From assembly GCA_050177605.1 (NCBI GenBank), contig JBFXGX010000001.1, positions 1-46,465 on the forward strand: a stretch of DNA of 46,465 bases, written 5' to 3'. Within the stretch, counting starts at the first letter, position 1, and each line of letters begins with the position of its first letter. A program made the position numbers and the translations under genes. Positions 1-46,465 of this stretch are shown piece by piece. The stretch is from Candidatus Izemoplasmatales bacterium. Lineage in GTDB: Bacteria > Bacillota_I > Bacilli_A > Izemoplasmatales > Hujiaoplasmataceae. Under the pieces are notes generated by a model. It made no database searches and was not told where the DNA came from. It saw only the letters and a list, made by a program, of their open reading frames with translations.

Positions 1-28
1 TTAAAAAAAAGCCGATCAATCACAGAAT

Positions 29-181
29 TAGATGTTTGCATTTTTTACTCAAAAAAGAAAATAAAAAATGCCACCATCTACACAAAAGACATCTCTTATT
101 GCTTTTTTGCAATAAAAAATGCCCTTATCTCATGCGAACATCCTTTATTTCCCCCTAGAAAATAAAAAATGCCCTCATCCC
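29..181. repeat. Three degenerate ~50-nt tandem units with exact core AATAAAAAATGCC (60-72, 111-123, 161-173), each part of an inverted repeat
   Basis: Read directly. Inverted repeats span 29-80, 88-123 and 136-174. Confidence 0.85.
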
Positions 182-199
182 TACTGTGAGATAACGGCA
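161..199 (-). terminator. Riboswitch expression-platform terminator (predicted ON switch)
   Basis: UGCCGUUAUCUC-ACAGUA-GGGAUGAGGGCA followed by UUUUUUAUU. The 5' arm includes the aptamer's 3' ligand-binding/P1 nucleotides. Confidence 0.8.
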
Positions 200-266
200 A
201 CTGGCTACCATCTTGCGAAGGCCCTATAGCTTTGCGTCACTAAGTTTCCCTAGTTTTGCTATTTAC
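195..266 (-). ncRNA. c-di-GMP-I (GEMM-I) riboswitch aptamer, A20 variant
   Basis: Minus strand reads GUAAAU-A-GCAAA-ACUAGG-GAAA-CUUAGU-GACGCAAAGCUAUAGGGCCUUCGCAAGAUGGUAGCCAGUUGCCG. It has the GEMM-I hallmarks GCAAA, a GAAA-capped P2, GACGCAAAGC and AGCCAGUUGCC. Confidence 0.92.
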
Positions 267-272
267 AAATTA

Positions 273-301
273 ATTATATCTTTTTCGTAAGAATTAGTCA
301 A
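273..301 (-). promoter_or_regulatory. Sigma-A promoter driving the riboswitch leader
   Basis: TTGACT (301-296), 17 bp, TATAAT (278-273). Predicted start near 266, the first aptamer base. Confidence 0.85.
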
Positions 302-308
302 TATAAAA

Positions 309-358
309 ATAAAAAGATGTTTAGAATTCGGTAAACGAAAAACTAAACATCTTTTATT
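309..358 (-). terminator. Intrinsic terminator after the CvpA-family gene
   Basis: Inverted repeat AAAAGATGTTTAG...CTAAACATCTTTT just after the stop at 360. Confidence 0.7.
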
Positions 359-359
359 C

Positions 360-1082
360 TTAAATAAAGAAATCAATCAATTGTTTTAAAATATTGTTAT
401 CATATAACCATTTAGATAATCTAAACTGATCGGTTCCAAGTTGCATATCCTCCGCTAGGAATGGTCCGATGGCATCATTAATTCCTGGAATGGTAATGAG
501 TAATGCAAGAATAAACAACAAGATATAGATTATGGCGGCAACTTTGACAAATCCGAATAATAGTCCAAAAATCTTGTCGATTTGTTTAATGATTGGTATC
601 GAAGTGATTAATTTTGCAAGTATTTTGAGGAAGAAAAAGACAATCATCGAACCAAAGAATAACGTAATGAAAGCAATCACTAACAAAGCTAGAGATGTGA
701 TTAAAGGTTCTACTGCTTGAATAATACTCATTGTTACTTGATTAAAATCAATACTTTCAACAATCCAATCCACCATAAAGGTTGGCAGGCTCATCCCATC
801 AAAGGCAGCGCGAACATTTTCAGGATTCAATGTCTCCCCAAACAAATCTGTTCGGCTCAGTAAATATTCACTTACTTTGCCACTGATTGTTTCGCCAATC
901 CAGCCATCTAATATATTTGCGAATGGTCTCGCAAGAATGATCGATCCTAGTAAGCCAAATATACCACTAGTCATTTCAACTACTTTTAATAAAAAACCAC
1001 TTTTCCATCCAATGACTAAGAAGATGATAACAACAACGACAATTGCAACATCGATAATTCCAAACATATTGAGTATGTTCAT
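360..1082 (-). CDS. CvpA (colicin V production) family membrane protein
   Basis: N-terminal IIDVAIVV..GWKSGF and C-terminal IDKIFGLLFG motifs; 4 hydrophobic segments. Confidence 0.8.
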   Translation of the reverse strand: MNILNMFGIIDVAIVVVVIIFLVIGWKSGFLLKVVEMTSGIFGLLGSIILARPFANILDGWIGETISGKVSEYLLSRTDLFGETLNPENVRAAFDGMSLPTFMVDWIVESIDFNQVTMSIIQAVEPLITSLALLVIAFITLFFGSMIVFFFLKILAKLITSIPIIKQIDKIFGLLFGFVKVAAIIYILLFILALLITIPGINDAIGPFLAEDMQLGTDQFRLSKWLYDNNILKQLIDFFI

Positions 1083-1104
1083 CTTATTTCCCCCCCTAAG
1101 AAAG

Positions 1105-2574
1105 TTATTGATTTTTCTGTTCTTCTAAGTAATCTTTATAAGTCAGTATCATTTTTTTAGCAGCATACACTTCATCAATTCTCGTGATTGGTGTATGATG
1201 CGGAGCACTTTTTAAAATCTCAGGATTCGATATTGCTTCTTGTGCAATGTCTTTCATCACACGAATAAACTCATCGATTGTTTGTTTAGACTCTGTTTCC
1301 GTTGGTTCAATCATGATTGCTTGATGGAAAAGGAGTGGAAAGTAAATCGTCGGAGCGTGCATTCCATAATCAAGAAGACGTTTCGCTACATCTAAGGTTT
1401 TCACACCAGTAGATTGATCAATCAATCCATCAAAAACACATTCATGCATTGAAAAACCTTTGATTGGTAAGAAATAATCATTCTCTAAAGCTTTTTGAAT
1501 ATAATTCGCATTCAGTACAGCATAAGGCCCAACTAATTTCAAATTTTCTCTACCCAAAGTTTTGATATAAGTTAACGCACGTACCCATACCTTGAAATTT
1601 CCAAGGAATGAAGATACAGAGCCAATCGCATCTTTGCTATATTCTAAATAATAAGAATCGTCTAGCTTTTTTACACGAGGATTCGGTAGTAAATGTGCTA
1701 AATGAGAAACAACCCCGACAGGACCGCTTCCTGGTCCACCACCACCATGAGGTGTAGAGAAGGTTTTATGAAGATTGATGTGAATGATATCAAATCCCAT
1801 GTCTCCTGGACGAGCAACGCCAAGAAGTGCATTTAGATTCGCGCCATCATAATAAAGTAATCCACCTGCATCATGTACTAAAGAAGCAATCGTAAGAATA
1901 TCACGTTCAAAAATACCAACAGTATTCGGATTCGTAAGCATGATCCCAGCTACTTCGTCATTTAATACAGCTTTTAAAGCTTCAATGTCGACAGTACCTT
2001 GTTCTGTAGAAGGAATCTCAATCACTTCCATACCACATACCGCTGTCGAAGCTGGATTGGTTCCATGAGCAGAATCCGGAACAATCACCTTCGTCCGTTT
2101 AAAATCTTTACGATCTTCATGATACTTTTTCATAATCATTAATCCAGTTAGCTCGCCGTGAGCACCAGCATAAGGATTTAAACTGAATTCATCCATTCCT
2201 GACAATTCAGATAATGAAGCAGATAATTCTTCTGCCATTTTGAGTGCTCCTTGTACTGATGATGCACTTTGTAACGGATGGATGTGATTAAAACCAGAAA
2301 ATGAAGCAATTTCTTCATTGATTTTCGGATTGTATTTCATTGTACAAGATCCAAGCGGGTAAAATCCATTTTCAACCCCAAAATTTTTCTTCGAAATATT
2401 CGTGAAATGACGAAGTGTATCTAATTCAGATACTTCAGGAAGTGATGGGGCTTCTTTGCGAAGTAAACCATCTAATTCACTCATTGAATAATCACTGTTG
2501 AATGATTTTGGTAGTTGATAGCCAACTCTACCACTAACAGACATTTCAAATAATAAGAGATCGTCTTTTACCAT
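1105..2574 (-). CDS. gcvPB: Glycine dehydrogenase (decarboxylating) subunit 2
   Basis: YPLGSCTMKYNP, SAHGTNPAS and PLP-lysine motif NLHKTFSTPHGGGGPG. Confidence 0.97.
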   Translation of the reverse strand: MVKDDLLLFEMSVSGRVGYQLPKSFNSDYSMSELDGLLRKEAPSLPEVSELDTLRHFTNISKKNFGVENGFYPLGSCTMKYNPKINEEIASFSGFNHIHPLQSASSVQGALKMAEELSASLSELSGMDEFSLNPYAGAHGELTGLMIMKKYHEDRKDFKRTKVIVPDSAHGTNPASTAVCGMEVIEIPSTEQGTVDIEALKAVLNDEVAGIMLTNPNTVGIFERDILTIASLVHDAGGLLYYDGANLNALLGVARPGDMGFDIIHINLHKTFSTPHGGGGPGSGPVGVVSHLAHLLPNPRVKKLDDSYYLEYSKDAIGSVSSFLGNFKVWVRALTYIKTLGRENLKLVGPYAVLNANYIQKALENDYFLPIKGFSMHECVFDGLIDQSTGVKTLDVAKRLLDYGMHAPTIYFPLLFHQAIMIEPTETESKQTIDEFIRVMKDIAQEAISNPEILKSAPHHTPITRIDEVYAAKKMILTYKDYLEEQKNQ

Positions 2575-3905
2575 GATAAGCCTCCTAATATTTGAACTAA
2601 ATGATCAATTTCAGCCTTTGTTCTTTTTTCTGTTACGGCGAAGGTAATCATATTTTCAAATTCCTCGCCTAAATGAGATAAAGACAACCCACCTAAAATT
2701 CCATTTTGTTTTAATACCTCATCAATTAGTTCATGTGGAATATGTGTATTAATCACAAATTCCTTTAAAAATGGAGCGTCAAAAGCAGGATAGAATTTTC
2801 CTGTTTGAAGCAATTGATGATATAAGTAATGTGCCCCCTCATAGGAGCGTTCATTCACTTCTTTTAATCCTTTTGGTCCTAATAAACTTAAATATACAGT
2901 GGTATATAAAGCCATTAAACTTTGGTTTGAACAAATATTACTATTTGCTTTTTCTCTGCGAATGTGTTGTTCTCTCGCTTGTAAAGTTAACACAAAAGCT
3001 CTTTTTCCTAAAGCATCATAACTGAGTCCACAAATACGACCAGGCATTTTACGAACATGTTTTTTAGTTGTGGCCATATAACCTAAGGTTGGACCACCAA
3101 AGGAGAGTGGCATTCCAAGGGCTTGACAATCACCTACAGCAATATCAGCCCCATCTTCACCAGGCGTTTTTAAAACGCCAAGTGTAGAAATATCTGCGTT
3201 TTCAATCAGTAACGCTCCTGCAAGATGTGCAAGGTTCCCAACTGGCTCAAAATCTTCTACTATTCCAAAATAATTAGGCTTTTGGACAATGACACCTGCA
3301 ACGCTTGAATCAATACTGTTACTTAGCGTTTGGATATCAATACACCCATTTTTTGAAGGAACAACTTCAACATCGATACCTTTAAAATGAGCATAAGTCT
3401 TCACTACTTCAATGAGGACAGGATTCACATTATTTGGAATTAAAACTTTATTCCTTTTTGTGATTGAACACGCCATAAACATCGCCTCAGCTGTGGCTGT
3501 GGTTCCGTCATACATTGAAGCATTAGAAACGTCTAACCCTGTTAATGTTTGAATCATCGATTGGTATTCAAAAATATAAGTTAGCGTCCCTTGCGCAATT
3601 TCAGGTTGATAAGGTGTATATGCAGTTAAAAATTCTTGTCTAGAAACAATTGAATTGATTACCGAAGGTTGATAGTGATCATAAAACCCACCACCAGCAA
3701 ATACGGTGTATTCAGTATTTTGTTTCGCTAGCGCACTAAAATAACGACGAATCTCTTCTTCCGACATACTTTCGTCTAAATTATATTCACCTTCGAATAA
3801 CACACTCGAAGGAATGTTCTTAAATAATTCTTTCGTTTCTTGAATGTTCAAGAAACTTTTCATCTCTTCAAGATCCACATCAGTGTGTGGAAAGTACTTA
3901 AACAT
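2568..3905 (-). CDS. gcvPA: Glycine dehydrogenase (decarboxylating) subunit 1
   Basis: EFLTAYTPYQPEIAQG, NASMYDG, LQAREQHIRREKANSNICSNQ. Confidence 0.97.
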   Translation of the reverse strand: MFKYFPHTDVDLEEMKSFLNIQETKELFKNIPSSVLFEGEYNLDESMSEEEIRRYFSALAKQNTEYTVFAGGGFYDHYQPSVINSIVSRQEFLTAYTPYQPEIAQGTLTYIFEYQSMIQTLTGLDVSNASMYDGTTATAEAMFMACSITKRNKVLIPNNVNPVLIEVVKTYAHFKGIDVEVVPSKNGCIDIQTLSNSIDSSVAGVIVQKPNYFGIVEDFEPVGNLAHLAGALLIENADISTLGVLKTPGEDGADIAVGDCQALGMPLSFGGPTLGYMATTKKHVRKMPGRICGLSYDALGKRAFVLTLQAREQHIRREKANSNICSNQSLMALYTTVYLSLLGPKGLKEVNERSYEGAHYLYHQLLQTGKFYPAFDAPFLKEFVINTHIPHELIDEVLKQNGILGGLSLSHLGEEFENMITFAVTEKRTKAEIDHLVQILGGLSW

Positions 3906-3916
3906 AGTCGTTCCTA

Positions 3917-4297
3917 CTATTTCACCAATTCTTGATATGCTTCTAGTGTTAATAATCCATCAAGTTCAGAAAGGTCAGATAATTCAACCTTGAGCATCCA
4001 TGCACTATAGGCATCTTGATTCACAAGTTCAGGTTCCCCAATTAAATCTTCATTTACTTCGACAATTTCACCACTAATAGGAGAGATTAAATCTGAAGCA
4101 GCTTTTACGGATTCAACTGCACCAAAAACTTCTTCTTTTTCAAGTGTTGTGCCAGCTTCTGGAAGATCCACAAAAACAACACTTCCAAGTTCAGCTTGTG
4201 CGAAATCAGTAATACCTACTAATACTGTTTTGCCTTCTAATACTTTAACCCATTCATGACTTTCTGAATAATAAAGTCCTTCAACTAATTTTGACAT
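3917..4297 (-). CDS. gcvH: Glycine cleavage system H protein
   Basis: [12 protein letters not shown] and lipoyl-lysine motif VESVKAASD. Confidence 0.97.
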
Positions 4298-4306
4298 TTT
4301 GTCCTC

Positions 4307-5401
4307 CTATTTAGTTTTATAATTTTTCTTTAAGAATTTACGATCGCGAACGAAACCGTTCACGAATTTATTACGAATTTGTACTTGTATCGATGTGCCT
4401 AGAGAACTATACTCTGTTTTGACTAAACCAAAGGCTATTGGCTTATTGAGCGAGATTGAAAGGTAACCAGTTGTTACATGCCCAATTTCTTCGTCTCCAA
4501 TGAAAATAGGATAATGTGCTCTTGGAATCGCTCTATCGATAAGCTCGATGCCAACAAGTTTATATTTACTGCCATCTTTGATTTCTTTAAGTAAAGCGTC
4601 TCGTCCGATAAACTCACCCTTATCTACTTTGGCAAATAATTTAAATCCAGCGGTAATAGGTGTGATTTCATCGCTTAATTCATGTCCATATAGTGGAAGT
4701 GCAGCTTCGAAACGAAGCGTATCCCTCGCTCCAAGTCCACATGGCACCACCTTCTTTTGAATGAAATCAACCCATAATTTTTGGATTGTTTCATCACTTC
4801 CATAAATCTCAAAACCATCTTCTCCAGTATACCCTGTTCTAGAGATTAAAACTTCTTCGTCTAATAGTGAGAAGTTACCAAATGTAAAGAATTCAAGACC
4901 AGATAAATCAAGCCCATACTCATCACGCATAAATGACTCCGCGAGCGGTCCTTGTAAGGCTATTTCACTGTAATCATCACTAACGTTTTTAATCGTGACA
5001 TCATAAGTTTCTGTGTTGGAAACAATCCACTCATAATCTTTTGCGATATTACTAGCATTGACGATGAGTAAAACCTCTTCGGTACTTACTTTGTAGACGA
5101 GTAAATCATCGACGACAGTTCCGTTTTCATAAAGCATAAAACCATAGACTACTTTCCCAAATGGTTTTGAATCAATTTCATTTGAAAACAGATAATTGGT
5201 ATAAGCCAAAGCATCTTTTCCCTTAACAATGATTTCCCCCATATGAGATACATCAAACATGCCGACTCTTTCTCTAACTGCGAGATGTTCAGCTTGGATG
5301 GAAGTATATACTATCGGCATTTCAAACCCAGCAAATTCTTCCATTTTTGCATGTAACTCTACATGCATGTCATAAAGACATGTTTTTTTGATTTCAGACA
5401 T
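4307..5401 (-). CDS. gcvT: Aminomethyltransferase (glycine cleavage T protein)
   Basis: GMFDVSHMGE, SRTGYTGEDGFE, PCGLGARDTLRFEA. Confidence 0.97.
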   Translation of the reverse strand: MSEIKKTCLYDMHVELHAKMEEFAGFEMPIVYTSIQAEHLAVRERVGMFDVSHMGEIIVKGKDALAYTNYLFSNEIDSKPFGKVVYGFMLYENGTVVDDLLVYKVSTEEVLLIVNASNIAKDYEWIVSNTETYDVTIKNVSDDYSEIALQGPLAESFMRDEYGLDLSGLEFFTFGNFSLLDEEVLISRTGYTGEDGFEIYGSDETIQKLWVDFIQKKVVPCGLGARDTLRFEAALPLYGHELSDEITPITAGFKLFAKVDKGEFIGRDALLKEIKDGSKYKLVGIELIDRAIPRAHYPIFIGDEEIGHVTTGYLSISLNKPIAFGLVKTEYSSLGTSIQVQIRNKFVNGFVRDRKFLKKNYKTK

Positions 5402-5431
5402 TTTTGCACCTCAAAAATAATTATATCATAA

Positions 5432-6406
5432 TTAATCTAGTTCGAATAACAAATCTAAAAAATCCTTTTTTGACAATCCATAAATCGTATTTTGAACATC
5501 TTCCTCGCTGATAATCGCATCAATTTTTCCCACTTCAAATGGGATGTTTTTAAATTTCATCAAGAACCCATCCAAGTCTGATAGTAAGAAAAAATCACCT
5601 AAAATATTCATCTTCTTAATGATATTATTTTTTAACTCTAAAGAGATTTCAAGTCCACCTGCATTCGTTCTTCCTTTACGAAGTAGTGTATAGTTTGGAT
5701 TTTTTCCATAGATGAAATCATCTTTTAAGTATTCTTTCTCAATCTTTGCTATTTTCTTCATATCTTCTTCTGTTAAAATGATTTGTTCATCGCTTAAAAA
5801 TCGTTTCATTTCGCTCTTAAAAGTATCAAGATCTAGTTCAAAGTGATCCTTTAAGTTCGTCACACGTTGCCTTACTGAATCAACGCCCTTTGAAATCAAT
5901 TTTTCATTATTTGGGGTGATTGATTTAACCATCGCTTCAACATCGACATCATACATCATCGTACCATGGACTACACTTCGATTTCCCACGCGATAAAACG
6001 CATTTCCTGAAATTTTTCTGCCATCAAGCATAATATCATTTCTCCCAGAAAAATAGGCATCTATCCCAAGTCTTTTTAATCCTTCAACCACTCTACCTAA
6101 ATATTTGTCAAAGACAAAGTCTTTATTAAAGGTCGTTGTAATAAACGAAAACATGATATTTTTGTTATCTGAATAGACACAACCGCCACCTGACTTACGA
6201 CGATAATATTCAATATGATTCGCTTTAACATAATCTAAATTCACTTCATTTTCAATTAATTGATTTCTACCAAAGATGACTGTCGGTTTCGTTTGCCACA
6301 TAAAGAAATACTCATCTTCAGGAAAATGAGTAGCTAAATATTCTTCTGTAGACAAATAAAAAGATAATCGACGGGTTTCATCTGTAGGAAAATTAACGTA
6401 TTTCAT
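5432..6406 (-). CDS. lplA: Lipoate-protein ligase A family
   Basis: FGRNQ, RRKSGGGCVY, KISGNAF, HGT motifs; adjacent to the gcv genes. Confidence 0.9.
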   Translation of the reverse strand: MKYVNFPTDETRRLSFYLSTEEYLATHFPEDEYFFMWQTKPTVIFGRNQLIENEVNLDYVKANHIEYYRRKSGGGCVYSDNKNIMFSFITTTFNKDFVFDKYLGRVVEGLKRLGIDAYFSGRNDIMLDGRKISGNAFYRVGNRSVVHGTMMYDVDVEAMVKSITPNNEKLISKGVDSVRQRVTNLKDHFELDLDTFKSEMKRFLSDEQIILTEEDMKKIAKIEKEYLKDDFIYGKNPNYTLLRKGRTNAGGLEISLELKNNIIKKMNILGDFFLLSDLDGFLMKFKNIPFEVGKIDAIISEEDVQNTIYGLSKKDFLDLLFELD

Positions 6407-6432
6407 TCGTCACCTCAAAAAGTATAAAATGG

Positions 6433-6462
6433 AAAAAAGAGAGTAAAAATTTTACTCTCTTT
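6433..6462 (-). terminator. Terminator overlapping the Fic-like gene stop
   Basis: AAAGAGAGTAAA-3nt-TTTACTCTCTTT inverted repeat with a U-tract on the minus strand. Confidence 0.55.
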
Positions 6463-7177
6463 CTAAAAACTCTTTAATTCTCTTTTCTTCAAGTCTTGCG
6501 AGGAACTCGGTAAATGGCACGATGTCTTTATTGATCTTGTATTCATCGATAGTACCAAAGTATTCATCTCTTAATCCCTTCGTAATTGAAACTGGTAAGA
6601 AACCTTCGAGTTCTAGTTGATAATTGAGTAATAGTCTTGCTAGTCGTCCGTTTGCGTCCATAAATGGATAAATTTTTAAAATTTGTAAGTGAGCAAATGC
6701 GGCTTTTTCAATTCCTTTTAATTCAGGATTTTGTAAATCTTGGAAGTATGCATCCATCTTTTTAAAGATTTTCAAGTAACTAGGTGGTACATGCTTCGCA
6801 CCAAGAATGAATAGGTCTCGGGTACGATATACGCCTCCAGGAATCATGCCATCAACAAGCATTGTGTGTAAATCCTTTACGACATTCTCATTGATTTCTT
6901 TGTGTTCACGAACCAAACGATGAACAGATTGAATCGCGTGATAGTTGTTAATAATTGCTTTGCGAATGTGTTCACTCTTATCAGGAAAAATTCTTGAATG
7001 ATCTTCCAACAAGAAACATACATCTTCGTAAGAAAAATCGCCATTATCAAATGTTGTAGATTCGTAAATATAAAGTTTATCGAATTCTGCACAGATTTCT
7101 TGAAGTTTTTCTTTACTTAATGAATTTCTCTTGTCGTTTAACGCCTGTAAAAGTTCTTCTACCTCTTGAAATTTCAT
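6452..7177 (-). CDS. Fic/DOC family protein with degenerate active site
   Basis: YPFMDANGRLARL versus canonical HPFxDGNGRxxR. Start moved to ATG 7177, which follows a GAGGTG RBS (track start 7207 lacks one). Confidence 0.8.
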   Translation of the reverse strand: MKFQEVEELLQALNDKRNSLSKEKLQEICAEFDKLYIYESTTFDNGDFSYEDVCFLLEDHSRIFPDKSEHIRKAIINNYHAIQSVHRLVREHKEINENVVKDLHTMLVDGMIPGGVYRTRDLFILGAKHVPPSYLKIFKKMDAYFQDLQNPELKGIEKAAFAHLQILKIYPFMDANGRLARLLLNYQLELEGFLPVSITKGLRDEYFGTIDEYKINKDIVPFTEFLARLEEKRIKEFLERE

Positions 7178-7274
7178 ATTATTCACCTCATACCAAAATT
7201 TTATCATAGAAAGCGTTTACTTTCAATTGATTTACTAAAAAATAGTTTGAAAAAAAGCAATCAAAAAGATTGCT

Positions 7275-8540
7275 TTATTTTGATGCATTTTCAAAAGAAG
7301 CTTTTACGATTTGATAAACAACTTCTTTTGGTAAATCTCCATAATTATTTGCTTTAAACCACAAATCATCTTTTGTAGATTTGTTTTTAGAGATTGTAGG
7401 ATACTTTATAATCAAACGAATCCCTTTTTCAAGATCATATTTAAATCCAATACGATAGTAATTGCCATAATTCATAAGCACAAGGAAAGGATTTCTATCC
7501 ACATAGAACGTAATCTTTTCATCAGCGATTTTAGTAACCACACCAGGAAATTCACGTACATATTCTACTAACATATCAAATGTAGGATCTAGCGGCTTAA
7601 ACATTTTAGGTTTTTCAATATAATAATCAATCGAACTTACTTGACGATCAGTTCCTGCAGTTTTTGTAAACTCAGGATCAATATTAACATCTTCATACAA
7701 CATTTCTGTAGGGTCTAAAGCCGTTTGTTTAGAGATAATTGCTTGATCCTTTCCAACAATAATGCTCTTTCTAGGATCAATTACTTTTGGAGCGTCAGCG
7801 TCTCTCTTCGCAGCTTTACGAGGTTTCGCTTCAGGCGTAGGTTCTACTTTTGGTGCTCCTTTTTCGATTTCATAAACTTCTGTTTCGAGTAATTCTTCTT
7901 CACTAACGCGATTTTTCTTTACGGCTAAAAGAATTAAATGTGCAATGTAAAATACAATAAATACAGCCGCAACTAAAACATAATTATAAGTATTTAATCC
8001 TGCATATGCTGTACCGATTAAAGTAATCATATAATAAGCAAGACCTGCACTAACAATCGCAAGTTCAAACAAGAAAACAAAAATCATGACTCTTGTGAAA
8101 TTCTTTCGAATTCTGAAGCCAGAAGAAAGAACATGTCCAAATCCAAGTAAGTTTAATAAATAAAGCCCAATACCACCGAGCGTATACAAAGAAGTAGGAT
8201 TTGCTGGAGCCAAATATAAATAGACAAATAATGCTAAAACGAGTGCCAGAATAGTTGCTGCAACACTATACATCCATAAAGGATAGAATGCTGCTCCAGC
8301 TGTTGTTCTAGAAAGAGTACCGTTGTTTGAGTATTCAATGTTGCTCACAATTAAGAAGATAATTCCAAACAAGAGTAGAACGCCAGCGATACCACCTTTT
8401 ATGTAGAGTTCATTATCAGCTAAAATCGGATAATTAATGCCCCATTGACCGAGATTATTCCAAGGAATTGCAACTGCAATGACTAGGATTAAAGATAAAA
8501 ACACGATGAAATTTGAAAAAACTTTTTTCAACTCAACCAC
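7275..8540 (-). CDS. Multi-pass membrane protein with C-terminal MmcQ/YjbR-like domain
   Basis: About 6 TM segments, a charged linker, then a C-terminal ~100 aa (PFLVL..IGFKYD..LIIKYPTI..WFK..DLPKEVVYQIVKASF) resembling YjbR by eye. Confidence 0.55.
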   Translation of the reverse strand: MVELKKVFSNFIVFLSLILVIAVAIPWNNLGQWGINYPILADNELYIKGGIAGVLLLFGIIFLIVSNIEYSNNGTLSRTTAGAAFYPLWMYSVAATILALVLALFVYLYLAPANPTSLYTLGGIGLYLLNLLGFGHVLSSGFRIRKNFTRVMIFVFLFELAIVSAGLAYYMITLIGTAYAGLNTYNYVLVAAVFIVFYIAHLILLAVKKNRVSEEELLETEVYEIEKGAPKVEPTPEAKPRKAAKRDADAPKVIDPRKSIIVGKDQAIISKQTALDPTEMLYEDVNIDPEFTKTAGTDRQVSSIDYYIEKPKMFKPLDPTFDMLVEYVREFPGVVTKIADEKITFYVDRNPFLVLMNYGNYYRIGFKYDLEKGIRLIIKYPTISKNKSTKDDLWFKANNYGDLPKEVVYQIVKASFENASK

Positions 8541-8560
8541 CTCTTCTTCTATTACTTTAG

Positions 8561-8589
8561 ATTATATAATCAATAGAATTGATTGTCAA
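8561..8589 (-). promoter_or_regulatory. Consensus sigma-A promoter with palindrome in the spacer
   Basis: TTGACA (8589-8584), 17 bp, TATAAT (8566-8561). AATCAAT-N3-ATTGATT at 8568-8584. Confidence 0.85.
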
Positions 8590-8765
8590 CAGACTAGCAA
8601 GAATTCTTGGCTAAACAAAAGGATTATCTCCGTTTTTGATAAGTAAACAGTTAAAAATTGCCATCATATAAAAAACACAATTACTATATATCTTTCATTT
8701 TCGTTCATTAAAATACCTATAAATTGTTATAATATGTGAAAATAATGATAATTTAAGTAAAATTA

Positions 8766-8794
8766 TTGCAATAAAAACGCAAAAAGTATATAAT
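8766..8794 (+). promoter_or_regulatory. Sigma-A promoter of the TetR gene
   Basis: TTGCAA, 17 bp, TATAAT. Confidence 0.75.
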
Positions 8795-8887
8795 GAATCT
8801 ATAAATTATCTGTTACATTCTGGGGAGAATCTTAACAGGTATTTATAGCTTTAATTTCGGGGAAAATATTAGAAAAGGAGGAATCTT

Positions 8888-9460
8888 ATGCAAGTCTTAA
8901 AAGACTCTGTAAAAAATGCCATTGTTGAGGGAGCAATCGCAGAATTTTTTGAAAGAGGATATCAAAACGCAAACATGCGCAGAATTGCTGACAGCGCAAA
9001 TATTACTGTAGGAAACATTTATCGTTACTTTGAAAACAAAGAAGCTTTATTTAATGCCGTTTTATTTCCAGCACAAGCAGCAATCAATGATTTAGAATCT
9101 TTCGACAGAAAATTACACATCACACACATTGAAACAAAACGTGAAGCTGATCAAATCGTTACTTATGTAATGAATGTATTACGTCCGTTTACAAAAGAAA
9201 TCTTCATTATGATTTTCAACTCAAACGGTACCCATTACCATCAAGTTAAAAACCAACTAGAATTATTAGTTGTAAACAAAATTAGAGAGTACTATCCAGG
9301 AAAATTTGAAGAATATTTCTTAAGAGTCGTGGCTTCTAGCTTTATTCAAGCGTTATTCGTTGTATTTAAAGACAATGTAAATGATGTCGACAAGATTCAA
9401 GAAATGGTTGTAGAATTAATTGTATTCTACTTCCGCGATGTCAATAATCGTTTATTTTAA
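8888..9460 (+). CDS. TetR/AcrR family transcriptional regulator
   Basis: N-terminal HTH GYQNANMRRIADSANITVGNIYRYFENKEALF; strong AAGGAGG RBS. Confidence 0.93.
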   Translation: MQVLKDSVKNAIVEGAIAEFFERGYQNANMRRIADSANITVGNIYRYFENKEALFNAVLFPAQAAINDLESFDRKLHITHIETKREADQIVTYVMNVLRPFTKEIFIMIFNSNGTHYHQVKNQLELLVVNKIREYYPGKFEEYFLRVVASSFIQALFVVFKDNVNDVDKIQEMVVELIVFYFRDVNNRLF

Positions 9461-9474
9461 TTTATTGCATAAAG

Positions 9475-9502
9475 AAAAGGCGTCCTAGGGAACGCCTTTT
9501 TT
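9475..9502. terminator. Bidirectional intrinsic terminator
   Basis: AAAAGGCGT-cctaggga-ACGCCTTTT between convergent genes. Confidence 0.85.
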
Positions 9503-11113
9503 TTACATTTTTTCGAGTTGTCTTGTATCTACCTTACCAATGATTGTTTTAGGGAGAGATTCTAAATAGACAATTTCTTTTGGTACAGCATAAATCCCTA
9601 ATTCATCTTTAATTGTTTGTTTGATACAGGCCGATAAGATTTCTTCTTTCACCGCACTCGCCACAACAAACAACTTGATCATATATCCTCTTTGCTCATC
9701 CGGCACACCAACAGCACTAACTTCTTTCACGTCACTCATGTTCATAATCAGATTCTCAATCTCTGATGGCAATACTGGCATCCCAGATACCTTAATGATT
9801 CTTTTGAGTCTTTGTTTAAAATGTAAATAACCTTCTTGGTCAATAAATCCGTAATCGCCGGTTAAAACCCATGTTTTCTTTCCTACATGTAAAAATACAT
9901 CTGTCGTATTTTCACTTTCTAAATACCCATTCATCATTGTATCACCACGAACTACAATTTCACCCAAACTATCCTTTGGAAGAAATTCCCGTGTTTCTAG
10001 ATCCACAATGTTAATTTCAAGTCCAGGAAGAACTTTCCCGACAGATGTTTGTAAATGATCTTGAAGAGTATTTACTGCACAAACAGTTACGACTTCAGTG
10101 AGCCCATATCCTTCTAAAAGTCTTGCTTTTGATCCATATTCTTTCATAAGTCGATCGAAACGATACTTTAGATCGAGTGCTACATAATCTCCTCCAACAA
10201 AGGCTTGATGCAAATTTTTTAGATGAGCTCCACGAACTTCTGGATGAGATATTAAATTTTCGAATAAGGACGGTACACCAATAACATAATTCACTTGGTT
10301 GTTTTTGAGTAATTCAATGGTTTCTTTAGAATCATATTTCGGCATTAATGTATCTACGCCACCGAATGCTAACATCGCATGGATTCCCATACATAACCCA
10401 AATCCATGAAATAATGGTAATACAGCTAACATATGACGATCTTTAAATTCTGTCTCACCCAAAATATACGATGTCTTGCTGGCAAGTGAGTTAATCGCAA
10501 AATCAGAAAGACAAATGGTTTTAGGTTCTCCAGAAGTTCCACCACTATGTAAATAAACGCTATCCGCTTTCAATACTGAAGGGGAGGCATCTGGTATATC
10601 ATTATTTTTTAATAATTCTTTAAATCTCAATACACGTTCAGAATAAACAATACCTTTTCTTTTCTTTCTGTTAATAACTGCGTACCCGACTTTTTTTACT
10701 ACAGAAAAAGAATCCGTTGGATTCGCTAATATCATTCGCGTTCCCTCAAGTTCTAACACTTCTTTATAGTGATCATAAAAGGTATCTAAAATCATGAGTG
10801 TTTTGGACTCAAGTTTATCCATAAATCTTGCGATTTGTTTGACCGGAGTAAGCGGATGAACAAAATGTGCAATCGCTCCAAGTCGGTTCACTGCATAGAA
10901 AGAATAAATGGCTTCAAAAACATTTGGCATTGCCATTGTTACTTTATCACCAGTACGAATTCCTAGTGCATAAAGACCAGCACTTACCAAATCAATTTTC
11001 TCAATCAATTCCTCGTAGGTGACATATTTTTTCATAAATAAAAGAGCATTATTTTTTGGAAACTGCGTCTTTGTATCTAATAAAACCTCATATAAAGATG
11101 ATTTGACTTGCAT
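9503..11113 (-). CDS. Long-chain acyl-CoA synthetase / AMP-binding enzyme
   Basis: HSGGTSGEPK P-loop, EGYGLTE, TGDYG, LPKTIIGK. Confidence 0.9.
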   Translation of the reverse strand: MQVKSSLYEVLLDTKTQFPKNNALLFMKKYVTYEELIEKIDLVSAGLYALGIRTGDKVTMAMPNVFEAIYSFYAVNRLGAIAHFVHPLTPVKQIARFMDKLESKTLMILDTFYDHYKEVLELEGTRMILANPTDSFSVVKKVGYAVINRKKRKGIVYSERVLRFKELLKNNDIPDASPSVLKADSVYLHSGGTSGEPKTICLSDFAINSLASKTSYILGETEFKDRHMLAVLPLFHGFGLCMGIHAMLAFGGVDTLMPKYDSKETIELLKNNQVNYVIGVPSLFENLISHPEVRGAHLKNLHQAFVGGDYVALDLKYRFDRLMKEYGSKARLLEGYGLTEVVTVCAVNTLQDHLQTSVGKVLPGLEINIVDLETREFLPKDSLGEIVVRGDTMMNGYLESENTTDVFLHVGKKTWVLTGDYGFIDQEGYLHFKQRLKRIIKVSGMPVLPSEIENLIMNMSDVKEVSAVGVPDEQRGYMIKLFVVASAVKEEILSACIKQTIKDELGIYAVPKEIVYLESLPKTIIGKVDTRQLEKM

Positions 11114-11122
11114 ATTTTCCTC

Positions 11123-11938
11123 CTAGAATTGGTAACCAAGTAAGGTTCCGAGTAAATAGACAATAAGAAATAAAACAGGTTGATGTAAAACAAATATAGT
11201 TAACGTATGCTTTCCTGCGGAAATAAAAGGTTTATTCCATGGCTTATCCCACGTTGGTAATAAACTTTGTTTTGACTTATAAAATAAATCGCCAATCACG
11301 GTTCCAATCATAATCACACCTGTATAAGGGAAGATACCAAAATGATCTGCTCCATATCCTTTTATACCGATAATGATTTGGAAGATGTTATCCCAAGTGA
11401 CTGTGGATACATAATCGACATTAATAAAGTCAAATGATAATCCGTAAAGAATAAATGCTAGACCGACGAAGAATACAAAATAATTGTTATTCCATAGTTT
11501 TCGAATTAGAAAAGTAATAATCGTGCCAAGCGCAAACATATGAATAATGCCGAATACAATACCAATATTTAACCCAGTAAAGTATTCAACTGACATCGTA
11601 ACCACAGTAATTAATAAGGCTACGATCGTAAATTTGAATCCACGCTTTAAATTTGAGTGACTAAAAGTAAAACTAATTCCTGAGACAAGAAGAAATATTG
11701 CAACAAAGACAAAATGGAAATTATTCCTTAAATCACTCGTCCAATACCAAGAACCGATTTTATATAAAATGTCCATCAAAGATCCATCTTCTGTCAGTTG
11801 ATTATAATTGACAAACCAATAAGGAAGACTCTTTAAATCATACATGAAATGGTCCATCACCATTAAAATAATTGATAATCCTCTGAGAAAATCTAATTCC
11901 CATACCCTTTTTGCATTCATATACCTTCGCCTACCCAT
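11123..11938 (-). CDS. DUF1624 / heparan-alpha-glucosaminide N-acetyltransferase-like membrane acyltransferase
   Basis: RVWELDFLRGLSIILMVMDH, FLLVSGIS, GKHTLTIFVLHQP. The true start may be the second Met (11920). Confidence 0.8.
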   Translation of the reverse strand: MGRRRYMNAKRVWELDFLRGLSIILMVMDHFMYDLKSLPYWFVNYNQLTEDGSLMDILYKIGSWYWTSDLRNNFHFVFVAIFLLVSGISFTFSHSNLKRGFKFTIVALLITVVTMSVEYFTGLNIGIVFGIIHMFALGTIITFLIRKLWNNNYFVFFVGLAFILYGLSFDFINVDYVSTVTWDNIFQIIIGIKGYGADHFGIFPYTGVIMIGTVIGDLFYKSKQSLLPTWDKPWNKPFISAGKHTLTIFVLHQPVLFLIVYLLGTLLGYQF

Positions 11939-12011
11939 CTCGTTAAACTAGATTATATTATAATATTGATTTTTTGTAAATAAAGCCAAGGAGGTATTTT
12001 TGTAAAAGGTA

Positions 12012-12043
12012 CCAATAATTAGGCTAGCCATTCCGTATATATA
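12012..12043 (+). promoter_or_regulatory. Putative ECF-sigma autoregulatory promoter, copy 1
   Basis: CCAATA-N16-CGTATATATA. A CGT-led -10 is typical of ECF promoters, and the same boxes and spacing recur at 15024-15055. Confidence 0.65.
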
Positions 12044-12110
12044 GTGAAATGAGTAAGAGCGTTTCAAAACCAATTGAATATGATATAATAATCCTCGAGG
12101 CGGTGATAGT

Positions 12111-12659
12111 GTGGAGAACATCAACTTCGACGATTATATTGACTTACTAAAAGTGAAGGATAATGAAGCCTTTAGTTTAATTTACGAACAAACTAGACGT
12201 GGCGTATTTTCAATTATTGTTGCGATTGTTCATGATAAATCACAAACTGAAGATTTAATGCAAGACACTTATATCAAGATGTTAAAAAACATTAATTCTT
12301 ATCAAAAAGGCAGAAACTTCAATGCATGGCTTTTACAAATAGCCAAAAATATTGCCATTGATTTTTATCGTAAAAATCATCAAGTAAGTATATATGATCC
12401 GATAGAACAAAGTTATGTCTTTGATGAAACACAAGATGAAGAACCAAAACAAGTATCTTATGAAATGGAAGAAATGATTGCACCTTTAGATCAATCTGAA
12501 CGTGAAATTGTGTTACTTCATATCGTATCTGACTTAAAATTTAAAGAAATTGCAGAAAGTGTAAATAAACCACTTGGCACCGTTCTTTGGATATATAATA
12601 AAGCCATTAAAAAAATGAAACAACATATGGAAGGAGGAAAGAAAAATGAAAACGAGTGA
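12111..12659 (+). CDS. ECF RNA polymerase sigma factor
   Basis: Region 2 (EDLMQDTYIK..FNAWLLQIAKNIAIDFYRK) and region 4 (LKFKEIAESVNKPLGTV). GTG start. Confidence 0.93.
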   Translation: MENINFDDYIDLLKVKDNEAFSLIYEQTRRGVFSIIVAIVHDKSQTEDLMQDTYIKMLKNINSYQKGRNFNAWLLQIAKNIAIDFYRKNHQVSIYDPIEQSYVFDETQDEEPKQVSYEMEEMIAPLDQSEREIVLLHIVSDLKFKEIAESVNKPLGTVLWIYNKAIKKMKQHMEGGKKNENE

Positions 12660-13875
12660 TTTAAAGAAGAAATTAAAAGAGTCCGCAATCAATGAAATGC
12701 CAGATATATTAAATAAAATTAATCTTGATTCGATTGACATTATTCCTCTAGAAGAAACAAATAAAACTTCAGTTTGGAATTTGCGAAGAATCATGACTTA
12801 TTCATTTACCTTCTTATTTTTGGGTGTAATTTCATTAACAGCCTATACTCTTTTCAATCAAGATAATACAACAGTCCTCCCACTACAAACTGAGGAATCA
12901 TTAATTTCTTTCCAAGCAATATCTTCAGCTACACTTCTCGATGAAATCGAAGTCATTCCTTTATCTTATGATTTATTGGGCGATGATAGTTCTTCTTCAA
13001 TTGCATCAGAACTTACAACAGTAAATGAGTATCTAAATATGATGGAAGTTGTTCTAGGTGATACAGATACGATGGTTAGTGTATCGGTTGAATCTGATGA
13101 TCCATTATATGAACATTATATTTTATATCGTAACGTAGATTTAATTGGAAACTTGATTGAATTCAAGATTTATTACAATATCACTGAAAATGCAGATAGT
13201 ACCGTCCTATCCGGTGTCATGTATCATGATGATAAAACCTATACTATCGGCGGATTTGTCGATATGGAAAATGGTGTATTAACTTCATTTTCAACTTATT
13301 TAGATGATAATAATTATGTGATGGTATCCGATATTTCGAATGATGAGACACAACAGTTTGCTTATTATCAATACGTTTCTAATGAAATTAAAAATCAAGG
13401 AATAGTATCACTTCAACTATCAAACGCCATCATGAAAGCATCCATTGAAACAACTGGTGATTCAGCAAGTTTAAACATGAGTGTTTCCAGAGTTAGGGTT
13501 GCTGAAGCTGCACGCCTTCAAGTTCGTTACCAAATGACACATAGTGGAATCACAAGTGACGGTGAATTCGAAGTCGGTGTTGAATTTAATCAAACATCCG
13601 GAATGTATCAATATATGTATTATATGACAATCAGTGGATCACAAGCACAATTTTCTTGTGGTAGAGGATATAAAGGAAATCAAAAAGCGACCGATGATGA
13701 TTTCACTGTCACAGGTTCTTCTACAACGCCAATTACCGGTCACGGAAATGGAATGATGAATGACAACAACGGTATGAACGGGAATGGTCATGGTAATTTT
13801 TCCACAACTACAACTACAACTACAACAACAGAATTACAAATCAATTCGTACGATGATTTGATAAGCAATATATAA
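12646..13875 (+). CDS. Putative membrane-anchored anti-sigma factor
   Basis: Overlaps the sigma stop. Short cytoplasmic N-terminus, one TM (aa ~50-70), large acidic extracellular domain, Gly/Asn/His/Met and poly-Thr tail. Confidence 0.7.
   Translation: MKTSDLKKKLKESAINEMPDILNKINLDSIDIIPLEETNKTSVWNLRRIMTYSFTFLFLGVISLTAYTLFNQDNTTVLPLQTEESLISFQAISSATLLDEIEVIPLSYDLLGDDSSSSIASELTTVNEYLNMMEVVLGDTDTMVSVSVESDDPLYEHYILYRNVDLIGNLIEFKIYYNITENADSTVLSGVMYHDDKTYTIGGFVDMENGVLTSFSTYLDDNNYVMVSDISNDETQQFAYYQYVSNEIKNQGIVSLQLSNAIMKASIETTGDSASLNMSVSRVRVAEAARLQVRYQMTHSGITSDGEFEVGVEFNQTSGMYQYMYYMTISGSQAQFSCGRGYKGNQKATDDDFTVTGSSTTPITGHGNGMMNDNNGMNGNGHGNFSTTTTTTTTTELQINSYDDLISNI
13804..13830 (+). repeat. (ACAACT)3-ACAACAACA coding repeat encoding Thr9
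   Basis: Read directly; in frame in the anti-sigma tail. Confidence 0.85.
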
Positions 13876-13897
13876 AATATTTAAAGGGGGTTTAAAT

Positions 13898-14977
13898 ATG
13901 AAAAAAAGTATTACACTTGGATTATTTTTAGTAATGTTATTCTTATTAGTTGGATGTGACCAATGGAATGTCACGAATACCACAACATCCGATTACAACG
14001 TTGTAGATAGTGAATCTACAGCTACTTCTCTCGCTTTACCTGCTGCGAGTCTCGCTTCTCTCATCGGCCCGTTTTTAAATAGTACTACCTCTGAAGCCCT
14101 AAGCTTCACAACTTTAGGAAATACCGAAGAAACAGATCCTGTCTTAAACGATGTCAGTGAACTCGACAAATACCTAGAGTTAATTGGTCAATTTCTTGAG
14201 GAAGACAATGGTCTTACAGTAACGCTTCTTGAAAGTGATAGAGAAGATTACACCTATATGACTACCTACGCTATTACTACTTTATATGATGGCATTCAAA
14301 CATTTACGCTTTACTATAACGAAACCATTCCTGTTGTCGATACCACAGAAGATGAACCAACTACGACTGATACACAAGAAACAACAACACTTTCGTTCAA
14401 CCAAAAAGATGATTCTTTCCCTGTAATTGATGATGAATCTGAAGAAGTGACTGCCTATATTGATGCATTATTAATTGATGGCGAGAATGAGATTCTTCTT
14501 GATGGTGCTTTTGTAGATAACGGAACCGAACAAGTACTTCGTTTGTATGCATACACAGATCATCAAAACTATGTCAAATTAGTTGTGAAAACAGACACTA
14601 CTGACAATGTTAAAAAATTCAATTACGTTATCGTAAGTGAAGGAATTACCGTATCAGAAAGCAAGATATTCGTTGAAACAGAAGATGGAAATCTTCATGT
14701 AAAACTTGAATTATTAAGTGGAACTGTCTACACAAAATTTAATGCAGTCGTTGAGGTTGAAGACTCAATCACAAAAATCAAGATTAGATATGAAATATCT
14801 GATAGTGATGTTGTCTTAGAAAGTGGACACATCAAAATTACCGCAACAATCGATGATTTAACAGGTGAAACAATCTATGATTATCAAGTATTACCAGATG
14901 GATTCGCACATGGATATGGTTATACTTACCATCATCAAAATCATACGAAGAACGAACAAGATTCAGAAACAGCTTAA
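13898..14977 (+). CDS. Acidic lipoprotein, paralogous to the anti-sigma ectodomain
   Basis: MKK signal peptide with LVGC lipobox; shares motif order with 12646-13875. Confidence 0.8.
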   Translation: MKKSITLGLFLVMLFLLVGCDQWNVTNTTTSDYNVVDSESTATSLALPAASLASLIGPFLNSTTSEALSFTTLGNTEETDPVLNDVSELDKYLELIGQFLEEDNGLTVTLLESDREDYTYMTTYAITTLYDGIQTFTLYYNETIPVVDTTEDEPTTTDTQETTTLSFNQKDDSFPVIDDESEEVTAYIDALLIDGENEILLDGAFVDNGTEQVLRLYAYTDHQNYVKLVVKTDTTDNVKKFNYVIVSEGITVSESKIFVETEDGNLHVKLELLSGTVYTKFNAVVEVEDSITKIKIRYEISDSDVVLESGHIKITATIDDLTGETIYDYQVLPDGFAHGYGYTYHHQNHTKNEQDSETA

Positions 14978-14979
14978 TC

Positions 14980-15009
14980 AAAACGACTTTTCGAAGTCGT
15001 TTTCTTTTT
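14980..15009 (+). terminator. Intrinsic terminator of the ECF operon
   Basis: AAAACGACTT-TTCG-AAGTCGTTTT followed by T-tract. Confidence 0.85.
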
Positions 15010-15023
15010 ATATAAAAATATTT

Positions 15024-15055
15024 CCAATAAAAAAAGGATGTCATTCGTATATATA
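15024..15055 (+). promoter_or_regulatory. Putative ECF-sigma promoter, copy 2
   Basis: CCAATA-N16-CGTATATATA, same boxes and spacing as 12012-12043. Confidence 0.65.
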
Positions 15056-15057
15056 AT

Positions 15058-15189
15058 GTATGAAGTGCCGTTCATACGAATAAGACTTGTGAGGAAGCGT
15101 CTAGACTTCTTTACATGAGTGATGCTTCAATAGCATACATAAAAACTCCACACCCAAAGGAAAAGGTCAAGCGATTGCTTGACCTTTTT
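15058..15189 (+). ncRNA. Candidate ECF-dependent small RNA (~130 nt)
   Basis: Follows promoter copy 2. Three hairpins, an unpaired C-rich stretch and a terminator at 15161-15189. Confidence 0.55.
15161..15189. terminator. Bidirectional intrinsic terminator
   Basis: AAAAGGTCAAGC-gatt-GCTTGACCTTTT. Confidence 0.88.
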
Positions 15190-15191
15190 CG

Positions 15192-16097
15192 TTAATGATG
15201 GTGGTGATGATTAGTATCATTCGATTGAAGCATCTCCATACAATCTTCTCTTTCACAAGGAGCGTCTTCAAACTCATATTCAACTGTAGGATGAACAATC
15301 CCTAAATGCTCTAACGTCTCATGAACCTCATTTTGTAAAGCAATATATCGTTCTTTAGAAATATCACTGTGAATTGTCACATGTAATGTGGCAAGTACTT
15401 GTTCGCCATTCATCGTCCAAAGATGGATATGATGAACGTCCAAAATGTCCAGTTTCATCAATTGAGTTTGAACCTCTTTCACACTCGGCTTATCTGGAGC
15501 TACTTCCATAAATATCTTAATGATTTGTTTTAAGTTAGAATAAACATGTGTCAAAATATAAAGCGTAAATAAAATGGATAAGATCGGATCAATAAAGTAC
15601 CATCCAAATAATTCCATTAATAAAGCCCCAATTAGTAATGCAATCCATCCGAATGCATCTTCAAACAAATGAAGACTGATGACCTTTTCATTGATGGATG
15701 TTCCCTTTTTAGCTTTTAGTGCCGCAAATAAATTCACCGATACACCGATAATCGCAAAGAATAAGAGCGGTAAACTCTTTACATCCTCTGTCGCAAACAG
15801 TCTAGGGATGGCTTCGTAAATAACAATCCCAGAACCAATCACCAAGACGATACTTGAGATGAGTCCCCCAAGCAGTGAAAACCGTTTGTATCCATACGTA
15901 TAATCATCATTTGATGGTTTTTTTGAATGTCTGTGTAATATCAAAGAAACGCCGATTGATATGCTATCACCAATATCATGAATGCTATCGCTAATTAAGG
16001 CAATACTATTGGTTAATATTCCACCTATAAACTCAAAAATCGTAAAAGTTAGATTCAAGATAAAAGGTAATATTAAGTGATTTTTCTCTTTCATCAT
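15192..16097 (-). CDS. Cation diffusion facilitator (CzcD-like Zn/Co/Cd efflux)
   Basis: SIALISDSIHDIGD, YTYGYKRF, LHLFED, DVHHIHLW; C-terminal His5. Confidence 0.92.
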   Translation of the reverse strand: MMKEKNHLILPFILNLTFTIFEFIGGILTNSIALISDSIHDIGDSISIGVSLILHRHSKKPSNDDYTYGYKRFSLLGGLISSIVLVIGSGIVIYEAIPRLFATEDVKSLPLLFFAIIGVSVNLFAALKAKKGTSINEKVISLHLFEDAFGWIALLIGALLMELFGWYFIDPILSILFTLYILTHVYSNLKQIIKIFMEVAPDKPSVKEVQTQLMKLDILDVHHIHLWTMNGEQVLATLHVTIHSDISKERYIALQNEVHETLEHLGIVHPTVEYEFEDAPCEREDCMEMLQSNDTNHHHHH

Positions 16098-16105
16098 TGC
16101 ACCAC

Positions 16106-17404
16106 CTAAGAATTAATAATTTCCTTCAGGAAAACATCATAATGTTGATTTGATACTTCGACAATGGCAAAGATCAACATAAACACTAACATAAACTGTG
16201 GCATATAGTATACATTATCAACGAGCCCTTGGATGGTTGCTCCAAGAATGGCGATGCCTAGCACAGTTGTTTTTGTTTTAATTTGAAACATCATCACCTG
16301 ATAGATTTTGAGATATTGCCAAAGAAGCATTAAGAAGCCGAGGATACCAAATGATATGAGTGTTTGTAAAATAAAATTATAATAAAATCCTACGCCACCT
16401 ACAAAATTGATTCTAGCAATAATGCCAACACCAAGTAAAGGGTGAGTAAGAAAACGGGATATCCCAATTTCATATAGTTCAATATGTCCATTATCGATAA
16501 ATACCAAATCTTTAAAATAGTTGAATATTTTTAGGAAGGATGGATAATTCAAATATATAACCAAACCCATTATCAATAAAGCTATGCCAAAATGAAATAA
16601 TGTTTTTGTCCAAGTTGATGACCTAAATAAAAATATCATCAATAAAATAAAGACAAACAAGAAAGTGAGAATTCCTCCTCTTGATAATGTTAGAAACAAG
16701 GTTAAAATTTCAAAAGTTCCTATCAGTATCACTACTAAGTTTCGTTTGGAAATCTTTGCATAAAAGAACGTTGCTGGAATAAACATCAATAAGTAAGTCG
16801 CAGCTTCACTCGATCCACCCCAGCCCAATTCAATACTTCTAGCTTCAAAGATAGAAGACAATGTTTCTACATTTATGTAAAACAAACCAATTTGTATGGA
16901 AACTAGCATTCCTAGGACAAACAATATTTTTACAAGATGCTGCGAATAGTTCCCCTTAACGAATGAGCGGTACATAAAATAGATGATAAACATAAACACA
17001 CCAGAACCTAAATAAAGAAAATAGATTGGACTGATAAAGTCGCTGTTAATCGTCGAAATGAACGAGATAATAACAAGACCCAGTATCGGATAAAATAACT
17101 TCCCTATCACTGGTTTAGTTTTGTTCTTCATCATAAATACAACGAACCCAAGAATCATCGATAGTGGTATCGCGAATACATAGAGCGGTAAGGTGGATGT
17201 TTCGATTGGTGTTTTAATCATAAAAAGAGAATTCAGGACAAAAGGAACGGTGTCAATTGCATCTTTACTGAAAAGAAATGTAAGCAAGATTCCTAATCCG
17301 TAAAGTGGTAGTCCAATCCAAGCTAAATCAAAATACCAAAAAAACAGCGTAAGAGCTGATAGTAAAAGCAGTGCATAGTAATGGTCAAACAAACGCTGTT
17401 TCAT
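16106..17404 (-). CDS. O-antigen ligase/Wzy-like polytopic membrane protein
   Basis: About 12 TM segments; LTLSRGG, HPLLGVG, YNFILQTL..FGILG. Confidence 0.75.
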   Translation of the reverse strand: MKQRLFDHYYALLLLSALTLFFWYFDLAWIGLPLYGLGILLTFLFSKDAIDTVPFVLNSLFMIKTPIETSTLPLYVFAIPLSMILGFVVFMMKNKTKPVIGKLFYPILGLVIISFISTINSDFISPIYFLYLGSGVFMFIIYFMYRSFVKGNYSQHLVKILFVLGMLVSIQIGLFYINVETLSSIFEARSIELGWGGSSEAATYLLMFIPATFFYAKISKRNLVVILIGTFEILTLFLTLSRGGILTFLFVFILLMIFLFRSSTWTKTLFHFGIALLIMGLVIYLNYPSFLKIFNYFKDLVFIDNGHIELYEIGISRFLTHPLLGVGIIARINFVGGVGFYYNFILQTLISFGILGFLMLLWQYLKIYQVMMFQIKTKTTVLGIAILGATIQGLVDNVYYMPQFMLVFMLIFAIVEVSNQHYDVFLKEIINS

Positions 17405-17413
17405 TTTATCCTC

Positions 17414-18430
17414 CTAAAACCACTTTCGACTCTTAAAAAACAAAATCATTCCTATCGTAATGCCTAGTGTAATTCCTCCAAAAATAAGTAATCCATATGG
17501 ATTTTGAAGGATATCGAAATAGTGAAAATTCATTCCGAAAAAACCAGTCAAAAATGAGAGTGGAATAAAAATAGCACTAAAAATCGTTAATGTTTTCATA
17601 ATGCTGTTCATTCTATTGGATACGTTGTTCATATGTACATCTAATAAATTGCGTAATAATTCTCTTCCTGTGTTGATATCATCATAAATTCGTTTCATAT
17701 GGTCAAAGATATCATCAAAATATTTATCAATTTCACGAGAAATAAGTAAGCTTTTTTTATAGTCTGCTTTTACAAAACTATCATAGATTGGATCAATCGT
17801 TTTTTTAAGATAAAGCAACTCTTTTCTAAGCCCATAGAATTGTGACTGATTCGCGGATTCCAATTGAATGATATCTTCTTCAAGTTTAAGAGTTTGCATT
17901 GATATTTCTTTTTCAACAAAAATATCATTGTCAAGAATTGTATCTAAAATTACGTAGAACAAATAATCGAGTTTTCCTTTGCGAATCATTCCCTTATTAT
18001 TTTCAAGACGTTTATAAATTTCATCAAAGATAAATGTATTATGTTCATGAAATGATATTAGTTTGTCTTTGAATAATAAGACACTAAAATAATCATGTTT
18101 TATTTCCTTGTTTGACAAATAGGAATAACTTAATACCGCAAACACATACGTTTCAAAGAATTCAATTTTATTTCTTTGATTCACATTTAAAATATCTTCG
18201 ATGACTAAAGGATCGACTCCAAAATTCTCACAAACAGACTTAATTTTTGAGGCATCCGACAAGCCTTTGAACATAATCCAATCATTCACTTCTGGTTTTA
18301 ATTCAAGTGAATCTGTCGTTTCTAAAATGTCTTTGTTATAAATAACGTGCTGAATTTTCGTTTCTACTTGATGTTGTCCAGTATAGACTGCGCTCCCAGG
18401 CGGCAAGTTCCTTTTGATATTTAAATTCAT
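17414..18430 (-). CDS. corA: Magnesium/cobalt transporter CorA
   Basis: PPGS N-terminus; MKTLTIFSAIFIPLSFLTGFFGMNF signature. Confidence 0.93.
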   Translation of the reverse strand: MNLNIKRNLPPGSAVYTGQHQVETKIQHVIYNKDILETTDSLELKPEVNDWIMFKGLSDASKIKSVCENFGVDPLVIEDILNVNQRNKIEFFETYVFAVLSYSYLSNKEIKHDYFSVLLFKDKLISFHEHNTFIFDEIYKRLENNKGMIRKGKLDYLFYVILDTILDNDIFVEKEISMQTLKLEEDIIQLESANQSQFYGLRKELLYLKKTIDPIYDSFVKADYKKSLLISREIDKYFDDIFDHMKRIYDDINTGRELLRNLLDVHMNNVSNRMNSIMKTLTIFSAIFIPLSFLTGFFGMNFHYFDILQNPYGLLIFGGITLGITIGMILFFKSRKWF

Positions 18431-18511
18431 CTTGATCGCTCCTCAAAATAATATATTTCTATTATAACACTAAAATCATAAAACAATAAAAAAGAGAAGT
18501 TTCATCTTCTC

Positions 18512-18958
18512 TTATTCCTCGATTTTTGTTTGTTTTAAAGCAGTATTAATTTGATTATGATATACGATGTATTTTTGGACAATAAATTCAGTAACCATAT
18601 TGATAATCATTGTCGGAATCAATACGAGGTAATAATTCCATTGTAAGTCGACAGTAAAATAATGACCCCACCAAAGTGATAGTGGTGTAAATATCGCATA
18701 ATAGATTGCGACGATTGTCATTGCAATCGGTACGTTCGCTGCGGACTTAAATGTGAACTTACGATTTAAAGTAAAATTCCAAAGTACCGAAAGTACTAAA
18801 GCAATAAAATAAGCTGGATCATAGACAAGCTTGCCAATCTCTGTCAATAAAGTAAATGATACAAATTGAATTACCCCAGCCGAAACTGAGAATAAGAAAA
18901 ATTTGATCATATGAATCTGGTGTTCTGTAAGTATAAACTTCTTGGTTTTTTCTTCCAT
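18512..18958 (-). CDS. GtrA family membrane protein
   Basis: KFFLFSVSAG..SVLWNFTLNRKFTFKS. Start probably 18958 or 18967, not the track's 19039, because an extended -10 lies near 18990. Confidence 0.8.
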   Translation of the reverse strand: MEEKTKKFILTEHQIHMIKFFLFSVSAGVIQFVSFTLLTEIGKLVYDPAYFIALVLSVLWNFTLNRKFTFKSAANVPIAMTIVAIYYAIFTPLSLWWGHYFTVDLQWNYYLVLIPTMIINMVTEFIVQKYIVYHNQINTALKQTKIEE

Positions 18959-19056
18959 ATATTTCATCTCATCTCTATAGTAATCTATCGTATTATAGCA
19001 CAAGTTGACAAAAACAATACAATTTGACAATAATACCACATTTTGTAAATTGGTTT

Positions 19057-19845
19057 TTAAGAATTAACTTTGAGTTTCGATAATACCATGCCTATTTCTT
19101 CATAATGAGAGGACGGAATGCAGAACAGCTTAACCCCTCCTGAAAATAAGTCGAGTTTATGAATACTTTTCTTGTATTTAACATTCTTTTTAAGAAATCT
19201 TTTCTCTTTTTTAAACAGTGAGTGATACTTTACTTCTTGGTCTATGAGAATGAGGCGAAATCTTTTCGCAAAAAGAAATTCATAACCTGCATAGATTAAC
19301 AATGCCATATCAACCAAATAATAAAGAACCCAAAAAACACTGATTTTTGCTAAAAAAATAGAAACGAAAGATAGAATCAACACGAAAAGCAATACAATCC
19401 TACTTCTTATTTTTACAGTCACACTAGGGACGAGTTGATGCAGTGGAAAATCAACAGATGTTGATAAGTCGAGAAGATTCGTTTTACTTGTTTGATTCCA
19501 TATTGAACACAAAAATCTTCCTTCATTATTAAAAAGTAAATATCCATTTGCACTTTTCTTGATCAAGGTCGTTTTCATCTCGTAACGATGTTTTATAAAG
19601 AACCACCGATATAATACGATTTGATTTTGACTGATTTTTACTCGTTCAACGAATCCCAGGAAGCCAAGATAAATAACTGATACTGCAAAAGGGATACTAT
19701 AAATTAATATCGTATTCGTTGCATTGGTCCAAGCCCAGTGGTCTTGTACCAAATAAAAAGTCAGTAATCCGAAAAGCAATAATAAATTGATGCATAAGAT
19801 TAAAAAGATTTTTTGTAAAGTTGTCCAATTTGTTTTTGCGCTCAT
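19057..19845 (-). CDS. Hypothetical membrane protein with two (2TM + basic beta domain) units
   Basis: Long ORF; ATGA overlap with the upstream gene; internal duplication seen by eye. Confidence 0.65.
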   Translation of the reverse strand: MSAKTNWTTLQKIFLILCINLLLLFGLLTFYLVQDHWAWTNATNTILIYSIPFAVSVIYLGFLGFVERVKISQNQIVLYRWFFIKHRYEMKTTLIKKSANGYLLFNNEGRFLCSIWNQTSKTNLLDLSTSVDFPLHQLVPSVTVKIRSRIVLLFVLILSFVSIFLAKISVFWVLYYLVDMALLIYAGYEFLFAKRFRLILIDQEVKYHSLFKKEKRFLKKNVKYKKSIHKLDLFSGGVKLFCIPSSHYEEIGMVLSKLKVNS

Positions 19846-20525
19846 CTTAACTTCTCCTTCTTTCTTCGGGTCATTTCTTGAAAATCCTCGTGAAGCATTC
19901 CTTTTGATAAATTATCCTTAACGTATTTTAATGGATCTGACTTCATAATATAATATGCATTTGTTTCGATAACTGGAATACCAAATGACTTCACCATTTG
20001 ATATGTTTTTCTACCAAACTCAATTTGAAAATCGATGTCATTGCTTTTTGATAGAAAATGAAGATGGTGTGACAGAACACGATATTGTTGTGTTGTATTG
20101 ACGACGATTTCAAATTGCTCATATAGGTAGAAGTTATCTTTATACTCAAATCCTTCTTTTGTAAATGTAACCTGCACCAAAGAAGATTCAATTAGAAATC
20201 TATACATATTCTCCTTCTCTTGAATGTCAACACTGAGGATGTCGAGCATTATTTCGAATTCGTCCCTTAGTTCTCTTTTGTAGACTAATACACCCCAAAT
20301 AACCATCCAAACCAAAAAAACAGCCCACACGGTTATCCAGAGGATTGCATATGTTTCAACAAAAGGAAATCTATCTTCATCAATCGCTGCAGGAAGTGCT
20401 AACAAGATGAGAGGAAAAATAATTAATAGGATCGTATAATTAAATCGAAAACGGTAAGGTCTCATATTTTGTTTTTCATATCGAATCTGTTCTTTGAAAG
20501 AACCTTGCCTAAATTGCTTGTTCAT
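19842..20525 (-). CDS. Hypothetical membrane protein (2 TM + soluble domain)
   Basis: Long ORF; start probably ATG 20525 after AGGGA (track start 20561). Confidence 0.65.
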   Translation of the reverse strand: MNKQFRQGSFKEQIRYEKQNMRPYRFRFNYTILLIIFPLILLALPAAIDEDRFPFVETYAILWITVWAVFLVWMVIWGVLVYKRELRDEFEIMLDILSVDIQEKENMYRFLIESSLVQVTFTKEGFEYKDNFYLYEQFEIVVNTTQQYRVLSHHLHFLSKSNDIDFQIEFGRKTYQMVKSFGIPVIETNAYYIMKSDPLKYVKDNLSKGMLHEDFQEMTRRKKEKLR

Positions 20526-20666
20526 AGAATGCTTTTCCCTATAACTTATGACATATATCAAAATTATACATCAAAGAGCCTTGTAAAAAAACAAGGATAT
20601 AAAAAAATAAGCCTCAGCTTATTAGATTTCAATGGTGCCCTATGAGAACAAATAAATACGCACAAT

Positions 20667-21134
20667 TTACGCGAAAAAACTTATAAGTGTCCCAAAGTCC
20701 TTTAACATACCTTTTATAGGACACTGTGGAAAAGTGTAGGACAATGAAAGAAATCGGAGTACATCTTCTCTCCATACTTGTTCGATATATTTAAAATAAC
20801 TATCGCCTGGTTTAGTTTCAGTAACAGCTCTATCATAAACGTATAATCGCCCATATTCTTTGTCAACTAGTACAGCGGTTCTATCATCTTGATTAGACTC
20901 AAGAATTTTTAGTACATTTTTGAAATGATAAAACGGACTAAATCCATGGAATTCTTCAGATTTTAGTGTTTTAGGTGAAAATGATAGAACGAAATTAAGT
21001 TGATCATCGCTAAAGTGGTATTTATTTCTTAATTTTGCACTTAGTAGTTCTTTTTTATCCATCTTTTCCATTAACTGATGATCGATTTTACAGTATACTT
21101 TGGAAATATTAGTACTGATTTTTTCACAACGCAC
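20667..21134 (-). CDS. Hypothetical protein, possibly frameshifted at its 5' end
   Basis: 155-aa ORF. The RBS GGAGGTG fits an out-of-frame GTG at 21127 better than the track start. Confidence 0.4.
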   Translation of the reverse strand: MRCEKISTNISKVYCKIDHQLMEKMDKKELLSAKLRNKYHFSDDQLNFVLSFSPKTLKSEEFHGFSPFYHFKNVLKILESNQDDRTAVLVDKEYGRLYVYDRAVTETKPGDSYFKYIEQVWREDVLRFLSLSYTFPQCPIKGMLKDFGTLISFFA

Positions 21135-21220
21135 CTCCAGTATGGCGAATCAATTTATTAATAGCTTATTTATTGATTCGTAAAACATGATTGTCACATC
21201 CGTTTAAATCTTTTCGAATC

Positions 21221-22282
21221 CTAAAAGTCTGCCATTTTAACAAGTTCTAACAGTCTATGATTGATATAAATCTTATCTCTACCAACCATTTCAGATACTA
21301 AAATACCAGCTTTTTCGAGTTCGATTAAATAAGTGGAAGCTGTTTTTCTACTAACTCCAAGCCCATCTTCAACATAGCTAATTTTTGTATAAAACTCATG
21401 AAATATCACATCAACAAGTTCTTTTGAGTAAATTTTGGGCAGTTTTTCTTTTATGCCCAGTTTAACATCGTTAATTAAATTTATGATTTTTTTCATAACA
21501 ACTAGTGTATTAATGGCTGTTTCTTCAATACCTTTTAACAAATATACAATTAGAGATTCCCAATCATTATCGTTTCTTACAGATTGTAAAAATGTATAGT
21601 ATTGTTGCTTATTTTTATTGATGTATTTGCTCAAATAGAGAATAGGTGAATCTAGTAATCCTTTTAGTACTAAATAAAGAATGTTAATAACTCTGCCAGT
21701 TCTACCATTACCATCATAAAATGGATGGATGGATTCAAATTGATAATGGATAATTGCGAGCTTAACTAGATCATCTATTTCATCATCTTGATTGATATAG
21801 TTTTCTAAATTAGTCATAAATTGCATGATTTCATCATAACTTGTAGGTGGTGTGTAGACTACTTCTTTTGTTCTATCATTCATTAGAACTGTACCAGGGA
21901 CTCGTCTAACGCCAGCGTCACTATTTTCGATGATACTTTGAATAGTGATAATCATATTCGTTGAAATGAATCCATTTTGTTTGACGAGTTCATACCCATT
22001 CCAGAGAGCTCTTCTATAGTTGATGACTTCCTTTGAAGGTCCAGTTTCTTTAGCACCACTCATCGCTTTATATAATTCATCGTGTGTTGTAATAATGTTT
22101 TCTATTTCAGATGAGTTTTTCGCTTCATTAATCATTGCAGCATTGATTAAAATATTTTTGTTGGGTATAACATCGGAAAATCCCTTAAGTTCAGCTAATG
22201 CTTTGTGTGTATTTAACAATTGCTTCAGGATAGCAATAGAATCAAAATTTTCTTTTGGTGGTAACATCGAAAGTTTAAACAT
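21221..22282 (-). CDS. Class II (SoFic-like) Fic AMPylase with C-terminal HTH
   Basis: Intact HPFYDGNGRTGR, N-terminal inhibitory SSEIEN motif, C-terminal LGVSRKTASTYLIELEKAGIL. Confidence 0.92.
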   Translation of the reverse strand: MFKLSMLPPKENFDSIAILKQLLNTHKALAELKGFSDVIPNKNILINAAMINEAKNSSEIENIITTHDELYKAMSGAKETGPSKEVINYRRALWNGYELVKQNGFISTNMIITIQSIIENSDAGVRRVPGTVLMNDRTKEVVYTPPTSYDEIMQFMTNLENYINQDDEIDDLVKLAIIHYQFESIHPFYDGNGRTGRVINILYLVLKGLLDSPILYLSKYINKNKQQYYTFLQSVRNDNDWESLIVYLLKGIEETAINTLVVMKKIINLINDVKLGIKEKLPKIYSKELVDVIFHEFYTKISYVEDGLGVSRKTASTYLIELEKAGILVSEMVGRDKIYINHRLLELVKMADF

Positions 22283-22302
22283 TTTATCCCTCCTTGGACA
22301 TA

Positions 22303-22331
22303 ATTATATAGGAAATTATTACCTACGTCAA
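22303..22331 (-). promoter_or_regulatory. Sigma-A promoter of the Fic gene with palindromic spacer
   Basis: TTGACG, 17 bp, TATAAT. The spacer TAGGAAATTATTACCTA is a near-perfect palindrome. Confidence 0.8.
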
Positions 22332-22383
22332 TATAATGTGAGTATTTTTTTTGTTTTTTTACCTGTGTTTTTCTTGGGTAAGT

Positions 22384-22408
22384 AAAAAAGACTCACATTG
22401 GAGTCTTT
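22384..22408 (-). terminator. Terminator after tRNA-Leu
   Basis: AAAGACTC-6nt-GAGTCTTT with a U-tract on the minus strand. Confidence 0.75.
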
Positions 22409-22419
22409 AAAGTTAACTT

Positions 22420-22506
22420 TGGTACCGGTGGTCGGACTCGAACCGACACGCTTTTAAGGGCAATGGATTTTGAGTCCATCGTGTCTACCTATTTCACCAC
22501 ACCGGC
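22420..22506 (-). tRNA. tRNA-Leu (anticodon CAA)
   Basis: GCCGGTG acceptor, ATGGA-CTCAAAA-TCCAT anticodon arm, long variable arm, GGTTCGAGTCC T-arm, encoded CCA; 87 nt. Confidence 0.97.
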
Positions 22507-22586
22507 GTAGCATGTATTATTATACCTAATTTATGATAAAAAGAAAAGTATTTTTTACTAAAAAGAAAGGCCGCAAGAAGCGGCCT

Positions 22587-24452
22587 TTATTGTTTAATAG
22601 AGAGTTCTAACATCTCTTCAGAATATTGGTTTGTATAGAGTTCGTAATAATGTCCTTTTTGCTTAATTAATTCTTTATGCGTACCACTTTCAATTACCTG
22701 TCCGTTCTCTAGAACCAAAATACGGTCACTATGAACAATCGTTGATAATCGGTGAGCTACAATAAAACTCGTTCTACCTTTGAGAAGCTTCTCAATCGCT
22801 GTTTGAATCAATTTCTCAGTTTCAGTATCAACGCTCGAAGTCGCTTCATCAAGAACTAAAATTCGTGGATCCGCTAAGATTGCTCTAGCGAAAGAAATAA
22901 GTTGTTTTTGACCCACACTAAGTCTTGAACCGCCTTCTCCACATTCAGTTTCATATCCACGTTCAAAACGGGTAATAAACTCATGTGCTTCAACGGCTTT
23001 GGCTGCCTCAATGACTTCTTCATCTGTCGCGTCTAATTTACCATAACGTATGTTTTCCATAACACTTCCGCTAAATAGATGAGGAGATTGAAGTACATAT
23101 CCTAAATTGGAGTGCAACCAACCTAAACTACGTTCTTTGTAATCTTTTCCGTCAATGAAGATGTGTCCTTCAGTTGGTTCATAGAACCTACAGATTAAGT
23201 TCACAATCGTTGATTTTCCTGCTCCTGTATGTCCCACTAACGCGATAGATTCTCCTTCAGATACTTTTAAATTAAAGTTGCTTAAAACTTTTTCTCCTAC
23301 TTGATACTTGAAAGAAACATTTCTAAATTCAATATCTCCTTTGAGTGGTTCAAAGTTTTCTAACTTATAATTGAATAAAGTTCCATATTTTTGGATGACT
23401 TCATCAGTATCTGTGATATCTGGTTTTGTTTCAATTAGCGAAACGATACGTTCTGCAGAAGCTTGAGCTTGTTGGAAATTAGCATAGATTGAAGCTATAT
23501 TATTCACTGGCTCAAAAAATTGCCATACATAATTCGTGAAGATATATAGTGTACCTACACTGATGGATAGATTAATAACCATATTACCACCAGTATAGTA
23601 AATCAACGCCGTCCCTATTGAAATTAAGAAAATAACAGAAGGGAAATAGAGTCCTTGAAACATCGCAGCACGAATCGATTGTTTGCGCATATCGGATGTT
23701 AACGTATCGAAGTCTTCAAAATTAGACTCTTCAAGTACGAGTGTTTTCGTCGTAATTGCGCCTGTAATACCTTCATTATACGCGCCAGTAATTTTTGAGT
23801 TTACTTTACGAATTGAACGGTAACTTTTAAGAATATACCTACGAAAATAAGTTGATATCAACATTAATATAGGCACGATAGCTAATGTGATTAAAGCTAA
23901 CTTAAAGTTGATTATGAGCATCACCACGATTAAAATCACCATTAAGAATAATCCCCAGGAGAAATCAATGACTCCCCAAGACAAAATTTCACTCAAGTTC
24001 CGTGAATCACTAGTCATTCTCGCCATAATCCAACCAGTACGAGTACGGTCATAATAGGAAAATGGTAGTTCTTGTAAATGTGTAAAAGCTTTATTTCTGA
24101 TTGTATAAGCAAGTTCTGTTTGCACACGTCCAGCAAGCACAATGAAAATATAGACCATCGTCGCTTGAATTACCATGAATACCGCATAGAACAAAATGAA
24201 ATATTTCAGTAAACTTAAATCTTGTGTTCCTGCTTCAACGTTTGGATTAATGATTCCATCAATCGCAAATTTTGAGATATACGGATAGATAACATCCGTA
24301 GAAGCTAAAACCATCATCGCAAGCACACTAAAAATAACTTGCTTCTTAAGTGGTTTCATAAAACTAAAAATCTTTTTCCATACATTCCAATCAATTTTCT
24401 GGGATGCAAAACTCTCCTCATCTAATAGATGATCATCCATGAATTTCACCAT
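22587..24452 (-). CDS. ABC exporter, fused permease/ATPase (heterodimer subunit with catalytic Glu)
   Basis: GHTGAGKS, degenerate signature LSVGQ, ILVLDEATS, AHR. Confidence 0.93.
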   Translation of the reverse strand: MVKFMDDHLLDEESFASQKIDWNVWKKIFSFMKPLKKQVIFSVLAMMVLASTDVIYPYISKFAIDGIINPNVEAGTQDLSLLKYFILFYAVFMVIQATMVYIFIVLAGRVQTELAYTIRNKAFTHLQELPFSYYDRTRTGWIMARMTSDSRNLSEILSWGVIDFSWGLFLMVILIVVMLIINFKLALITLAIVPILMLISTYFRRYILKSYRSIRKVNSKITGAYNEGITGAITTKTLVLEESNFEDFDTLTSDMRKQSIRAAMFQGLYFPSVIFLISIGTALIYYTGGNMVINLSISVGTLYIFTNYVWQFFEPVNNIASIYANFQQAQASAERIVSLIETKPDITDTDEVIQKYGTLFNYKLENFEPLKGDIEFRNVSFKYQVGEKVLSNFNLKVSEGESIALVGHTGAGKSTIVNLICRFYEPTEGHIFIDGKDYKERSLGWLHSNLGYVLQSPHLFSGSVMENIRYGKLDATDEEVIEAAKAVEAHEFITRFERGYETECGEGGSRLSVGQKQLISFARAILADPRILVLDEATSSVDTETEKLIQTAIEKLLKGRTSFIVAHRLSTIVHSDRILVLENGQVIESGTHKELIKQKGHYYELYTNQYSEEMLELSIKQ

Positions 24453-26292
24453 CCTCTACTTGGAAATCAATTGTAGATTGAATATCCCATATTTTTTTGT
24501 ATAAGCCACCGACTTCTAGCAATTCTTGATGGGTTCCACTTTCTTTAATCTTTCCGCCATCAATGACAAAAATTCTGTCTGCTTCTTTCGCTGTCGTAAT
24601 TCGGTGGGTAATGATAAAGACTGTTGAGTCTTTCCATTCTTTTTTCAGTGCATTTCTAATTTGTAAATCTGTTTCTGTATCCACAGCACTCAGTGAATCG
24701 TCAAAAATTAAAATTGGTTTCGGTTTTAAAAGCATTCTCGCAATTGCGACACGTTGTTTTTGTCCACCAGATAAAGTGACTCCGCGTTCACCAACGAGCG
24801 TTTGATATCCTTGTTCAAAGCCAATAATGTCTTCATGAACATGGGCAATCTTCGCCACTTCTTCAACTCGAGAAAGTTCTGATTTGCGATTTGAAATCGC
24901 AATATTTTCTTCGACAGTTTTTGAGAATAAGAACGGTTCTTGCAAGATAATGCCAACATTATTTCGTAAATGATGTTTTTCAATTGTATTCAATTCATGT
25001 TCATCAATATAAATATGACCATTCTCATAATCAAGTAAACGAACTAAGATGTTCATTAAGGTTGTTTTTCCTGAACCCGTCTTCCCAACAATTGCAATTG
25101 TTTCTCCTTTATTCACTTTAAAACTGATATCTTCTAATTGATAATAAGTTGAATCAGGGAATTGGAAACTAACGTGATCGAAAGTAACACTTCCAGCAAT
25201 TGCTGGTTCAATTTGATTGACCTCATCAATATATTCATTTCTTGTAGCAATGATCTTATCAAGACGAGATACCGCAACAGTAGCTTTAGAGAAGTCTCCA
25301 ACCAAACGTCCAAGTTGTCTCATTGGCCAAATAATGTTTCCTGAATAAGCTAAAAACGCTGTATAGACACCTACAGAAATAATGCCTTGAGTCGCATAGA
25401 TAAGACCGGTCACAGCGATTAAGAAAAACTGTGCAAAACAGATAAAATCTGTACCACTCCAAAACACTGCCATCCATTTAACTAATCGGTAATCCGAGTT
25501 GGTAAAGGTTCGGTTAAGGTTTGTAAATTTCTCGACTTCAAACTTTTCATTTGCGAATGCCTTTACGACACGCGCCCCACTAACGTTTTCTTGTACATGG
25601 GTTGTCATTTTTGATTCGTTTTGTTCAATTGTTTGAAAGAGATTTTCTACTTTCTTAAAGTAGATAATCGCAATCGTTAAAATGACAGGTGTAATCAGTA
25701 ATGATATCCATGTTAAATTAACATTGAGTTTCATCATTTGATAAATCGATAAGATTACAAGTAATACGAGTCGTACTACTTCAATAATTTGATCACTTAT
25801 AAATCGTTTATACGTGTCCACATCGGTGGTACAACGTTGAATCATATCTCCTGTTTCGCTGTGTGAATGGAAATCATATCCTAAATTTTGTAATTGTATA
25901 AATAAGTTGTTTCTTAAATTGTATCCTACACGTTCTGCAAACACAGCAGTAAAGCTTCTTCGAATAAAAATTGAGATTGCACGGATAAAATCGATTCCGA
26001 CAATGAGTAATGCAGTGAGTAATAATTGTTCTTTAATTGTAGGTGCAGCGATTAGGTTTTGTAAAAATAGCGGTAATTTTGAACCTTCGTTGCTATAACC
26101 TAAAATAACGTCAATAATATGTTGCCCAAATAACGGTGTAATTGAGCGAATATATGATATAAAATATAAGAAAATGAAGGATAAAATTAATAACGGCCAA
26201 TAGGCACCCATCCATTTAAAGATGAGTAATAGGCTATGTCCAACACTTCTTTTTGGTCCAGTTGATTTTGCCTGGGTTTCCATATCGTTCAC
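24433..26292 (-). CDS. ABC exporter, fused permease/ATPase (heterodimer subunit with degenerate Walker B)
   Basis: GKTGSGKT, LSGGQ, ILIFDDSLS (Glu to Asp); TM287/288-type asymmetry. Confidence 0.93.
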   Translation of the reverse strand: MNDMETQAKSTGPKRSVGHSLLLIFKWMGAYWPLLILSFIFLYFISYIRSITPLFGQHIIDVILGYSNEGSKLPLFLQNLIAAPTIKEQLLLTALLIVGIDFIRAISIFIRRSFTAVFAERVGYNLRNNLFIQLQNLGYDFHSHSETGDMIQRCTTDVDTYKRFISDQIIEVVRLVLLVILSIYQMMKLNVNLTWISLLITPVILTIAIIYFKKVENLFQTIEQNESKMTTHVQENVSGARVVKAFANEKFEVEKFTNLNRTFTNSDYRLVKWMAVFWSGTDFICFAQFFLIAVTGLIYATQGIISVGVYTAFLAYSGNIIWPMRQLGRLVGDFSKATVAVSRLDKIIATRNEYIDEVNQIEPAIAGSVTFDHVSFQFPDSTYYQLEDISFKVNKGETIAIVGKTGSGKTTLMNILVRLLDYENGHIYIDEHELNTIEKHHLRNNVGIILQEPFLFSKTVEENIAISNRKSELSRVEEVAKIAHVHEDIIGFEQGYQTLVGERGVTLSGGQKQRVAIARMLLKPKPILIFDDSLSAVDTETDLQIRNALKKEWKDSTVFIITHRITTAKEADRIFVIDGGKIKESGTHQELLEVGGLYKKIWDIQSTIDFQVEDGEIHG

Positions 26293-26323
26293 CCCATTTC
26301 TAATAAGATATGGATTTTGTCTT

Positions 26324-28030
26324 TTACATTTTTTCTAGCAAACTCATGCCAAGAAGACTCATCCCTGTATTCAACACTTCACGTACCATTTGCAGTACTT
26401 TGAGTTTCGCATTTCTTTCTTTCGTGTCTTCTACATTGATTTTCTCTTTGCCATAGTAGCTATTAAATAAACTTGCAAGGTTAAGTAGATATTTTGCAAG
26501 AATACTTGGCGCATATTCTAATGCGCTCTTTTCAATTATTTCATCAAAAATACTGATTTGTTTTAACATTTCAAAAGCAGTTTCTTCGAGATATACATTA
26601 TAATCAAGATCACGATTATTTGTTCCATCAACTGAATTCAAAATTGATGTGATTCTGACCGATGTATATTGTAAATAAGGACCTGTTTGACCAGAGAAAT
26701 TTGTCATTTCATCCAGGTTAAACTCAAAGTCATTACTACGATAGTTTTTTAAATCGTTAAAGATAATCGCGCTAACGCCGATTTTTTTAGCGATTTCTTC
26801 TTTGTTTTCTAAATTTGGATTTTTTTCCAAAATATGATCGTAACTTAACTCAATTGCTTCATTTAAGACATCTTCAAGCTTTACAATTTTGCCCTTACGA
26901 GTAGACATTTTCTTGCCATCTTGTAAAACAAGCCCAAAATTGACATGGATTACGTTTTCACTAAAGTCATAACCCATTTTATCGATAACTTTTTTTATTT
27001 GTTCGAAATGAAGTTTTTGTTCATTTCCGACAACATATAACATCTTATCGAAAGAATAATTATCTTTTCGGTAAAACAATGCGGCGAGATCACGTGTCAT
27101 ATAGAGCGTCGATCCATCGGTTTTTTGAATTAATGCCGGTGGCATCGTCTCACCTAAATCGACAATCATTGCGCCTTCATCTTCTTTTAGTAATCCTTTG
27201 CTAATGAGTTCATCAATAACTGGTTGCATCAAATCATTATAAAATGCCTCACCATTATACGAATCAAAAGAGACTCCTAAAAGGTCATAAATTTTCATAT
27301 AGTCTTTTAGAGATTCTTCTCTCATCCACGTCCATAGAGCTTGATATGTTGGATTTTTTTGTTCTAATTCTTTAAATATTTTTCTAGCTTCATCTTCTAA
27401 AGCAGGATTTTCTTTCGCAAGTTCATGAAATTCCACATAGAGTTTAACAAGCTCTTCCACTGGATTTTTCTTGACTACTTCAGGATCTCCATAGTTGAGA
27501 TAAGCATAAATTATTTTTCCAAATTGTGTACCAAAATCACCTAAGTGATTAATTCTAACTACTTTATAAGAACATTTTTCAAGTAAATTCCCAATGGCAT
27601 GCCCAATGATTGTCGAACGTAAATGTCCAATTGAGAAAGGTTTCGCAATATTAGGGGAAGAATAGTCCATACAAATTGTCTTTCCTTCTCCTATTAAACT
27701 TGCTGGTTTAGTGCTAGATTCATCAAACATTTGAATGATTTCTTTCGAAATGGATACTTTGTTCAATTTGATATTGATGAAACCACCCATCGCTTCTACA
27801 GCCTCAAAGTGGTTATGGTAAGTAGAATTTTGAATCAAACTAATCACTTCATTAACAACATCTGGCAGAGGTTTTCGGACAACTTTGACGATTTGAAAAA
27901 CAGGTACTGAAATGTCACCTAAAGAAACTTTTTTTGGTTCCTCGACAATCACTTGAATATCAGTTCCATATTTTTCATGTAATTTTAAATCTAATTCTTT
28001 TTTTAACTCACTTTTCACTTTTTCTATCAT
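26324..28030 (-). CDS. argS: Arginine--tRNA ligase
   Basis: DYSSPNIAKPFSIGHLRS, KMSTRKG, GPYLQY. Start moved to ATG 28030 after the GGGGAG RBS. Confidence 0.97.
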   Translation of the reverse strand: MIEKVKSELKKELDLKLHEKYGTDIQVIVEEPKKVSLGDISVPVFQIVKVVRKPLPDVVNEVISLIQNSTYHNHFEAVEAMGGFINIKLNKVSISKEIIQMFDESSTKPASLIGEGKTICMDYSSPNIAKPFSIGHLRSTIIGHAIGNLLEKCSYKVVRINHLGDFGTQFGKIIYAYLNYGDPEVVKKNPVEELVKLYVEFHELAKENPALEDEARKIFKELEQKNPTYQALWTWMREESLKDYMKIYDLLGVSFDSYNGEAFYNDLMQPVIDELISKGLLKEDEGAMIVDLGETMPPALIQKTDGSTLYMTRDLAALFYRKDNYSFDKMLYVVGNEQKLHFEQIKKVIDKMGYDFSENVIHVNFGLVLQDGKKMSTRKGKIVKLEDVLNEAIELSYDHILEKNPNLENKEEIAKKIGVSAIIFNDLKNYRSNDFEFNLDEMTNFSGQTGPYLQYTSVRITSILNSVDGTNNRDLDYNVYLEETAFEMLKQISIFDEIIEKSALEYAPSILAKYLLNLASLFNSYYGKEKINVEDTKERNAKLKVLQMVREVLNTGMSLLGMSLLEKM

Positions 28031-28064
28031 CGTTATCTCCCCTTCACAAAAATAAATTTGGGTA

Positions 28065-28583
28065 TTATAGCCCAAATCTACTTTTCATCATTTTTAAAAT
28101 TTCTGTTTGGGTGTAGTAAAATGTAATTTTATCTTGTGCTAGCTCTGCTAGCTTCAATTCATTCATCTGAATTGCTTCATTGATATCCATCCATTTTGGT
28201 TCTAAACCCATTTCCTCTTCGTGTTCTTCTAAAGAAGCATTGACAAACTCAAGTACTTCTACTAGGTAGTAGTCCGTTAAAATGCGTAATGGTTTTGAAA
28301 GACTTCGTGATTCACGAATTTCTTCAGTGTCACCAATATGCTCTAAAATACGAACTTCTCTAGCACCAACTTCTTCTAGTAGTTCACGATATAATGTATC
28401 TAATTTGGACTCATTGAGGATCATTCCACCCCCAGGAGTACCAACCATTTGATCTTGACGTGAGAACATCAGCAAGATCTTTCCATCATGGATAATTATG
28501 GCACGAACTGCTTCGCGAGTTTGAATTTTTGGAGGGATATCAACAAGTGTATCCGTCACAACCATTAGTGGCATCACAAACAA
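28065..28583 (-). CDS. NUDIX hydrolase
   Basis: Nudix box GGGMILNESKLDTLYRELLEEVG; start may be GTG 28577. Confidence 0.88.
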   Translation of the reverse strand: MFVMPLMVVTDTLVDIPPKIQTREAVRAIIIHDGKILLMFSRQDQMVGTPGGGMILNESKLDTLYRELLEEVGAREVRILEHIGDTEEIRESRSLSKPLRILTDYYLVEVLEFVNASLEEHEEEMGLEPKWMDINEAIQMNELKLAELAQDKITFYYTQTEILKMMKSRFGL

Positions 28584-28639
28584 CTCCTTTTTTCAAAAAT
28601 AGTACAATATCATTGTAGCACATTTTTTAGCTTTTGAGC

Positions 28640-30484
28640 CTATGAAGTTTCATCCGTCGACAACTTCATATACTTTTCGAGAAGCAATTCCAATTTTTCT
28701 CTTGTTTCGTTTATTAAATTTTCAATTTTTGAATACTCCTCTTTAGAGGAATAAACATCACTTGAGAAGAGAAGTTGATGATATTCATCCATTTCTTTTT
28801 CAAGTTTTTCTATTTCCTTCTCAACCAATAATAACTCTTTTTGAATACTTGGCTTTCTTTCTTTTTTCTCTTTTTTTACAACGATTTTCTCTTGTTTATC
28901 CAAAGAAGCAATATACTCATCATAATTGCCATCAAACAAGGTGAATTCACCTGGTTCTAAACGAATTATTTTTGTCGCAACCTTATTGATGAAGTAACGA
29001 TCATGGCTAATGAAGATAATTGGACCGATATACTCAGAAAATATATCCTCGACAATTGTTTTTGTATCAATATCCAAGTGATTGGTCGGTTCATCGAGAA
29101 TAAGTAATTCAGGTTCCTCTAGCATTAATAACAACAGTCGTAGCCTTACTTTCTCGCCACCGCTTAACACATTGATTGTCTTAAATACATCCTCTGCTGT
29201 AAATAATACTTTTGCGAGCAAACCTCGAACTTCTCCACTGGTTTTCATTGGATAGATGTTATGAACGTAATCAAAGAGAGTTAATGTCTCATTCGTAAAT
29301 GCTTGATTTTGGTCGAAATACCCAACTTTTATATTTTTAAGAAATTCTAGTTCACCATTTAAAGAAGGTATCTCATCAATAATCGTTTTTACAAGTGTAG
29401 TTTTTCCCACACCATTGGGACCGATGATAGCGAGTTTTTCATAACCTCTCATTTCAAAATCAATATGGTCAAACAAAGGCATATCATATCCAATTGATAA
29501 ATCTGTCGCTTTGATAATCACAGCGTCAGTTGGCCTTTTACTGTGGAAAGTCATCTTCACATGGCTTTCACTATTTGTCGGCTTATCCAGTCTTTCAATA
29601 CGATTGATTTTTTTAATTCGATCCTGAGCGCTTTTCGCCTTGGTTGCCTTGTATCTAAAACGATCGACAAATGACTGTAAATGCTCAATTTCTTTATTTT
29701 GGCGAAGGTATTGCTTCATTAATAATTCATACCTTTTTACTTTTTCAACTTCATAATCATCAAATTTTCCATAGTAAGTATGTAATGTATCTTGATCCAT
29801 CTCGAAGATTTTATTGACGATTTTATTAATGAAATATTTATCATGTGTGACTACTAACACCGCTCCAGGATAATGTCTAAGATAATCCTCTAACCATTCA
29901 ATAATATCGATATCCATATGATTCGTTGGCTCATCAAGCAATAAAATATCTGGTTTCATAATTAATAATTTCGCAAAAGCAACTCTCGTCTTTTCTCCAC
30001 CAGAGAAGGTTGAAATGTAACGTGTATACTCTTCCTTCGTGAAACCAAATTTAGTGAGAATCATATCGATAAATGTCGGATAGTCATACCCACCTAAATG
30101 ACGATATCTTTCCTCTAAATCAGCGTATCTTTTAATATTATCTTCCGTGGGTTCAGTGATTAAAAGATTCGAAATTTGATGTAGTTTTTCCTCTAATACC
30201 AAAACATCTTTGAAAACCAAATGCATTTCATCAATCAATGTATGATTCTCTTTCGATAACACATCTTGACTTAAATAGCCAATCTTTGTGTCCCCAAAAA
30301 TAAAAATATCCCCAGAATCTGGGGTAATATCTCCTAATATACATTTTATAAGTGTAGACTTCCCAGTGCCATTTCTGCCAATGAGCGCCACTTTATCATC
30401 ATGATTCATTTCAAGTGATACCTTATCAAATAGTAAATTACCGCCAAATGTCTTTTGTAGGTTATTAATTTTAAGTAAATTCAT
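28640..30484 (-). CDS. ABC-F family ATPase (YdiF/YheS/Uup-like)
   Basis: Two NBDs (GRNGTGKS, GPNGVGKT; LDEPTNH twice), no TM segments, C-terminal coiled coil. Start moved to ATG 30484 after GGGGTG. Confidence 0.92.
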   Translation of the reverse strand: MNLLKINNLQKTFGGNLLFDKVSLEMNHDDKVALIGRNGTGKSTLIKCILGDITPDSGDIFIFGDTKIGYLSQDVLSKENHTLIDEMHLVFKDVLVLEEKLHQISNLLITEPTEDNIKRYADLEERYRHLGGYDYPTFIDMILTKFGFTKEEYTRYISTFSGGEKTRVAFAKLLIMKPDILLLDEPTNHMDIDIIEWLEDYLRHYPGAVLVVTHDKYFINKIVNKIFEMDQDTLHTYYGKFDDYEVEKVKRYELLMKQYLRQNKEIEHLQSFVDRFRYKATKAKSAQDRIKKINRIERLDKPTNSESHVKMTFHSKRPTDAVIIKATDLSIGYDMPLFDHIDFEMRGYEKLAIIGPNGVGKTTLVKTIIDEIPSLNGELEFLKNIKVGYFDQNQAFTNETLTLFDYVHNIYPMKTSGEVRGLLAKVLFTAEDVFKTINVLSGGEKVRLRLLLLMLEEPELLILDEPTNHLDIDTKTIVEDIFSEYIGPIIFISHDRYFINKVATKIIRLEPGEFTLFDGNYDEYIASLDKQEKIVVKKEKKERKPSIQKELLLVEKEIEKLEKEMDEYHQLLFSSDVYSSKEEYSKIENLINETREKLELLLEKYMKLSTDETS

Positions 30485-30594
30485 GAATTTCACCCCTTTA
30501 AAGACAATAGACAATATCTTGATGTCCTTGCGATTTCATTTTACCAAAAGTTAATATTCATTTCAACCTTTTTTTTCATCAAAAAAAAAAGAAC

Positions 30595-31110
30595 CTACAA
30601 GGTTCTTTCAAGTGATAACTGATAAAAGTTTAAATGAAGACCCCATAGGTCAACTTGGCCATTTTCTTGAAATCCACATTTTTGTAATACTTTATTTGAA
30701 GCTATGTTTCTTGTATCAGCCAAAGCGATGAGTAGTGGTATGGCTAACTCCTCCGCAAGTTCAATCATCTTCATCGAACATTCTGTCGCATATCCCTCAC
30801 CCCAATACTTAGGTAAAAAGGAATAAAATACTTCTGTTTGATTAAACTCTTTTACATTTTGTAGGCCACATAATCCGATAAACTCAATGGTATCTTTCGT
30901 GATTACACGGTAGATTGCTTGTTTGTTTTGAAGAGAATGTGTGCGGATGAAGTAGTCTAGCGTTTTGGTAATCCGTTCCATCGTAAAAGGAGCTTCTCCT
31001 GGCAAAAACTCACACACCTTTGGATTCTCGTATAGTGTGACTAAATCGTCTAAATCAGAACTTGAAAAAGGAAGAAAATAGAGCCTTTTTGATTCAATTT
31101 TATTTTCCAT
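30595..31110 (-). CDS. GNAT N-acetyltransferase (RimJ/RimL-like)
   Basis: YWGEGYATE, NIASNKVLQKCGF. Confidence 0.9.
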   Translation of the reverse strand: MENKIESKRLYFLPFSSSDLDDLVTLYENPKVCEFLPGEAPFTMERITKTLDYFIRTHSLQNKQAIYRVITKDTIEFIGLCGLQNVKEFNQTEVFYSFLPKYWGEGYATECSMKMIELAEELAIPLLIALADTRNIASNKVLQKCGFQENGQVDLWGLHLNFYQLSLERTL

Positions 31111-31597
31111 ACCTCATTCTCCTTATCAAATAGGTTAACAGTATTATTCCTAAAGACACAATTAATAAAATCCATTTTGTCATCGATGCAATCATTGCGA
31201 CAATGTATAAAGTATCGCTTGCTAGTGGATGAGACAATAATACGATGGAGACACTAATATTCTCTAAAAAATCAAATACGACACCCAAAATCAAAATTTT
31301 CTTAATCAAAGGTTGATATGTCTTTGTCGCAAGTTTTCTTGTTAGCATCCAAAGAAAAGCAAAATAAACAAACGGAAACATCAGATCAAACGTAAGTCTC
31401 GAAAACAAATAAAAGATTGCGCCATTACTTCCATAAATACTCACGATGTCTTTTAAGTCATTCACAGAATAGAATATTGATGTATCAGGCGAAATAGTCG
31501 AACCCGTGACGACATAAGTAAGGTATGTAAATATAGGCGCAATGATGAAGAAGAAAATAAGAAAAAGTTTTGTTATTTTCTTTGATTGTTGGTCCAA
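31100..31597 (-). CDS. Hypothetical membrane protein (4 TM)
   Basis: TTG start after GGAGG; DLMFPFVY and FDFLEN motifs; overlaps the GNAT start. Confidence 0.7.
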   Translation of the reverse strand: MDQQSKKITKLFLIFFFIIAPIFTYLTYVVTGSTISPDTSIFYSVNDLKDIVSIYGSNGAIFYLFSRLTFDLMFPFVYFAFLWMLTRKLATKTYQPLIKKILILGVVFDFLENISVSIVLLSHPLASDTLYIVAMIASMTKWILLIVSLGIILLTYLIRRMRYGK

Positions 31598-31706
31598 ACT
31601 AACGCCTCCTTAATCGTAACAAGATTTTATCAAGAAGTAATCTCCTTTTCAATAGACTATTAAAAAATAAAACAAAAAAAGTCAACCCCGTGGGATTGAC
31701 CTTCAA

Positions 31707-32882
31707 TTATTTTGCTTTTACGCGATTAACCATATTGGCAATTTGAGTTGTAAAATCTGTATCAAATGCAACAAGTGGTCTTCCTGCGAAAGTATTACTT
31801 GTAGCAGGATTGTAAGGATAATCTTGTACCATAGCACTTCTGACAACATCACCTTCAGTAGCGTTAAAAATCATATCATATGTTTCTTGTAAAGTAGTTG
31901 TGTAACCAACAATACTAGAATTTTCATATGCATTCATTGGATCTAAGAAGAAATCGATAAATTGATGTGCTAAATCAACACTTCTAGCGTTGGTAGGTAT
32001 AACCATACCATCATAGAAAGCAATCGTATTTTCTGGAACATAAATACCAATTCCTGCTGTAGCAGCACGAGCTTCTTCGGCAGTTGTAGCATTTTCAGAT
32101 AAAATCAAATAAGTATCGAAGAAATCTCCAACATAAGTGAAAGCATAGTCTAAAATTCCTTCTGCGATATTTTTCTTTAACATATCTGTAGACCATTCTG
32201 TATAACTTTTCATTGAAAGTAATTGTTCAGATAACGTTAAATTCGATGCTGAAGCAACATTTAATGCATTAGGATCCGTGATATCTCCAACTTGATAAGC
32301 ATATAACATCGATAATGAATAGGCAAAACGTGGAACATCATACATACCTACAGTTAAATCTTCAGTAAATGTTGTAGGTTGGTCTTCAAACATTACTGCC
32401 CAATCATTGGCTGAAATGTAATCAGCTAAACCATCTACATTGTTATTATACATAATTCCGAAAACACCCCAGAAGTAAGGAATCGATACTTCGTATGCGC
32501 TCGATACGTCTTCATTGTCTTGGAACATATTACTCATGACTGTGTTCACACCATCTAGGAACGCATCTTGAGAGAAATTTGTTAATTTTGATAAGTCAAT
32601 CTTTTGTAAATAACCTTCATTATATAATTTTTCAATCATATAGTCTGAAGGAATGACGATATCATATGCGGTTGTCTGATTCTTAATCTTTTCTTCCATT
32701 AACTCATTAGAATCAGCTAGTGACATACTCACGTTAACTCCGTATTCATCTTCGAACTTACTAAGTAAGTCTTCGTTGATGTACTCACCCCAGTTTAAAA
32801 CATAAAGCGTAGGCTTGCTCGAACAAGCGAACAATGTTAGACCAGCAAGAACCACAAACAAAACAGAAATCATCTTTTTCAT
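31707..32882 (-). CDS. potD: Spermidine/putrescine ABC transporter substrate-binding lipoprotein
   Basis: Lipobox LFAC, NWGEYI, YDIVIPSDYMI, PYFWG. Confidence 0.92.
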   Translation of the reverse strand: MKKMISVLFVVLAGLTLFACSSKPTLYVLNWGEYINEDLLSKFEDEYGVNVSMSLADSNELMEEKIKNQTTAYDIVIPSDYMIEKLYNEGYLQKIDLSKLTNFSQDAFLDGVNTVMSNMFQDNEDVSSAYEVSIPYFWGVFGIMYNNNVDGLADYISANDWAVMFEDQPTTFTEDLTVGMYDVPRFAYSLSMLYAYQVGDITDPNALNVASASNLTLSEQLLSMKSYTEWSTDMLKKNIAEGILDYAFTYVGDFFDTYLILSENATTAEEARAATAGIGIYVPENTIAFYDGMVIPTNARSVDLAHQFIDFFLDPMNAYENSSIVGYTTTLQETYDMIFNATEGDVVRSAMVQDYPYNPATSNTFAGRPLVAFDTDFTTQIANMVNRVKAK

Positions 32883-32889
32883 TTTAAAT

Positions 32890-33834
32890 TTATACAGCTC
32901 CTTTTATTTTTATATTTTTATTTGATTTAAAACCATGATGGATCACTGTTGAGACTTTCTTTTTCATCATTTTCGCTATATTTGCGAGAATGATTCCACC
33001 CACAACAATCGTAGAGAGTAAGGTATTATAGGCGTATACTGAAGGAGACATTCTTCTTCCAACGCTTGCATATACCCAAATTGAAACATTGTCGAAACCA
33101 TTTCCTGTTGTAAAGTACGAGATGACAAAATCATCTATACTCATCGTAAATGCGATTAACATCCCAGTAAAGATTCCAGATGCAATGGCAGGAATAATGA
33201 CTTTCACCATTCCTTGGAAAGGACGACAACCTAAATCAAGTGCTGCGTCATATAAATTTTCATCTAGTTCAGCAAGTTTTGGCATAATGCTTAAAACAAC
33301 ATAAGGTAAACTAAAGAATATATGCGCTAGTAATAACGTAGGTAAGCCAAAGATGTTTGGCACAATAAATGTAAGTAATTTAAAGATTAACATGAGGGAG
33401 ATACCGGTAACGATATCTGCATTTAAAATTGGAACTTGATTTAAAAATACCATCGTTTGTCTAGCTTTCTTCGTTAAGGAATGAATTCCTATTGCGAAGA
33501 TCGTGCCAAGAATTGTCGATAATATTGTTGATAAGAATGCAACAATTAACGTACGTTGAATCGCTGCACCTAAGATCCCTGGATTGAGTAAGTCAAGTTC
33601 ATAGTATAATTCCACATACCATTTCCAAGAAAATGTTGTGAAATTATAGAAACTATCACTCTCATTGACTGATTGAATGGCAATGATAATAATTGGTAAA
33701 TAGAGTAAGAAAATGACTAGTCCAAAGAAAGTATATTTTAATACCGAAACAGAGATGTTAATCACTTTTCTTGGAATTGGTTTTCTAAAGAATAAAGTAA
33801 TATCTCTTAATAAACCTTTGCTAATTTTTATCAT
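32890..33834 (-). CDS. potC: Spermidine/putrescine ABC permease
   Basis: FLLYLPI, DAALDLG, FTMSIDDFVISYF. Confidence 0.92.
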   Translation of the reverse strand: MIKISKGLLRDITLFFRKPIPRKVINISVSVLKYTFFGLVIFLLYLPIIIIAIQSVNESDSFYNFTTFSWKWYVELYYELDLLNPGILGAAIQRTLIVAFLSTILSTILGTIFAIGIHSLTKKARQTMVFLNQVPILNADIVTGISLMLIFKLLTFIVPNIFGLPTLLLAHIFFSLPYVVLSIMPKLAELDENLYDAALDLGCRPFQGMVKVIIPAIASGIFTGMLIAFTMSIDDFVISYFTTGNGFDNVSIWVYASVGRRMSPSVYAYNTLLSTIVVGGIILANIAKMMKKKVSTVIHHGFKSNKNIKIKGAV

Positions 33835-34670
33835 AGTAATGTCTCACCTTCCTTATCTACCTTTTGAACGACAAACATCGATCCAAAGATAATCAAGATA
33901 ATGACAAGAGACAATACACTACCGAAATTATAACTTCGGTTTATAAAACTCGAATCTATCAAGGTACCGATAAACACAACCTGTCCATTTCCTAAGATTT
34001 TTGGAATCGCAAATCCAGAAAAGCTTGGGAGGAAGACCATAATGACACCAGTCGCAACTCCTTTTAAAGACATTGGGAATGTTACCTTCATAAATGTCTT
34101 ACTAGGATTTGCACCTAAATCCATCGATGCTTCTAAAAGCGATGGTTCTATTTTTTCAAGAACCGTATAGATCGGTAAAATCATAAATGGTAAATAAGTA
34201 AGCACCAACGCAATCGTAATTGAAAGTCCAGTTCCTTTGATATCCCAAACGAAGGACATCCCATAATTACTTAAAAGATCATTAAGAATTGAATCAGGGC
34301 CAAGTAGATTAGCGAGAGCATAACTTCTTAACAGAGAATTAGACCACATTGGTATAATTGTCAAAACTAAAATAACAAGTTTATTTGAAAAATTTGATCT
34401 GGTTAAGATATATGCCATTGGATAGCCAATTAAGAATGCAATCAAAGTCGCAAGCGACGCGTAAATGAATGAATTCTTCAGTGCGACACGAACAGCAAAA
34501 TCAGTAAAGAGCATTCGCCAATTTACAAGCGTTAACTCCCAGTTATTAAATGTTAAAGCTTCTGTTTGAAAAAACGTAAGGAATAACATCATTAATAAAG
34601 GTAATATTACAAGAACAAGAAGCCAAATCATGTAAGGACGAGAATACAGTCCCAACTTCTTAATGTTCAC
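33831..34670 (-). CDS. potB: Spermidine/putrescine ABC permease
   Basis: YLPFMILPIY, LLEASMDLGA. Confidence 0.92.
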   Translation of the reverse strand: MNIKKLGLYSRPYMIWLLVLVILPLLMMLFLTFFQTEALTFNNWELTLVNWRMLFTDFAVRVALKNSFIYASLATLIAFLIGYPMAYILTRSNFSNKLVILVLTIIPMWSNSLLRSYALANLLGPDSILNDLLSNYGMSFVWDIKGTGLSITIALVLTYLPFMILPIYTVLEKIEPSLLEASMDLGANPSKTFMKVTFPMSLKGVATGVIMVFLPSFSGFAIPKILGNGQVVFIGTLIDSSFINRSYNFGSVLSLVIILIIFGSMFVVQKVDKEGETLL

Positions 34671-35709
34671 TGTCAGTAACCTTCATCAGATGGATCTCGT
34701 AAGGATCGACTTTAAGTCCAATTTTATCGCCTACTTTTTTGTTTTCGTAAGTATGAACGACAATTTCTTTTCCGTCAACCATAACACAAAGTTCAAAGTG
34801 AACTCCTTTGAATACAGAACTTGATACTTCGCCTTTAATTTTTGCGCCTCGAGATGGGATGATATCAAAGTCTTCAGGACGAATCACAACATCAACAATC
34901 TCTTTTTCTTCAAACCCTAAGTCTACACATTCAAACTCAGAGCCCATAAAACTCACAAGGTGCTCTTTTAAATAAGTTCCTTCAAAGATATTTGATTCGC
35001 CAATAAAATTCGCTACAAAGCGATTTTTAGGTTCATTGTAAATCCCTGTTGGCGTACCTATTTGTTGAACAACACCATCATTCATAACGACGATTGTATC
35101 GGACATAGTTAAAGCTTCTTCTTGATCATGAGTTACATAGATAAATGTAATCCCAAGTGTGCGTTGCATTTCCTTGAGTTCATATTGCATATTTTGGCGC
35201 AACTTCAAATCAAGTGCAGCTAAAGGTTCGTCAAGTAATAAAATTTTAGGTTTATTGACAATTGCACGAGCAATCGCAATACGTTGTTGTTGACCACCAG
35301 ATAAATTTTGGATTTTTCTTGTAGCCATTTGTGGTAATTTAACTAATTTCAAAGCTTGTTCAACAAGTTCTTTGATTTTTTCTTTATCCATTTTTTGATT
35401 TCGTAAGCCGAACGCAACGTTATCAAATACGTTTAAATGAGGAAATAAAGCATATCGTTGAAAAACAGTATTAATTGGTCTTTCATAAGGTGGTAACTTC
35501 GTCACAACTTCGCCATTAAGGATAATTTCACCTTCGTCAGGCATTTCAAATCCACCAATCATTCTTAGGGTCGTCGTTTTACCACATCCTGAAGGCCCCA
35601 GCAATGTGATGAACTCATTCTCATTAATATATAAATTGAGATTATTAACGACTGCGACATCATCGTATTTCTTTGTTACATTTTTTAGCTCAATCAACTT
35701 TTTTGCCAT
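34660..35709 (-). CDS. potA: Spermidine/putrescine ABC ATPase
   Basis: GPSGCGKT, VFQRYALFPH, LSGGQQQR, VTHDQEEAL. Confidence 0.95.
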   Translation of the reverse strand: MAKKLIELKNVTKKYDDVAVVNNLNLYINENEFITLLGPSGCGKTTTLRMIGGFEMPDEGEIILNGEVVTKLPPYERPINTVFQRYALFPHLNVFDNVAFGLRNQKMDKEKIKELVEQALKLVKLPQMATRKIQNLSGGQQQRIAIARAIVNKPKILLLDEPLAALDLKLRQNMQYELKEMQRTLGITFIYVTHDQEEALTMSDTIVVMNDGVVQQIGTPTGIYNEPKNRFVANFIGESNIFEGTYLKEHLVSFMGSEFECVDLGFEEKEIVDVVIRPEDFDIIPSRGAKIKGEVSSSVFKGVHFELCVMVDGKEIVVHTYENKKVGDKIGLKVDPYEIHLMKVTDSEH

Positions 35710-35891
35710 GGGGTTCTCCTTTGCTTTTTATTTAAAAAAATCAAGCAATATTATATATCTAAATTAACATTATGTAAACTACTTTTTATTATTTTTTTTA
35801 ATCATTTTTTTCATCGTTTTTTTGAAGGCGTTTTCTTAATTTTCCAAAATAAAAAATATCGCTAGATTTAGCGATATTTATTGAAAGTTTT

Positions 35892-36125
35892 CTAATTGAA
35901 AATCGACACGAATCCAAGGAGGAAAAAATAGAGTCCAAAGAGGATTAATAACAACCCTAATATTTTGGAAAAAATGATTTCGTTTTTTCTTGGTTCTTGC
36001 GTTGTTTTATACTTATATTTTTGAATTCCATTGATGACTGCTTTTGGATGGATAAACATACGATATCCCACATATGCGAAAAACAATCCAAAGAGTGCTA
36101 AAACAACTTTCATAAAGATATCCAT
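35892..36125 (-). CDS. Small 2-TM membrane protein
   Basis: GAGGTG RBS, own extended -10 near 36147-36155, own terminator at 35851-35879. Confidence 0.75.
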   Translation of the reverse strand: MDIFMKVVLALFGLFFAYVGYRMFIHPKAVINGIQKYKYKTTQEPRKNEIIFSKILGLLLILFGLYFFLLGFVSIFN

Positions 36126-36305
36126 TCATACTCACCTCACATGAACATTATACCAAAGAAACAAAAAAAACATCATCTTTTTTCGGCAAGCTTTCATAAC
36201 AAAATATAAACAGGAGAGAAAAATTGTTAATGAAAAAGTAAATAGATGATGTTTTTAATAATGATGCTTTAATTATATCTCACACAATGAACGCTTTGGT
36301 GATTT

Positions 36306-37658
36306 TTACAAACTGACCACAACTTTTTTATTCGTATAAAAAGTAATGGTAAATCTAGCGCCTTGAAGGTCATTATTTCCAGCTTCAATTGTACCACGAT
36401 GCTTTTCAATAATCGATTTTGTTATCGTAAGTCCAAGACCCGTATGGCCTTCTTTGCCTATATAATATCGTTCCCAAATTTGATCTTTGATTGTTTCATC
36501 AATTCCAATTCCATCATCATCCACAGTAATGATAATCATATCATCCGTAACAGATAGAGTGATTGTAATCTCTGTTTTTGCATAACGTAAAGCATTCGAT
36601 ACCAAATTGACAAGCGCTACTTCCAGTTTATCTGTGTCACCAAAAAAATAAACATTTTCTAGTTCATGATGGAACTCAAGTTGAATATTTTTATCTTTGG
36701 CTTGAATGTCAATCGCATTGAGAGAATCACCGATGAGATCGACTAAATTAATTTTCGATACATTCAAGGTTTCACCAATTGAGTCTAGTCTGCCAAGATA
36801 TAATACCTGATTGATGAAGTCTCTTAACTTTTCGCTTTCATTCATAATAATTGAAGATGTATTCTTGATCTCTTTTTCAGACAAAACTCCATAATAGAGC
36901 GCTTCAGCATAACTATAAATGTTCGTAAGTGGTGTTTTCATTTCATGCGAAAAATTATGAAGGAACTCTTGTTCCGCAAGAGAAAATTCATAAACACGAT
37001 TATGTGCCTTTTCAAGTGCAATAGATAATTCTTCGTATTCAAGAATATCAAAAGTCGGTCTTCTTGATGGCTTTTCTTGATAGTTTAAATTATTAACATA
37101 ACTCGAAAGCACTCTTGCTGGCAATGCAAAGGTTTTAGCAGAGAAAATTGATATTAAACTAATCGAAATAGCTAAGAAAACAATCCCAATAAAACTCATC
37201 AAGAAAATCGTCTGATTTTCACCCATAATGGATCCTTCTGCTCGAAAAACATAAATCGTATAAAGTCCATCATCGACTGTCGATTTCGTAAAATAGTAAT
37301 ACTGAAAATCATCGATAATACGATAGACATTATAGGTGCTACTTACCTTGATAGCATTCTCTAAATTGAGGGAAGATGAAGTGAAAGATGAATAGTAGAC
37401 TGTTCCTTCACGGTACACAACCAAATCAACCCCTGTGTATTGTCTAGCTTGAGAGAGCGTAAGTAAGAAGTCTTGTCCCTCGGCAGTTTCAAGCGAATGA
37501 ACAATATTATCATTCAATTCAGAAATATTACTATATAACAAATGATTTAAACCACTGGAAATAAAGACACCGGTTAAGATTGCAGCGATGCCATAAGCAA
37601 TGGCTAAAAAAACGCCATAATAAATGAGTAGTTTGCGTCTAATTGTCAAGAATTTCAC
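36306..37658 (-). CDS. Sensor histidine kinase
   Basis: 2 TM; H-box SHEMKTPL, N-box NLVSNALRY, DDGIG, GLGL. Confidence 0.95.
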   Translation of the reverse strand: MKFLTIRRKLLIYYGVFLAIAYGIAAILTGVFISSGLNHLLYSNISELNDNIVHSLETAEGQDFLLTLSQARQYTGVDLVVYREGTVYYSSFTSSSLNLENAIKVSSTYNVYRIIDDFQYYYFTKSTVDDGLYTIYVFRAEGSIMGENQTIFLMSFIGIVFLAISISLISIFSAKTFALPARVLSSYVNNLNYQEKPSRRPTFDILEYEELSIALEKAHNRVYEFSLAEQEFLHNFSHEMKTPLTNIYSYAEALYYGVLSEKEIKNTSSIIMNESEKLRDFINQVLYLGRLDSIGETLNVSKINLVDLIGDSLNAIDIQAKDKNIQLEFHHELENVYFFGDTDKLEVALVNLVSNALRYAKTEITITLSVTDDMIIITVDDDGIGIDETIKDQIWERYYIGKEGHTGLGLTITKSIIEKHRGTIEAGNNDLQGARFTITFYTNKKVVVSL

Positions 37659-38349
37659 TTCCGTTTTCTACTTGTACTTTATATCCAAAACCAAAAACAG
37701 TCTTGATTTCTACCATACTGTTGATTGTTGAAATTTTCTTGCGAATCCGTTTGATTAAATCGTCTACAGATCTAGTTCCATCAATAACTTCCCATTTCCA
37801 TACTAGCCGGAATAGTTCGTCACGTGAAAATGCTTTAGGACTATTTTTAGCGAGTAATACGAATAAATCGTATTCTTTCGCTGTAAACACTAATGGCTCG
37901 TCCAAATAAAGTATTTCTCTTTGATCAAGCTTAAACGATAGATTTCCAATAGTAAAAGTGCCTAAATCCTCCATCAATGAAGTATTGACGCTTCTTCGTA
38001 ATAAGGCTTTAACTCTCACAGCGAGTTCTCGACCAGAAAAAGGCTTTGTAATATAATCATCGCCACCAATTTCAAGGCCTAAAATACGGTCCATTTCTTC
38101 ACCTTTTGCAGATACAAAAAGGATTGGAATATTTGAATCCTCGCGAATTTTTTGACACACTTTAAATCCACTCATATCAGGTAACATCACATCAATAACA
38201 AAACAATCTGGTGAATTTAATTCGAATGCTTTTAATAGGTCTGTACCTGTTTTATATTTCTCTACTTGGAATCCCTCGTAGATTAGGAATTTTTCAATGA
38301 TATTACGAATATTATCGTCATCATCTAGCACATAGACTAGTTTCGCCAA
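37639..38349 (-). CDS. OmpR-family response regulator
   Basis: LDDD, DVMLP, GGDDYITKPF, C-terminal IKTVFGFGY. Confidence 0.95.
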   Translation of the reverse strand: MAKLVYVLDDDDNIRNIIEKFLIYEGFQVEKYKTGTDLLKAFELNSPDCFVIDVMLPDMSGFKVCQKIREDSNIPILFVSAKGEEMDRILGLEIGGDDYITKPFSGRELAVRVKALLRRSVNTSLMEDLGTFTIGNLSFKLDQREILYLDEPLVFTAKEYDLFVLLAKNSPKAFSRDELFRLVWKWEVIDGTRSVDDLIKRIRKKISTINSMVEIKTVFGFGYKVQVENGSEILDN

Positions 38350-38451
38350 AATATCACAGCCTTTCTTAAATACATCATACCATTTTTTATTTTATTTTGG
38401 ATTTATTTTACAATATTTTCTTTTAAAGAAAGAAAAAGTAGTCAAAAACGA

Positions 38452-39318
38452 CTACTTAATGTCTTCTACTTTAGCTTCTAAATTATTTTCTAACAAGGAT
38501 GGATCAACTAAATATTTCATCAATTCACGAACACTATTTCCGTAATATAAACCATCACAGATGCGTTCATCAATGACAATACCAGCCTTCATCACTTTTT
38601 CAGATCCAAAAGTATTTTCCTCAGCATCTTTTACACGTGGTTCATATTGTTCTTTACCCATCGCTACGAAAATGGATGTGGACCCAAAATTATAGATATG
38701 ATGATAAGCATAATTCATCTTGATAGACCTTAAATTCGTTAAGAAAATGGATGTATGGAAAGGGCTAAGATTAATGATTGATTTTGGTAATAAACCATGT
38801 TTGTCAAGCATCTTTAAAAAGCCAACCATAAATTTGATTAAGAAGTTCGGTACTAAAGTCAATGCTTTAGCTAGAGAATCAGTATCATTATGCGAAGTTT
38901 TTGTCGTGTTCTTCGCAATTTCAGCATCCATCATTTCCTTGATTTCATAAATGTTTTCAGTACCTTTAAAGGTCAGTTTAATTGTTTCTTCTTCAGCGGT
39001 ATCAACAAGTTGTTTTTTAACGATAAAAGATACAGAAATATCTTTTCTAGCAAATACTCTTCCATTCATAATAAAACGATTAATTTTTGGTCTTACAGCC
39101 ATCGTTCTTACAAACGATGCAATTAAGATATTCATGTAGTTGAAACGGATATTACTTTCTTTTCTTTTTTTGAAGATATATTCATCCAAATACCCACAAT
39201 TGATCTCGTACATACTCATCACCATAGCATCGTTTCGATCTGGCATAATATGTGGCGTTAATTTCATAATTGGATCGATGGTTTTAATCTTTCTTCCATC
39301 ACTTCGTAGTCCAAACAT
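38452..39318 (-). CDS. Stand-alone 2-oxoacid dehydrogenase E2-like acyltransferase domain
   Basis: DERICDG at the DHRxxDG position; no lipoyl domain. Start moved to ATG 39318 after GGAGG. Confidence 0.8.
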   Translation of the reverse strand: MFGLRSDGRKIKTIDPIMKLTPHIMPDRNDAMVMSMYEINCGYLDEYIFKKRKESNIRFNYMNILIASFVRTMAVRPKINRFIMNGRVFARKDISVSFIVKKQLVDTAEEETIKLTFKGTENIYEIKEMMDAEIAKNTTKTSHNDTDSLAKALTLVPNFLIKFMVGFLKMLDKHGLLPKSIINLSPFHTSIFLTNLRSIKMNYAYHHIYNFGSTSIFVAMGKEQYEPRVKDAEENTFGSEKVMKAGIVIDERICDGLYYGNSVRELMKYLVDPSLLENNLEAKVEDIK

Positions 39319-39475
39319 AGAGGTTCCTCCCAAATGTAACATTGTAAAAATTTTATCACAAAATAACGTCATTTACAAGCGGACATCTTGTAAAAGAAGA
39401 ATGATATCAAAAATAATTGAATATGGCTCGTTTTTAATGTATAATAAGTTGAAAACAAAACATAAGGGGTGCTTC

Positions 39476-40174
39476 ATGTATACTAAAAAAATAACCTACC
39501 AATTATTACCATTTTTGGTAGTTGTCATAATGCTATTATTATCTTATTGGGTTACCCAGTGGTACTTTGAAGAAACCGGTATTGTAGGAACTGACTACAG
39601 CTATGTTTTCCAAGGAATTAATAATGCTGTTCCATTTATTCCAGCCACAATTTATCCATATGTTATCGCTTATCCATTTTGGGGCTTAAGTTTCTTCTAT
39701 ATCGGCTATCGTAACAAAAAGAATATGTATACGATTCTATCAATTATCTTATTTACTTTTACGATTGCAGGATTGACTTATTTTTTCTTTCAAAGCGATG
39801 TTCAAGCATGGAGAGAAACGAGTGGTCTATTTGAAAGAACTGATCTCAATTTCACTGAGTCATTGGTCTTTTGGATTTACAATGCTGCTGGTCCAAGAAA
39901 CGCAAATCCATCGATGCATGTAATCATGAGCTGGTTAGCGATTCTGGGTGCTCGCATGGACAAAGAAATGCCTAAAATTTCAAAAATCATTATCTGGGTA
40001 TTAGGTGTGAGCATTTGTATTTCGACTCAAACCCTCAAACAGCATTATATCATCGACTTAATTACTGGATTGCTTCTTGTAGAAGTGTTCTTCCATTTAT
40101 TGAAGGGATCCAAAATTGTCGATAAAGTTGAATCATTCTTTACAAGAATAAATCAAAAATTACATTTAGAGTAA
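39476..40174 (+). CDS. PAP2 superfamily (Aur1/IPC-synthase-like) membrane phosphoesterase/phosphotransferase
   Basis: NANPSMHV and QHYIID motifs, about 6 TM segments. Start moved to ATG 39476 after AAGGGGTG. Confidence 0.8.
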   Translation: MYTKKITYQLLPFLVVVIMLLLSYWVTQWYFEETGIVGTDYSYVFQGINNAVPFIPATIYPYVIAYPFWGLSFFYIGYRNKKNMYTILSIILFTFTIAGLTYFFFQSDVQAWRETSGLFERTDLNFTESLVFWIYNAAGPRNANPSMHVIMSWLAILGARMDKEMPKISKIIIWVLGVSICISTQTLKQHYIIDLITGLLLVEVFFHLLKGSKIVDKVESFFTRINQKLHLE

Positions 40175-40206
40175 AGAAAAGAGAAACGATTTCGTTTCTC
40201 TTTTTT
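40175..40206. terminator. Bidirectional intrinsic terminator
   Basis: AAAAGAGAAACG-attt-CGTTTCTCTTTT between convergent genes. Confidence 0.88.
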
Positions 40207-40216
40207 GTTGTTTTTT

Positions 40217-41635
40217 TTATGGGATGTCAATGATTCTCATGGTATTAGTTGAACCATGTTTTTGACCATAACCAGAGGTGATGATTAGTGTATCTCCAGA
40301 TTCAAAACCGAAATCTTTCGCAACCTCAATCGCTGTTTGGTCATATTTGCCATAATCATTAACGACATCTTTAATGGATGCAAAAACGCCCCAATAATAC
40401 GATAATTTTTGAGCAGTTACAATGCTATCTGTAATCGCAATAATAGGAACACTTGGTCTAAACTTACACATACGTTTTGCAGTACCGCCGGTTTCCGTAA
40501 AAGCAATAATTACTTTCGCATTTGGCATAGACATTGCCGTTTGGCTAACAGCAATTCCTATAGCATCATTAATCGTTTTTTGTGAAGATTTAATCGAACG
40601 TTGAAGTCTTTCATCATAAGGTAAAATATCTTCAATCGCTTTGGCGATTGTGTCCATCGTTTGAACACTTTCCACAGGGTATTCACCAGCTGCAGACTCA
40701 CCACTTAACATGATTGCGTCGCTTCCATCTAAAATGGCATTTGCTACGTCACTCGCTTCAGCTCTCGTTGGACGAGGAGAAGCCATCATCGATTCAAGCA
40801 TATGTGTTGCCGTAATGACTGGTTTACCAAACTCATTGGCTTTTTGAATAATTTTCTTTTGGTAGATTGGAACTAAAGCTGTTGATACTTCAACACCTAA
40901 ATCTCCTCTAGCAACCATAATCCCATCCACAACTTCTAAGATGGTTTCAAGATTGTCTACACCTTCTTGATTTTCGATTTTCGCGATTAAGTCAATGTTC
41001 TCCATATTTTCTTGTTTTAGGATCTCACGCACAGCGAGAACATCTTCTTTTCTTCTCACAAATGATAATGCAATCATATCTACCTTGTTACGACAAGCAA
41101 AACGGATATCCTTATCATCTTTTTCTGACAAGAAAGGCATGGAAAGTTTCACATTTGGAACATTACATCCTTTTCTTGATTTTAAATTTCCAGAATTTCT
41201 AATTTGGCCATGAATGATTCCATCTTCTACTGATAAAACGTCAACACGAATTTTTCCATCATCGATTAAAATATAATCTCCGCTTGAGATATCGTCGAAT
41301 AATTCAGGACAAGAGATATGAAAATGTTCATGTGTTCCAAGAACTTCTTCCCTTAAAATATCAACTTTATCGCCTTTTGTAAAAGCAACAACGTTATTTT
41401 CGAACATTCCAGTACGAATTTCTGGGCCTTTTGTGTCCGCCATAATGCCAATATAACGATTTTTTTCATTCGCTATTTCTCGAATCATTTGAATCCGGTT
41501 AAAATGTTCTTCTTCCGTTCCGTGAGAAAAATTAAGTCGACAAACATTCATTCCAGCATCAATCATTTTCGCAATCATTTCACGTGAATCAATCGCAGGT
41601 CCTACAGTACATATTATTTTTGTTTTTCTTTTCAC
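40217..41635 (-). CDS. pyk: Pyruvate kinase
   Basis: RKTKIICTVGP, RLNFSHG, DTKGPEIR, MVARGDLGVE, PTRAEASDVANA. Confidence 0.98.
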   Translation of the reverse strand: MKRKTKIICTVGPAIDSREMIAKMIDAGMNVCRLNFSHGTEEEHFNRIQMIREIANEKNRYIGIMADTKGPEIRTGMFENNVVAFTKGDKVDILREEVLGTHEHFHISCPELFDDISSGDYILIDDGKIRVDVLSVEDGIIHGQIRNSGNLKSRKGCNVPNVKLSMPFLSEKDDKDIRFACRNKVDMIALSFVRRKEDVLAVREILKQENMENIDLIAKIENQEGVDNLETILEVVDGIMVARGDLGVEVSTALVPIYQKKIIQKANEFGKPVITATHMLESMMASPRPTRAEASDVANAILDGSDAIMLSGESAAGEYPVESVQTMDTIAKAIEDILPYDERLQRSIKSSQKTINDAIGIAVSQTAMSMPNAKVIIAFTETGGTAKRMCKFRPSVPIIAITDSIVTAQKLSYYWGVFASIKDVVNDYGKYDQTAIEVAKDFGFESGDTLIITSGYGQKHGSTNTMRIIDIP

Positions 41636-41693
41636 TAAAAAAACCTCCTTAAATCACTATTTACATTATACAACAAAATCATATTTTATTACA

Positions 41694-43532
41694 TCAAGAA
41701 GATAATAAATCTTCATTTTGACGAAGGCGTCGACTATCAAATTTTTTCCGTTCATTTGTATTTAAAATCATTTTTCGAATACGGATAGAATGCGGTGTAA
41801 TTTCTACTAGTTCATCATCATTGATATAATCAAGACAAGCTTCCAGTGACATTTTTCTTGGACGTTTTAATACAACTGTCGTATCCTTCGTGGAGCTTCG
41901 TGTATTGGTTTGTTGTTTCTCTTTCGTTACATTGACAGCTAAATCTTGTTCACGATTACTTTCACCGATGACCATACCTTCATAAACTCTTGTACGTGGT
42001 GAGATAAACATCGTACCTCTTTCTTCAAGTCCACCGATTGAATAGGAAGTGGACATGCCTTCATCCACCGAAACTAAAACGCCTAATTTTCTGTTTCCAA
42101 CATGCATATTTTCTACCGGACGATATTCTAAGTATGAATGATTCAAGATACCATAACCTTTAGTTGCGGTAAGAAATTCAGTCATAAATCCGATTAATCC
42201 TCTAGAAGGCATCGTGTAATTTAATCTGGTTTGATTTTCATGGGTATCCATAGATTCCAAGATACCATGTCTTTCACCAACAAGTTCCATCACTTTTCCA
42301 AGCGTTTCTGTTGGCGTGTCAATTTGAACTGCTTCAAATGGTTCTTCTAAAACGCCATCTACTTCTTTCATAATAACTTTTGCCTTGGATACTTGGAATT
42401 CAAACCCTTCTCTTCTCATGTTTTCGATGAGTATTCCTAAGTGTAGTTCTCCACGTCCAGAAACTACCCATGATTCGCTTGTTCCAATACGCGCTACTTT
42501 AAGCGCTAAATCCTTTTGTGTTTCACGATATAATCGATCATCAATTTTTGAACTAGTCACATGCTTACCTTCTTGTCCTGAAAAAGGAGATGTATTGGTA
42601 CCGAATGTCATCTCAACGGTAGGTTCACCTATCGTAATCAGTGGCAAACGTTGGTAAACGCCAGGATTTGTGACTGTTTCTCCAACATAAATATCTGGTA
42701 ACCCAGAAATAGCAACGATATCCCCAGCAAATGCTTCTTCGATTTCTTGCTTTTCAAGTCCTAAATATCCATATAATTTTTGTACTCTAAAAGGCGTTAC
42801 ACTTCCATCTAGACGAATACAATCTACCATATCATTCACGTGAATCGATCCTGACTGAATACGACCAATTCCCATTCGACCAACATAATCATTGTAGTCA
42901 AGAAGTGAAGGTTGAAATTGTAGGCTTTGATTAATTTCTACATTTGGAGCGGGAATCTCTTTTACAATTAAATCCAGCAATGGAATTAAATTATCATTTT
43001 CTTTTAAAATTGACTCGAAACTAGCTTGCCCCTTAATGCCTGAGGCAAATAAAAATGGAAACTCAAGTTGATCGTCATCTGCCCCAAGTTCGATAAATAG
43101 TTCAAGTACTTCATCAACAACTTCGACAGGTCTTGCAGCTTCTCTGTCAACTTTATTGATAACAACAATTGGTTTCACTTTTGCTTCTAAAGCTTTTTTC
43201 AACACAAATCTTGTTTGTGGCATGCACCCTTCATAGGCATCCACAACCAAAAGAACACCATCCACCATATTCATAATGCGTTCCACTTCACCACCGAAGT
43301 CGGCGTGTCCAGGTGTATCAAGAATGTTGATTCGGTAATCGTTATAGATAATAGATGTATTTTTCGCTAAGATAGTAATCCCTCTTTCGCGCTCAATGTC
43401 ATTGGTATCCATCGCTCTTTCTTCGAGAACTTGATGTTTTTTGAGTGTCATAGATTGCTTTAATAATCCATCCACTAATGTTGTTTTACCATGGTCAACA
43501 TGGGCAATAATTGCTATATTTCTAATTTTCAT
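41694..43532 (-). CDS. typA: Translational GTPase TypA/BipA
   Basis: [34 protein letters not shown]. Confidence 0.98.
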
Positions 43533-44416
43533 ATAAGTCCTCGTTTCCTTAAAAAAGCTTTCATATCTTCGGGAATATCCGAATGAATTTCTATTTGTTT
43601 TCCTGTAATAGGGTCTGGGTATGTGATCGTTGATGAATGTAATAATACTCTCTTTTCTTGAATATTTGATTCATAGAGTTGATCGCCAACAAGTGGATGT
43701 CCAATCGCTAAGAAATGGACTCGAATCTGATGAGTTCGTCCTGTTTCTAACTTAATTTTCACTAAAGAAACACCATTACCTTCTTTCAATACCTGGTAGT
43801 GAGTTATCGCTGGCTTCCCGGATTTTGTCGTCACATAATGATTGTTTCGATGTCTATTTGCACCAATATTTAAAGAGATTTTCCCTTGCTTGTTTTTTAA
43901 ACTTCCTTCAACAATCGCGATGTATTCTTTTTGAACTTGATCTTGCCATATAGCACTAAAATAGGAATGGGCTAATGGGTTCATTGCATACAGTAATACA
44001 CCTGTCGTATCTGTGTCAAGTCGATGTAAATGTCTAACTAAAGCATCTCTATCTTGATTCATAAAATATCGACTGACTTGCATATCAACTGTCTCATTGT
44101 TTGGATTATCTAAATCATAAATTATCTTCTTTGCATCCTTATTCACCGCAAGAACAAAATCATCTGAATAAATTATTTGTGGAGCATGCAACCCGGGTTT
44201 TGTCTCATTATGTTCATCAAAATAAATTTCAATGTTGTCTTGAGAAGAAATGATTGTATCAAAAGAAGCAACTTGATTATTTATTTTCATATGTTGACTA
44301 GAGAATATTTCTTTTTGCTTGTGTTTTCCAAGTGAAAAATTCGTCAAAAAAGATGACGCGGTTATCGGTTGATTTAATTGTAATTTCGATAATTTAAACC
44401 ACATCATATACTCCAA
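43529..44416 (-). CDS. RluA-family pseudouridine synthase
   Basis: HRLDTDTTG, LETGRTHQIRVH, GHPLVGD. Confidence 0.93.
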   Translation of the reverse strand: MEYMMWFKLSKLQLNQPITASSFLTNFSLGKHKQKEIFSSQHMKINNQVASFDTIISSQDNIEIYFDEHNETKPGLHAPQIIYSDDFVLAVNKDAKKIIYDLDNPNNETVDMQVSRYFMNQDRDALVRHLHRLDTDTTGVLLYAMNPLAHSYFSAIWQDQVQKEYIAIVEGSLKNKQGKISLNIGANRHRNNHYVTTKSGKPAITHYQVLKEGNGVSLVKIKLETGRTHQIRVHFLAIGHPLVGDQLYESNIQEKRVLLHSSTITYPDPITGKQIEIHSDIPEDMKAFLRKRGLI

Positions 44417-44429
44417 ACAAAAGGGAAAA

Positions 44430-44804
44430 CTAATAACTTTGTTTTCCCGGAATCACACCACGAACGCCGCCTTTCGGGTGAATCACATCACCCGTGTAGC
44501 GAGGAATCAAATGGATATGTAAGTGAAAAATACTTTGTCCTGCAGCCTCACCGTTATTGACGCCAATATTGTATCCATCAGGATGAAACTCACGGTCAAG
44601 AAACTCTTTCATCAATAGGATGGTTTGATGAAGAATCTTTGCTTCCTCAAAAGATAAACTAAAATAATCTTCTATATGTCTCTTCGGGATAATCAGCGTA
44701 TGTCCTTTAGAAACAGGAAAATGATCATAAATCACATAAAAATATTCATTTTCATAGATAAAGTCTTGCTTTTGTTGACTCGTTTCACAAAATAAGCACT
44801 TCAT
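44430..44804 (-). CDS. HIT family hydrolase
   Basis: CLFC, PVSKGHTLIIPKRH, HLHIHLIPR. Confidence 0.95.
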   Translation of the reverse strand: MKCLFCETSQQKQDFIYENEYFYVIYDHFPVSKGHTLIIPKRHIEDYFSLSFEEAKILHQTILLMKEFLDREFHPDGYNIGVNNGEAAGQSIFHLHIHLIPRYTGDVIHPKGGVRGVIPGKQSY

Positions 44805-45100
44805 TATTTTTTAATTAACAGATATCCACCCAGTAAGACCAGTAGTGCAGGCAAGAGATACCCTTCAAAATTGATGCCATTTTCATTTAAAAACAAGTAC
44901 ACACCAAGAATTAAAAATGCAATATTACCAAAAGTAACGCCTTGTTTAGACATTGATACTATTGCAGGAATAATGATGAGTAATGTCCACCATCCATTAA
45001 AAAACAAATGAAGGCTAAATAAGTTCAACCTGCTTAATAGAAAAATAACACCAAAAAACAATAAAACATAACCTAAAACTTTGCGATTATTTGAATTCAT
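44804..45100 (-). CDS. LiaF-TM / DUF5668-like small membrane protein
   Basis: 4 short TM segments, GWWTLLIIIP; promoter TTGACT-17-TAGAAT at 45145-45117. Confidence 0.65.
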   Translation of the reverse strand: MNSNNRKVLGYVLLFFGVIFLLSRLNLFSLHLFFNGWWTLLIIIPAIVSMSKQGVTFGNIAFLILGVYLFLNENGINFEGYLLPALLVLLGGYLLIKK

Positions 45101-45157
45101 AAATATAACCTCCGATATTCTACTCTATTCTCACTTAAAAGTCAATTAAACTCTTTT

Positions 45158-45793
45158 TTAAAAGAGTTGTTTTAATTCATTTAGATCAGTAACATAATAA
45201 TCTGCGATTTTACACTTCAGTGCATCAGATACAGCAACAGCCGACATTTGAGCTCTTTTCGCTGCCTCAATTCCCGCCACAGCATCTTCGATGACAAGAC
45301 ATTCTCGAGGAATCACATTCAATGCAATTCCAGCTTTTGTAAACACTTCTGGATCAGGCTTCGAATTTGTAATCATAGTTCCATCGACGATTGCATCAAA
45401 TCGAAAAGTTAATCCAATATAGTTGAGAATCGCTCGAGTATTTTTACTACTCGATCCAATTGCCTTCTTTATCCCTTTTTCTTCTAAATAATCAAGAAAA
45501 TCTAGGATGCCAGGTAAGATATCTTTTTCAGAAAGTGCGCTGAGAGATTCTTTATAGATATCATTCTTAAAAGTCATCATTTCTTCTTTTTCATCTTCTG
45601 AATAAGTCTTTTTACTTTGTTCAAGAATGATTTCTAGAGATTCTTTACGTGATACGCCACGTAAACGATGATTAATTTCTCTATTGAAAAAGATTCCTTC
45701 TCTTTCGGCTAGTTTTGACCAAGCTTGATAGTGAAAGAGATCCGTACTCACGATGACTCCATCTAAATCAAAAATCACACCTCGATATTTCAT
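45158..45793 (-). CDS. pgmB: Beta-phosphoglucomutase (HAD)
   Basis: FDLDGVIVST, HYQAW, LRGVSR, SSSKN, SKPDPEVF, IEDAVAG. Confidence 0.92.
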   Translation of the reverse strand: MKYRGVIFDLDGVIVSTDLFHYQAWSKLAEREGIFFNREINHRLRGVSRKESLEIILEQSKKTYSEDEKEEMMTFKNDIYKESLSALSEKDILPGILDFLDYLEEKGIKKAIGSSSKNTRAILNYIGLTFRFDAIVDGTMITNSKPDPEVFTKAGIALNVIPRECLVIEDAVAGIEAAKRAQMSAVAVSDALKCKIADYYVTDLNELKQLF

Positions 45794-45794
45794 T

Positions 45795-46463
45795 CTATTC
45801 CTCCCACTGCACTTCTACTTGAGCATTCTTTACTTTAATGTGCGCTAGTCTTTCGTTTACTCTTGCATTAAATAATACGCCATTCATACCTCGAGGTAAA
45901 TTATAATCTGCATAGACGAATGGATAATTGATTCTGAAATCAGCAAATCCATAAACCAGTAGTAAATAGATGGCACCACTCATCGTTAGATTGTTTTCAT
46001 GTAAATGATGATAGCTTTCAAATTCTTCCACACAAGTAACATCCTTCAAGAAATTTTCACCTGGTGTCGTATCGCCCACTTTCGCACCAATCATCGAGAT
46101 AGCAAACTGCGCGAAAAAGGAATTAGATTTTGTCCGAGCCTTATAAAAATCATAATTTGCTTTTAAAACAAAATCATTAAAACTACTCTTGAAAATGAGC
46201 AAGAACAAAACACTCGGGAAAGTAATATATTGGTCTTCTTGATGGATAACAGGTTTTTCTGAAATTTCTCCTTTTTTTGTCATTTTTAGGCGAAGAACTT
46301 TGGAGATTGGATCCTTAAGTTTAAAGTATCCATCGAAAAGTTCAATTAATAATTGACGATTTGGCGAAGGAACTACCAGGGTTTTTTTTAATACTTTGAT
46401 TCTTTTCAGTTCTGACTCATGCGTCTTTTTGAAACTAGCAATTTCCTTTTTATATTCTTTCGA
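45795..46463 (-). CDS. C-terminal part of a divergent GH65-like protein (5'-truncated by the window edge)
   Basis: The frame stays open from 46463 through the track ORF. IELFDGYFKLKD, NYDFYKART and GAIYLLLVYGFADFR match GH65 C-terminal blocks; adjacent to pgmB. Confidence 0.7.
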   Translation of the reverse strand, partial: SKEYKKEIASFKKTHESELKRIKVLKKTLVVPSPNRQLLIELFDGYFKLKDPISKVLRLKMTKKGEISEKPVIHQEDQYITFPSVLFLLIFKSSFNDFVLKANYDFYKARTKSNSFFAQFAISMIGAKVGDTTPGENFLKDVTCVEEFESYHHLHENNLTMSGAIYLLLVYGFADFRINYPFVYADYNLPRGMNGVLFNARVNERLAHIKVKNAQVEVQWEE

Positions 46464-46465
46464 TA

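Follow-up and report, generated by a model that had tools for sequence, protein, structure and literature searches.

At the left end of a 46,465-nucleotide stretch of DNA from a Candidatus Izemoplasmatales bacterium (the window), the minus strand encodes a leader that we read, with moderate confidence, as a cyclic-dinucleotide ON riboswitch in which three intrinsic terminators in succession, possibly four, draw on one strand, UGCCGUUAUCUC, as their common 5' arm. The sharing of this arm is well supported by the complementarities within the leader, by folds of transcript prefixes with and without the strand blocked, and by conservation and covariation in relatives. Termination at each U-tract, the ON direction, the kinetics of strand exchange and the identity of the ligand are the parts of the reading that we infer. 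The standard design of the lineage has two gates; judged by the leaders of related genomes, the window appears to hold a rare form of it with three to four.

A single aptamer is followed by four candidate terminator arms

The riboswitch aptamer recognized in the preliminary description is real: positions 270-193 of the minus strand match the c-di-GMP-I (GEMM-I) family RF01051 over model positions 1-87 (63.1 bits against a gathering score of 35, E = 2.5e-11), and the same match was recovered in a whole-genome search. A candidate sigma-70-type promoter, TTGACT-17-TATAAT, lies at 301-273 (minus) and agrees with the consensus at 11 of 12 positions, a consensus match only. Between this promoter and a Colicin_V-family (CvpA-like) gene (363-1082, minus) there is a perfect 13-bp inverted repeat (312-324 with 343-355), probably the terminator of that gene. 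Position 1 of the window is the contig end; hence the array may continue past it, and the regulated gene is not seen in the window. RF01051 has a single match in 1-3000 at E values up to 1. Since the leader breaks off at position 1, a further aptamer could lie past the contig end.

Downstream of the aptamer, a repeat search returned a 19-nt direct repeat in three copies (60-78, 111-129 and 161-179; identity 84-100%, spacing 51 and 50) and three inverted repeats (132-150/160-178, 85-102/109-126 and 29-47/62-80). The three GGCA repeats and their complementary arms, as well as the CGGC-U8 element at 14-3, had been picked out in the preliminary description, and all are present; the inverted repeats match the hairpins of what it called register B. 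Each unit of about 50 nt is made of a purine-rich arm ending in GGCA, then a U6-A-U2-4 tract, then an A-rich arm. The repeat GGCATTTTTTATT is above chance, with five copies in the 1.94-Mb, 34% G+C genome, all within its three RF01051 leaders. Tandem Repeats Finder made no call on the array at a score of 30 or above, from which we conclude that the units have diverged outside their arms and are not a recent clean duplication.

All four 3' arms are complementary to one strand, UGCCGUUAUCUC (199-188), within the shared 5' arm UGCCGUUAUCUC(ACAG) (199-184, minus), which pairs with each of them in prefix folds. The strand opens with five bases that form the conserved 3' end of the aptamer model, and a 13-nt inverted match, 92% complementary, joins the aptamer 3' strand at 187-199 to 120-132. 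On the minus strand, terminator 1 comprises the 3' arm GGGAUGAGGGCA (181-170) and U6-A-U4 (169-159), with a predicted duplex of -17.8 kcal/mol containing one G.G mismatch. Terminator 2 comprises the 3' arm GAGAUAAGGGCA (131-120, minus) and a U-tract (119-111), with a duplex of -18.6 kcal/mol. In terminator 3, with the arm GUGUAGAUGGUGGCA (83-69, minus) and a U-tract at 68-58, the part complementary to the shared strand is UAGAUGGUGGCA; its duplex (-16.6 kcal/mol) has a G.U at the place of the G.G in arms 1 and 2. A possible terminator 4, CUGUGAUUGAUCGGC (25-11, minus) followed by U8 (10-3), forms a bulged duplex of -13.7 kcal/mol with the shared arm and is the weakest of the four, with only five contiguous pairs to the shared strand. 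The bases 5' of each GGCA had been said to pair with the aptamer 3' end, and they do so as part of these duplexes. Units 2-4 carry no local copy of the 5' arm; each is a 3' arm and a U-tract only. Thus, of the earlier picture of one aptamer placed before serial terminators, the series of terminator-like units stands, but units 2-4 are not local hairpin terminators.

The A-rich arms, which we call release arms, are complementary to the base and U-tract of the preceding 3' arm. On the minus strand, release arm 1 (153-136) pairs with 172-157, that is, with the base of arm 1 and its U-tract (hairpin H1, -12.7 kcal/mol, z = -5.1 against shuffles); release arm 2 (102-89) pairs with 122-109 (hairpin H2, -14.9 kcal/mol, z = -7.0 against shuffles); and release arm 3 (50-29) pairs with 80-59, where a 19-nt inverted repeat is 89% complementary (hairpin H3, -20.2 kcal/mol).

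The array is not an assembly artefact of the window contig. Contigs from three sequencing runs cover 1-218: X1, possibly the source of the window; X2, which belongs to the same study; and X4, which belongs to a different one. These contigs exceed the part matching 1-218 by 25, 533 and 230 nt, respectively, and would therefore run past position 1. The X4 contig differs from the window by six other letters and five gaps. Two of its variants change G143 and G48 to A; both bases lie opposite U in release hairpins, and pairing is kept. Changes at 33 and 35, together with deletions at 25-29, may break the lower stem of hairpin H3. Low-depth contigs from an RNA library (X3) cover 57-218 and 1-80. One of them stops just past the third U-tract; contigs cannot show 3' ends, and DNA may be present in that library.

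Predicted folds place each new arm on the shared strand

At an intrinsic terminator, the stem must reach the U-tract, and when transcription stops the U-tract has not yet left the RNA:DNA hybrid. We computed minimum-energy folds of growing transcripts cut at each arm. At four of four sites the newest arm occupied the shared strand, adjoining its own U-tract, and the earlier arms and U-tracts were held in hairpins with the release arms. As a crude proxy for bound ligand, the aptamer through UGCCG was made unavailable to pairing. With the strand blocked in this way, the last 5-6 bases before each U-tract were unpaired in all four prefixes; the release hairpins appeared both with and without the block. 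Since a blocked strand leaves the arm bases unpaired and a terminator stem must reach its U-tract, an ON switch is predicted. A simple hairpin-plus-T terminator scan of 1-420 gave no sites, terminator 1 included. The stems at sites 2-4 are long-range in the prefix folds, those of arms 2-4 closing 50-170 nt, and with regard to their kinetics the hand-over from arm to arm is predicted but unproven.

The mechanism that we propose would run as follows. In the absence of ligand, the shared strand would be free to pair with 3' arm 1, forming a stem that adjoins the U-tract and stops transcription. A polymerase that leaks through would transcribe release arm 1, which would capture the base of arm 1 and its exposed U-tract in a hairpin; 3' arm 2, emerging beside its own U-tract, would then take over the shared strand. 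The same cycle of hand-over would be repeated for arms 3 and 4. With ligand bound, UGCC would be held in the binding pocket, no arm stem would reach its U-tract, and all gates would be passed. The net effect would be that each extra gate multiplies the leak down at little cost to the ligand-bound state.

The two-gate form is conserved and covaries in relatives

RF01051 is present in 54 of 61 related genomes. About 130 loci were fetched from the RF01051 matches listed (about 150 listed, 51 further), and at least 88 aptamers were located in them by a regular expression. An arm was counted when GGC plus a U-tract showed at least eight pairs to the leader's own aptamer strand. By this measure 11 of 88 leaders have no arm, 19 have one, 53 have two and five have three, so the two-terminator form is the norm in relatives and three-arm forms are rare. 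Of the five leaders with three arms, L020 and L023 contain runs of N, L070 has complete local hairpins rather than shared arms, and only L085 resembles the window. The two other leaders of the source genome are one with two units and one with one unit plus GGC-U8. A strict two-terminator pattern was found at 73 loci (one genome per species), of which 37 are titled Izemoplasmatales or Izemoplasma; the remaining loci mostly bear broad Bacillota, Mycoplasmatota or Tenericutes labels, and three have unrelated titles.

The complementarity of later arms to the aptamer strand was also seen at sites that had not been selected for it: 63 of 69 later GGC plus U-tract sites have at least nine pairs to their own aptamer strand, compared with 15 of 482 background sites of the same kind elsewhere in the source genome. 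In prefix folds of 58 leaders, the shared helix was found for arm 1 in all 58 and for arm 2 in 44, the fold at arm 2 lacking it in the other 14. For later arms, 56 of 58 free folds had the GGC paired; with the strand blocked it was unpaired in 46 of 58, and in 12 of 58 the base of the later arm was still paired despite the block.

In the release helix, the spacer duplex outperformed 95% or more of its shuffles in 49 of the 60 cases, with a median energy of -12.9 versus -6.1 kcal/mol, and a leader's own partner beat partners from other sequence classes in 52 of 55. For covariation we used a MAFFT alignment of 52 sequences chosen by arm complementarity, a choice that biases the counts for the arm 2 helix. 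In this alignment the release-helix pair 35-95 is AU in 25 sequences, GC in 20, GU in five and other in two; pair 36-94 is UA in 33, CG in 10, UG in five, AU in two and other in two. In total, 88.4% of cells in the release helix are paired, compared with 45-60% when the partners are slid, and its covariation score was reached by none of 500 shuffles. The release helix is backed by covariation, with clear compensatory change in the aligned leaders. Selection on RNA structure, which the preliminary description had suspected from the diverged arms, is supported. The expectation that relatives would carry the repeats with compensatory changes was borne out for the two-arm form, which is conserved and covaries; the three-arm form is rare.

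For the arm 2 helix, pair 14-118 is AU in 34 sequences, GU in 12, GC in six and unpaired in none, in an alignment selected on arm complementarity. At column 11, arm 1 makes a G.G mismatch in 46 of 52 leaders and arm 2 a G.U in 47 of 52. When partners were swapped, arm 2 formed 10.33 of 11 pairs with its own leader and 10.08 with other leaders (better in 35, worse in 20), a test of low power because the 5' arm hardly varies. The likeness of later arms to arm 1 may come from common descent. An energy ratchet, in which later arms bind ever tighter, was rejected: mean values were -13.9 kcal/mol for arm 2 and -15.0 kcal/mol for arm 1, and arm 2 was the stronger binder in 16 of 52 leaders.

Gates are arranged in other ways elsewhere in the group. 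In L070 (G008:C112:790-1330), each of the later units forms a complete local hairpin and has its own copy of the 5' arm; a 3' arm left free in such an array could pair with the 5' arm of the following unit and produce a true relay of the kind the preliminary description imagined. Tandem complete c-di-GMP-I aptamers also occur in relatives, four in G006:C6:94018-94441 and three in G032:C10:77844-78344, about 115 and 210 nt apart, so both ways of multiplying gates exist in the lineage.

Alternative explanations of the array

Of the alternatives to a shared 5' arm, the one that survives best, unlikely as we hold it, is that terminator 1 alone works and units 2-4 are leftovers of local duplications of arm plus U-tract, with little or no effect. 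The rarity of the three-unit form (5/88 leaders, two of them with N runs) and the weakness of arm 4 are consistent with it. So is the setting: the riboswitch is absent downstream of the Colicin_V-family gene in all seven relatives' loci read of the 12 returned, so the copy in the window looks recently acquired or duplicated. Idle leftovers, however, do not account well for what the units have kept. They have diverged outside their arms, yet every change within the arms preserves pairing to the shared strand (GGGAUGAG, GAGAUAAG, UAGAUGGU), the release hairpins differ at the top and still remain paired, and relatives in the group retain the two-arm form, with covariation.

The later units might instead act after transcription, as stabilizing or processing structures, as repeated protein sites, or as an ON-state lock that keeps arm 1 off the aptamer. 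That the release hairpins form in both predicted states fits such a role, and there is a precedent in Bc1 of Bacillus thuringiensis, whose second terminator, in the published account, affects translation and whose dual-terminator DNA is bound by a protein (PMC11218506). A stabilizer, though, needs neither complementarity to the aptamer strand nor placement beside a U-tract, and the frequency of that combination among later sites far exceeds the genomic background (63/69 versus 15/482), which makes this explanation quite improbable.

Very unlikely, finally, is the domino model of the preliminary description, in which each GGCA arm pairs either with the arm upstream (register A) or with the arm downstream (register B) and ligand flips the array from A to B: the arms are indeed mutually complementary in both directions, and relative L070 has complete local hairpins in its later units, but register A in units 2 and 3 takes its own U-tract into the stem, leaving only about six weak pairs (AUGUUC with GGGCAU) without it, and since the stem needs the U-tract itself, this register cannot act at the moment of decision. 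The folding of growing transcripts with the aptamer free or constrained, close to what had been suggested as a check, showed that blocking the strand unpairs every arm base. Register A never appeared; the newest arm paired long-range with the aptamer strand (-13.7 to -18.6 kcal/mol), and the register B hairpins were present with and without the block. Because of this placement of the newest arm and of the B hairpins, the terminators share one 5' arm in the shared-arm reading, and nothing topples.

Ligand and regulated genes

At window position 259 (minus), immediately 5' of the first aptamer stem, the unpaired base is an A, whereas the Rfam consensus calls for G (model position 11). Of the 88 aptamers from relatives, 76 also have A, among them those of all 53 two-arm leaders. 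In the Vc2 aptamer, G20 is described as a ligand contact that selects c-di-GMP over cGAMP, and C92 as pairing with one ligand guanine, with a picomolar Kd for the wild type (PMC6140456, in the text available). By our own mapping, model position 11 would correspond to Vc2 G20, in which case the window aptamer would not provide the required G, and C92 would correspond to UGCC of the shared arm. If position 11 is Vc2 G20, the ligand may be 3'3'-cGAMP, or both dinucleotides may be bound. With 17 GGDEF matches in the source genome, a signal of the c-di-GMP type is plausible. Two GGDEF-domain matches lie at 24957-26962 of contig C2, between the paralogous leaders at C2:15565 and C2:40847.

The gene regulated by the window riboswitch was not found in the assembly. 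Contig C18, the only candidate for an abutting neighbor, was rejected: its end shares just a 9-nt A-run with the window and lies in an unrelated gene, apparently a peptidase as read by eye. Used as tblastn queries, the paralogous pair of downstream proteins revealed no additional genomic copy, and when metagenome contigs were scanned for an exact pattern, the single match was unrelated and due to chance. The paralogous riboswitches on contig C2 precede, and by their position would control, proteins of 254 aa (L002:1728-2489) and 227 aa (L003:1708-2388). Each of these has an N-terminal hydrophobic segment, and neither matched a family in Pfam or NCBIfam. Three of the three-arm leaders in relatives (L020, L070 and L085) precede homologues of the 254-aa protein, as judged from N-termini.

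Relation to known riboswitches

The window shares its aptamer family with ordinary single-terminator c-di-GMP-I ON riboswitches, and as in these, terminator 1 overlaps the aptamer 3' end, so that ligand binding and terminator 1 would be mutually exclusive. Unlike them, it adds further 3' arms, U-tracts and release hairpins. The A in place of G 5' of the first stem, mapped by us to G20, is a likeness to the GEMM-Ib group, described as 3'3'-cGAMP-sensing or bispecific (PMC6140456, in the text available).

In literature searches that left most subscription journals outside their coverage, Bc1 was the sole relevant case of dual or tandem terminators in a riboswitch, and nothing was found on an Izemoplasma riboswitch or on c-di-GMP in Izemoplasma. 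Bc1 of B. thuringiensis (Liu et al. 2024) is described as one c-di-GMP-I aptamer with two terminators in one platform; T1 and T2 are local inverted repeats 28 bp apart, an arrangement that its authors call rarely seen, and with ligand T1 unfolds, T2 stays intact and there is no overall response (PMC11218506, in the accessible text). The preliminary description knew of no described case of one aptamer with a terminator array. Bc1, with one aptamer and two terminators, narrows that claim; what remains of it is that the Bc1 terminators are local hairpins. Compared with Bc1 as described there, the window likewise has one c-di-GMP-I aptamer and more than one predicted terminator in a single long expression platform, but its later units lack a 5' arm of their own and a conserved release hairpin stands between them. 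Because the later units are predicted to use the aptamer strand, all terminators of the window should be ligand-gated: whereas the Bc1 hairpins are portrayed as local and autonomous, blocking the strand in the predicted folds leaves the arm bases unpaired at sites 1-4.

Tandem c-di-GMP-I riboswitches are known from the triple-tandem Bc3-5 (PMC4759541) and from doublets and triplets surveyed in a review whose accessible text gives only repeated whole switches for this class (PMC9481103). The window resembles them, as they are portrayed in these sources, in placing serial gates in one leader, which is thought to sharpen or deepen the response. It differs in what is repeated: tandem riboswitches repeat aptamer plus terminator, but the window repeats terminator 3' halves only, with one aptamer in 1-3000.

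Discussion

A riboswitch that acts on transcription must decide once and within a short time, and its dynamic range is limited by terminator leak. The remedies known from nature duplicate the entire switch; if our reading is true, the window would gain each extra gate for about 50 nt and re-use its sensor. Such a design would be economical and easily copied in synthetic biology, and it would offer a natural, sequence-defined case of co-transcriptional strand displacement.

We put forward more tentatively, as a proposal that falls somewhat short of probable, that the window and its relatives represent an undescribed class of expression platform, a strand-exchange relay. One strand would be passed from arm to arm, with release hairpins using the previous U-tract as a toehold; one very slowly reversible binding event would be read two to four times, the number of units setting leak and threshold; and this would be the standard form of cyclic-dinucleotide control in a whole order of wall-less Bacillota.

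Many genomes conserve the two-gate form and show covariation in it, which supplies comparative work with a data set from the start. For the organisms themselves, members of a little-studied lineage, the leaders and the genes that follow them would place two surface-type gene families that lack annotation under cyclic-dinucleotide control.
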